From assembly GCA_037379345.1 (NCBI GenBank), contig CM074524.1, positions 28,206,750-28,270,749 on the forward strand: a stretch of 64,000 nt of DNA, in the 5' to 3' direction. This document shows, piece by piece, positions 1 to 64,000 of the stretch. Under the pieces are notes generated by a model. It did no database searches, had not been told where the DNA came from, and saw only the letters and a list, made by a program, of their open reading frames with translations. Source of the DNA: Perna viridis. Its lineage: Eukaryota. The translations under genes and the position numbers were made by a program. How positions within the stretch are numbered: the stretch's first letter is position 1; each line of letters begins with the position of its first letter.

Positions 1-19
1 AAGTCATCACTCTATCCCC

Positions 20-137
20 TTACATACTTTTGTGGAGAAGCAGTTACTACCAAATTTAAAGCCTTTGATGTGACTCAGCCAAGGATTAACCCATGACCTC
101 CAGCACCTGAGGCCAGTACATAACCCTGAGACCACCT
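20..137 (-). mobile_element. Degraded tRNA-headed SINE fragment
   Basis: Reverse strand ggtggtctcagggttatg...gaggtcatgggttaatcc resembles A/B-box tRNA-derived heads with decayed CpGs. Confidence 0.5.
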
Positions 138-783
138 ATGTGATGTACCAAGAAATATTGTAGGTTATACATGTATATTGTACATTTTATAGAACAAACC
201 TACAGAGATCCTTATTCCTATAATTCTTTTACCGTGGAAGCTCTTTTGTGGTAAGTAACCTTGTGATAAAATTTCAAAAAGATTGATGCACTTTTACTTA
301 ATTGTCTAGAAACCCTCTGTGGAGGACAATAATAACACCACCATTTAAGCACCAGTTTCATAAAATTCAGACACTATCTATGATAAAGGGTTTCATGGTG
401 TACAAAAACCCACAGAACAAACATTTATGTATGCATTATTTTTATAAAAATAAATGTGAATAAATGTAATGATAGTCCTTCCTGTATTCAGACCTGTACT
501 TTTTTACAAACCATACATTAAAATAAGTAAAATTAATCCTATTCAAGAATGATAACTTTGCAAAAGTGCAAACTTTATACAAAATCTATATAGTTTTTAT
601 TTCAAAAGTGCAACAACTGAATGACAAACTAAGACTGATTTGTGGTCTGAAACTGTTCCTGAAATAAAATAGATGATGAGTTTTACATATGTATAAATCG
701 CCTCCTTTCTTGTTTGTATAAAAACTTATAGCTAAATATACGACTGTACATATTTTGGTGTTGACAGAATGTAAGAAACTTAC

Positions 784-898
784 CTTCATCAGTGAGAATA
801 GCCAATGCAGCTGTGACCTCAGATAAGACAGGGATCTTGGTATCAATATCAAGCAAAACAAATGTTAATGCTTCTACACAGTCGTTGTCAATTATAAC
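784..898 (-). CDS. VAC8: Vac8-like exon (VIIDNDCVEALTFVLLDIDTKIPVLSEVTAALAILTDE); gene continues beyond the window start
   Basis: 115 nt, phase 0-1, GTAAGT donor. VLSEVTAALAIL matches Vac8 VQSEISACFAIL. No stop codon reached in the window. Confidence 0.9.
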
Positions 899-2485
899 CT
901 ACAATACCAGATTGACATACAGATTCTCCATCAGTAATGAGTGGTTTCTTTTATTTCTACACTGGAGATGGTAAAAATAAGATTTTCAATATGTGGGCTT
1001 TGACAAGCTTGGTTAAGTCTTGGTTTTAGAATAGACAGTGAAGAAATAACTCAAACAAGAATAGGCTGATGGAGAATCTGTTTGTAGAAAAAAAGTTAAA
1101 TAGCGGGAATTCTCTTGCAGAAATTTAATCACCGCCCAGTGGTTAATAAGTCATTTGCATTTTTAATTACTCCCTAAGAATGCAAGAAAATAGTTTTTTT
1201 CCATGTTTTTATTCATGTAACTGAGAAAACTCTTCCTCTATAACCAAGGTTCCAGTCTTTGTAATAATCTTGCCATGGATGAAACAACAGTTTAGCCATA
1301 ACTTTACAAAATTTTATAACCTATCAAGAATATAGAAACAGAGAGACTCATGTTTATTAATCATTTTAGCACAGGCCATTAATGTTGATTTTTTACCTCC
1401 AGTGAAAGGAAGAAGTAAAATAACCCCATAAAAGTTCAAGTCATCATAAAATAATGATTAACTTGAGTATCAATGATTCTAATTCTGATAGTTATAGTAT
1501 TTTTTCATATTATTCATACTCTAAGGTACCCTAAATTAGAATATTTTGACAGTTTTCAGTCAAATTGTGCATGTTTAATTTGGTGTATTCGGGTGTAATC
1601 TTCAGGGTGGAATCAAACTAGCCTTTATTATCATAAAAAGAATCTAACACTACCAGTATCATATTATGACAAAGGGTCAATTTAATTGCTCGACAGACAT
1701 ATATACAGAATATTGTTCTCGTTCACACCTACTAAAACAAAGATAAATATTGGCCGCCTATAAATTTCAAAATCATTATATTTTGGTGTGTTTAATTTTG
1801 GCACTTTTAAGAGAGGAGGAAAATAAACCAAAATAAAACTATGACCAAAATTCCCCTATTTACGTTAACCTATTTATGTAATGAACCAACATATGCAAAC
1901 TGCAAGTGTCACTTAGTGCCATTCAAATTAATAGAGATTGTGATCAGTAGCCACATAAGTTAAATTTCCATGTTTATGTTGAAAAGGAAACAAAAAGTTG
2001 AAAGAGAAGAGACATCTTATTTTATTTTAAACATTTTTAAATCAATTGTTTTTTCTGTATCAGATTAAAATGCAATATTAATTCAGCAGAATAGTACATT
2101 GGAGCAATGTGACCTTTGACTATACATGTAACTGAATCAATAAATTTGATAAAAGTAAATTTAGACAAATCTCTAACACATAATACAGCCTTAGACATGT
2201 TAGAAATGTCATAGCACATTTCATTTTCTTTTTTTCAGAAGCAAGGCCAGGGGTGCAACAGGTGCAATTGCATCCCCCTTTTGAAAAAAAACACCTTGAT
2301 TTACATCTTAGTCTGTAATTAAAGAGAAATCATACCAGACAACCAAGTAAAATTGCTTTTCAGTGATCAGTTTGCACCCCTCATCCCTGCCATTCAGAAA
2401 ACCTGGCTACAAAGTCTTCAACCTAATGACCTCTGCTGCATAAAAAAGGGACATACTATACCATATAGTTATTTTAAATGTATAC

Positions 2486-2611
2486 CCTGTGGTGATCCCC
2501 AACAGCTAAGTTCCTGATTGTTCCTGCAGCATGCCTCTGGGATTCTGAATTTGAGCTATCACATAACACTGGCCTCAAGTCAGGGACAATTCTCTCCTGT
2601 ATCAGTGGTAC
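2486..2611 (-). CDS. VAC8: Vac8-like exon (VPLIQERIVPDLRPVLCDSSNSESQRHAAGTIRNLAVGDHHR)
   Basis: 126 nt, phase 0-0. ESQRHAAGTIRNLA matches Vac8 EIQCHAVSTLRNLA. Confidence 0.9.
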
Positions 2612-4154
2612 CTACCAAAAACATAGAATATAAAAAAAATGTACACAAATTTTCATCCTGGTGGGGTTGTTGCTGGTTTTTTTTTTAGGATTTTGAGGGC
2701 TTCAGTCACTTTTGCGGTCGACGTGAATTGGCACTGAAATGCATTACATATCAAATGTATGATTTGGGATGTATAATGAATAACTTTGTTGTCTCTTTGG
2801 CATATACACCATACCTATTCTTGTTATAATAAAAACTAATATAAAGTGAAGGATCTAATGCATTGTGGGTGAAAAAAGATTCTCAGAAATAAACATGAAA
2901 ATGATAACAAAGTGCCACAGGAGTTGATCCCATGTATTATACAGCCTGACTAGTATGTAACATGGATAAGATTTGTGTTATAGACTAGTCTGGCTGCATA
3001 ATTGATATTCAAAGCAAGGCCCTGTGACAGGTCTAAGAATTATAAATATAAACACCTGTGCTAGCACATGATAGGCCTGACTCATCATTTATTATATGTT
3101 TTAAGAACTCTGAAACAAAAAATATATAACAAATGTTACATGAAAAGAAGCTATCTTTTGTAATGACATTGTAATCTGATGAACTGTTTACAGACAGGCG
3201 GATACCATCTGTTTAGGTATAGAAATGATAACTAATTTCACTATTTTCATGCAGGGTAACAGTGTCATGTAAATAGTTCTAAGACCTTTTTCCCTAAGGA
3301 AAATTGTCATTTATTCTTCAATTTCTATTGTTTTATGTTAGATTTGAAACACACGATTTATTGTCCGGAGTATAATATAAGTGCATGAGAAATCCACATA
3401 CTTTGTTTGTCAGATAATAATGCAGGATATTAAAAGGGGTCAATTTATGTCTCTTAAATACTTGCATTGGTAGGATAATGACGGATTCATATTTGCATAT
3501 TAACCTCCAGAATGCCATACTTATTCTTTTGGTATACATTAATTACAAATTGGACACTTATAAAATGTCTTTTCAAAGAATCATTCACATTCTTTTTTTG
3601 ATATCAGTCCTTGGTTTCTAAAGTAATGAGTAATGATTGTTTTTTTGTAAATCATTCTTTATGCTGATGTGACCACTGATTTACCATTTATGACGCAATA
3701 GCATGCCCATGCTATTTAATCACCACTGATATTTTCACATGACAATGGAAGAGGGAGGTTAGAGAGCTGTAAAACCTAGATTTGACCCATCAATTGAAAT
3801 ACCTGTACCAAGTCAAGACCATTGTGGTACCAGCTACACCAGTAATGTAATATCTATTTTGCAAGATTTATTTTAGACTTGACTTGATTATGGATCAGAT
3901 TAGTGTCTGGTAATTTTGTTGTTATCCTTCAATGTCTTAAAATTACCCCCTTTTCAAGAAGTACATTGGTCCATTGGTTACCAGTTGTCTATGTCTCAAG
4001 GTACATTATATGCCTGTGATCATAGGTGTTTAAATGTTGCTTGACTCCACTTTAAGACAAATGCACTCATGTTAAAATACAAATACATTACTGTAATGTA
4101 TTACCACTAATATATGAGTAACTCTCTTTTGTGGCATCATGTTAATAAATTCCT

Positions 4155-4318
4155 ACCTCATTTGACATGTGTATAGAGAGATTCCTGAGACAAGCCTGAA
4201 CAGATCCTGGAGACTTACCGTGTTAGACTTGTGTATAGAGATTCCTGAGACAAGCCAGAACAGATCCTGGGGACTTACCTCGTTTGACCTGTGTATAGAG
4301 AGATTCCTGAGACAAGCC
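4155..4318. repeat. 60-62-bp tandem triplication of the exon end plus donor
   Basis: gtgtatagag(ag)attcctgagacaagcc recurs three times, each copy preceded by a plus-strand tacc donor. Confidence 0.93.
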
Positions 4319-4418
4319 ACAGCAGCTCCCAGAGTATTTCTATGTGAGGCTTTAGACTTGATTATGTTGTGTAGAAGAGGCAGGGCACCATACTGTACAA
4401 TTAAAACCTGATTCTCAT
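4279..4418 (-). CDS. VAC8: Vac8-like exon (DENQVLIVQYGALPLLHNIIKSKASHRNTLGAAVACLRNLSIHRSNE)
   Basis: 140 nt, phase 1-0. VACLRNLSIHRSNE matches Vac8 VACIRNISIHPLNE. Its 3' end and donor are triplicated downstream. Confidence 0.93.
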
Positions 4419-6790
4419 CTGAAAATAGAAGATTTATGATTTACATGTAAATGAACACAAATGAACAACTGGTGAATTACTGTCAATTTAGTATTTTTCA
4501 TGGTGAACTAATTTACTTTTTATACAATTGACAAATAATCCAAAAAAATAGAACCTTAATTTTTTTTATACACTATGAATAACTATTAATGATTTTTTAA
4601 AACAATTCCCAAACTAATACCTGTAAATATGTTCAGTACATAAGCAACAGTGAAAAATACATTTTCAGCATTTTAATGAATCAAGGGAACCAGGCTTGAA
4701 ATAGTAATCAAAAGATTATAAGTTCATTGATGATGATGACAGGGTAAACAGACAAACAAAAAAACAAAAGAACATGAAATACCCAAAAAACACATACAAG
4801 AAAACAAAAGTAAATAACAAGGACTCAGTTAAAAACTGGGAGCTTGAACCAAGTGTGCAGGTGGGGTAACATACTCTGCTTTTCTAGAAGTACCCACCAA
4901 GTTGCTCATAAAATGTCACATCCGCGATAGACCAATAAATTAAACAAATCTAATTTACTTAATTTGGTTTAGTTATGACTATAATTATCAGGGTTTTGTC
5001 CTATGTTCAACCTCCCATACACATACTTCCTTTTCCAGAGTTAAAGATTGAGAATCAGATACTAGTACATTATGTACATGTAGTTGCCTGATCTAAGATC
5101 TGTACAAGCCTGTTACCACATGTGATCACAAGTTATCATGAAAATACTATGGCATTTAAATTTTGCTGAAGTCAACCATAAAAACTTAGAGTTTTTATAC
5201 AAGAATGACGAATTTAGGTCATGTCAAGTCATAACTTTCTTAATTGACATTCTATCAGCCCATTGATTTTAATATCAGTTTTTAATTTGATATTAATTGA
5301 CTTATTATATGTATACCGGCACTTCAATTTATAACTGATAAAAACTTCAGGAGTAATCATAGTACATTTATTATAACTATTTACTGCATTCTAAGGAAAT
5401 ATCAGGTGCATTGATACATATCTAATGCTTATATGAATGATTAAAAAATAGTCAATTATTTCAAAATACATTAATACACTCCATTAAGCAATAAAGGTTC
5501 TTAGCAGCTTATTTTCCATCCATCAACCAAGACAAAATTATCACCTATATAGACCATTAAGATTATATAAGCAGATAATACAACAATCATTTATATAAGA
5601 TTTGCACCTTTAGATAACGATATAAAACAGCTGTTCCAGGTAAAACTTTACAGCTGATTAGACAGAACTACTATAATCCTTTATAGACAGTTTGTATAAC
5701 TGATGAGTAAGACTCCACTGTATGTACTTTATAGGCAATGCTTTATAGTGAGAGAAATGTCACTGATAACAGTGACCAGGTGTTAATCATAACAAAGCCA
5801 AACAGAATGGATCATGTCATGTAACAGGGGCTGATTATGAGTCAGGATTACTAAGATTTATATAAAATCAAAGGCTGGTCAAGGATTTCAGGCTGTGAAA
5901 CAGAAATAAAAACCAAATGTATAATGAGCCAAGATCATTTTGTGGTTAAATTTGTGCAATATGTGTGTGCAAAATCAAGATTCCATGCAAAAAAAAAATA
6001 AAACTACATGTAACTTTTAGATTCCAGGGGTCAAAATGCTGTTTCTAACCCACCCAAAAATGAATCAATGCCTGAACATGCAGATATATATTTTTAATCG
6101 GATGACCATATATATACGTATCAATTCTCAAATTAACAGATTCTGTCAATTCTTAAGTTATTTATTTTCAGATTGTTTCATTTAAATCTTAAAAATATTG
6201 GATACTTGCTTCTTTAAGATAAGGTTTTTATTTGACATTTTTTCTTGCAATTATTCTTCAAATAGAAAATGGCAGAGATTAATACATAACATTGAATTAC
6301 TTTTGTTTTTTAGTTTTTAATTCATAAATATTACACACATTTAAATTTCTTTTCCTGATAGACCCTCAGAATACCTTTTACCAAAACTATCATACAGTAT
6401 TAACGTGACCAAATCACTGCGTAGAATGAAACATATTTCAATTGACCTTGGAATATTGATTTGTTTAAATAATTTCCTACATGTAAATGCTACTTTTAAA
6501 AACAGTCTCAATATTGCACAAATAAATGAGTCACCAATTATATATCTATAAATCTGGACCACATCTGTGTTACAGTCAATAGTGTTTCCTTCCTCTCAAA
6601 CAAAGCCTGTCTTAAGATTTGGATTGTTTTTGTCTTTTTTGTCAAGTGTATCCCATTAATGTTAAAGATAAATGAATCACAAACATTGATTTCCTAGAAA
6701 TTAAATATAATGACATTTCCTTTCAGTAATAGACAAGCACAAATGTAAAAATAGACTTGGTAACTGTAGCCCTGTTAAAGGTCAATTATA

Positions 6791-7080
6791 CAATGCATCA
6801 GCCAGAAATACAAGTCACAGAAGCAATGCATCGGCCAGAGATATAAACCACACAAGCAGTGCATCAGCCAGAAATATAAGTCACAGAAGCAATGCATGAG
6901 CCAGAAATATAGGCCAAAGAAGCAATGCATCAGCCAGAAATATAGGTCAGAGAAGCAATGCATCAGACAGAAATATAGGCCAGAGAAGAAATGCATCAAC
7001 TAGAACTATAAATCACAGATGCAATGCATCAGGCAGATATAGAAGTCACTAAGAAGTAATGCATTAGCTAGAAACATGAA
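6791..7080. repeat. 33-bp intronic minisatellite, about 9 degenerate copies
   Basis: Unit approximately gcaatgcatcagccagaaatataagtcacagaa. Explains the repetitive ORF at 6775-6999. Confidence 0.9.
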
Positions 7081-8142
7081 GTTGCACACATTGCCATGCC
7101 ATGCATAGCCCCATTCATAGAAGTTAATATTGGAGAGCAACCAAAATTGCTTACAACATATGATTGTTGTGACAAAATTTTGGAAGGACGGACATACGGA
7201 CAAGATTAATCCAAACTACCAAACATTTGTTAAATGTAGAAATAACATAAACCATACAAAAACATTTAATGATTTGGATCAATATAAGAGAAAACACAAA
7301 AAAACTTTTCTTTTTATACTAAATGATAATTGTACATAAAATATAGAAGTTGACTTGTTAGGCTTTATCTTAAAGAACATTTACAATTTGAATCTGGTCT
7401 ATCTTTATTTGAAGAAACTTATTACAAGAAATTATTTTAGGTAAGAAAAGTTGGAATTGACAGGTTGAAAACAAGCTAAGTTCATTGCAAGAATTATAGG
7501 TCATGGAGTACTATTTTTTATGGTTTTCTTGATTCAGTTCAACCACAAAATCACCACTGAAATGTAAAATCTCAAATGATAACCATAATGGTCGAATGGT
7601 ATCCAAGGACTTAAAAATTTCACAAAACAACTAATTTGACAAACCATGAAAATTTATACTTGAATATTGACAAATAAAAAATTGACAATTTGCGGAAATT
7701 CTCATAATCTTTTTTTTTTTAAACTGCCTCTTCAGTTCATTAGACTTCATCAAAATACCTATGTAGTTTTTGAGAACTTGGGCTTACACAATTTTAATAT
7801 GCCAACACATTTAAATGACATTATCTCACCTTACAGGCTGCCTCTTTAATGTAACTTATAGCTATCAAATTAAGTCTAATCAAAATCAACAGAGAAAGTC
7901 AGAACAAGATGTGTTTACCAAAAGTAAACATGTGAACCTTTTAAGGATTGTTTTACCTATAGGCATCAAAAAATTATTATTTTCCATCATGCATGTCTAC
8001 ATGTAATGCCTAACCTCCTTATAAAGTTTCGTATAATCAATCAAGCTGTTTAGAAGTGTGCTAACATTATGTGGGTAAGAGAATCAGAATAACAGATGAT
8101 CAGACAAACAGAATGACCCCAATCCACCTCAACCACGTGTAA

Positions 8143-8352
8143 TACTGTGAATGTACTATTTTTCATGGGGTACCAATTTTTGTGGTTTTCATGGGTAGGT
8201 CAAACCACGAAATTTGGTTCCCATTGAATAGCAGATTCCCACTGATGGGTATACTGAAAACTTAAAAACCATGAATTCAAAAATCCACAAACTTGTGCTT
8301 CTTCCCTGATCCAAGAAAATTGGTATCCATTAATTAAAGTACTTTCACAGTA
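8143..8352. mobile_element. TA-flanked MITE (CTGTGAA(T/A)GTACT TIR; Tc1/mariner-type TSD)
   Basis: TA-CTGTGAATGTACT...AGTACTTTCACAG-TA. A second copy lies at 11645-11853, with degraded relatives near 7500-7660 and 9610-9920. Confidence 0.8.
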
Positions 8353-8460
8353 GATTGCGTACAATGGTAATTACAAGGTGACCTTTGGGGTCTTCAAGCA
8401 TTTTATACAGGTACTTCATATTGCATATAAACATTAAGTCACATAAGTAGACAAACTTAC

Positions 8461-8506
8461 CATCAGAAGCTAAATTCCTGAGTGCATAACATGCTTGACA
8501 CTTTAC
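8461..8506 (-). CDS. VAC8: Vac8-like short exon (VKCQACYALRNLASD)
   Basis: 46 nt, phase 0-1, ttgtag acceptor and GTAAGT donor. Matches Vac8 VKCQATLALRNLASD. Confidence 0.93.
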
Positions 8507-8877
8507 CTACAAATGAAATAGAATTACTTAAACTCTGTAAAATCAAAAAAGGCTTCCGCCTCTTCAAAAGATCTGAATGTAGATTAAATCTTCAATGCAC
8601 AATTATTTTACTTTTACTGAGCATTTTTTTAAATCTAAATTTAATAATAGTTAGTGGTGAAATACTAATTCACAAATAGGCCAAAGGAGAATCTGTTTCT
8701 CCCATGTATCTATACAACTTGAAAAATGTTAAAATGGTGAGAATCTTCTCGAAATATTTAATAACTCACTCAGAATTTTAAGCACATTAAGAATATGACA
8801 AAAATATTTCTGGATTCAGGAATAAAAAAGAGTGGATAAGACAATCATTACAGCACTTTAAACCTATATAATCCTAC

Positions 8878-9086
8878 CCTTTCTTTCTTTGTATTGAGAA
8901 GTTTAACAAGTTGTTTTATCACATCAAAGTGTCCAATGGCTGTCATCATAGCCCTATGTTTATCATTCACTGCTAGATTACTGAGTGATGCTGCTATGTA
9001 ATACTGAATGTCGGTATCTCCTGAGTGTAGGATATCAACTAAAACTGGAATAGCACCTTTAGTTACCAATTCATTTCTGTTTGATT
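8878..9086 (-). CDS. VAC8: Vac8-like exon (QSNRNELVTKGAIPVLVDILHSGDTDIQYYIAASLSNLAVNDKHR...NTKKER)
   Basis: 209 nt, phase 1-0. Matches Vac8 [40 protein letters not shown]. Confidence 0.95.
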
Positions 9087-9352
9087 CTGAAAATAAAAAC
9101 AAATTCTTCATTTCATTCCTGTATATATAACTTCCATCAAATATTGAGGGTTTTATGAGATTCCTTTTGTTTCAAAACTGTAATTTCAATGTTACTTTGA
9201 AATCGAATAAAGTGGGTATTAATTTTTGAATTTGAAGGATATTGAATTATTGTACTCAATGTTCAAATAATAAAATGTAGGTAATTCAAGTTTTCAGGCC
9301 CATTTTTCTATCCAGGTAGTTTCCATCAAAACATATCACATATAAGACCTAC

Positions 9353-9475
9353 GTTGATGGGTAAGGTTAAGTACAGCGCCAGCGGCATTTCGTTGGACTC
9401 TGAGATCGGAAGATTTCATCAGGTTCAGCAATGGTCTGATTCCATGGTTAGAAACAATCAATTGCTTGTTTGAAT
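9353..9475 (-). CDS. VAC8: Vac8-like ARM-repeat exon (DSNKQLIVSNHGIRPLLNLMKSSDLRVQRNAAGAVLNLTHQ)
   Basis: 123 nt, phase 1-1, ttgtag acceptor and GTAGGT donor. RVQRNAAGAVLNLTH matches Vac8 RVQRNATGALLNMTH. Confidence 0.95.
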
Positions 9476-10692
9476 CTACAAAGAAGGTATTGTAGTTTAA
9501 ACAAATGAAAATCTGTCAATGTAACACATTCCTGTTTTTGTTTCAGTCCTTACATGAAGGTATTTTACCCTGTATATATCTACTGCACCAAACAAAACAA
9601 TGTGAAAAACCATAATGGAACAGGTTATCCTTTCAAAAATCACATTTATTGTGCACATGAGAAAATAAATGTTTTACTGTCAGTTTCAAAACAAAAAATT
9701 TATTAGTACCATATGTCTTTTTTTTCACGTGCGGAAAATTTTGCATTTTATTCAAAAATTGGTAGAGGATTTTTTGTGTTATAATAATTGTGACAACAAG
9801 ATAAGACAAACATTAATAACCATTTTTTATCTTCATAAATATTTCACAATATAATTTTCACATTCCAACTTTGACTGGGAATTTAGAGAAAATTAAATCA
9901 CTGCAAAAATAACCACTGATACATTAAGTTTTTGCATTGTGATCCAGCTGACTGGCATTTGTCCATCATTCTCCATGTCTACTCCATTGACCTCAACATT
10001 GTTTTAAATACATGCATATATTGTGTAGTAACTGTTTAGAAATAACAGGAAAATTTCTGATGAACTGATAACATAAGGTAATCTTGATCCTGGAGGATCA
10101 TAAAAGAATCTGCATTTACGGCCCAAAATATGAAGAAAAGGTTGCTTGGGTCAAACAGCCATTCAAATGATTACCATTTGTTTTGTTAGTTATTTTGACA
10201 CTTTGTTTTCACACCTGAAACAACCATTCACTGATAATCAAAAAACATACCCTATTCAAATACCTAATTCAGTTGTAACTAACTCAGAGCTGTGTATAAT
10301 TATGTGTAAACAACACTTGTATATTTTTGTAATTTTTGAAAATTATAAAGATCTGTAATTTCCAAGTTTTTACATGTATGAATAAATAGTGCTATCACAG
10401 GAACGTTATGCATGGTTATGCAATATGTAATGAACCTATGGTAAGTACACAGAAGAAAAAATTGTTTCAATGCAAGATTTCATTAACATACTGCCTTGAT
10501 TCAAATTTTCAGTTATTTTTGTCGCTTTGCACAGCAATTACATGTTTACTGGTGTATAACTGGCAAGTGTACAATATATGTAAAGGTATACACATATCAT
10601 GATTGTTTTTTGTTTTGGAAAATGACAATGGTGGATACTCCAAGAATTCTTATTTTATTACAGCAAATCATAATGATCCATTAGATTGTTAT

Positions 10693-11000
10693 ACCAACCT
10701 GTAGTAGCCAAGGCAGTAATACCAACCTGTAGTAGCCAAAGCAGTAATACCAACCTGTAGTAGCCAAGGCAGTAATACCAACCTGTAGTAGCCAAGGCAG
10801 TAATACCAACCTGTAGTAGCCAAAGCAGTAATACCAACCTGTAGTAGCCAAGGCAGTAATACCAACCTGTAGTAGCCAAGGCAGTAATACCAACCTGTAG
10901 TAGCCAAGGCAGTAATACCAACCTGTAGTAGCCAAGGCAGTAATACCAACCTGTAGTAGCCAAAGCAGTAATACCAACCTGTAGTAGCCAAGGCAGTAAT
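10693..11000. repeat. 28-bp minisatellite x11 built from the exon end plus the 5' splice site
   Basis: Unit accaacctgtagtagccaa(g/a)gcagtaat, period 28, near-perfect copies. Confidence 0.97.
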
Positions 11001-11101
11001 ACAACCACATGTGTTACACTGCACTTCAATATTCTTAGAATGTAACAGTTGAACCAGAGGGGGGATAACTCCACAGGTCACCAACACTTCTTTATTTTCT
11101 G
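10979..11101 (-). CDS. VAC8: Vac8-like ARM-repeat exon (AENKEVLVTCGVIPPLVQLLHSKNIEVQCNTCGCITALATT)
   Basis: 123 nt to the first donor. NIEVQCNTCGCITALAT matches Vac8 NVEVQCNAVGCITNLAT. NAGNAG acceptor; donor repeated 11 times (see findings). Confidence 0.93.
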
Positions 11102-11164
11102 CTAAAATTATAGAAGCAGTAAAAATTGTTTACTTAAGTACGAGTCCACATAAAATTTTCCATA

Positions 11165-11531
11165 TTAAAGTGATTCATGGTGAAGAAAAACCCACCAAAC
11201 AAACAATGCTTTTTCAATCTGCATATGCTATATTTTTTACAAAACAGTTGTCCTTTCCTTATTTAGATCTGTACTTTTGAGAAAATCATACATTTATCTC
11301 CCACCAAAACCAACCAATTCATACAAAATCAAGATTGAGAACTGTTGCAAAGTGCTAATTTCATGTAAAATCTATATAAATTTTATCTTAAAAACGCAAC
11401 ACACATATGAAGAACTATGACTTGTTATGTGGTCTGTAACTGATTCTGAATAAGAAATAAAAGTGAATTCGGTGGGTTTTTGACATGCATGAATCACCTC
11501 CTGTCTGATTTTTATAAAGACTGCTACTTAA
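11165..11531 (+). mobile_element. Dispersed ~365-bp non-autonomous element (gtgattcatg...catgaatcac family)
   Basis: Related copies at about 386-735, 19731-20238 (interrupted by the MITE), 21010-21180 (deleted), 14187-14270 (partial) and 60485-60838 (reverse). Confidence 0.8.
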
Positions 11532-13255
11532 TACATGTACTTACAATGCAATAGCAGCTAATGGTTTTTTTAAAAGAAGACGCATGATTATTAAGACAAG
11601 GACAAGTAAAAACTTCATCTGATATTTCACTTCCATGACATATATACTGTGAAAGTACTTATATTCATGAAGTATCAATTTTCTTGTATTTCATTGTCGC
11701 TTTAAACTACAGAATTAAAATCCCAACAAAATACGAATTTCTGCTTATTTGTATTGTGGGAAATGTCAAAACACAAATTAAAAATCCACAAACCAATGAT
11801 TTGTCTACAATCCACAAAAACTGACTTCCTCCAATAAAAGTACTTTTACAGTTATATTTTTTTATATACCAAGACCTGTAGCTTTGTCAGTCAGTGGAGC
11901 AAAACAAAATATTGACTTGAACTGTAACCCATCAAGCTACCATAAAATACAAAAGATAAGATTTATATCGTTATATGTTTGGAATAAATACAAAAAAAAA
12001 AAAGCTTAATATCAATGAAAAATATTCAAAGTTTGTGGTAGTGGACAATTTTTTTTATCTTGAAACCAAGAATAGTACATCTTCTGTTATGCCTTTCCCA
12101 TTGGTGTTAACAAAAATTAAAGGAAGGAAATTCATATGATCTATATGAAACTAGCCTTGAATATTAAAAAAAAGCAACCAAGCTTTTGTTTATAAGTAGA
12201 ACAGCAACTTCATGGAAATATAAATTCATCCCCTTCTTGTTATGCAGAACAGAGGATGTCTCACTTAGCCTTGTATCAAGGAAGTTCAATACTTGATCAA
12301 GAATTGCCATTTCCTGAATTTAAAGTCAGATGGTTTTTAACAAAACTTTCCTTAATAAGAAGTTTTGATTGATTTTTTATATCCCTGCTCAATGAATCGA
12401 GTATAAACTGTCTGTCTATCTGTAAAATTTAGACTTCCATATAATAAACTATTTTCTATTTATGAGTAAATCAATATTGACTTCATTCATTTGCTAATCA
12501 CTTGTAAAAAAATCTAAAACGGGGTTTTCCACAAACAAATAAGGAATTTATATAAGTGGGTTTTAATATTTTTGGTTTGTCAATTTTTTTAATTTCTTTT
12601 TATCTGCAAGATGATTTTATCACAGCATTAAGGTTTTCAATAAAAAATTTTAATTTTTGTCTAAAGTTAATTTGCAGTTGGACTAAACTTTAAAAACAAT
12701 GCACATCAGTACATGAGAAAACAACAGTTTTTTGTAGTATCCACCTAAATTGGTCAAGATTAATAAGACATTCTAAGTCATTATATATCTTTTACACCTT
12801 TTTAAATAAAATCTCCAGAAAAAAAAAATACTATAAATTCCTATTGAAATGGGCAAAAGGAAAACCATTTAAAACAAAAAGTCTGAACTTTAGCTAAAAA
12901 AGCAAAGCTCTACGAAATAATTATTACTTATTTAAATATGAGATAAATGATCACTGTTATTATTTAAAGTGAATTATTTCAGGGGGAGAGTGGCACAAAA
13001 TACAAACAATAGATGGCATAATATTAACGTTTTCAAGGATAAGAAAAAAAAATTTGGAATTGTATGCAATTTGAATCTTGTTTTATAAACTTCATTTCCT
13101 AAATTTCTCCATGAACACAAAAATAATTAATTTAACAATATCAAATGACAGAAAATAAGATGGATTAGTGCTGGAGGTTTCAAAATTTCTTGTTTAAGGA
13201 TTCTTGGTTTTCCTGTAAGTAAAACATCTAAACTTCATTTAAAATTGGTTCTTAC

Positions 13256-13375
13256 CTGGACCTAACATTGAGAAATTACTGACAGCCAAAGTGGCTGCTT
13301 TCTGTACATGTAGATCACGTGATCTGAGTAGTTCCACTAGGGGACGTGCAATAGGAATTGTGAGTGGGGAAGACA
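13256..13375 (-). CDS. VAC8: Vac8-like ARM-repeat exon (MSSPLTIPIARPLVELLRSRDLHVQKAATLAVSNFSMLGP)
   Basis: 120 nt, phase 1-1, tttcag acceptor and GTAAGA donor, ARM consensus. Confidence 0.93.
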
Positions 13376-13842
13376 CTGAAAGAAATGAAAAAAAAAATGT
13401 TATTTTATACATATAAAATTAGAATATTCCTTGACTATAATATTTTGCTTAATTGCGCCAAAATGAATTATCCAGTTCATTTTTTTCACGAAGATACTCT
13501 GAAAGTTTGATGAAAGTGCATTGATAATGATTTTTGGTCTGAAATACATTTCATGGAATTTCAACAAACCTAGCATACTGTTTGTGTATTCTTCTAATAT
13601 TGCAGATTTCTTAATAACTTGCATGTAAGTCTTGAAAAGTATGGATAAACAGTGTAATTGTAATATGTGAACTCCAATAACTCTACAACTCAAGTGTATC
13701 ATTCTTTTACCATGTTCTGGTCATTTATATCAGTATATAATCCTTTTATCTAACTTGGGTAAAATAATAACACGTGTCCTATTTGTAGTAAAACACAAAC
13801 ATGAGTCTCCATGAAATAGTTCTAAGTTAATCAATGCCTTAC

Positions 13843-13965
13843 TTCTCTCACTGACTTCTGTAAAACAGAGGGCAGCGGATCTCTGTAACTCTTCATTGTC
13901 AGAGTAGGTCAGTATACACATAGCTCTAATGTGTTCCTCTGTCAGTACAGGGTCACCACTGGCTT
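13843..13965 (-). CDS. VAC8: Vac8-like exon (EASGDPVLTEEHIRAMCILTYSDNEELQRSAALCFTEVSER)
   Basis: 123 nt, phase 1-1, AG/GT boundaries. YSDNEELQRSAALCF matches Vac8 YSDNLNLQRSAALAF. Confidence 0.95.
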
Positions 13966-14836
13966 CTGAAAAAAAGAATAAATCAATGTTAACATACAAT
14001 TAACATTCACAATTCCTGTTTTCTAACTCAGGTCATGTTCTTGGATTTAGATGTATTTAATAAATTATCCCAATGGTGATGATTCTGTATTGTTTTGACT
14101 AATATTAAATGTTTGTACTAGAAAATATAAAGTAGAGGCCCACACCTTCTTTTTATCAAGTAACAGTTATCATAGACATCAACAAGAGGTGATTCATGTA
14201 TGTACAAAACCCACAAAATTTACTTTGATTTCTGATTCAGAAACACTGTTACACACCACATAACCAGACTTTGTTTGTCTTATGGTTGTTGTAGTTTTTA
14301 GATAAAAATTATATCAGTTGTATATTAGAAATAGGCTTAAGAGTTAACCCTCTAGATTTGATTGATTTACAGCGTAAGTGAAAGGTGAATATATGGTTTT
14401 CTCTAAAATACAGTTCTGTACTACAGTTAATGCAAAATTATGGTGAATGTAGAAGACAAGATCACCTTTAGTTCGATGAAGTTTTTTGCACCTTGTGTCC
14501 TCTTATCATTGACAATGCCTGTATTTATATGTATTGGTACTAACAAACATCCAGGAAACATGTGTGATATGTGCAATTGCTTATCATGTATAACTCACAT
14601 CAAATATTTTCAAAATATGTTACATAATCTCACAGCTACTTATATAAAAGTATACAAGAATATTGGTACTCAATAAAGTTCAGGTCTACTACATACATGT
14701 ACCTGATGGAATATATTTTTATGGTTGATGCAGACAATGATTTCAAGATTACTAACAATTGTTTGATTTTTTAATTTCTTATAAGCAGTTACATCACATC
14801 AAACATAAATCTGATTTCCTGAACAGGGTCTCAAAT

Positions 14837-15903
14837 TAAAGGTGGTCGCAACTACACTTTTGTATATGACCCCCATTTCTAACCTAGGACCCTTAAAATT
14901 TCAATTAATTGTGTCCTAAATCTTCAACCGTTAAATTAACACTATATTGTGGACCATTGATTTTAATGAAAAAGACCATTTAAGTACCACTCTGTGTAAG
15001 AATCAGGCAATGGGTGGCATGTTATTTTCCCCAATTTAGTCATTTTTGCCTAAAATATATTCAGTACATCTAGAAAACAACCACAAAGCTATTTAAGTGT
15101 ATCCTGAAGCATCTGTGAAAATATTGTGGACCACTGATTTTCCTGAAAAGGACCATTTAAGTACCATTCTGTGTAAGAATCAGGCAATGGGTGGCATATT
15201 ATTTTCCCCAATTTAGTCATTTTTGCCTAAAATATATTCAGTATATCTAGAAAATAACCAAAAAGCTATTTAAGTGTATCCTGAAGCATCTGTGAAATAG
15301 ATATTTTTTACTGCTTACATAGGGAAAGAGTGCGGGACAATTTTCCCACCATTTTTCCATAGTGCATTTCAACTAAATTTGACTAACAATATCTTAAAAG
15401 GCAAATTTTACAAACAGTTTGATGATTATTTCTGGTATAATTAATTGGTTAAAGCAATAAAATCTCTGCATTTGTTTCCTTCATGTGTCAAGCCTTATAT
15501 ACATTTTGCCTGATTCTTATACGGAGATAGTACTTAAGTTGGAATCTTGGAAAAGTCCAGGACCTTTATTTTTGAAAGTTAATTTTAGCCAATGTTGAAA
15601 AAAAATTGTCAGTGCCTCAGTCTTGGATGACACAGTTTGGACAAGAGAGATATCTTATGACAACTTGAACAACTACATTTTAGATTTTGCTGAAAATTGT
15701 TCTTACATGTATTTCATAGTACTAAACAACTGTGCAAAGTTTCAAAACAATTTATTCATCCAATTGTGTGGCTTGGTATAAAATCTTTACAGTAAGGGTT
15801 TTGTAATGGTCTGTCAGGTGATGGCAAACAAATGGACTTATAATTTTGGCCATGATAGATTTTGGGCTAACAGCTTTTTGTGAAAATCACAGATGTACTT
15901 TAA
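14837..15903. mobile_element. Non-autonomous DNA element (ttaaag...ctttaa ends; Crypton/Kolobok-like) with an internal 177-bp tandem duplication
   Basis: Begins ttaaaggtggtc and ends gatgtactttaa. 14944-15120 is repeated at 15121-15297. An inverted copy of taagtac...aagaatcaggcaa lies at about 15506-15537. Confidence 0.55.
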
Positions 15904-16095
15904 GATAATCTAACTTATAATCAGTAAAATACTTAACTTCAGGAAAAAGGAATTTAAAACCTGTCAATTTTCTTAGTTTACCTAAGGAAGTTTATTATAT
16001 GTATGTGACTCCTTTTAACCAACGGAAGATCAACTCTATTTCCTGAACATCATCATTGTATCATTATGTGCTGTAATAAGAATGCTTAGATTTAC

Positions 16096-16330
16096 CCATT
16101 TCCATGTAATGTAGTAAGTTCTGAACAGCTTTTTTCTCACTATCCAGTAATATCATCTCATAGCCATTCCCATTCATAGATTTGGTATCTGTCGGTCCAT
16201 GATAACACCCACACGATAGACAACATAGACAGTACTCCAACAGCTTCTTCAGCATATCAAGAATCTCTTGTAAAACACAAGGTTTTGATTTCTCAATCTT
16301 AATATCAAACTGGTCCATAGCTCGTGAGGC
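16096..16330 (-). CDS. VAC8: Vac8-like armadillo protein exon (ASRA-MDQF...CLCCLSCGC...LLDSEKKAVQNLLHYMEM)
   Basis: Acceptor tttttcag at 16331-16332, in-frame ATG at 16318, donor GTAAAT at 16095. The Cys cluster and DSEKKAVQNLLHYME match the fungal Vac8 N-terminus (CCSC...DNEREAVTLLLGYLE). Confidence 0.9.
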
Positions 16331-16519
16331 CTGAAAAAAAAAGATTAGGAGGTAAATTTCAACCTTTGCACTATGATGTAAAAACTGCATGGTCACTAAT
16401 ATTGCTGCAAAGTCATGCAAAAGAATAATTAAAAGTTTTAACCCCTGCATTTTGCTTTCAAATTGGACCAAAATGTATTGGAAGCCTAAAAAAGGTTTGA
16501 CCTTGCATTTTGAAGTCAA

Positions 16520-16621
16520 ACTGCATGGTCCATGTCCTAGTAAGTAGAAAGTTACTGCATGGTCCATGTCCTAGTAAGTGAAAAGTTACTGCATGGTCCA
16601 TATCCTAGTAAGTAAAAAGTT
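16520..16621. repeat. 34-bp tandem repeat x3
   Basis: actgcatggtccatgtcctagtaagtagaaagtt at 16520, 16554 and 16588. Confidence 0.92.
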
Positions 16622-19417
16622 GTTATCTTGTTATCATGATCTGTTTATGGTGTTATTTGCAGTTATGGGTACCTGTCTAAAAATTTAAAATTTATCTTTA
16701 TGCAACAATAATAACTTTGATGTCATAATCTGTACATGTATTTAAAGGCTTGGACAGAAAAATTAGTTCTTTGGTACTACTAAAACTTTATTTTATTTCA
16801 TAGTTACTGAATGTCAAAAATTATTTAATGAGTACGAATAATTTGCTGTAAATTCGGAAATTATTGTGATGTTTTAAATTCTACAAAAACTCTAATTACA
16901 GAATTTTTAACATTAAAAGATCCAAGGAGGGTTAATTCTGAGGGTTGCAAGCTCACAATTTGTTGGAAAATTGTGTAAATTGAGAAAAAGAAGAGCCAGG
17001 AAATCATCTTCAATCCCAAATTTCTATACATTTCTGGATCTGGCCCTCTTTAACATTACCAATGCAAAAGAATATAAACAAAAGTTGTCAAACAGGAAAT
17101 AGATAAACCCAATATTATGATATAACATGCCTATAATAAAACTTCAACTAAAATATCAAGTGGCTGTGATATGCAGTTACTCAAAAACACAAACACAAGT
17201 TTGGATAGAACCATGCATGGATGAACACCATGAAAAGTAGATCCTATTCATCCAAGTATTTTATAGTTAAGTACATGTGTTTATACAATGTATGAAATAA
17301 TTACACCATATATTACCAGTAAAAGATTTAAAGAACTTACAACTGGAAATTAATTGGTAGTTCCTATTACAATAGTATATTCATTCATAATACACACATA
17401 TGCAGCTGTATACACTGTGCTCATATGACAGAACAAACTCTTCATTTAGCAAATAGAACAAAAAGTTTTTAAATGACCGAATTATTCAAAGGTTGACATT
17501 CATACATGTACATCAAAACAAGTATATTGTAATGTATATACTAAGTAATATTGCTATAAATATACAAAAATCTAGGTTATATACTGTGCAGTCATTAATT
17601 TTCATATGCAGACATCATGATATCATTTTTTATATGGAGTGAACAATTCATGATACATTCACACATGATAAGCACTTTTTCAGTGATTTATATTACTAGT
17701 ATGTATAAATTCCATGCCAAATAGTTTTTCAATGGACACGAATGAAGTAAATTTATTAGAAGGGGCAATGCTAATACTGGATTTAACAATTTCTACCAAA
17801 TATGGTATGAGCTGTGTTTAATTTGAGTAGCCACAAAAAAACACAAACAAAAAAAAAGTAATACCCATATACATTCAATGTTCTACATTTATTATTGTGT
17901 ATGATAATTAAGGAAAAGTGTGCTGGACAAAATGACACCCCACAAAACACAACAAAACATTTTGACATGAATTTTTCACATACAGTCAAACCCAAAAAAT
18001 TATCTTGTGACACTAGGCTAGACCTATAATTCTATTCAGCCCCCTGAAATACTGGATTCATCCTTGGAAGAAAGGGAAGGTAGAAATTATTGATAATAGA
18101 CTTCTATAGAATCTGTTAATTTTCTAACTACCAGTACCTGTAATTAGGGTATGAATTAATTGAAAAACACTTTCAACAAGTTCTGTGGATGGCATGGGTT
18201 CATAGACTACGCACTGTATAATTTACACCTGTCAAACTATAGCAGGCAATTATAAAAAAATATAATAAGGAGATTTTCCAGACAAATACTTAGATACATG
18301 TAGCAATAACTCTTCATTATTTGACTACAAAAAAAAAAAAAAAAAAAAAAAAAACATTTCAAATAAGATCACATATTTTTGATGTCAGAAATCAGCAAAT
18401 GATCATCTGGCATTTGAATAGTCTTTTTGTCAATGATTTTTTTCTTCATTCCTGGAGTTTGTATTTACAGGTGACATTATACAGTAAAACCTGTCTAAAG
18501 TGAACATGTTTGGTTGTTTGGTGAATATTCCACAAGTTTAAAAGAACAATTTATGTACATACTAGAATTCCTTTTTAAATTTAATTTTGTAATAGATTTT
18601 TTTTACATGTGTTAAAAAAATCAATTGACAAATATCTATATACTTTAGTAACATGTATACATGTATGTACTTGCTATCAAAAAATAGTACAGGTATATAA
18701 ATTTACTTACATGTAAACATATATCAAGTAATATTCCAATATAATAATTTTGAAGTTCTGTATAGAAAACTTATAAATTATCATCCAAAAAATTCACTAC
18801 ATGTATGTGCCCTCTAACACTTTTTAATTGTACATAAATACTACTTTTTCACACATTAATGCCCTAAAGAATGTTGAAGCCACATAAAAAGATCCTTCCA
18901 CAATGATTAGACAAGAATAAAACCATTTAAAACAACAAAGAAAAATTGACATCTCCTGACAATCACCTTTACTATCAATTGATTATTATCATTTATGTAA
19001 GATTAAAACAGCTGGCCAGAGGTCAAGGGTCAAAAGTAGATTAGCACAGTAAGACAGATCAATCTCACCTGGGAAATATTGCTTATTTTTTTATTGGATT
19101 TGTCATGTTTACAAGTCAACAAAATCATAACTTCATATTTAACAAGTATATTGACATTGTATATAATGAGTATGAATACATGTATGTTGAATTTGTCAAA
19201 GAGTCACAGTCACAGTCGCCAGGATGAAAAATGTCAGCTCAAGGCCACCCATGGGTCTTCAATGAATGACAAAGGAACCCTCTGTATAATATATTTACCT
19301 TAAATTATGAAACCAAATAATCTTTTGAGAATAGATATATAAAGAGGGCCAATTTTTGACAGTAACAATCTCTATAACTATACATGTATGAGAATAATAA
19401 CATGTACAATTAAGATT

Positions 19418-19484
19418 CTCGCCTGAATATAGCTGAAATATCGCTGCTTGGGCGTTAAACCCCAACAAACAAACAAACAAACAA
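19418..19484 (+). mobile_element. Extremely 5'-truncated copy (67 bp) of the same retroposon
   Basis: ctgaatatagctgaaatatcgctgc...gcgttaaaccccaa(caaa)n flanked by the 12-bp TSD ACAATTAAGATT (19406-19417 and 19485-19496). Confidence 0.88.
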
Positions 19485-19857
19485 ACAATTAAGATTTTCT
19501 CCAGGTTCTTAGGAGGAATTGTACCAAAAGTCCTTACTGTTCTTTAGCATGTATAAACAAAATATGCAAGAATCACAAATTTTAGGGGGGGGGGGTGGCA
19601 TTGGGTGTTTTCAGGAGGATTCCCTTTAAAAAGGCTCCAGAAAAAACACAGAGAATATGTACATAAATTATGCATATAGCCCATAATTTTTCTAATCAAG
19701 GAGTTCTAAAATTCAGACAATGCCAATTGTAAAGTGATTCATGGTGTAGTAAAACCCACCAAACAAACAATGCTTTTTCAGTCTACACATGCTACATTTT
19801 CACATGACTATTTCTGTATTCAGGTTTGCACTTTTGAGAAAATCATATATCTTCCAC

Positions 19858-20075
19858 TTAAGGAGGTAGACCTAGGGTAAGGGACATAACTCTTGAAATC
19901 AGTAATGTTTGTATCATATTCAATTTCACAAAAGCCTCTCAAGCTTTTGTTTGAAGCAGAATAAAATCAATCCAATTTAATTAGATGCTTCCATAAAGTG
20001 GATGTAAAATGCTGCATACAAATGTTCCAATGATTTTTAAGAGTTGTCTCCCTTACCTTAGGTCTACCTCCTTAA
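19858..20075 (+). mobile_element. TTAA-flanked MITE (GGAGGTAGACCTAGGGTAAGGG TIR; Kolobok-like), copy 1, nested in another repeat
   Basis: 210-bp element with TIRs of about 30 bp and TTAA on both sides. Confidence 0.9.
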
Positions 20076-22620
20076 ATCAACCAAATCAATCATAATCAAG
20101 AATGATAACTCTTGCCAATTCCATGTACAATCTATATAATTTTTATCAAAAACAAAATCAGAAACAAAATTGAATTTGGTGGTTTTTTGACATGCATGAA
20201 TCACCTCCTGTCTGATTTTTATAAAGACAGCTACTTAAATCTCAAAGCAAACTTAAACTTTCTCCTCGCCTACACACCAGTCATAATGCTTTAGGAATTA
20301 TAAGTCTCTACTTCTACTTCAACGTGCAGTAATCACTAAAACTTAAACATACTTAAGGCTACAAAGTAGAAGGGGTAATAGTGAAACTATATTTTTACCA
20401 AAAGGGTTTATTAATTTGTCATGTTAATTACATGTACATGTGGAAATAACATTAATGATAAATGTACAGTTCAAATATAGAAAATATAACACATGACAAT
20501 TAAATCATGTACACATCTCATTTGCAAAAAAAAATAAAAAAGTATTTTACATTTATAAAAAAATGAAAATGCACTTTACTTGAATTACAATTTGTATGTA
20601 CAATGTATATGGGCATTCGGGCTATACGTAATTATTTTAAAATGGTCTTCTATAATTTCAATTCAATGAGTTACCTCCCCTTCAAAATTTTCTGTTTCTT
20701 GCTCCACCGCAGACTTAATGAAATCCATCTTTTCTAAGCTACACCAAAGACTACTGCCTGCTGACATACATGTACCTGAATTTATACCTACAGTTGTATT
20801 CCAAGCTGTGAACAAATAGGTCATTGATTATTCTATAGTTTTTTTTATTTTTTAAGGTTTAATAATTCTGACATCAATTTCATACATGTAAGTACATGTA
20901 TATATAAAATGAAAATTATTTTCCTTTATTCTTTATTTTGGGTTGTATTGTTCTGCTAGTTCTCTAAAAACTTGAGAATAACAGTCCACAGACACTATCT
21001 ATGCCATAGAGATGATTCATGGTGTATAAAAGCCCATTATAACAACCAAATAACAAACTAGGACTGGTTTTGTGGTCTGTAACTGTTCCTGAATTACTAG
21101 TAGAAATAAAAGTGCATTTGATGGGATTTTGAAATGCAAAAATCACCTCCTGTCTGATTTTCATAAAGACCATACTTAGTACTAATTGTCTTGCAATCTG
21201 ATATTTTCCTGTATCAATCAATTGCAACCAGATAAAATAGACATAAACATTTGGAATATATTTCTTTTACAGACAATATATATACATGTACATAGTCAAT
21301 ATGGTAAAATTCATATCAAAATATTTTAACAGCATTTACAAACAGTAATGCCTTACTAAGTTATTTATTTGTAATGTAAATATTTTTCTTAATTAACCAT
21401 TTCTTTAACAATCACCAGTCCACTTATACAATATCTTAAATGTATACTTCTTGTAAATGTATAAGAGGTCATTAACCATTTAAAATTATATGCAAAATAA
21501 ATTACCTTAGGATAGAGGAGAAGACACTATTTTAATGATAGCAAGATAACAATGATCTTCCAACATATCTGTACACTGACCTCAGTAATATTACACACTA
21601 AATTAGTTTTTATGGCTCAATGACATTTAAAAAAATATATTAGTAAAATGCAAGACAAAGAGACTGTGAAGAGGACATTTACTTTTAACATAGAACACAT
21701 ATGAAGCAAACCTTTATGTATACAGATGTATTCTACCCATAAATTTAAATCTGAACTCATGGATTGACTAGTACATTAACACTGATAATGGTCTATGGCA
21801 GATCTTTTTTTAATATATTTGTATTTCAGGATAAGATATTATTTTGCCAATAAAACAGATCCTGCTTTATAGTACTTAGACAAATTGAGCATTATGTTTG
21901 GTCTGCTAGCATGTACAATAGCACACAAGAATTAGACTTGTCACAACACTCCCATTATTGTATATGTCATGCATGTGAAATAGATCAACAAACAGTACAC
22001 ATGCATGCAACTAAAACGTGCAAGAACAACCCAATGGAAGAGGTTACTGACCTTGCTACTCAGTTTCTAATCTAGACATAGATTTTAGTAAGTTAATTAC
22101 ATGTTTGTTTGAAAAATAAGAATACAGACATTTTCCTCTATGAAATCTACATGTATTACACAAACTTCTTCCTCCCTGCCAATGACAAATGGGAGAAATG
22201 AGCACTAGGAGGAGTTTTCACTGATTTCTCCCTGATACATGTAGGCTAATACTTATCTACATTACTATTTCTGAACCAACAAGATTTCACTTTATATACA
22301 TGTACACCACTTGCTAAGCAGAAAAGCTACAAATTTTAATGTCTTAGGGAACAAACAAACACATGGCAGACCCCCCTACATGTAAATAATCCAAGTCTAT
22401 ATCTTTTTGTGATTGTAAAATAAGGGCATTAACACTTACAAAAATGACTGTACAAGTAAATATAGTTTGACCTTGGATTTAATTAAATAAAATCAATTAA
22501 CAGGTATACTCTTTACTTAAAGAATGAGCTTCATCATTGGCATTCTGGTTATATTTAAGTATAAACTGAAGACACTGACCTAGTGAATAAGCAGCTGGCT
22601 AAACTATTAGTTATGACAAA

Positions 22621-22807
22621 CGTGTTCTCCCCAGGCCATTATAGCGCTGTACTTTGCAGCGCTACGATTTATTAGCACTGTGCTATCAGTAATTAATTTT
22701 AGTTAGAATGCACTATGGGCACTGTGCTATAATTTTGGAGGAAGGCCGTAAGAGCTGTGCTATGCCAGTAAGCACTGTGCTATTTAAAACTTATGGGGAG
22801 AACACTG
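22621..22807. mobile_element. hAT-type MITE
   Basis: TIR gtgttctcccca / tggggagaacac(tg); internal gcactgtgcta repeats. Confidence 0.7.
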
Positions 22808-22857
22808 AACAAATAATAATACTGTCTAACTCCGGGTAATTATAGGACTGACACTAT

Positions 22858-23470
22858 TAGATTATTTAATATTTTTCAATGAAAGGGACTTTCTCATGCT
22901 TATCTCTTTGAGCGGCTTTGCCACAAGACGGATGAGTATGAGAAAGTCCCGCGAGTTGAAAAAATATTTAATAATCTGTTTATTGCTGTTTTGCTGAATT
23001 GTAAGATATTAGTTTTCTTTTATTTTCAGTTTTCTTGACCTACATATGTAAGTTTCATAAGCGTCACAAAATTTCCTTTCGTGACAATTTTTCAGCGACG
23101 TGCCACGTGACGTAACGAATGTTGTGCAGCTGTGATACACATTTTTTTTTAAAAATCGGTTAACTATGACAGTCGCATTTAAAATTTGTGGAATAATTTT
23201 GGGATTTATTCATTCTAATCGGGTAAGTTACTGTATTTAAGCATTTTCCATTGTAGACTAGAAAATATTGCCACTAATTAGCCATTATTTCATATGCAGT
23301 AAACAAACAGACATTTGTGGTACTTGGGTTATCAAATATTCCTACGCTGTTGCTTGTAAGTCATGCGAGGACATAGAAACTAGCAATAATTTTCATTCTC
23401 ACTCGACTGGCATGAGATTGAAAAGTATTGTATGCAAGATCAAAAGATTTTTTAACAAAATAGCAATAAA
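22858..23470. mobile_element. Foldback-type repeat with a ~120-nt terminal hairpin
   Basis: agattatttaatatttttcaa..gggactttctcatgct / agtatgagaaagtccc..ttgaaaaaatatttaataatct (22859-22977). tttattgct at about 22980 is inverted relative to agcaataaa at about 23462. Confidence 0.6.
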
Positions 23471-24883
23471 AATAGATATACTACACAAGTCCTTAATTGT
23501 AAAATTAGGATGATGCAATTAAAACTTGTACACTGTAAATAAGACTTAAAACCAAATTTACATTCAGAACATTACACATGTATATGTATAACTGTAACTT
23601 TAGGTCTAAATATTTTGTCTTATGAGCTTAAGTACAATAACCCACTTGTGCCAAGGAGAATGCATCTGCAATGTTAGAAACTGAATTTACATAGACAGCA
23701 CTGTACATTTTAAATCAACCTGAGCCAATTTCATCATAGACTTCTCAATATTCATGACATACATGCATGTACCAAGATACACTCTTGATGCATGTATAAA
23801 GCAGGTTTTTAGCTCTAGTCTGTCACTTTCATATGCAAAAAAAAAATAGAGTTTTACTCCAGAAACAGGTATTTTATTTCTAACAAGGACTTTATGTAAC
23901 TATTCTCGTATAGTCCCTGATTTTATAACATGTTCACCTTCGTCCTTTAATGGCTTTATGCCATAAATTATGGACTAATTTATCTTACAATATAATTTGA
24001 TTATTTTTTTTTTTTTATTATTTTTAACAAACTTGATTCTTTTTTCTAGTGATAAAAATTTCTAGCAAACTACATTTTGTACCTTGGACCATTAATTGTG
24101 TCCCCGTTTAATTATTTTGATATCTGAGTTGTATTTCCTTAATTAGATTTTGGGAATCCCCATTCTATTTGTTTACCGATTTTCCCGCCGCCAAAAGTCA
24201 AATGGCAAAAGTGTAAACAAATGTCATCCATTTTCTTTTATCAATTCTTTCATTTCGAAGTGTTCAGACACTTCCTAATGGGATAATCATTGTTAATTGG
24301 ATTTAATTTATTCTGTTATTAGGTAAGTCTGTTTCTGAATGTATCACAGGGCTGTGAGGCTCGTACAATGTATGTAGCCACGTGCACATGGCCATAATTG
24401 TGTTTACCTTTGACCAAATGATGAGAGTTTTGATTGGCTCAATAAAATATTTACATTTGATTGACACCTCTCCTGAGATATTGTCAGTCACGGCGCCTGG
24501 TCTAACTACCTTTAATTGCCTTCAGTCGTAAATTGGTCATGGTCAATTAACTCTGACCAGGTGTCAACACAATTGTGTAATTAGAGAAAATATCTGTTTC
24601 TGATAAACTTCCTGTCAATTTTAATATACAAAACCTAGGCACCAAGATAATCGCCAACTGATTATTTTTGTCGCCAGATAAAATAAAAAATCGCAAATTG
24701 CGACATTGGCGATGCCCAGCGCTACCCCTGGAGTATAATCCAATGTTTGCTTACAAAGTAAAATCATAGAATTCTTTCATTATACATCGAATGCTAAAAT
24801 GAGCAATTTTCTGCCAACCCACATATATTGTGTACATGTACAAGTTTTCATCCACATATTTATTTTTTAACTTACAGATATTA

Positions 24884-25400
24884 CAATAAGAGGTTCCCAG
24901 GAGCCTGAATTGCTCACCTGGTTAAATTTTGCCTCTCAAGGGCAATAAATTTACAAAATGTAACAAGGAGTTGTCCAACAATTTTGACTCAAGAAGATTT
25001 TGATTGTACTTATCATAGGAATCATTGAAAGCTTCTTTCTATCTATCAAATATGTAGTTTTTATAAGATATTGTGTAAACCCCCCCCCAAAAAAAAAAAA
25101 AAAAAAAACAAAAAAAAAACAACAAAAAAAAAAACAACTTTTTTTTCACCTTCCAAGGGCAATAACTCTTACAAGGAGTCATATGACAACTTTGATCCCT
25201 TTGAAACTTTTCTATGCCTTCAAATGTACCATTTACCATTTTTTATCCCCATGTCAGTTCTATGCAGGATAACCCAAGGAACAATCATACCAAGTTGGGT
25301 TCCAATTGGTCAAGTACAATCAGAAGTGAAGATTTGTGAAAGAAATAACATTAGAAATAGCAAATAAAAGTAAAAAAAGGGCAATCACTCTAACATTAAC
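24884..25400 (+). mobile_element. Helentron-associated (HINE-like) repeat fragment
   Basis: Starts aataagaggttcccaggagcc...gctcacctg and has recurrent aagggcaataa(ctct) units, a pattern recalled from bivalve non-autonomous Helentron-like repeats. Confidence 0.45.
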
Positions 25401-25539
25401 TGCCATAACAAAGAGTAAATTGGCTAAACAACAACCATTGCAGAAGCTACTGGCAACTAAACGAAGAACAAGTGCCAATGGAATATAAACAATACAAAAA
25501 GCTTGTGAAAGGCTCTTTTCAAATTTCCCCCATAATGAA

Positions 25540-35778: not shown

Positions 35779-38133
35779 AGGTGTACAATTCTTGTGGTGA
35801 CCTCTGAAAGTATTTACCATTTTGTATTTAGGTTCTATGCTGGTGCATTTGTTACGTTTCACCATATCTATTCTTTTTCTATTCCAACTTCCACAGGGAA
35901 GATCTCCCTTATAATGTTTAGTCTGTTTAGAGGAAAATCTTTACTCAACAAGTTTTGTTTATTATGTCAAATGAATTACCAGCTGATTAAACAACAGTAC
36001 ACCTCTTTGACCATTTTATTACTAATTAAAATTGTTTCATTGCACAATGCGAGAAAATGTGTCGGCTATCTTTTTTTTTTTAGAGATAAAACTTGTTCCT
36101 TATTCTGTGGAATTTCAGAAAGAAGCGTTCAATATTGATGATGTGATATTAAAGATATTGACTTTCAAAAGTTTCCGTGGGTCAAAGTGGAAGGACGACT
36201 CGTCATTAGAGTCTACGTAAGTATCATCTAATGTATGGTCGTTGAAAGGCCACAAACTATATTTTTGCAGTATTTAGCCAACATGAAACTATAACATACA
36301 TTATAGATAGAAAGAAACTTACAGTTCATGAATTGATCCGAATAAAAGACTCCCATTAAGAGTTTTGCACTTGAAAGTTTAAAAAAATAGCAGTTTTGTA
36401 GTTTTTGGCTCATACATTGAATGGACCACAACATATGTACTGAATATTCTTCTATTCCTGATATTGTAAGGCGATGTAATGAGTTCCAGGCCTCTAGTTT
36501 ATATCGATATTTAATTACTTTTGTTTGTGGGTCTTTCGGATCTTACTTAAAGGTGTGTTTACATTTATTGAAGACATTTTGGTGAACTCTGGAAGTATTT
36601 ACTTTTTTGTATTTAGGCTATACGCTGGAGCATGTATCGTTTCACCATATTCGTTTTTTTCAAATGGTTAAAAAAGTTAATCAAATTTAAAAAAAAAAGT
36701 ATAGAATGTATACATTACTTATACTCTGTCTCCGATCAAACTAATACTAGAACTACTGAAAAAATGGTGGCACCAAAATCACTGGATAGAAATGTTTGCT
36801 CCAAATAAATTGTTTTTTTTTTTTTTTTTTTTTTTTTTTGGGGGGGGGGGGGTAGACAAAGTCGGAAATGATTATATTCGCTTTAATTATTGACTGTTAA
36901 TTTTAGAATTAGTGGGTGGGGAGGAAACAACTTTTTGTTTGATGCAATGCTAATTTTGTTCTGTGTTGTTAAACATTTCGATTATTAAAAATTGTGAATT
37001 TTCACTGAATTATACTTTGCCACCAGTACCCTTGACCTGTGCATACTAAGGAAAAAACACAGGAAAATATGTTCTTTTTTAATTGCCGTTTCCATCCCTG
37101 CAAAATGCAAGCGCATACAATGCAAGCATACATGGTTGAAGTTATGTAGGCGTACTGTCAATAGCATAACTTTCTAATAGCGAGTACTTAATAAGAACAG
37201 GAAGCACTTTGATAACGATAAAGTAATCAATTATATTACTCTCTTCAAGGTTCATAAATACTTTTTCGGCAAATATGGCATAAATTAACCACAATTTTTG
37301 TTTTGTTATATATTATTGTGGTGCAGTTCGCAGGTTGGTTACCTGATAGCTACATATAACTAATCTGCATAAGACACAAGGATTTCATTACTGGTCTTAC
37401 TAGAAATTACACAGAGGCGGTCATCCAACGAACTCATAATTTTAATCTTTTTGAATTGGACAAAGTTCCTATTTGTTATATAAAGCATCGTACTTGGTGT
37501 TTGGACAGTCCAAAAAGCTGCTTCGCCTGCTCCGGACACAAGGATATAGCAATTTGATCCTTGAAGCCCTTCGCAACTCAAAAATGGCAATGTTCATTTG
37601 AGTTATTTTAATAACTGAATACAAATAGCTATCCTCCTCTAGGATATATCACCCTCGACGTCACAATATATCACACTCTCGTATTCAGTATAATATAACA
37701 CATACCGCCTGTAGTAGAGGGTCTTACTAGGGTGTTTCTAGGAAAGCAAAGGACACTTCCACTACCGGTGCACCTCGTCCATGCTCCCAGTTTTTATTGG
37801 AGTCCGAGTTGCTCATTTACTTTTGTTATTTTATATGCATTATTTTCGTTATTTTATCTTCTTTGTTGTGTGTGTCTGTTTAACATGTCTGGTCATTGTC
37901 CCTGTATTACATTCTTTTGATTTCCGCTATAATCTTGGTTCCCTTGATTACTCTTACATTGTTGGTAACAAAAACACTCTGGTCTTGATGAATAACAACT
38001 GTGTTTATAATCTTATAGTAGCGTCTATGTAGTATAGACGACGAGGTGGTATATAATGAACCTTGGACGTTATTATAGAATATTCTTATGTTGATATCAA
38101 GTTGATTTGAAGAATATCATAATTGAAACTTAC

Positions 38134-38415
38134 TTGTATTGTATACGTTCTCAAAGTTCACAAAACGATAAAGTATATTCCTACTTATTCAAATACTAAA
38201 ATGGGTATAATATTTCCGAACACTAAATCTCCAAGCCAGCTCACAGATGTTCTCCAAAATGAACATATAGTCTAAATATTATATTTAAAATGTTTGGGAA
38301 GGGTCAATCTATATTCTTCCTTGTACAAGTATCAAGAACTTCATATATATTTCTCTGACACTTATATTTTCCTCGCCGTTTTCCGCCGTAATCTTCAACA
38401 AAACCGATTTATATA
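38134..38415 (-). promoter_or_regulatory. Candidate 5' non-coding exon and TATA box of the minus-strand GPCR
   Basis: AAG-less GTAAGT donor (plus-strand acttac, 38128-38133) and TATATAAA on the minus strand at 38408-38415. A competing GTAAGT donor exists at about 39648. Confidence 0.35.
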
Positions 38416-41400
38416 CATGTATTAAGTAGCACTCCAGCTAAAAGTTATGCAAATTGTGATTCATGACTGAAAAGCCTACATATTTTTGTTTAAATAGTGT
38501 TTGAATTGCCATAAAAACAAAAATTAATATTCGTTTTTTTCATATAATCCGTGATCTCAGGAGATCAAAATTATTTAGAATGCACGGTAGGTTTCAAAAT
38601 TAAAGGAGATAACTCTGAAAAAGACACTGAAATGCAATAGAATCTATTGGGTTTTCAATGTTGATTATTTCCTAAGAGCAGTCAGATTAGAATGAATAAT
38701 TACACCTTTCATAATATACATGTAGATCTATTAAACAACTGAATTACAAAAATAACCAAAGACTTAAGTCTTCAAAGTCGCTATTCGTCAAATATTTACT
38801 CTCACTCATTTTGGCTTACTTGTTACAAATGCAATATGCTCTAAAATCGGGTGATTTCCGCTAAAATCTGGATATTATTGCGTACTCTTTCGTAAACGTT
38901 ATGACCCGAATGTTTTCAATCATCCGGAACAAGATTAAACAAATGGCAATGGCTATATAACTATATAGATATAGGTGTCCCGATCATACATATGACCTTA
39001 TATAATCAATTGTAACGAACGCCTGTGTTTGAAAATGAAACAGGGTAATATTACATACATTCAATGCTAATCGATCATTTTATCTTTTAAAAAGGTACGT
39101 TGGGTCGCTTTTGATATTGACCAAGGAACCAGTTAAGGAACCAGATTAAGCAGCTGGCAATGAATATTCATAAATATTGGGGCTTGCTAATGTATATGAC
39201 CTATATAGTCTTGTAACGAGCCCCTGTGCTTGAATCGGAAACTGGGTGATGTTCAATGCTAAACGATAATTTCATGTAGACTTCCCGTTCTCGTACAAGC
39301 AAGAAACACACGTAGATCACTCGTGCATGATAATTAAGAGGTACAATTTTATCTCGTATGAAGCTAGAACTATGACGCTATGGCGGTAAATACGACAAGG
39401 ATCTGCAGGATAATGTGGCGTATAACTACATATTTATGCAAATCATATGCGAATATTCAGTACTGAAATTATTGACTTAAAAATGTGTAGCCCTTTTTAG
39501 GGTGTATCACATTTTCAAATTTTGCATGATTCTTACAAAGACAGCTACTTAAGATCTTATTTCCTTCCCCGCTTCTTTCGACGTAAGGTCTGCGCATGTA
39601 GGGTTGAGAAATCAAGCCTTCAGTCTGTTCTATATACACATCACTTACCACTGAAATTGTCCATTCATTTTCAAAGCGAACGGAGAACTGAATACATGTA
39701 GCAGGCTGAAGTCACAATGTTGTCACCATCTGGTACAAATAAAAAAGTAAACTAATTTCACTCACAGAACAATCCTTTTAATGTTTAAAGGAATGAGTAA
39801 ATAAAATACAAGTTGTTACAAAACACAGTACCCAACCGATATTACTTTAAAATGTAATATTAATAAGTTGATAACCGAACTTACAATAGGATTGTAAAAA
39901 AAGAAGCTACTGCAATGCAAAATGTTATTCGAGGCATGTATTTCGTCAAAATAATTGTGAACAATCAATACAAGGCGATGGATTGTAAGACGACATAGAA
40001 CATTGCAAATTAAAAAATAAGAAAAAAGAAACAACATAAAACGTTTAATTGTGCATCTAAGGTCTACCATAGTAATGTAAAACATTGAAATAAATAGTCT
40101 ATACACACCATCAGTCTGGTATTTGTCTCCTGCACAGACATATAGCTGCTTCCTGAGTATCACTAGCTTATAGGTTATAGAGGATGTTAAAACGTTCACA
40201 TAAAATACACACACAATTCTCGAAGCTGATTCAGCTGTACTGTGCCATAATTTGCTTTAAAAAGGCGGAGTTTAATGAAGCAGAAGTTTAATAGCTTTAA
40301 TTTCAAATAGCGGACTTACTCTCTGCACCGGAGATTGGTTTGTTTCGGAATTTATTATTGATCCTGAACTTACAAAGTTCATTATAAACAGTGTCTGGAC
40401 GGATCAAAAAGTCTATTGAAAACCCAGCACACACAAGAAGTTTACACTTTTAATAGCAAATTTACTTTTCGAATATTAGTATCAATTTATTGTCATAGCC
40501 ATTTCCTCATTATTTTCTTACAAATGTAATGTAGTTAGAAATTCAACTGGATTATACTTTGTAATGCCTATCCAATGGCTTTTGAGGAAAAAGACAAGGA
40601 AAAACTGACGTTGACGATCGTAGAGACGTTTCACACAAACACGAAAGTTTCGAATGTTGAAACGGATAAGAAAAACAGAAAAAAGAACGCCTAATGAAGT
40701 CAAAACAAACTTGAGTACATTCCCTTACAGCCATGTCATACTACAACGTTTTAGCTAACATATGACTAGGTTCAAACCAATATCAATTACTTTGACACGC
40801 AATGTAGAAAATAAAGTAATTCCCTTTATAACGTGAGACTTACGACCTATACATAGTATGGAAAACTAATCCACAACTTATCGGTAGCGTTTTAAATGTG
40901 CAAAAGCGTATCATAGCGTTTCACTAGCGTATATGACGTATGTAGACCAACGAAAACAGCCCAAAGTCGTCCTCATCTCCATCTGATGGAAGACGCTCTT
41001 GTGCAGGATTTTTTTAATATTTCTTCAGTTGAATCTGTGACAGCAACTGTAATATCAGAGGCAAAACCTGAGGATCTTTCACATCAAAACATGAACGAAG
41101 AATGGGCGCTAAGGAGAAGATGTCCATGCTTGTGTCTCCACAGGAGAATGTATATGGGTATAAAAATTACAGATGTGTGAAGGAGAGATAGGAAACACAC
41201 TCAGGAAAGACCGGGCATAGATCATGGACAAGACAGTGGACTATTTAAATTCAAATAAATGTGGGACAATAAAACCGCCGGCAGTCAGTAAACATGTGGA
41301 AACGAGGCACCTGGGTGTACGGAACGTTCAATTCTCTGTTTTTCGAAAAGTCAAAATCGAACTAGAAATTGATATTTAATTGTCCAATAGTATTACTAGC

Positions 41401-43099
41401 TGAATATATTAATATTCTTTTTGTCTCTCTATATATATATATCTTGCCATGGTCCTGTAACAGCTGATGAGTAAATAAAATGTTTGGTGAGATTTTGTCT
41501 TTCCCGTCTTTGACACTTTAGCTCGGAGTCATCTGTGCATCAAATGCTAATCCTGCACATCCGATATTAGCCCAAATAAATTTGTATTCAGCATCTAGAA
41601 GTACCATTAGGAAGCAGGTTAAAATACCCAACCACATATTACTCAATGATAGCGTTATAATTTATCTGACCAATTGGAAAATGGTGGTGTAGGGCCTCTA
41701 CATGCAAATTTCATAGATGAACACTTGTTACCAGGGGCGAGGAGACACAAAGTGGGAGCAAACTTCAAGCTATGTTTGAGAAACTTTCATAACCATGGGT
41801 GGTTCTTCTTTCTTGTGTAACAGTTCATCTGTTACTTCTGGTAGCAATTGAAAATGGTTGATGAATGATGCAAAATCCGTATTACCTAGCTCCACTAGAA
41901 GTTTCTTATTCATTCCAAATTACCGCCGTTTTGCAATCAATGTCTTTTTGTTACCTTGTGCGTGTTATTTCCGCTAGAGTCTTGGTTCCCTTGATTACTC
42001 CTTCTGATGGTCGTGGATCGCAAAGCTTAGGAAAAATCTAGTGAGTCGGTCTGATGCTGAGGGGAAGCAGACTTTGGAAATCATGCTACATTCCTCTAGA
42101 AACAACTGTTGTGTTCTGTGTGACTGAACAATTTTGTCATGTACCCAACTGAATCATCAAAACTCTGGTTGATATAATGTTACTCGTTAGCAACAGTGCA
42201 TAAAATACGTTTCGTGGATGTTCAGCTCGCATTATTAACTTTAAGAACGTGTTCAGTACATGCACCAGTCCGTGCAACTATTGTTGATCCGTCGAACCCG
42301 ATTCGTTAAAGCGATTATCGCTTCCCTTTTCATCACGTGACTGCTCATCGGTAAATATATTTTTCGGATTCCTTTGTTTCGCGGTAATCCATTTTTACTC
42401 ATATTTACTAAATGGTATAATTTAGACATCAGTTAAGTTACATTTGCTTTTTACATCGTTTTTTTAGATACAAAATGTGGATTTGCTATCTTAAATACAA
42501 GATTAATTTGATGTAGCATTATTTTGGATTTGTTCCAATGAAAATTCTGAAATTTATGTGAACCGATCATCCGTCAATTTACGTAACAAAATCGCGATCA
42601 GATCAGTAACCGGTTATCGGATATCGATTCGTAAGCAATCGATCAATCAGCGGTCATCGATCCGTCAAGTAGTTGTGGATCGATTCGGAGACTCACTGTA
42701 CATATCCGGACATTTTTTTAAACGAGGTTGGTTTATTATAAATGTAAGACAGATATTGTACATTTGTTTCAATGTCGATCAACGTTCATCCAAATTCAAT
42801 TTAATGTACAAGAAACGACTAGAAGTTTAATTGTTTATTGCTTGATATTTGGTGTATGACTGTCTTATTGGCAATCATACCACATCTCAAAAATTTATAT
42901 TTAACACAAAAGCGCGTGAAAATAACGTTCCTATGACGTTAGATTAGCTCTGTTTCGCACTTGTACGGAATTTCGATTCGGTTCATAACCAAAGAGTCAT
43001 CAACATGATGACAGCATCTGATTCCATTTTTCTATAATTAGCATAAATTGATTTGAGAATTGTGGTAAAAATTTTAGGGGCTGATGCTAAGCCAAAAGG

Positions 43100-43500
43100 A
43101 AGTACACGTAACGAAAATTTCCTTTCCAGGGAAAACGCAGATACTTTCTAAAAGCAGGATTAATTTCCACATGATAATAAGTATCTTTCAAATCTAACGT
43201 ACACAAAACAAAATCATTTTCACCACCCAAATCCAAGGTACAACGAAGATGTTCTTGTTTAAAGTGGTGATACATTACAAACTCATATACAGATTTCAAA
43301 TTAATGACTTGTCTAAAAAAACATCCTTTTTTAGAACAGCAAATATATTTGAAATGAAGGAGTTGCTGACATCTGGAACCTCTTCATTAGCACCTTTCAA
43401 AATTGAAGTACAAACTTTTTGGCCAATACTGTTAGCTTTTTATTGTGGAAAAAGAATGTTTTTGGAATTTGTAACTGAAAGAGTTCCTCATAAAATTTAA
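43100..43500 (-). mobile_element. DIRS/Ngaro-type reverse transcriptase fragment
   Basis: FISNIFAVLKK...FRQVINLK...HHFKQEHL...TLDLKDTYYHVEINPAFRKYLRFPWKG, disrupted. Typical of tyrosine-recombinase retrotransposon RT. More DIRS-like debris may lie at 40.4-42.2 and 46.8-47.6 kb (unsure). Confidence 0.8.
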
Positions 43501-43859
43501 TTTAAAGTTTCTCACATAATCCACTTATCAGAGGTAAAAAAAAAACAACAGAAAGGTCATAATCAAGAATCCGCATATAAATCGTGAATTCTGACTTAAT
43601 AAGGTCGTCTGACGAATGACTTTCTTTGGACATTTTTAGGCACAAAAAATTCAATCAGTGGTCATAACTGGCGATTTGTTTGGAATGAGAACAGTAGTCC
43701 CCTCTGACACCTAGACAGGGCGTCTGTAGATCAAAACTCCTTGACCATGTTGTGGCACGTACCGATTATCAGGTTTTTGTATATTTCTACGTGCACTAAA
43801 ACCAGAAGATATTCATTAACACCCACATTTCTTTTTGTGTTCTAAGGCAATCATCTCCA

Positions 43860-46800
43860 AATAAGGAAAGTTGCCAGAGATGAAAGAAAAATTAACAATA
43901 CGGAATGAAAAGTCATCGCATTTGTCATATAGTTTGGTCAGTAGTTTTCTTTTACCATCAATCTCTAAATGAAGGTTAAGATATGAGTCGGACTTCACAG
44001 TGTCTAAAGTTTCCTTTATCTCAAGACCTTTGGGGTAGATGCAAGGAAAAAAATCCCAAATCCCCCAAACTAGGATTGTCTAATGATAATACGTCTTATG
44101 TTCTTAATTGCAAAATCAAACGAACATAGACTATTTATAAATTAAACACAAACACAGTGTTTGGATATTGGCTCGCCTTACAGTGCAGTAAAACTTTATT
44201 TATTAAATTAAAAAAATAAGGTATAGTCCATGAAACTGTCTGCCTAGGCTGCATAAAAATAATAAAACAAACAATATACAAAAGAAAACATTTTGTTAAA
44301 TATCAACCTAAAACAATACTGACATTGTTTAAGTAAAAAAACTCTGTATGAAAGGCAACCGTCGAATACTTAATGCTACTTTCTAGAGTTGACCGTTACA
44401 ACTATTCCCGCTAAAATATCATTTAACATCCATGCCTTAAACCACAAGGCTCATTTACATACATGTATACATTTAAATACTATAATAAACAAACACGTGT
44501 TTATTGTAACATTTATAAATGTGTATATATGTAGTGTGCCCGTATTAGATTTTATGTGTTGTTTTTATTAAATTTGATTTAATAAATATTTATTTGCATT
44601 TGAAATGTACAATTCCATTTCAGATTATTAACTAAACTTTGAATTTGCAGCCTCTATATGTACAAACATGTACATGTATATTATCATGTATATGTGTTGT
44701 TTTCTTGACAACTAATTGTTTTATCATATTTCAGAATGATTATGATTATTTTATATGATTTGTAAATTAATCATTCTTATCTTTATTTCAGCTAAATAAT
44801 TACTTTATATACCCGTGCAGGTCCGGATGTTAAAAGAATAGGCCTGCAGCAGCGCTAAGCTTGTCGTAAAAGGCGACTAAATAGTGTTCAGAACCCTAGC
44901 CGGGGGCTAGGGCGCTCTGCCCACAGAGCAACTGGGATGTGTGCCCCAGGTGGTGGAATGGGGTACCTCTGGCGTGTTACATGCTGGGGTTGTCAGGCTA
45001 TAATACGGAAAACCTGACCGCAAACCATAGTGGTGCACCGTGTTGGGAAAGATGCCACGTTCCTCGCACGTTAAAGAACCCTACTGTGGTATTCTCCCGG
45101 AGTAGGAACCATAGGGCTCCGCCACAGGAGGCTGAATTGCCCGACCCTATCCACCTCTCCCTATTTCCAGTGGCAATCAAAATTTGTCGACCCCATTGTC
45201 CTTGTGTCCCATCCCTTTCTCATTTCATCAATTCATGTTCATTTTATCATCAATTTCATGTTCATTGTCTGAATATAGCTGAAATATTGCTGCTCGGACG
45301 TTAAACCCCAACAAACAAACAAACAAACTAATTACTTTATTATTTTATATCACATAGACAATTAATACTACATTTAATTGCAGGTAAACTTGGTCGTTGT
45401 TGACTGAGTTAGTGAGGTGTTTTTATCCTTGTTTTTCACTTTGTATGTTTAGTGTTATTCTAATTAGAACACTTTAACCTGTCTTCTGTTTATCCTTATT
45501 TGGGAATACTTTTTGGCTATTTGTATAAACCTCAAGGTTATAACCATATATAGACATGGTAAGTTTTTCTAATTTAAATATTAAGACATTTTGAGTAGTC
45601 TTATGTTTAATGTCTAGTTCTATATGGTTTTTGTATTTGCTTTATAAACTGTGCATTTTTAAAACTTGTATTACAAGTGTTTGTTGTAACTGAAATGATT
45701 TCATATTTCATTTTCAAAGTTATTAATTTGATGCAATTTATACCTAATGTCTATGTATTATGACAATATATGAATACATGCTTCTATTTATATTTTTGTT
45801 TCTTTGTAGTTGGTGTTTACATTTAGCATTCAATAAATAATTAAAGAATCCTAGAAACGACTTCCGTATTTGTGTCTTACGAAAGCCTGATACAGTAGTG
45901 GAAACTGAGATTAAAATATATAGCTAAACGACGCTTCTTCTTTTGGATCAAATCAGCAATAACTTCAGCCTCATTAGAGTGAAGGAATAGGCCAGCAAAT
46001 AGAGGAGAACGACATGTCCGATATGGAATGCGGACCTTTGGTTGAAAAACGCGTTCACCACACTGGACAAATATGTTGTCGAAAAAATTATAGCATTTTG
46101 GTATATTTGTAAGATGGCTTTGAATAGTTTTTTTGCTTTTTATGAGCAACTCAGTGGGTGTTTCTAGAAAAGCAGAGGACGCTTACTCTACCGGTGCACC
46201 TGGTCCATGCTCCCAAATTTTAGCGGAGTCCGATTGCTCATTTGCTGTGTTTACTTCGTATGTATTATTTTATTCACTTTATGTTCTTTGTTGTGTATGT
46301 CTGCTTTCCATGTCTGGTCTTTGTCCCTGGATTACATTCTTTTGATTACCGCTATAACCTTGGTTCCCTTGATATATATTTGGAAGATGATTTGGAATTA
46401 TTTCTTGCAAAGTATGATGCATCTCTACCAAGATCTACATATTTACCCACTCCGACAGTGAATCAACGTCTTCTTGTTCTCTTTCTATCCATTTCTATCC
46501 ATGCATAGTCGTCCACGCCATTCATAAGAACTTTTTTAAGTTATATAATTATAATTCCAATTTATAAAGAAAGGACCTTAAGGAGAGATTTGTTTTCGAT
46601 GATGTTTAAATCTCCCGCGATGACTACATTTGAATTGATACTTTTTGCAAGAGCGGTCAGGTGGTTTAATGGTGTATTTTGCCAAGAATACCAACTTTCA
46701 TAGAGAGAATTAAATGATCGTTTGATAAAACTGTTGATAAAGTATCGGGGATATGATGGTACTAATTTCCGAACGATGACCGCACATTTGTTCGTTTAAT
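43860..46800 (-). mobile_element. Fragmented Penelope-like retroelement RT interrupted by younger insertions
   Basis: Minus-strand pieces in RT order: GDLNIIENK...DYA...REQEDVDSLSEW (about 46400-46640); FDNIFVQCGERVFQ...SPLFAGLFLHSNE (45890-46130); IYPKGLEIK...SYLNLHLEID...TKLYDKCDDFSFRIVNF (43860-44060). Confidence 0.75.
44809..45328 (+). mobile_element. Short non-autonomous retroposon (SINE or bipartite-LINE type) with (AAAC)n tail and 12-bp TSD
   Basis: TSD TAATTACTTTAT at 44797-44808 and 45329-45340. GC-rich body, ending ggacgttaaaccccaa(caaa)n. No obvious tRNA head. Confidence 0.9.
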
Positions 46801-49602
46801 CGTTCTTTTGTTTCACTGACATATACTAGACCGTATAAGTTGCATTCTGATCCGTCGATTTGCAACTTAAGTCATCATGACGTCTTGTGTGAAAGGTATT
46901 GTTCTGAAGGGTACTAGTGAAGAAAGGGTCGGTCATTAGAATGTTGCTTGTATTAGAGTTCAAAGTGAGGGCAGCATTGATACCTCTTGCTGAACCATTA
47001 CCTCTTCTCCTCATTATCTAATTTTGGAAAATTACAATCATCCTCATATAGAACTTCTTTTGAATTAGAGGGATCTGAAATACATGGCACGGAAACCTAA
47101 AGATTAAAAGGATCATTTGTAGTAAAAAGGACTAAGGAAGATGACCGGCCAAACGTCTGATCAAAGGCATTCCTAGGGTCTACTCCCATAGGACTAGCAT
47201 CTACCTCTTCTTGCTGAAACTGATCATTGTCATCTTGATAATTAGTATCAAACTCATTATAGTCAGGGACTGGGCTCAACTAAATGAGGAAAATAAATTT
47301 CAGGTTGAGACCCACTAGGATAGAATGACCTACAGAAAAGGTAATCAATGCCTAGGTCTTCTGGTAGCTAAACTGAAGAAACTTTTAATCTGCAGTAGCA
47401 GATTTTTTAGCAGTTTTGCAGAACTAGTACTCTGTACCACGTCTAAAAATACATTTTTATCCTTATAAAACAGTATAAAAACTGCAAATGGGAAAAAGTA
47501 TATACCTTTAAAAAAAATATGAAAATCCACAAAATAAAATGATAGCCAAAGCTTGCCTTACTTCATAATTTATGAAGAAAGCACGTGGAGCTTTGATATT
47601 ATACAGGATATTGTCATGGTATGTGATTTTGACCTATTTAAACTGAGATCTTGCTATAGAAATCTATTGATATGCTTCTTCGTTTTTTTTAAGTCTTCCA
47701 GTAAACCATCTAAGTTGAGGTGATTACTTACTGGTGCATGCATGACTTATATGCATGAAGTGTTAACAATTAAACTTGTATATATATATATATAATAATT
47801 GTTCGAAGAAAAAAAAATACGTGTACATTTTAGTAGACAATTGTGGTTAAAAGTATATGCTACCTCTTTTAACGAAGGAGAATGTTGGATATTTAACGTC
47901 ATTATTGAGAATAAACATTAAGATGCAAAATGTTAATACACTGTATAAACGTGTTAGGATACATTCGAACGCTTTGGCACACGTTGGTGCAATGCAATGC
48001 GGTATAGTGACAGGACCATTAATGACACCAGCATATTATTCCGTTTGTCAAATTCGTTATACATAGTGAAAGAGACCCTGACTATTGTTTGCTGAGCATT
48101 AGTTTAATCGTGTTTTGTATTGTTTATGATTTTTATAGATGCATTTATATAGATAAAAATTCCACAATCATACACCCCTGAGAGAAAAGATTGACATGAT
48201 ACATTGTTTAATCGGTACCAGTTTGTACTGTATAGATCTATTTTGAAATAGAAGATCGCTAGAGTTGTCTTTCTTTGTCCTGCGATCATAGTACAATATC
48301 ATTGTATTCTTAAAAGACTTGGAGACCAGAACCGTGGTAAATTTTCGATTGCCATATGAGAAGCACGGTCTAAAATGGACGTGGTTTGTGTTTATGTAAA
48401 TTACATCTACGTTTAACGGGGAACACAACACTTACGGGCAATAACTCTGTAAAAATCAGCAAAATGTTTTATTTTGTAATATTATGAAAAAGCAAACCCA
48501 AATCATCTTATTGATTAAAAATTGTGTTAATAAAGCTACTACATGTATATGTTCATTAAAATCATTTACATGGAACGTGTGGTTAAAGTATATAGCAATT
48601 AATCATAACAGGCTTTGGTGACCGTTCTGAAAATTTAATATTGTAAAAAAAACTGTACTAACGTGGGAACGTTGCCAATTGTCGTCTGCAATATAAACAT
48701 ACATAATGATTCAGTAAACTAGTTGGAAACATCGGTCTACCCGTTAACACTAAGTTCTTAAAATTGCAACCAACTGGTACATGATATTTTATGACACAGC
48801 TATACAAATTATAACATGTACAATTTTACTTTTACGTATTATAACTTGTACACAATATTGCAAAACATTTATTTCAACTTGAACAATATTGTCAAAATAT
48901 TACTATACTTAAAAGTTATTTACTGAGAACTGTTAAACTTTTTTGTGAGTGGAATTCTAGTAAATAAATTGGCCGCCATTTTAAAATCAGCGGCAAGAGG
49001 CTGTCATTTCGTCAATGGGAAATGTACAGTTATTTTCCAAAATTGAAGACACAATTATTAAAGCAGGAATTTGACATAAACCCGACGGACATAAAGTTAG
49101 TGAATAATTTATTGTCACAAAAACGTGTCAGCGTTACAATGTGACTGAAAACGTTGCTTCGGATATGTTGACAAACAAAAAGTAGTTCTGTAGAAGGTGG
49201 GCGTGACCTAAATAGCAAAATAGTTTATACAATTGAAACAATGTTGATTTTTGTCAACTAACCAATTAAATGGCAGGATTCTCATCAAATTAAAATATTA
49301 TTCGATATCTTTTCTTTGCGAACATAATAGATATATAATTTTATGTTTCATGCCCACTTGTGGCTTTGTGTCGGAATTTAGTACGGTAAAGCTAAATGGT
49401 TTACATGTCAATGTTAATCTCTCCTGTATGATGCAAGGTTTTCGTTCCGCGTTTTTAGAGAAGTACGCGCATGAATAAATTCGAAGTTTTCTAACAACTT
49501 AGTGAAATTAATCTAAAACTGAACAAATCGCAGAAACTAAGATCAAGACAAACATAGCAATCCCTTAAAATAGGTGCTATTTATGTTATCATTATACATG
49601 TA

Positions 49603-50624
49603 CCCCCCCCCATTTCACAAACACGAATCTTTCTTACAAATCCTTACGAATAATCGATTCTTAATCATTCGCAGGCAATACTTAACTCGGTGGCCTTCAA
49701 AAAGTTCTCTTAGCAACTTGTAGATCTTCGCAGGAATTCATATCGATTCGCAATTGGAGATAAACGTTTTATGTCAAAGACTTTAACGCGAATGTCCATG
49801 AATCATTTTTGCCTATTTTATTCGTAAATAGCTCGCAGATCACTATGAACCGTTCATAAGGCATCGATAACCGAACAAAAGAATTTGTAAAGCATTTGCA
49901 AGAACTATTTAGTTCGCTAAATCATACGATTTTTAACGATTCATTTACGAATGATAGCAAGGAAATTACGATCCATAGTTGTTGGATAGATTAACTGATA
50001 AACACAAATTCAAGTGACTACTTTGCGAATATACACGAATACCTTGCCTGTGATAAAGAGAGGTTGTTAGTCGTGCAAGTAGGCGAAGAAGTCGAAAGAA
50101 TTTTCTTGTAAAATATTGATTAATTTCACTCGTAAACAATGTCCAATATTCAACTATAGAACACTTGAGGTTGTATGGCTAAAATTTATATGAACAAGAA
50201 AATCATTACCATTCGTCAAACTCTAAACTGCAAAATATTTGTCATTGAAAACACGTTGTTAAGTTACGATCGTAAACCATTCGTTAATTATCAATAAAAG
50301 CTTGGACCAAGTCGTACCAATTTGCATTATACTCACAACTATTAATTAGCTTGGACCAAGTCGTACCAATTTGCATTATACTCACAACTATTACTTCCTA
50401 ACAATGTCGTTTGCATTCGTAAATCGTATTTATCTGCAAACTACAATTGCAATAATTCGCAGTAAATCGTAACGTGATCGTTCATACGCGTATGCATTTG
50501 TAAAACACTGACCAATCAATCGTGAAAGTAGCTTATTCGCAAGGATTCGTATAAGTTTTATGAATCGTAAATTTTTAAGATTCGTAACGATTCGAAAGAG
50601 AGATTCGTGTATGTGAAGAGGACA
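49603..50624. mobile_element. ~1-kb non-autonomous DNA transposon (PIF/Harbinger-like TIRs)
   Basis: Left ccccatttcacaaacacgaatctttctt matches the reverse complement of right aaagagagattcgtgtatgtgaagaggac. Many ttcgta/tacgaa motifs. A 49-bp tandem duplication at 50299-50393. Confidence 0.7.
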
Positions 50625-51471
50625 TTAAGCAGAGTTTACGATATTTATTATTTGCCTGACACGGCTTATGCTCTTTATATAGTTAATAGCATCATCTAAC
50701 TCAGCCCTAATTAGGAAGGCTTATGATTCATTTTTTAAGAGAGGCTTAATTTTTCGCTCATTTCAATCAGTTTTGGAGCTTGTATGTCAGTAACTCAAGT
50801 GGTCCTTTGTTTATTGTTGCTTTTTTCTACTTTCTTGTAATTTTCACTATATTGGGATTGCAATCAAACCTGTTTTCGTATGGTATTGTCAATTTCGCAA
50901 AATATACCTTAATGTCAGCTATATGTAATATCCAAAAGAAGCTGGTTTGAACTTAGTTATCTTTATTTGGCAGAGGCAGCGGGGTTGTAGAACACCAATA
51001 TAGTCCAACACCGCCTCATCTTTTAGCTTGTCGAAATAAGTAATTCAATCATCTATATCTACTACAAACCAGCAACAAAGTGTTGATTTAGCGTTGTATG
51101 TTAATAGTGTTTGACACGTGTCGCGGCGCATTGTTGCTGATATATAATATCATTACCGGATTTTACTGACTTGCTGGCGGATGTTTACCCTTCTGGAATT
51201 TTAGCGGGGCGGAGTTCATATAGCTAGTGATTTGCTTGTTTTTTGTGTGGCGTTTTATTTCCCTTATCTTCAGTTTTTTTGTGTAATCATTTTTATCAGG
51301 TTCGCTACATTGTGTATGTAGATAGTCTCTGTTTCATGTGTCAATTTTAAGGCCATGTTTTAGGATTGGGCTGATTTGAATCATCCCACACCTGACGTTC
51401 GTTTACCGATATTTCTGACCGTTTAATATGTTTTGTAATGGTTTGTGTAGTTAATTAGTTTTGTAAATGTA

Positions 51472-51696
51472 TTAAGGAGGTAGACCTAGGATAAGGGACA
51501 CAACTTTTGAAATCAGTGACATGTTTATATCATATTCAATTCACCAAAGCATATCAAGCTTTCATTTGAATCAGAATGAAATCAATCCATGTTTTTCTGA
51601 TGCTTAAATGAGATTGATGTAAATTGCTGAATACAAACGTTCCAATGATTTGTAAGAGTTGTGTCCCTTACCCTAGGTCTAGGTCTATCTTCTTAA
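51472..51696 (+). mobile_element. TTAA-flanked MITE, copy 3
   Basis: Same TIRs and internal sequence; small duplication (aggtct) in the right TIR. Confidence 0.9.
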
Positions 51697-52319
51697 ATGC
51701 TTAAACTGTAAGGACTTTTTCCAACATCAGTAGGTTTGGAGATTTTCAAGTCATTCCAGTAATTTTCAGTTTTAATTTTTATATTATGATTGCTGAGTGC
51801 ATCGGCACGCCTACTGTTTTCTTTAGATTTTCTGAAAAAAAAAAAAAAAACATTTAACATATAACGTTCCATTGTGATCTGAAACGAACCAAACTGTTAT
51901 TTATAATTTGAATAGCTTTAGTTACCTTTAAATTCCTTGAAAACTTTTGTGAATGAATACAACATAGGACGGAAATTCCTTATTGCCCCTAAATAAATGT
52001 GTGCAAAATATTACTGCACACTTCATTTTATAAATTCTCAACGACTTAAGGGACGTTTCTGTTACAACAATAAAAAATATACTATAATAACCAGTTTAGA
52101 ATAAGTTCATAATTCAATATGTTGGGGAATTCATTGTTCATACAATGGTAGTACACGAAACTACGAGAGACTTGATTGTTAACAAACAATACAAAAACAT
52201 TCCCGTTCTTATCAATATTAAAGGAAGGAAGGAAAGGTCTGGTCAAGTGGATGATGTCAATTTCACCAACATAAGTTTTTGGTGAGGTAGGACGCACGAA
52301 ACATCTATGGTTCATAGGA

Positions 52320-52378
52320 AATATACTATAAACTCAAAAAGGCAAATAGGCCACAACAGCTTCTTAGTAAGGTAAGTT
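52320..52378 (+). promoter_or_regulatory. Candidate 5' UTR exon end / splice donor of the plus-strand GPCR
   Basis: AAG|GTAAGT at 52369-52377 would pair with the acceptor at 52735 to give an intron of about 364 nt. The exon start is not determined. Confidence 0.45.
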
Positions 52379-52760
52379 CGTTTTAATAAGAAAGGAGAGA
52401 ACGGAAAGAAAGGCTTTTACGGGGGATAAATTCTAATTTTGATTTTAGAAGTTAAATTATAAGGATTATTTTTGGCAAAGTTATGCTAGCATAACCAAAT
52501 TTGGACAGTTCACGCTTGTTTGCGGTTCATGAAGCGCAAACTGTCTTAAAGTTGTTTATGTAATCTATAAATTTTATATTTAATACACTTTGACAATATT
52601 TTACTCCATTTAAAAACGCTGAGTAGCTGATAAATAATTTTAGTATTACTGTTGTTATAATTTGCATACGTTTACTCTTTCCCGACATAGTTTTACGTAA
52701 TTTTCGCGCGTTCTCAATATTTTTTTATATTTTAGGTAGAAGAGCCGGAAGAGTACTGAT

Positions 52761-54062
52761 ATGGAAAACAGTAGTTCTACATCTTCAAATGCAACAAATT
52801 ACCCAATGTGCAGCTACAAAATTACCGAGGGGGTTTTCCTAGAAAGCGCAAATGATACTATATTCAAAAGCATTTACCTTCCTAGTTTTATATTGACATT
52901 GATAATGCTACTGATTGGTGGACCAGGGAATTCCCTTGTATTCTATATATATTTTGCAAAATGGCGAAAGACGACCGCCCGCATTTTTATTCTCGCTCTC
53001 GCGGGATTTGATATGATGAATTGTTTCTTCACCATGCCCATGGAATTGACTGTATTGGCAAATATCATTATGTTTGATATTGGACCAGTATGCAAAGTAT
53101 TTCGCTATATCACTTTCATGATGAACAATGGTTCATCAGTAATTCTGGCAGGAATTTCAATTGACAGATACATTCGCATCTGTATGCCTTTGAGGGTTCA
53201 ACTACAACCATCTCATGCAAAGAGAGTTGTTATTTTAGCACTGGTCTTGTCAGTATTATTTGCATGGCCGGCATTGTTAATGTACGGAATCCAAACTTTA
53301 CAGTTCCCGGTTCCAGGAAAGCCACATATATGCATCATTGGAAAGACATGCTTGTACGAGGAAGAATACATGAATACCGACTATCCCCTTATATTTACAA
53401 TGGTTTTACTGATCGGCACTTTATTAATCGATATTTGCATGATAGTGCTGTATTCGATGATTGGGTATCAGGTTATTCAGCGTGGTAATGCCATTGAGCC
53501 CGCGCCTTCGACTAAATGGCGGAAAGGAAGCACATCGACAGAAAACACAGATGACGGGATCATTATATCTCCTACAAGAAATGACGACGATTCAGGCAAG
53601 CCTCTACATAATTCTAATGATATTTTTCCAAATAACGAACCAACAATTTACATTCCAAGAACGTCAGAAAGACCCAAGAAAAAAGTGGTGAAACAATCAA
53701 GCGCACAATCGATGAAGCGCGACGCATTCCGGCAGAGGTCACTCTCTGTATCGAGCATTGAAACACGCCGGGCACAGATGTATAAGACGACTCTGATGCT
53801 GTTTATGGTCACGATACTCTTTATGGGATCATTCATTCCATATTGTGTCATAAGCATCATCCGGGCACTCAACAAAAATTACTACACAAATTTAAGTACA
53901 TCTGGAAAAGCTGTGTACAACTTGTTTTTGCGAACGTACATGTTGAGTTCTTCTTTGAATCCTGTTATCTATTGCTTTCTAAGTGTGCAGTTTAGAAACG
54001 AGTGCAAAGCCTTGTACAAGCAACTAAAACTCTTCTTTTCTAGAAAAGGTTCGACTCGATGA
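52761..54062 (+). CDS. Rhodopsin-like (class A) orphan GPCR, 433 aa, paralog of 33819-35072
   Basis: Same motifs (GPGNSLV, LAGFD, IDRY, AWP, LNPVIY) and long blocks identical to the other GPCR. Acceptor ttttag ends at 52735. AATAAA at about 54453. Confidence 0.95.
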   Translation: MENSSSTSSNATNYPMCSYKITEGVFLESANDTIFKSIYLPSFILTLIMLLIGGPGNSLVFYIYFAKWRKTTARIFILALAGFDMMNCFFTMPMELTVLANIIMFDIGPVCKVFRYITFMMNNGSSVILAGISIDRYIRICMPLRVQLQPSHAKRVVILALVLSVLFAWPALLMYGIQTLQFPVPGKPHICIIGKTCLYEEEYMNTDYPLIFTMVLLIGTLLIDICMIVLYSMIGYQVIQRGNAIEPAPSTKWRKGSTSTENTDDGIIISPTRNDDDSGKPLHNSNDIFPNNEPTIYIPRTSERPKKKVVKQSSAQSMKRDAFRQRSLSVSSIETRRAQMYKTTLMLFMVTILFMGSFIPYCVISIIRALNKNYYTNLSTSGKAVYNLFLRTYMLSSSLNPVIYCFLSVQFRNECKALYKQLKLFFSRKGSTR

Positions 54063-57000
54063 CAATAGCTTGTACAGACCCGTGGAAACTAGAAGTGACA
54101 ATCACCTAATTTTATCGTCGTAGAAGAACAGAACATCTACTAATGTAGACTTACTTTCACTCTACTTATCACGTGTTCAATTCTAATTGCACAAAGAAAC
54201 TATGAGTGCAGTTGGATTAAGATGAAAAAAAATGTAGATTAAGTTTGAGAAATAAGTATGTAAATATATTTAAATATGATGAGATATTGGCGATAATATT
54301 ATTAGATATCAATAAGTTTACTGTACCGGCAGAGCTTATATTCCAAAATTCACCAAAAAAAAAAAAAAAAAAAAATACGAAACCATTTAAGATTAAATTT
54401 ATTGTTTTCTCATACATAGGAGGTCTCTTCATCGACAACAACAAACATTTGAAATAAAAGAGAATATATCTGTTCATAACCAATTTTGTTGCAGAACACC
54501 ACAAATAAACAAAAGGAAACATACAAACCTAAAAAAGGTAAGTTAGGAAGATGATTGGAACAACAAACCACAAAAGAATGAAAATACAGAAAAATATACA
54601 AAAAACCAAAATAACAGGCAAAAAAAAAATAAAAAAAAAATTGAACAAACATAAGCATAAACCTAAACTATAACCACAGGAACAACCAAACAAACAATAT
54701 GTTCTACAATGGTCACATGTCTCCCTATCATTCAGTTTACGCCAACAATGAAGGGGGCATAACGCAAATGAAAATAAAAAAAAGATATATTAGTTAATTG
54801 ATCTGATATAGTACATGTAAACTTTTAATTCTAATGCCATCGAATGAGTTTAACATACACAGTACAGGATCGATTCCCACGTTCTTTAGATATTAACCAC
54901 TCACAATGATATGTTAACTGAAGTGAATAAAAATGATATATATTTTAGCGTCTGTTTTGTATGATACTTTAATCAAGCGAAGTGAACTTTTCTGAGTATA
55001 AACAACCGCCTCAACCCTACAATTCAGATGGTCACTTTCCTGTTATGTTGTCGGGAGATAACATCGGCCGGACTTCCTATTATTTTACGATGTGTATTAA
55101 GTCAGCTATTCGCGCCTGGTATGACCACTTAACTTGATCAAGAATAATATCACTTACATGAGTTTTAACAACTACACTGAGTGTTTTAGTATCAGTCTTT
55201 GTGATAAGAAGGCGTGATGTAACACGTGGTCAGAACACCCTCCCCCACCATTTTGACTGTGTTATACAGGTACGTGATTTGCGAGATCGATCGTTCTGTG
55301 TGATGGATGTAGGAAAAGACGTTTTGGCAACGTTTTGATAGGCAAAGTAACACCATTAAAATGCTTTTTTTTCTATGGTAGTCTTCTTCCCACTATCTTC
55401 AGTGCAATCTGGCACAGTACACCCAAACATTTAAGGGGTTTTAGCATCGCTTTTTTTTTCGGTTTGAAGATGACATTTTATAACTTTTTTTTACTTTGAC
55501 AAAAGATTACTGGCGTTACCTGGGACACGCCATTTCTATGCCTAACAAAAAGTCGCATGATTGTTAAATTTATTCCGGTCAGGATATGGTATTTCAAGAC
55601 AATCTCAGAAATCAAGTATTTTTATATTATTAGTACATCAAAACCAACAGAAATAAGCTACTTTTGTGATATATAACTTATTATTTTAATTATATACTCT
55701 CAAACTGACAACAAAGAAAGAAAGATGTCTCATTTAAGTAAAAATGACAATAATATTAATAATAATAAAAAAAAATAATAATCATAATTATAATGATAGT
55801 CATGTTATTTGGTGTTGTTGCAGATCGTGGTTGATTCGCACGAGAACTTGCTCTTCAAATTCCATAGCGTTGACGTGATTTAATCATTAGAGCTTTACGT
55901 GCAAGTATTTAATCATTTTGTAACATACCCACGATCATACTAAGTATTATTTATGCAAACAAATAATACATATTTTGTTCTTATCGATGCCTTTTTAAAG
56001 TACTATCGCAAATGCATGCTGGGTTGTAAGCTTACTGATTTATTTCCGTACCGTATGCCTGGGGAAACTAGTCGTGTCTTGGATGTCTAGATGCAGTGAT
56101 TCCGCATATAGTTGCTAATGCTAAAGCTAGTCTCCTTGTAGTTTGGTGTCACAGTTTGTTTTTTGTCATGATATCGTTGGTATATTTGTTGTGCAATCAT
56201 ACCTTTCGTCTTTGGCCATGATACCGTTGGTTATAGCGTGATCTTCCCGTACGTTTTTTGTCATGGTATAGCTGGTTTAGTTGTAGTATCGTTGTATTGT
56301 TTATTCTTTGTTATGCTTTAGCTGGTCTATTTATATTGTAATTGTACCTCTACTCGTGATATTGCTGCTTAAGCTGTAGTGAGTTCTTACCTTAATCTTA
56401 GTGTTTAGTCATAGTATCTTTAGTCTTCATGAAGTGTTAGAGTACCTTGTTTGGTTTGGTATTAGAGCGATGTCATGCCTCTGAGTGTGCTAGTAATTAC
56501 TTGCACCGCCCTTATAGTGTGCAGTGGTAGAACAGTCGTACCGAGTGCCTCTCCATGACTCTGAAATCATGTTTAGTAACGTGCTGTCTAACTGTATACT
56601 GTGGCGCCAACCTTTGGTTGTTTAAATGTATCACAATTTGAACGTTTTGGTGGGGATGAAAAGTGTAGGCGGATGCTTAAGTATCACAAGTAGATAGAGT
56701 GGCACCACAATGTAATAGTTTCCGGTAACACTGTGTGTCTAGTCTTTCTTTCATTATTTAAGTGCTTGTGTCGGTTTTATAGACGAAATAAGATGTTCTA
56801 TTAATTGCTAAAAGTTTTAATAAAACTTGTTCATATGACAATTCAATGGTTTCTGTTCTTTGCTAGGTTAGACATTACATCAGCAATAATCTCACGGAAT
56901 GAAAAAGTTTAACGCTGATGTGCATCCCATAAGTTAAGTTTTTAACGTAGAGGATAATGTTTGAGCTGCATTTTCATGTGACAAATTATATAGTTTAGTC

Positions 57001-57934
57001 AAACGTATGCATGTGCAATGTCCAAGTTAACTGCAAAGATTAAACGTTATATTAACATTCAGGATGGAATCAATAGCGACATTAATATGACGTCATGTCT
57101 AGAGTATTAATAAGAATTACATTTAGATAACTGGAAACCCGTACGTAAGAAAATAATCATCGGTGACTGACAAGAGTCTAATATGGCAGGCGTTAAGGAA
57201 AATGAGTCTGGCCTTGTTTGTTGTGGATTCAAAAGCTTTAACTTGCGTTTAAACAAGTCTGTTTATCTCAAGGAACACGACACATTTAAACTTAAAATGC
57301 CTTTGGTAAAAATGTATATGGTAGACAAAATCAAATAGGAATAAAATAGTTACAGAACTTGCACGGCACATGTATGTCCTGTTATATTTGTTAATCATAA
57401 TGGAAACCTTTCATCATTGACATCAGGTTATTAATTATACACTATATTAATATAGGGTATGTAAGTCTCGTCACTTGACTCTGTGATTTCATGATAATGG
57501 ACCCTCGTCTACCATTCAAATGCATGGAATTTCGTCATTAACGTGTCATTAAAAGCAAAATATCTTTTTTGTGAAAAATAGTGATAAAAAATCGGTTTTC
57601 CCAGTTTCAGAAAGGCATATAATAGAAGATTTTGCATTGTGATGCAGCGTTTGGTTTTCGCGGAAGTAAATAATAAAATGCAGATCCGTCTTCGGATTTC
57701 AATACGTTTTCCATCGGAAATTCCGGAAGAGAAACTGAAACTAGAATAAGACTTACAAAACCTATTTATTCAAGAAGGCTTCACAGCAGGCTTAGCTATG
57801 AAATGCCGTTCCTGTTTTGTTACTAACCATTTCGTTATAATCTTTATCTCATATTAAACCTACATTCCGATACTCTTTTATTATATGCTGATATCTGTTG
57901 TTGTATATGTTCATAAATTGATATGCTGATATCT

Positions 57935-58158
57935 TTAAGGAGGTAGACCTAGGGTAAGGGACATAACTCTTGAGATCAGTTATATGTTTCATCATATCTA
58001 ATTTCACCAAAGCCTATTAAGCTTTGCTTTCATTTGATACAGAATGAAATCAGTCGGAATTACTTTGATGCTTACATGAGATTGATGTAAAATGCTGAAT
58101 ACAAACGTTTCAATGACATATAAGAGTTGCGTTCCTTACCCTAGGTTTACTTTCTTAA
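57935..58158 (+). mobile_element. TTAA-flanked MITE, copy 4
   Basis: Same TIRs and internal sequence. Confidence 0.9.
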
Positions 58159-58519
58159 ACAATCTTTTTGTACTTTGATACACATTGTTGTACTTTACTA
58201 TTGTTTCCTTAAAACTTGTTATGATTCGTCTATATTTTGCTATTATACTCCTATAGTTTGTAAATACTTGTCTACGAATAATTTACATATAGCTAAAAAT
58301 AACTGACCCATAACCACTTATCAGTACACGTGCATCTCTGGAGGCAAACCATTATCAGTAGCCACATAATGCATAAAAGAATCAGTCATGATCATGATTA
58401 ACATATTGTTTAATTGTAGATGAGATTTTTCAAGACCCTTATGGATCGACAAGTGACTTGACAAATAATGTGAATAAATGACCAGATATGTTATCCTTGT
58501 ATTTACAAATATTTTCTTG

Positions 58520-58890
58520 AAACGTCATGTTTTTATGGTCGTCATCATGAACTCGTGGATCGTTATGGTGTATCCATCAACACCATGAAAACTGATGTAT
58601 TCAACGGATCATGGTTTTCCTTTCCTCGTTTGTCTACCCCGGACTTGACTTTTTATGAGCAACTCGGCGAGTGTTTCTAGAAAAGCAGAGGACGCTTACC
58701 CTACCGGTGCACCTGGTCCATGCTCCCAGTTTTTAGTGGAGTCCGAATTGCTCATTTACTTCTGTTACTTTGTATGTATGATTTTAGTTACTTTATGTTC
58801 TTTGTTGTGTATGTCTGTTTTCCATGTCTGGTCTTTGTTCCTGGATTACATTCTTTTGATTACCGATATAACCTTGGTTCCCTTGATTAC
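58520..58890 (+). mobile_element. 3' end of a Penelope-like element (ORF end plus ~230-bp terminal repeat)
   Basis: FYGRHHELVDRYGVSINTMKTDVFN followed by atgagcaactcgg...ttggttcccttgattactc. The same repeat occurs at 37725-37955 (+), 46135-46372 (+), 32170-32310 (+, partial), 4800-4915 (-) and 31320-31405 (-), with a diverged variant at 60260-60360. Confidence 0.8.
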
Positions 58891-61800
58891 TCTTTTACTC
58901 AAGAGTAGAAATCAATATCTAAAATTATCAGATGGATACCACTATTTTGTTCTTGGTCATATTCCAGCCAGTGTCATTTCTTTCCAGGCGCGAAGATTTA
59001 TGTGTATTTGAAAGAGGATATGTTATATGTACCTTGACTGCATTTGTAGAACATAGATACGATCAAAATAAACTCCTTACTTAGGAGCATGCTTGCTAAT
59101 ATCATTACTGCAAAACTTTTACGATTGTAATTACAATTTGAAAGACCAATATGAAGTTTCTTTATTATAGGGGGGGGGGGGGGTAAGATATCTTCAGTTA
59201 AATTTCATGTCTGACCGAAATGACAACTTGACATTAACATGTACATATCCTAGCATAGCAGGATATTCTACCACTACTGGCTATATTATGTGATATAATA
59301 TTGCATAGTGTTTTGTGTGTGTGTTTTCTTGTTTTCCTTATCTTCTATTTTAATAGATACGGTTAACGTATTTTATTCTATTGTCTACATTGTGAATGAA
59401 GATTATCTCTGCTTCATGTTTTCGCGGTTGAGCCATATACTTGGGTGTTGATGTCTCTCTATTGCTATTTTGAACCTATTTCATAATAGGCTCTGTATTA
59501 GGTTAGTAAATTCAATAAAAAAAAAAATAACTCGTAAAATGTTATTTAGACATGTTAGCCTTAATGAATGAATGTTACATTTAAGTAAGGATAGCCTGTT
59601 AAAAAATAATTGACACAATGTGGTAATTTAGTAGCCTTTTAATCAGCCTTTAATTACAGATTTATCATTATTTGTTATTGTTGTTATTCTTTATTTACTA
59701 TTTTTTTCAACGACATTTATCTACAAACAATTTCGTATTGTGTGCCAAGAATAAAAAAAAAACATTTAAAATACAGTTGTGATTTATAAATATAACTGCA
59801 ACGCCATATCAAAATAAACTAGATTTTGTCCCATTAATCCCGTCGATCTCTGCAATGTTTTGCGCTGCTATTGCACTCTACATAATACCCAGTCTATTGG
59901 CATTCAAGGTGAAATATGTATACTGAGAGAAATATTGGTTTTAAGTTAAATGAGCCAAAAAGGTAAACGGCTATATCATACATCAATGGATAATATTTTA
60001 TTTATATTTCATTTGTATTCCTCTTTACCTTTAAAATGTGGCTATGTTCACTTAATCATTATTCTTATTTACGTGTAATTTGAGCCAATTCACAACATAT
60101 CTTATTTTCATATACAAAATGAAAGTGTTAAACTTTAAAATGTATATAAAATATTCTTTTCTGAATTTGAAAATTTGTCTATTATACCGCCTACGGTAGC
60201 CTTGTAAAACGTGATTTTTTAATAGGATCTTTTTGTGACAGTCTATTACCAGACTCTCACTTGCAATATGATGGGTGTCGCTGACGGCGCAGGACATGCT
60301 TACCCTCCAAAGCATCTGAGTCACTCCCGCTTTTTGTTGGCGTTCATATTGCTAATGCTATATTTTATGTGTTACGTCATGTTCAGTTCTTATATGCAAT
60401 ACATTTTATTCGGTTATTGGGAATATTAGGTCTGTTGTTTTTATATGAAACTCTCTACTTCAAAACGTCTTTCTTTTCTTTATTTTAAGAAGCAGTTTTT
60501 ACAAAAATCAGAGAGGAGACGATTCATGCATGACAAAAACATTCTAAATTCAGTTTTATTTCACACAGTTTCTGATCACATAACAAGTCTTAGTTTTTCA
60601 TTTCGGTGTTGCAATTATGAGATAGAATTTGTATAAATTGTACACGAAATTAGTACTCTGCAATAGTCATTGTTCTGGATTTGCTTTAATCTTGTTGGTT
60701 TTAGTTGGAGATAAATGTATGATTTTCTCAAATGTACAGATATGAATGCAAAAAACTTATTTTTCCCCAAAATATAGCATCTGAAGATCGAAGAAACATG
60801 TTTGTTAATTGGGTTATTCTACATCATGAATCACCTGTATCATAGGCAGTGTCTGAAATTGATATGGACTGGTACTTAATTATTTTGTTTAGCGATTCAC
60901 ACATAAAAGTAAGTGTGATAATTCTTTAATACGAATCTTGAATCCTTTATCCATCATTGTATTCATTACAAATCTATAATGGTGTTTTGGTGTTTAGTTT
61001 TTATATATCTCCTGGGCCAAAGTATTTTGCTTTAAAAATAATTTACAAAACAGGCACGATTTAAGTTCAATGCTTCTACGAAAAACGGTATTTTTGGAAA
61101 TTGGAAATGGCCAAAGGCAGATAACTCAGCCACATTAAACATCATTAGACACAATGAAGATCATCGAGTTATGTTTGGACATTTAATGATTTAACTTTTA
61201 AACCAATTTGTTTCGTTCCATGCGGTGGATTTATTTCGCAACTCCACAAAATATTGGCCAAATATAAGAAAGTTCGATACAAACGTATCGGCATTTCATG
61301 CATTACCTTGCCAAACAGATTCAAATCAACGCGCAAGACTTTTGACGTCCTCAGGCAAGGCCTTATCTGATCATATATTATCTTGCCAATATTATATATT
61401 TTCCAAATACAGAGTTTTTGCTCTTCCTCTTTTTATTTTTATTTCTATTTGTAATTTTTTACACTTGTTTGTTACCAGTAGTTGCCGATTTTGACTGACG
61501 GTTGACGATATATGATGCATGATTAATACATGGGATAAACAAATCAAAAAGTCATGCACAAACACAAAAAGCATCAAACAAACATAAGGAAGTTACCTTT
61601 GTTTAACATAGGAACGGTTATGGTAACCATAGGAATTGTCTTACTAATGTTTTGTATTTGTAACTTGAATCGAAAAATTGTGTCACCAAAAGCACTTTTG
61701 TTGATGATTTGATCAAAACATATATGTAATTATAACCATACATTTGAAATACCAAGTAAACAATGCTGCCTCTGAAACATAATCTAAATCTGTTAGCTAT

Positions 61801-61941
61801 AGTGATATATTATGTATATATATTACAAAAACAAATTATCGTTCTTGATTTCGTTGAATTAGGTTGCTTTTAGCAGGAGGATAAAGTGCGATTTTCTCTT
61901 AAGTAATTTCTGTAATAAGGAAAGGACTATTATCACATAAA

Positions 61942-63060
61942 AGAGTAATCAAAGGAAGCAATATTCTAGCGGAAATCAAAGGAATGTAATCCAGGGACAA
62001 AGACCAGACATGGAAAACAGACCATCACAACAAAGAACATAAAGTAACTCAAACAATACATGCAAAGTAACAAAAACAAATGAGCAACTCGGACTCCACT
62101 AAAACAAAGAATATGGACCTAGTGCACCGGTAGAGTAAGCGTCCTCTGCTTTTCTAGAAAAACCCACCGAGTCCGCGGTAGACAAAATAGAAAGGGAAAA
62201 CTATGACACGTTAAGCAAATCAGTATTCATGGGGCTGATGGATACATGTTTGGAGTATGAAGTGTTGTGGTAGAACTGGAGACTCTCTTTGAGATCTGTG
62301 AAAGAGTAATCAAGGGAACAAAGGTTATAGTATTGAAGTTAAAGGTTTTGAAAGAACTTTCGTGGTACTTTTTTAGATTAGCTATATAACGTTGTTTGTA
62401 TGGATTCCTGTGGAGTTTAGAAATTCAGTACATAGACGGTAAATCACAATCATCGTCCTTGGTAGAGAGACCAAAAGAGGACAACACAGATTTATGGTTT
62501 ATGGTTTTCCTCTATCTCTTCGTTGGAGAGTGTAGTAGTAGTATAGGTCTTATACCTGCTATTATTTTCTACGTCGACATTTTACAGACTAAATCAATGT
62601 TGTTTTGGGTTTTGTTTGTCTGGACGACAACATATGTTATGTATAGAAGACAATGTTTCTGCTACACCGGGGTCTTTCAAAACTGATGTAGCATTGACAC
62701 TTATTGACCCACTTTAAACTTTCATTCGTTTCAAAATTAAAGACCTCACGGCCTTTACTCACTCCGACAAAGAATCAATGTCTTCTTGTTCTCGTTTTAT
62801 CCATTTTCTTGCGTAATCCTCCACGTCATCCATAAGAATTTTACAGTTATAACATATGTAGGCTAAAACAGCACCGTTTTTTTCGTTGGGTTTTTCTTTC
62901 CAATGAATCATTTTACCATATGCAGTGTCCAAATGTATGTAGACTAGTACTTAAAAGGACTGTGTAACGTCTGCAAACCTTTTTTAACGTGTTGGGATTC
63001 CAATGCTGTAGGAAGGAAAAATCACGAAGTCTAGGTACCGTATGCCCTTTGAATAAGCAG
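61942..63060 (-). mobile_element. Penelope-like element: N-terminal RT fragment plus 3' terminal repeat
   Basis: Minus strand ILMDDVEDYARKWIKREQEDIDSLSE*...NNIDLVCK...LPSMY*ISKLHRNPYKQRYIA (62330-62850), followed by the family 3' repeat at 61942-62250. Confidence 0.75.
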
Positions 63061-64000
63061 CAAGTGTGATTTGAACTCTCCATGTGATAACTGGTTAGTT
63101 CCTTTAAATATATAATGATGTAGAATATAGAAGACAATTCTTGGTTACTTTTCTTCATTTCGTTCATTTTTTAGATTAAACGCGACTACGCCATGTGAAA
63201 AATAGTACATCAAAGGAACAAAGACAAAGAAAAAAAAATAAGATACTCCAAACGGTGCACTCATCATCTTTTTAACAAGGCAGTCATATTCATCTGTCAT
63301 TTGATATAAGTAGCATTTCAAATATTTTAGAGTTCTTGACGCATTGGATTCTCTCGATATAGAAGGAAAAACTGACAGAACACAATCATCGTGCTTGAAA
63401 TATAAGTTATATTGATTTTTTGTTTATTTGTTTATTATTTTTGCTGGTCGACTCATTCATGCTACTCAACCTATAGCTAGGTGAAATAGAGGGTCACTCA
63501 TTGCTTATAATTTAAGTCTTGTTTGTTTTATATAAGCATGTATCGTATAGATAGCATCAATTCATGTATACCGAACATGTAAAATTTTTTCGATAACTCA
63601 CGTTTTGAAATGTAATCGGTTATTTAACGCTTGGACTTTCTCTCGACAAATCGTCACAAAACATCACAACATGTGTATCAATCCGACGATTTCGGTTATT
63701 CACTCTTTCCAATTTAAAAATAATCCTATTATTATTTTTACCTAAAATAATAGTGTAAAAAATCATCGTACACGATAAAGGATTAACAGTGTTCACATCA
63801 AGTAATCAAATACAGGCATATGTGGTTTAAATCGATCGTATAGAAAGTGTTTTGTACGGGACATGTGGAGAAGTAATCACCAACTGTTTCATATATTATA
63901 TTCGCCACTTTAACAAATTATCTAAACAATTTACTTATTAATCAAAGTTATTTACATGATCAGTTAAATGAAATGATAATAACCGCTATCAGTCACCTAA

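What the first reader, a model, noticed from the sequence alone, without database searches (positions are those of the whole stretch)
10693..11000. Minisatellite made of eleven identical 5' splice sites in a coding gene
Seen: each 28-bp unit is 22 nt of exon end (ATTACTGC(C/T)TTGGCTACTACAG) plus the donor GTTGGT, giving 11 identical ACAG|GTTGGTAT donors. All three minus-strand frames are open across the array. Donors 1, 4, 7 and 10 are in frame and add 0, 28, 56 or 84 aa of hydrophobic GWYYC(L/F)GYYRLVLLPWLLQVGITALATT between ARM repeats. The other seven frameshift, including the most distal donor that abuts unique intron sequence (+280 nt). Microhomology between exonic GGTTGTAT and junctional GGTTGGTAT suggests a slippage origin. 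Inference: copy number could tune the ratio of productive to NMD transcripts.
Basis: partly seen in the sequence, partly recalled or inferred. Interest (0 to 1): 0.8.

Follow-up and report, generated by a model that had tools for sequence, protein, structure and literature searches.

The report
Repeated splice donors, only first used
A 28-base repeat copies the end of one exon plus its splice signal eleven times at the start of an intron, but RNA reads show only the first copy in use, as in the known repeat in the human clotting factor VII gene, so the array looks like a tolerated by-product rather than an expression dial.

Summary
Window 10691-11006 holds 11.3 copies of a 28-bp unit (97% match). 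Each unit is the last 22 nt of an exon plus GTTGGT, so there are 11 identical ACAG|GTTGGTAT donors on the minus strand. The gene is a single-copy Vac8-like armadillo-repeat gene, and the array is unique in the 723-Mb genome. A DNA run from another individual also shows it.

In two stranded RNA-seq runs all 8 informative junction reads join donor 1 (10979) to the acceptor at 9475. No read lies in the array interior. Minor use of donors 2-3 cannot be excluded.

This is a known kind. In human F7 intron 7 a 37-bp VNTR has a first monomer spanning the exon boundary, and only the most upstream donor is used (PMC1557585). That paper lists IFI6, CBS, LMNB2 and PDGF as similar cases.

New here: the orthologous junction also carries repeated exon-end plus donor copies in three or four other lineages, with 2, 3 and 22 copies and different unit lengths. 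The relative most similar across the alignable part of the exon has none. Only 1 of 14 control donor junctions does (Fisher p about 0.006), so this junction looks like a lasting duplication hot spot.

Earlier notes on this same window (s1-751516, s1-751554) flag the second duplicated donor at 4155-4318. The scan holds no note of this on other DNA.

The parts
10691..11006 (-). 28-bp minisatellite, 11.3 copies; its first unit spans the exon/intron boundary
   Evidence: TRF; sequence; unique in the genome
10979..11101 (-). Exon A (123 nt, phases 2/1), encoding one complete Arm repeat (ENKEVLV...CITALATT)
   Evidence: Pfam Arm E 4.7e-12, profile 3-39 of 41; Vac8 residues 108-146; RNA depth
10971..10982 (-). 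Authentic 5' splice site ACAG|GTTGGTAT (donor 1; cut between 10979 and 10978), the only one seen in RNA
   Evidence: Joint 9475/10979, skips 1503 nt, ends CT..AC (GT..AG on the minus strand), 3 + 5 reads in X21 and X22
10693..10978 (-). Ten further units, each with an identical pseudo-donor (cuts after 10951, 10923 ... 10699); removed as the first 280 nt of the intron
   Evidence: Sequence; zero RNA depth in 10736-10909
9476..10978 (-). Intron (1503 nt) as defined by RNA reads
   Evidence: table 5
9353..9475 (-). Exon B, the next Arm repeat (D-SNKQLIV...NLTHQ); acceptor tttgtag|A at 9475
   Evidence: Pfam Arm E 1.5e-11; Vac8 150-187; RNA depth 6-9x

Best explanation
This is a junction-spanning minisatellite. 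A 28-nt segment (the last 22 nt of exon A plus the first 6 nt of the intron) was duplicated, most likely by slippage or unequal exchange between the imperfect direct repeats GGTTGTAT and GGTTGGTAT that lie exactly 28 nt apart. It then expanded to 11 units. The first unit keeps the real exon end and donor. The splicing machinery uses only this most upstream donor, so the other ten identical donors are silent pseudo-sites, cut out as the first 280 nt of a 1503-nt intron. The mRNA encodes a gapless ARM3-ARM4 junction. The array is therefore a tolerated, probably neutral and probably length-variable intronic repeat, of the same kind as the human F7 intron 7 VNTR. It is not a dial for NMD. Shown: the array, its presence in a second individual, and donor-1 splicing. 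Inferred: the slippage origin, neutrality, and the rule that the most upstream donor wins, taken from the F7 work.
For: Array anatomy. The array is unique in the genome and the gene is single copy. RNA: the only joint listed for this intron is 9475/10979, with 8 reads, 6 distinct starts and long sides, and there is no coverage inside the array. Donor 1 gives exact collinearity with yeast Vac8: exon A = residues 108-147, the split codon = 148, exon B from 149. Each exon is one Arm repeat. An independent DNA run, X4, carries its own SNPs. Its contig breaks exactly one k-mer into the periodic sequence (10720), and word depth is raised over the array to 22.8 and 14.7 against 6-7 elsewhere, so the array is real and not private to the assembly. 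Precedent: in F7 IVS7 the 37-bp VNTR has 5-9 identical donors and only the most upstream is used, shown with 50 constructs. LMNB2 and PDGF behave likewise; IFI6 and CBS also use the two nearest pseudo-sites (PMC1557585). Duplications spanning donors but not acceptors fit such a rule: 2 of 10 donors and 0 of 9 acceptors in this gene.
Against: There are only 8 informative junction reads from one study. The listing threshold was 3 reads and 15 joints were not shown, so donors 2-3 could be used at up to a few tens of percent. NMD could remove frameshifted products. The array length in the RNA-sequenced animals is unknown. Recurrence of repeated donors at the same junction in other lineages is more than neutral chance predicts. 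It leaves room for selection or a local mutational bias that this explanation does not specify.
Confidence: 0.75

Rival explanations
1. One reading: the pseudo-donors are used, most of them frameshift, and array length sets the ratio of productive to NMD-degraded transcripts.
For: The eleven donors are identical from -24 to +8. Seven of the ten extra donors would shift the frame. IFI6 and CBS show that the nearest pseudo-sites can be used in such arrays (PMC1557585). Tandem-repeat length is associated with splicing at thousands of human loci (PMC10078293).
Against: No joint from any other donor is listed, and RNA depth in the array interior is zero in two runs. In F7 the pseudo-sites stay silent even when strengthened to 91% consensus.
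Confidence: 0.08
2. The reiterated donors are kept by selection at this junction. They might act as a U1 snRNP platform that supports recognition of a weak donor or of the 123-nt exon, or as a conditionally used unproductive splice choice. This would explain why relatives also carry donor repeats here.
For: Exon-end plus donor copies lie at the orthologous junction in L005 (22 copies, about 36 nt), L006 (2 copies, about 107 nt) and the L004/L007-L010/L012-L021 clade (3 copies with GGTAAG intact in all 14 of these contigs that reach far enough into the intron, from at least two species). Control donor junctions show this in 1 of 14 cases. The donor here, GTTGGT, is the only one of the ten in this gene without A at +3.
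Against: L011, the relative most similar over the part of the exon that aligns, has no significant repeat. Relatives with strong GTAAG donors also have repeats, so compensation for a weak site is not general. In the L005 array the donor core is no better conserved than the rest of the unit. Frame offsets of the extra donors are not conserved. Unit lengths differ in every lineage.
Confidence: 0.12
3. Assembly artefact: the array, or its length, was created by the assembler.
For: Short-period arrays can be mis-sized in assemblies. No long read was inspected here.
Against: An independent DNA run shows the graph break at the array edge and raised k-mer depth. The three T-variant units argue against simple stutter. 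Relatives have analogous arrays in independent assemblies.
Confidence: 0.03

Closest known systems
Human F7 intron 7 VNTR (37-bp minisatellite spanning the exon 7/IVS7 boundary; Borensztajn et al. 2006, PMC1557585)
   Same: The first monomer contains the exon end and the donor. The donor is a weak non-consensus site (F7 gugggu, here guuggu) repeated identically downstream. Only the most upstream site appears in mRNA. Some pseudo-sites would be in frame yet are not used.
   Different: F7's unit holds 4 exonic and 33 intronic nt in 5-9 copies. Here the unit holds 22 exonic and 6 intronic nt in 11 copies, spaced 28 nt. This is an invertebrate-type genome. Functional tests (mutating donor 1) and copy-number polymorphism are not shown here.
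Human IFI6 (6-16) intron 2 and CBS intron 13 junction minisatellites (as summarised in PMC1557585)
   Same: A minisatellite reiterates the donor many times (25 pseudo-sites in IFI6; 15-20 repeats in CBS).
   Different: In those genes the two nearest pseudo-sites are also used constitutively. Here no use of donors 2-3 was seen, but the data cannot exclude low use.
Human LMNB2 (100 bp x 10-15) and PDGF intron 4 (81 bp x 16-18) junction minisatellites (PMC1557585)
   Same: Only the authentic donor is used. The long units resemble the 87-107-nt repeats found in the relatives (L006, L009, L012).
   Different: The unit here is much shorter and mostly exonic.
Recursive-splicing ratchet points (juxtaposed 3' and 5' splice sites, AG|GT)
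   Same: Each unit contains CAG|GT, so splicing to that AG would regenerate a donor.
   Different: No polypyrimidine tract or branch-site context was seen by eye. The intron is only 1.5 kb. Relatives keep the GT but not the AG (CTG|GT, GTG|GT). No reads lie within the array.

Membership tests
Junction-spanning minisatellite with silent pseudo-donors (F7 IVS7 type) | Tandem array whose first monomer spans an exon-intron boundary | tested here: met
   The array at 10691-11006 starts inside exon A; the unit is 22 exonic plus 6 intronic nt. The exon boundary is fixed by RNA joints.
Junction-spanning minisatellite with silent pseudo-donors (F7 IVS7 type) | The donor sequence is repeated identically in the downstream monomers | tested here: met
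   Eleven ACAG|GTTGGTAT sites, identical from -24 to +8 except one C/T position at -14.
Junction-spanning minisatellite with silent pseudo-donors (F7 IVS7 type) | Only the most upstream donor is used in mature mRNA | tested here: met
   8 of 8 informative junction reads use donor 1, and there is no RNA coverage of the array interior. Power is limited for donors 2-3.
Junction-spanning minisatellite with silent pseudo-donors (F7 IVS7 type) | Copy number varies between individuals (VNTR) | tested here: inconclusive
   A second individual (X4) has at least 2 units, but k=31 contigs cannot count 28-bp units.
Junction-spanning minisatellite with silent pseudo-donors (F7 IVS7 type) | Pseudo-sites become active when the upstream site is inactivated | not testable with these tools
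   Needs a minigene or a natural donor-1 mutant.
Regulated unproductive splicing (alternative donor coupled to NMD) | Transcripts from the alternative, frame-shifting donors can be detected | tested here: not met
   No such joints are listed and array depth is zero. No NMD-inhibited sample was available.
Recursive splice sites | A functional 3' splice site (pyrimidine tract plus AG) directly before a regenerated donor, with the AG conserved | tested here: not met
   The AG is not kept in relatives' copies (CTG|GT, GTG|GT). No intra-array joints were seen.
Armadillo-repeat protein, Vac8-like | Tandem Arm repeats collinear with Vac8 | tested here: met
   Pfam Arm on exons A, B, C and 8. Vac8 E 3e-25 for exon A and 5e-18 for exon B, consecutive and gapless. 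The N-terminal exon is Cys-rich like Vac8. Orthology to fungal Vac8 as such was not tested.

The most novel reading that the evidence does not exclude
The boundary between ARM repeats 3 and 4 of this Vac8-like gene is a long-lived hot spot where extra copies of exon end plus donor are kept or regenerated in several animal lineages because they do something. They might load U1 snRNP for exon or donor recognition, or offer a conditionally used unproductive splice choice. The 11-donor array would then be the extreme form of a conserved regulatory device.
Probability: 0.12. Interest if true: 0.7.

Novelty: new member of a known kind. Interest (0 to 1): 0.38.

Why it matters
The array is a natural experiment on how a 5' splice site is chosen among identical competitors. 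Eleven equal donors 28 nt apart, with only the first used, extend the rule that the most upstream site wins, established on human F7, to a distant animal and to a much tighter spacing. The rule also explains why tandem duplications across donors are tolerated while those across acceptors are not. The recurrence of such repeats at one orthologous junction in several lineages is not explained. If it reflects selection rather than a mutational hot spot, it would point to a function for reiterated U1 sites. For annotation, gene predictors may read through the open frames of the array and produce false hydrophobic inserts.

Tried and rejected
1. RNA structure that would mask the downstream donors was rejected. 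Folding 10660-11050 (minus strand) gives -105.8 kcal/mol against a shuffle mean of -113.6, z = +1.3. The short hairpin I saw by eye in each unit is equally available to donor 1.

2. A coding role for the array was rejected. Its translation has no Pfam family above cut-off. Open frames in all three phases are expected for roughly 20-25% of 28-mers.

3. A transposon or dispersed-repeat origin was rejected. The unit occurs nowhere else in the genome.

4. A paralogue that could cover for a broken copy was not found. The exon matches only this locus in the genome.

5. Selection on the donor core was tested in the 22-copy array of L005. Conservation is uniform along the unit, so there is no evidence either way.

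6. The runs guessed to be RNA, with about 0.18 word share (X11-X20), are not good evidence of expression. X12 covers only a high-copy element at about 11160-11535.

7. Identifying the relatives' organisms through the literature by accession gave nothing.

8. L011's second CTACAG|GT at +35 is only an 8-nt match. It is not significant in the alignment test, so I do not count it.

Exons were searched one by one by reference.

Full report
OBSERVATION. The array is real and as described. Tandem Repeats Finder reports window 10691-11006 with period 28, 11.3 copies, 97% matches, no indels and score 604. On the minus strand the unit is the last 22 nt of an exon followed by GTTGGT, giving eleven identical ACAG|GTTGGTAT sites. 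A single C/T variable position carries T in units 2, 7 and 10. The open frames are not statistically remarkable for a 28-mer. The exonic GGTTGTAT and the junctional GGTTGGTAT lie exactly one period apart, which fits an origin by slippage or unequal exchange. The unit occurs nowhere else in the 723-Mb, 46-contig assembly.

GENE CONTEXT. The minus strand from about 16.2 kb down to below 0.7 kb carries a Vac8-like armadillo-repeat gene with at least ten exons in the window.
- Exon A (11101-10979) is one complete Arm repeat (Pfam E 4.7e-12). Exon B (9475-9353) is the next one (E 1.5e-11).
- Against yeast Vac8 structures, exon A covers residues 108-146 and exon B covers 150-187. Joining donor 1 to the 9475 acceptor therefore gives a gapless protein.
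- Any in-frame pseudo-donor would insert 28, 56 or 84 hydrophobic residues between two ARM repeats.
- The exon matches only this locus in the genome.
- Of the ten donors in the gene, this is the only one without A at +3, so it is a rather weak site.

RNA EVIDENCE.
- The only joint listed for this intron is 9475/10979. It skips 1503 nt with ends CT..AC, which is GT..AG on the minus strand.
- It is supported by 3 + 5 reads from 3 + 3 start positions, with up to 75 and 70 nt on the shorter side. That is far beyond the 24 nt that all donors share.
- Exon A is covered at about 4x and exon B at 6-9x. The bin 10736-10909, inside the array, has depth zero in both runs and both orientations.
- A trace of about 20 aligned bases per run at the distal edge of the array is what a junction read with a short, ambiguous overhang would produce.
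- Donor 1 is therefore the predominant donor and possibly the only one.
- Limits: only eight informative reads from one study; a three-read listing threshold, with 15 joints not shown; no NMD-inhibited sample; and unknown array length in those animals. Use of donors 2-3 at low level cannot be excluded.

REALITY OF THE ARRAY. Run X4 comes from a different sample and study and carries its own SNPs around the array (10443, 10631, 10674).
- Its contig 10376-10720 stops exactly where the first fully periodic 31-mer begins. That is expected only if the periodic sequence has more than one predecessor, which means at least two units.
- Word depth rises to 22.8 and 14.7 over the array, against 6-7 in the flanks.
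- The array is therefore neither an assembly artefact nor private to the reference animal. Copy number cannot be read from k=31 contigs.

COMPARATIVE EVIDENCE. Searching the exon's open frame against the protein collection returned short ORF fragments from genomic contigs of relatives, at 63-81% identity. Their contigs were fetched.
- The orthologous exon ends with the same CITALATT codons everywhere.
- In L005 the junction is followed by 21 further copies of exon end plus donor (GCTACCACAG|GTAAAC...). The period is about 36 nt and the array runs to the contig end.
- In L007/L008, and in L009, L010 and L012-L021 (14 contigs, including twelve from population runs of one species), there are three copies 86-107 nt apart. 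GGTAAG is intact in every copy. L004, of the same clade, ends 124 nt into the intron and shows only the start of the second copy.
- In L006 a second copy containing about 64 nt of exon plus the intron start lies about 100 nt downstream (alignment score 47 against a shuffle maximum of 17). It is interrupted by a SINE with a target-site duplication.
- L011 is the relative most similar over the part of the exon that aligns (81% over about half of the query; 70% over the whole exon). It has a 326-nt intron and no significant repeat.
- L005 and the three-copy clade share an approximately 18-nt ACCACAG periodicity at the intron start, so those two may not be independent.

CONTROLS. The same alignment test was applied to other donor junctions.
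- In this gene it is negative for eight donors and positive for one, the exon ending at 4282, where a 60-62-nt unit is present three times.
- It is negative for all five control junctions available in relatives.
- It is negative for all nine acceptors in this gene.
- Four of five lineages are positive at this junction against 1 of 14 control junctions, Fisher p about 0.006 by my own arithmetic. The lineages are few and partly related, so this is suggestive only.
- In the L005 array the donor core is not better conserved than the rest of the unit.
- The frame offsets of the extra donors differ between species.
- Neither of the last two results points to selection on the pseudo-donors as such.

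WHAT IS KNOWN. Borensztajn et al. 2006 (PMC1557585) describe exactly this architecture.
- The human F7 intron 7 VNTR has a 37-bp monomer whose first copy spans the exon 7 boundary. Its 5-9 identical weak donors (UGG|gugggu) are followed by the rule that only the most upstream is used.
- With 50 constructs the authors showed that the pseudo-sites are functional. They are out-competed by position even when strengthened to 91% consensus, and this holds in every cell type tested.
- The paper lists IFI6, CBS, LMNB2 and PDGF as further junction-spanning minisatellites. In IFI6 and CBS the two nearest pseudo-sites are also used.
- The present array is a new member of this kind. It sits in a distant animal, has a shorter and mostly exonic unit, and behaves in RNA as the F7 rule predicts.

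MECHANISM AND RIVALS. The most likely account (0.75) has three steps. Slippage between 28-nt-spaced microhomologies duplicated the junction. The array then expanded. Because the most upstream donor is chosen, the extra units are removed with the intron and the array is neutral.
- A selected role for reiterated donors, prompted by the recurrence in relatives, gets 0.12.
- An assembly artefact gets 0.03.
- Masking by RNA structure was tested and rejected (z = +1.3).

VERDICT. This is a new member of a known kind with moderate interest. The interest is raised somewhat by the unexplained persistence of donor repeats at the same junction across lineages and by a second duplicated donor in the same gene.

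Noticed in passing
window 4164-4319 (minus strand; exon ends at 4282): A second junction-spanning repeat in the same gene. About 38-40 nt of exon end plus 22 nt of intron occur three times (period 60-62, 88% match). This gives donors ACGAG|GTAAGT (authentic by homology), ACACG|GTAAGT (+60 nt, in frame, +20 aa) and ATGAG|GTAGGA (+122 nt, frameshift). The orthologous junction in L011 has no repeat. No RNA was laid here.
   Followed up: partly
window about 11160-11535: A high-copy dispersed element in the intron just upstream of exon A. Word depth reaches tens of thousands in the DNA run, there are hundreds of RNA reads on both strands, and most reads run on into unrelated sequence. This element, not the exons, explains the 0.17-0.19 word share of run X12, and probably of the other runs guessed to be RNA.
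   Followed up: no
L011:699-736: In this relative the in-frame donor is a weak CTACAG|GTACAT. A consensus-like CTACAG|GTGAGT lies 35 nt downstream and would shift the frame. By sequence, the downstream site is the one homologous to the first donor of L006.
   Followed up: partly
L006:4380-4655: A tRNA-like SINE sits inside the second junction copy, flanked by a 13-nt target-site duplication (ATGTCATCTAATT).
   Followed up: partly
window 6791-7082: A 33-bp x 8.8 minisatellite (80% match) lies deep in the 4-kb intron between exon D and the next exon. It is not at a junction and shows no clear donor motif.
   Followed up: no
window 33822-35072 (minus) and 26359-28143 (minus): An intronless 417-aa ORF looks like a seven-transmembrane receptor. 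Nearby are fragments of a reverse-transcriptase-bearing retroelement (YADD motif).
   Followed up: no
L011:2991-3176: In this relative, exon D and the following exon of the window's gene form one continuous exon. The 4-kb intron present in the window is absent there.
   Followed up: no

Follow-up and report, generated by a model that had tools for sequence, protein, structure and literature searches.

We found that the 3′ untranslated region (3′ UTR) of Naiad Penelope-like retrotransposons carries a structured motif with two independent palindromes that covary through their centres. The motif, identified in a window of 64,000 nucleotides from Perna viridis, is real and conserved across phyla. 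Two copies of the RNA very probably pair with each other through these palindromes. The motif is thus very probably a dimer-gated module, and on comparative grounds we tentatively propose, at somewhat less than an even chance, that the paired form cleaves itself. The first-pass annotation of this DNA had described a set of hairpins and missed the main signal, namely the two palindromes covarying through their centres and the sequence CACCYG as a second partner of the conserved CGGGUG strand.

The motif and its host element

From 5′ to 3′ the motif consists of an outer stem, CGGGUG, a 10-nt palindrome, the segment CAG-N5-GCU-YACYC, a palindrome of 6 to 8 nt, CACCYG and a hairpin (Table 1). The copy analysed here shares 96% identity with positions 343-706 of a 706-nt 3′ terminal stretch from a tandem Naiad locus. 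The first-pass annotation had correctly placed the outer stem, with 12 of 13 pairs formed and the single C·A of this copy being paired in other copies, the palindrome TTTCTAGAAA and the GCTCC/GGAGT hairpin. It had also recognized that the diverged copy possesses a different and perfect outer stem (60263-71/60344-52), and its estimate of at least seven full or partial copies in 64 kb agrees with the seven motif-bearing copies that we counted (six of family A, one of family B). The case for structure rests on comparison, because the lone copy folds only modestly better than shuffled sequences (z of -1.94 on the plus strand and -2.73 on the minus strand). The stretch is covered by four runs, available only as contigs and uncertain in type, that carry no end or strand information.

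Table 1. Parts of the motif copy and other related copies in the 64-kb window
Feature	Position	Strand	Basis or remark
5′-truncated Naiad copy, family A: C-terminal remnant of the reverse transcriptase (RT) and whole 3′ UTR	58531..58894	+	sequence comparison
RT C-terminus remnant (FYGRHHELVDRYGVSI...)	58531..58614	+	translation; long copies end alike
Outer stem P1, 5′ arm	58655..58667	+	family-variable sequence
CGGGUG strand, conserved	58668..58673	+	here CGAGTG (decayed base); pairable with CACCYG (6 bp) or YACYC (5 bp)
10-nt palindrome TTTCTAGAAA	58674..58683	+	predicted intermolecular helix 1
AG-CAG-N5-GCU segment	58684..58696	+	CAG and GCU conserved; weak optional hairpin; candidate core
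YACYC, conserved	58697..58701	+	alternative GGGUG partner
Palindrome ACCGGT, 6 nt (other families 6-8 nt)	58703..58708	+	predicted intermolecular helix 2
CACCYG, conserved	58710..58715	+	predicted CGGGUG partner, stacked on P1
Hairpin P6, variable	58722..58742	+	adjoins P1 3′ arm
Outer stem P1, 3′ arm	58743..58755	+	
Decayed motif copy, older Naiad family B	60263..60352	+	majority palindromes CCGCTGGCGG and TCCGGA
Family A truncated copy	61941..62246	-	motif with internal deletion; short ORF remnant
Family A truncated copy	46132..46373	+	motif whole
Family A copy	37730..37955	+	truncation inside motif
Family A copy, decayed	31325..31438	-	
Family A copy, decayed	4679..4935	-	
Family A 3′ tail alone	32156..32308	+	motif absent

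The host of the motif is a Naiad Penelope-like element (PLE), in agreement with the initial assignment to a Penelope-like 3′ end. Naiads are diagnosed by a CX2-5CxxC finger, an N-terminal GIY-YIG domain before the RT and a DKA motif (PMC8557442). In long copies the sequence continues upstream as an ORF that encodes a CX4CxxC finger (KCGIKNCKTC), a GIY-YIG domain (LIYGLEC..YVGET) and then the RT, and the DKG to DKA change is present (ADKAQNN). Pfam detected GIY-YIG at residues 70-108 followed by RVT_1 at 399-464, both under the curated cut-off. The full element is 3,385 nt long (L274:1942-5326) and follows a 706-nt duplicate of its 3′ end, the usual pseudo-LTR. This locus fits the Naiad body plan, with its size within 3.4-4.4 kb, its partial tandem and the 5′ truncation of family A copies. 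At the extreme 5′ end of Naiads lies a conserved long hairpin (L274:1950-2000, core CTGCTGGTGGA..TCCCCGAG), also found in the published Sglo, Tgra, Mgal, Bpla and Mphi entries and more diverged in Anas. It occurs in lineages with either of the two 3′ motifs described below and is a candidate protein-binding or RT start signal.

The distribution of copies was analyzed in 80 arbitrarily placed 10-kb stretches (800 kb) of this genome. Among 90 copies, 73 end at one fixed 3′ end while the 5′ ends are staggered, and at least 20 nt of ORF are retained in 38 of the 55 copies with a whole motif. A distance of 139 nt separates the motif from the fixed 3′ end, and most inserted copies contain it. Extrapolation from the 66 copies that cover the core gives about 60,000 per genome; one exact 17-mer occurs 8,976 times in this genome and its reversed control 0 times. 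Family B copies also have staggered 5′ ends, and the RT C-terminus was found at the same place in 3 of 25 further loci (L363, L367, L370), the RT remnant lying about 850 nt upstream of the motif in L367 and L370, the two of these loci in which the motif was located. The RT was not reached in 36 of the 39 family B loci oriented first, and two nearby RT matches lay outside the shared sequence of those copies. The fixed 3′ end, the staggered 5′ ends and the linkage to ORF and RT show that the repeat consists of 5′-truncated retrocopies and not of a separate element. The stand-alone spread suggested at first was therefore rejected, and with it a non-autonomous repeat of SINE or retrozyme-like type, neither a discrete 5′ end nor an ORF-independent tandem unit being present.

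Ten family A fragments share a start base 57 nt from the 3′ end, in contrast to the staggered starts elsewhere, and may be terminal tail repeats. A third family of this genome (L318:963-1017, minus strand, and L048) has the 10-mer TCTTGCAAGA. The window also contains two ORFs without introns, 417 and 440 aa long, related and GPCR-like by eye (33819-35072, minus strand; 52740-54062, plus strand), and LINE-type reverse transcriptase fragments unrelated to Naiad (26699-27739, minus strand).

String searches of the published Naiad consensi (PMC8557442 supplement), read by eye, revealed the same layout in at least 12 of 54 entries, a lower bound on account of broken lines. These come from a hydrozoan, bivalves, hemichordates and fish (two Clytia, CGi, Sglo, Olur, Tgra, Pmar, four hemichordate and one fish), the taxon of the two Clytia, of two hemichordate and of the fish entries being assigned by file order. 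Furthermore, a pattern with both palindromes left as N and the invariant bases written in matched at least 122 loci in metagenomes, none in viral contigs and five in prokaryote genomes. Four of these five are chance-like; the fifth (L217) is a Naiad fragment in a bacterial record, a 407-nt contig that resembles by eye the 3′ end of the published Naiad_Pmar and is likely animal DNA contamination. The RT fragments of the metagenomes are about 40-69% identical to family A, and for 14 metagenome loci without RT the host element is putative.

Clustering, on the flanks only, of 127 pattern matches among those listed gave 27 representatives, and three families of this genome are among them; 16 are RT-linked or from this genome, and 11 have no RT in the fetched flank. 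Seven bacterial-looking chance matches, judged post hoc by eye and record title, were left out, as were the decayed singletons L105, L185 and L203 of large mussel-type clusters. Six bacterial-looking chance matches served as negative controls, and none of the six was palindromic. Since the pattern fixes the invariant bases, counts of these bases are circular, and independent support comes from the published consensi and the families of this genome only.

Covariation of the palindromes and folding of the motif

The 27 representatives contain 24 distinct 10-mers, and complementarity at the pairs 1-10, 2-9, 3-8, 4-7 and 5-6 holds in 22, 23, 24, 23 and 23 of them. The central, adjacent pair is Watson-Crick in 21 and G-U in 2 of the 24, with the dinucleotides AT (12), TA (5), CG (2), GC (2), TG (2) and TC (1) at the centre. 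None of 200,000 column shuffles, which like our other shuffle tests do not model the kinship of the sequences, attained any of the observed pairing values. The 10-mer is self-complementary to the centre in all RT-linked families, and wholly so in 16/16 representatives that are RT-linked or from this genome. Likewise, the centre of the second palindrome can pair in all 19 distinct spacers (p about 1e-4, the null also being given the better of two registers). The covariation suspected in the first-pass annotation is thus real: in a MAFFT alignment, pair counting showed that 8 of 8 palindrome pairs change on both sides, with a covariation score of 0.646 against 0.200 after shuffling and at most 0.185 after sliding. 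Both palindromes are intact by eye in 12/12 published consensi, as illustrated by the exchange of CCTAGG (CGi) for CCATGG (Sglo). As exceptions, L146 breaks the 10-mer, and L100, L175 and L191 carry an outer mismatch in the 6-mer.

Neighbouring bases of one strand are unable to pair with each other. Because complementarity is selected at the adjacent central bases, which cannot pair within a hairpin, we infer that the pairing takes place between copies. Of the three functions guessed at first, "dimerising" is the one to which these complementary centres point. In isolation, the 10-mer is predicted to form a hairpin in only 8 of 28 cases (mean -0.3 kcal/mol), while the predicted duplexes reach -13.5 kcal/mol for self-pairing against -2.5 kcal/mol across families. 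Such pairing would be family-specific, since the palindromes differ between families and cross-family duplexes are poor.

Cofolding of the whole motif gave a modest effect: the native dimer was more stable than the palindrome-shuffled one in 20 of 29 sequences (-9.1 versus -7.2 kcal/mol). The best cofolded dimers used at least 7 pairs of the 10-mer in 17/29 and the 6-mer in 4, and that of the window copy used neither palindrome, with a program that cannot represent both contacts as kissing loops.

Within one copy, an outer stem of unrelated sequence, in some cases short or distant, directly adjoins CGGGUG in 26 of 29 sequences, a count that has no null control. Ensemble prediction (probability ≥0.5) paired CGGGUG with CACCYG in 23/29, versus GGGUG with YACYC in 1/29, so that CACCYG is a better predicted partner than the TACCC of the first-pass annotation. 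Both pairings vary just between G-C and G-U, and a two-sided change is found in neither. In a single RNA, folding predicts coaxial stacking of the CGGGUG/CACCUG helix with the outer stem, and the loop closed by this helix would contain both palindromes. A CAG/CUG pseudoknot, in columns fixed by the search pattern, was considered as a further possible contact. As one strand has two conserved partners, these data suggest a switch, perhaps upon dimer formation. The AGC/GCU hairpin that had also been drawn shows no compensatory change and has lost its middle pair in 5 of 28 rows; we consider it optional.

A twister-like motif in the sister lineage, and known systems

In the available 3′ UTR sequences of the published Naiad_Mgal, _Bpla, _Mphi and Naiad-1_Movir, the double-palindrome motif is absent. 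By eye, these four show a twister-like sequence whose P1 contains a palindrome. In this genome the 19-nt core of the twister-like motif has 540 exact occurrences, and the motif lies shortly downstream of a Naiad-like RT in most of 25 loci (L324-L348; e.g. L333:1441-1518). The RT beside it is about 50% identical to that of family A. A quick RT tree with midpoint root, built from 34 rows of this analysis's sequences alone, separates twister-like from double-palindrome rows by one change (SH-aLRT 99). For a decayed twister-like copy, the best match among 4227 Rfam families was full-length Twister-P5 (RF02684), a weak one of 15.4 bits (E of 0.3 with 126 nt searched), under the gathering score of 37.6. 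No Twister-P5 match was obtained in 20 loci searched jointly, nor genome-wide. The sister-lineage motif is possibly a dimeric twister, as judged from sequence likeness. If the sister motifs are twisters, Naiads would fill one position with alternative palindrome-bearing modules, much as other PLEs do with presumed dimeric hammerheads (PMC4209133, PMC6765202); reasoning from replacement in such a slot earlier yielded the pistol, hatchet and twister-sister classes (PMC10085705). Six near-identical copies of a twister-like Naiad locus lie 23-51 kb apart (L332-L337, C1:11.0-11.2 Mb), a spacing that probably reflects a large tandem segmental repeat. In the available Acropora Naiad entries (PMC8557442 consensi), neither 3′ motif was found. 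Their 3′ ends have GAAA and CTGATGA boxes near the end and are possibly permuted hammerheads.

The comparison with Rfam that had been proposed at the outset gave no match to the motif. Rfam 15 returned 0 matches on 58500-58950 at E≤10, and neither a ribozyme nor another credible match on the motif came up when the window, the copy itself, full-length elements and 20 other-family loci were scanned; in L215 a weak snoRNA match of 21.6 bits (gathering score 50) overlaps the motif. As stated in the first-pass annotation, no hammerhead core is present: CTGA-N-GA is absent from the copy and CTGANGA..GAAA from the full element. Membership of the hammerhead class was rejected on the absence of the catalytic boxes CUGANGA and GAAA, the inter-copy palindrome being a likeness of logic only. 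By eye, against consensus sequences, no match was found to the HDV-like, twister, twister-sister, pistol, hatchet and hairpin cores, and a reading as SECIS element was dropped on inspection by eye. A literature search, with subscription journals, Dfam and Repbase outside its scope, retrieved no description of the motif or of its twister-like counterpart. The motif thus appears undescribed; the host clade is known, and there are analogues of its likely mode of action, the pairing of retroelement RNA through palindromes.

The dimer initiation sites of retroviruses are self-complementary, lie in the 5′ leader and join two genomic RNAs. Minimal dimeric hammerhead ribozymes were reportedly the subject of Lunse et al. 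2017. The minimal dimeric hammerheads of PLE pseudo-LTRs (Cervera and de la Pena 2014, PMC4209133; PMC6765202) share with the Naiad motif the class of position and the logic of palindromes pairing between copies. They differ in their conserved bases and topology and in the hammerhead core, which is lacking here, and they have one short stem-III loop in place of two palindromes of 10 and 6-8 nt. Type-P5 twister (RF02684) is comparable through the sister lineage, where a P5-like motif with a palindromic P1 takes the same slot, whereas the double-palindrome motif has no twister core. PAL1 and PAL2 of Ty1 (PMC6844567) are also self-complementary sequences joining two retroelement RNAs; these signals lie in the 5′ leader of an LTR element with Gag particles, while Naiad is Gag-less and has two independent palindromes in one junction of its 3′ UTR. 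The Naiad clade itself, as defined by Craig et al. 2021 (PMC8557442), agrees with our element in the N-terminal GIY-YIG, DKA, a length of about 3.4 kb, the pseudo-LTR, 5′ truncation and high copy number in a bivalve-type genome. For this clade the absence of canonical hammerheads is reported, and the available part of that source leaves the 3′ UTR motif and its twister-like alternative undescribed, though both are in its supplementary sequences.

Self-cleavage or a dimer signal

In other PLE clades, hammerheads are thought to be dimeric via a palindromic stem III (PMC4209133, PMC6765202), and Naiads are without canonical hammerheads (PMC8557442). The explanation that we favour is that the Naiad motif does the job ascribed to these hammerheads. 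Two copies would pair, either within one tandem transcript, between its upstream pseudo-LTR and its 3′ UTR, or between two transcripts, and would form one 10-bp helix and one 6-8-bp helix. During pairing, YACYC may replace CACCYG on GGGUG. The invariant CAG, GCU, AC and CAC bases would then form a putative catalytic site, which would cut tandem transcripts to unit length. The motif would then be a natural self-cleaving ribozyme of a new structural class, one whose activity requires a dimer held by two palindromic helices, a proposal that the comparative data leave a little short of evens. No accumulation of 5′ ends was found in the motif: 29 of 149 copies start inside it, with a maximum of 2 per base. 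A cleaved linear template is thus not seen, the 5′ ends being spread without a cleavage hot spot, and templates that are cut would need either re-ligation or a low frequency.

A serious contender, which we place second, is a non-catalytic signal for RNA dimer formation and protein loading. The palindromes would pair two RNAs, or both ends of a tandem transcript, and the invariant bases would bind the Naiad protein; this pairing could position a second template for RT jumps, giving rise to the partial tandems and inverted copies that characterize these elements. The palindrome evidence fits this explanation equally, and the 5′ ends show no cleavage footprint. The location of the motif close to the fixed 3′ end, and its retention in most inserted copies, also favour such a signal. 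Moreover, palindromic dimer signals are required for dimer formation and mobility of Ty1 RNA (PMC6844567), and the protein of the Poseidon PLE is predicted to be dimeric (PMC11167929). However, a non-catalytic signal alone leaves unexplained the twister-like motif in the same slot of the sister lineage. Many copies begin within or 3′ of the motif, an observation compatible with either model.

The initial model of a monomeric multi-hairpin RNA, with the palindromes as ordinary hairpins, is improbable. P1 and P6 are indeed ordinary intramolecular stems, and the outer 3 bp of the 10-mer could close a hairpin, predicted at a probability of at least 0.87 in 2 of 29 sequences. Yet a hairpin leaves the central bases free and does not constrain them, and they are complementary in 23 of 24 10-mers, through five different dinucleotides. 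The palindrome TTTCTAGAAA, first taken for a hairpin, is instead conserved through its centre, and ACCGGT, assigned at first to an ACCGG/CTGGT hairpin, is itself a covarying palindrome whose centre is pairable in every spacer. Slightly less credible still are dyad-symmetric sites in double-stranded DNA that a dimeric protein would bind, be it the endonuclease, the RT or a host factor acting on the promoter in the pseudo-LTR: symmetry spanning the centre is what dimeric DNA-binding proteins select and promoters are located in PLE pseudo-LTRs (PMC6765202), but the sites sit within strand-specific stems and are wholly different between families, and departures from pairing are mostly G-U on the sense strand (4 G-U and 0 A-C in the available consensi; 11 and 3 among the distinct fetched sequences, decayed singletons included), which indicates the RNA level since G-T and A-C are equivalent in double-stranded DNA.

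Among the Penelope-like elements of many invertebrates, Naiads reach the highest abundance, and the clade is noted for its absent hammerheads. The motif, of about 100 nt and spanning phyla, is a candidate for what replaces the hammerhead in Naiads. If it does not cleave, it would be an RNA dimer signal in an LTR-less and Gag-less retroelement, for which no precedent was found in our literature search, and would offer a handle on the origin of pseudo-LTR tandems in the sister group of telomerase. If it does cleave, it would constitute a new ribozyme class in animal genomes. A Naiad ribozyme would then span cnidarians to fish with tens of thousands of copies in a single genome, and Naiad lineages would have swapped between the double-palindrome module and a palindrome-bearing twister, which would explain why hammerheads are absent from them.
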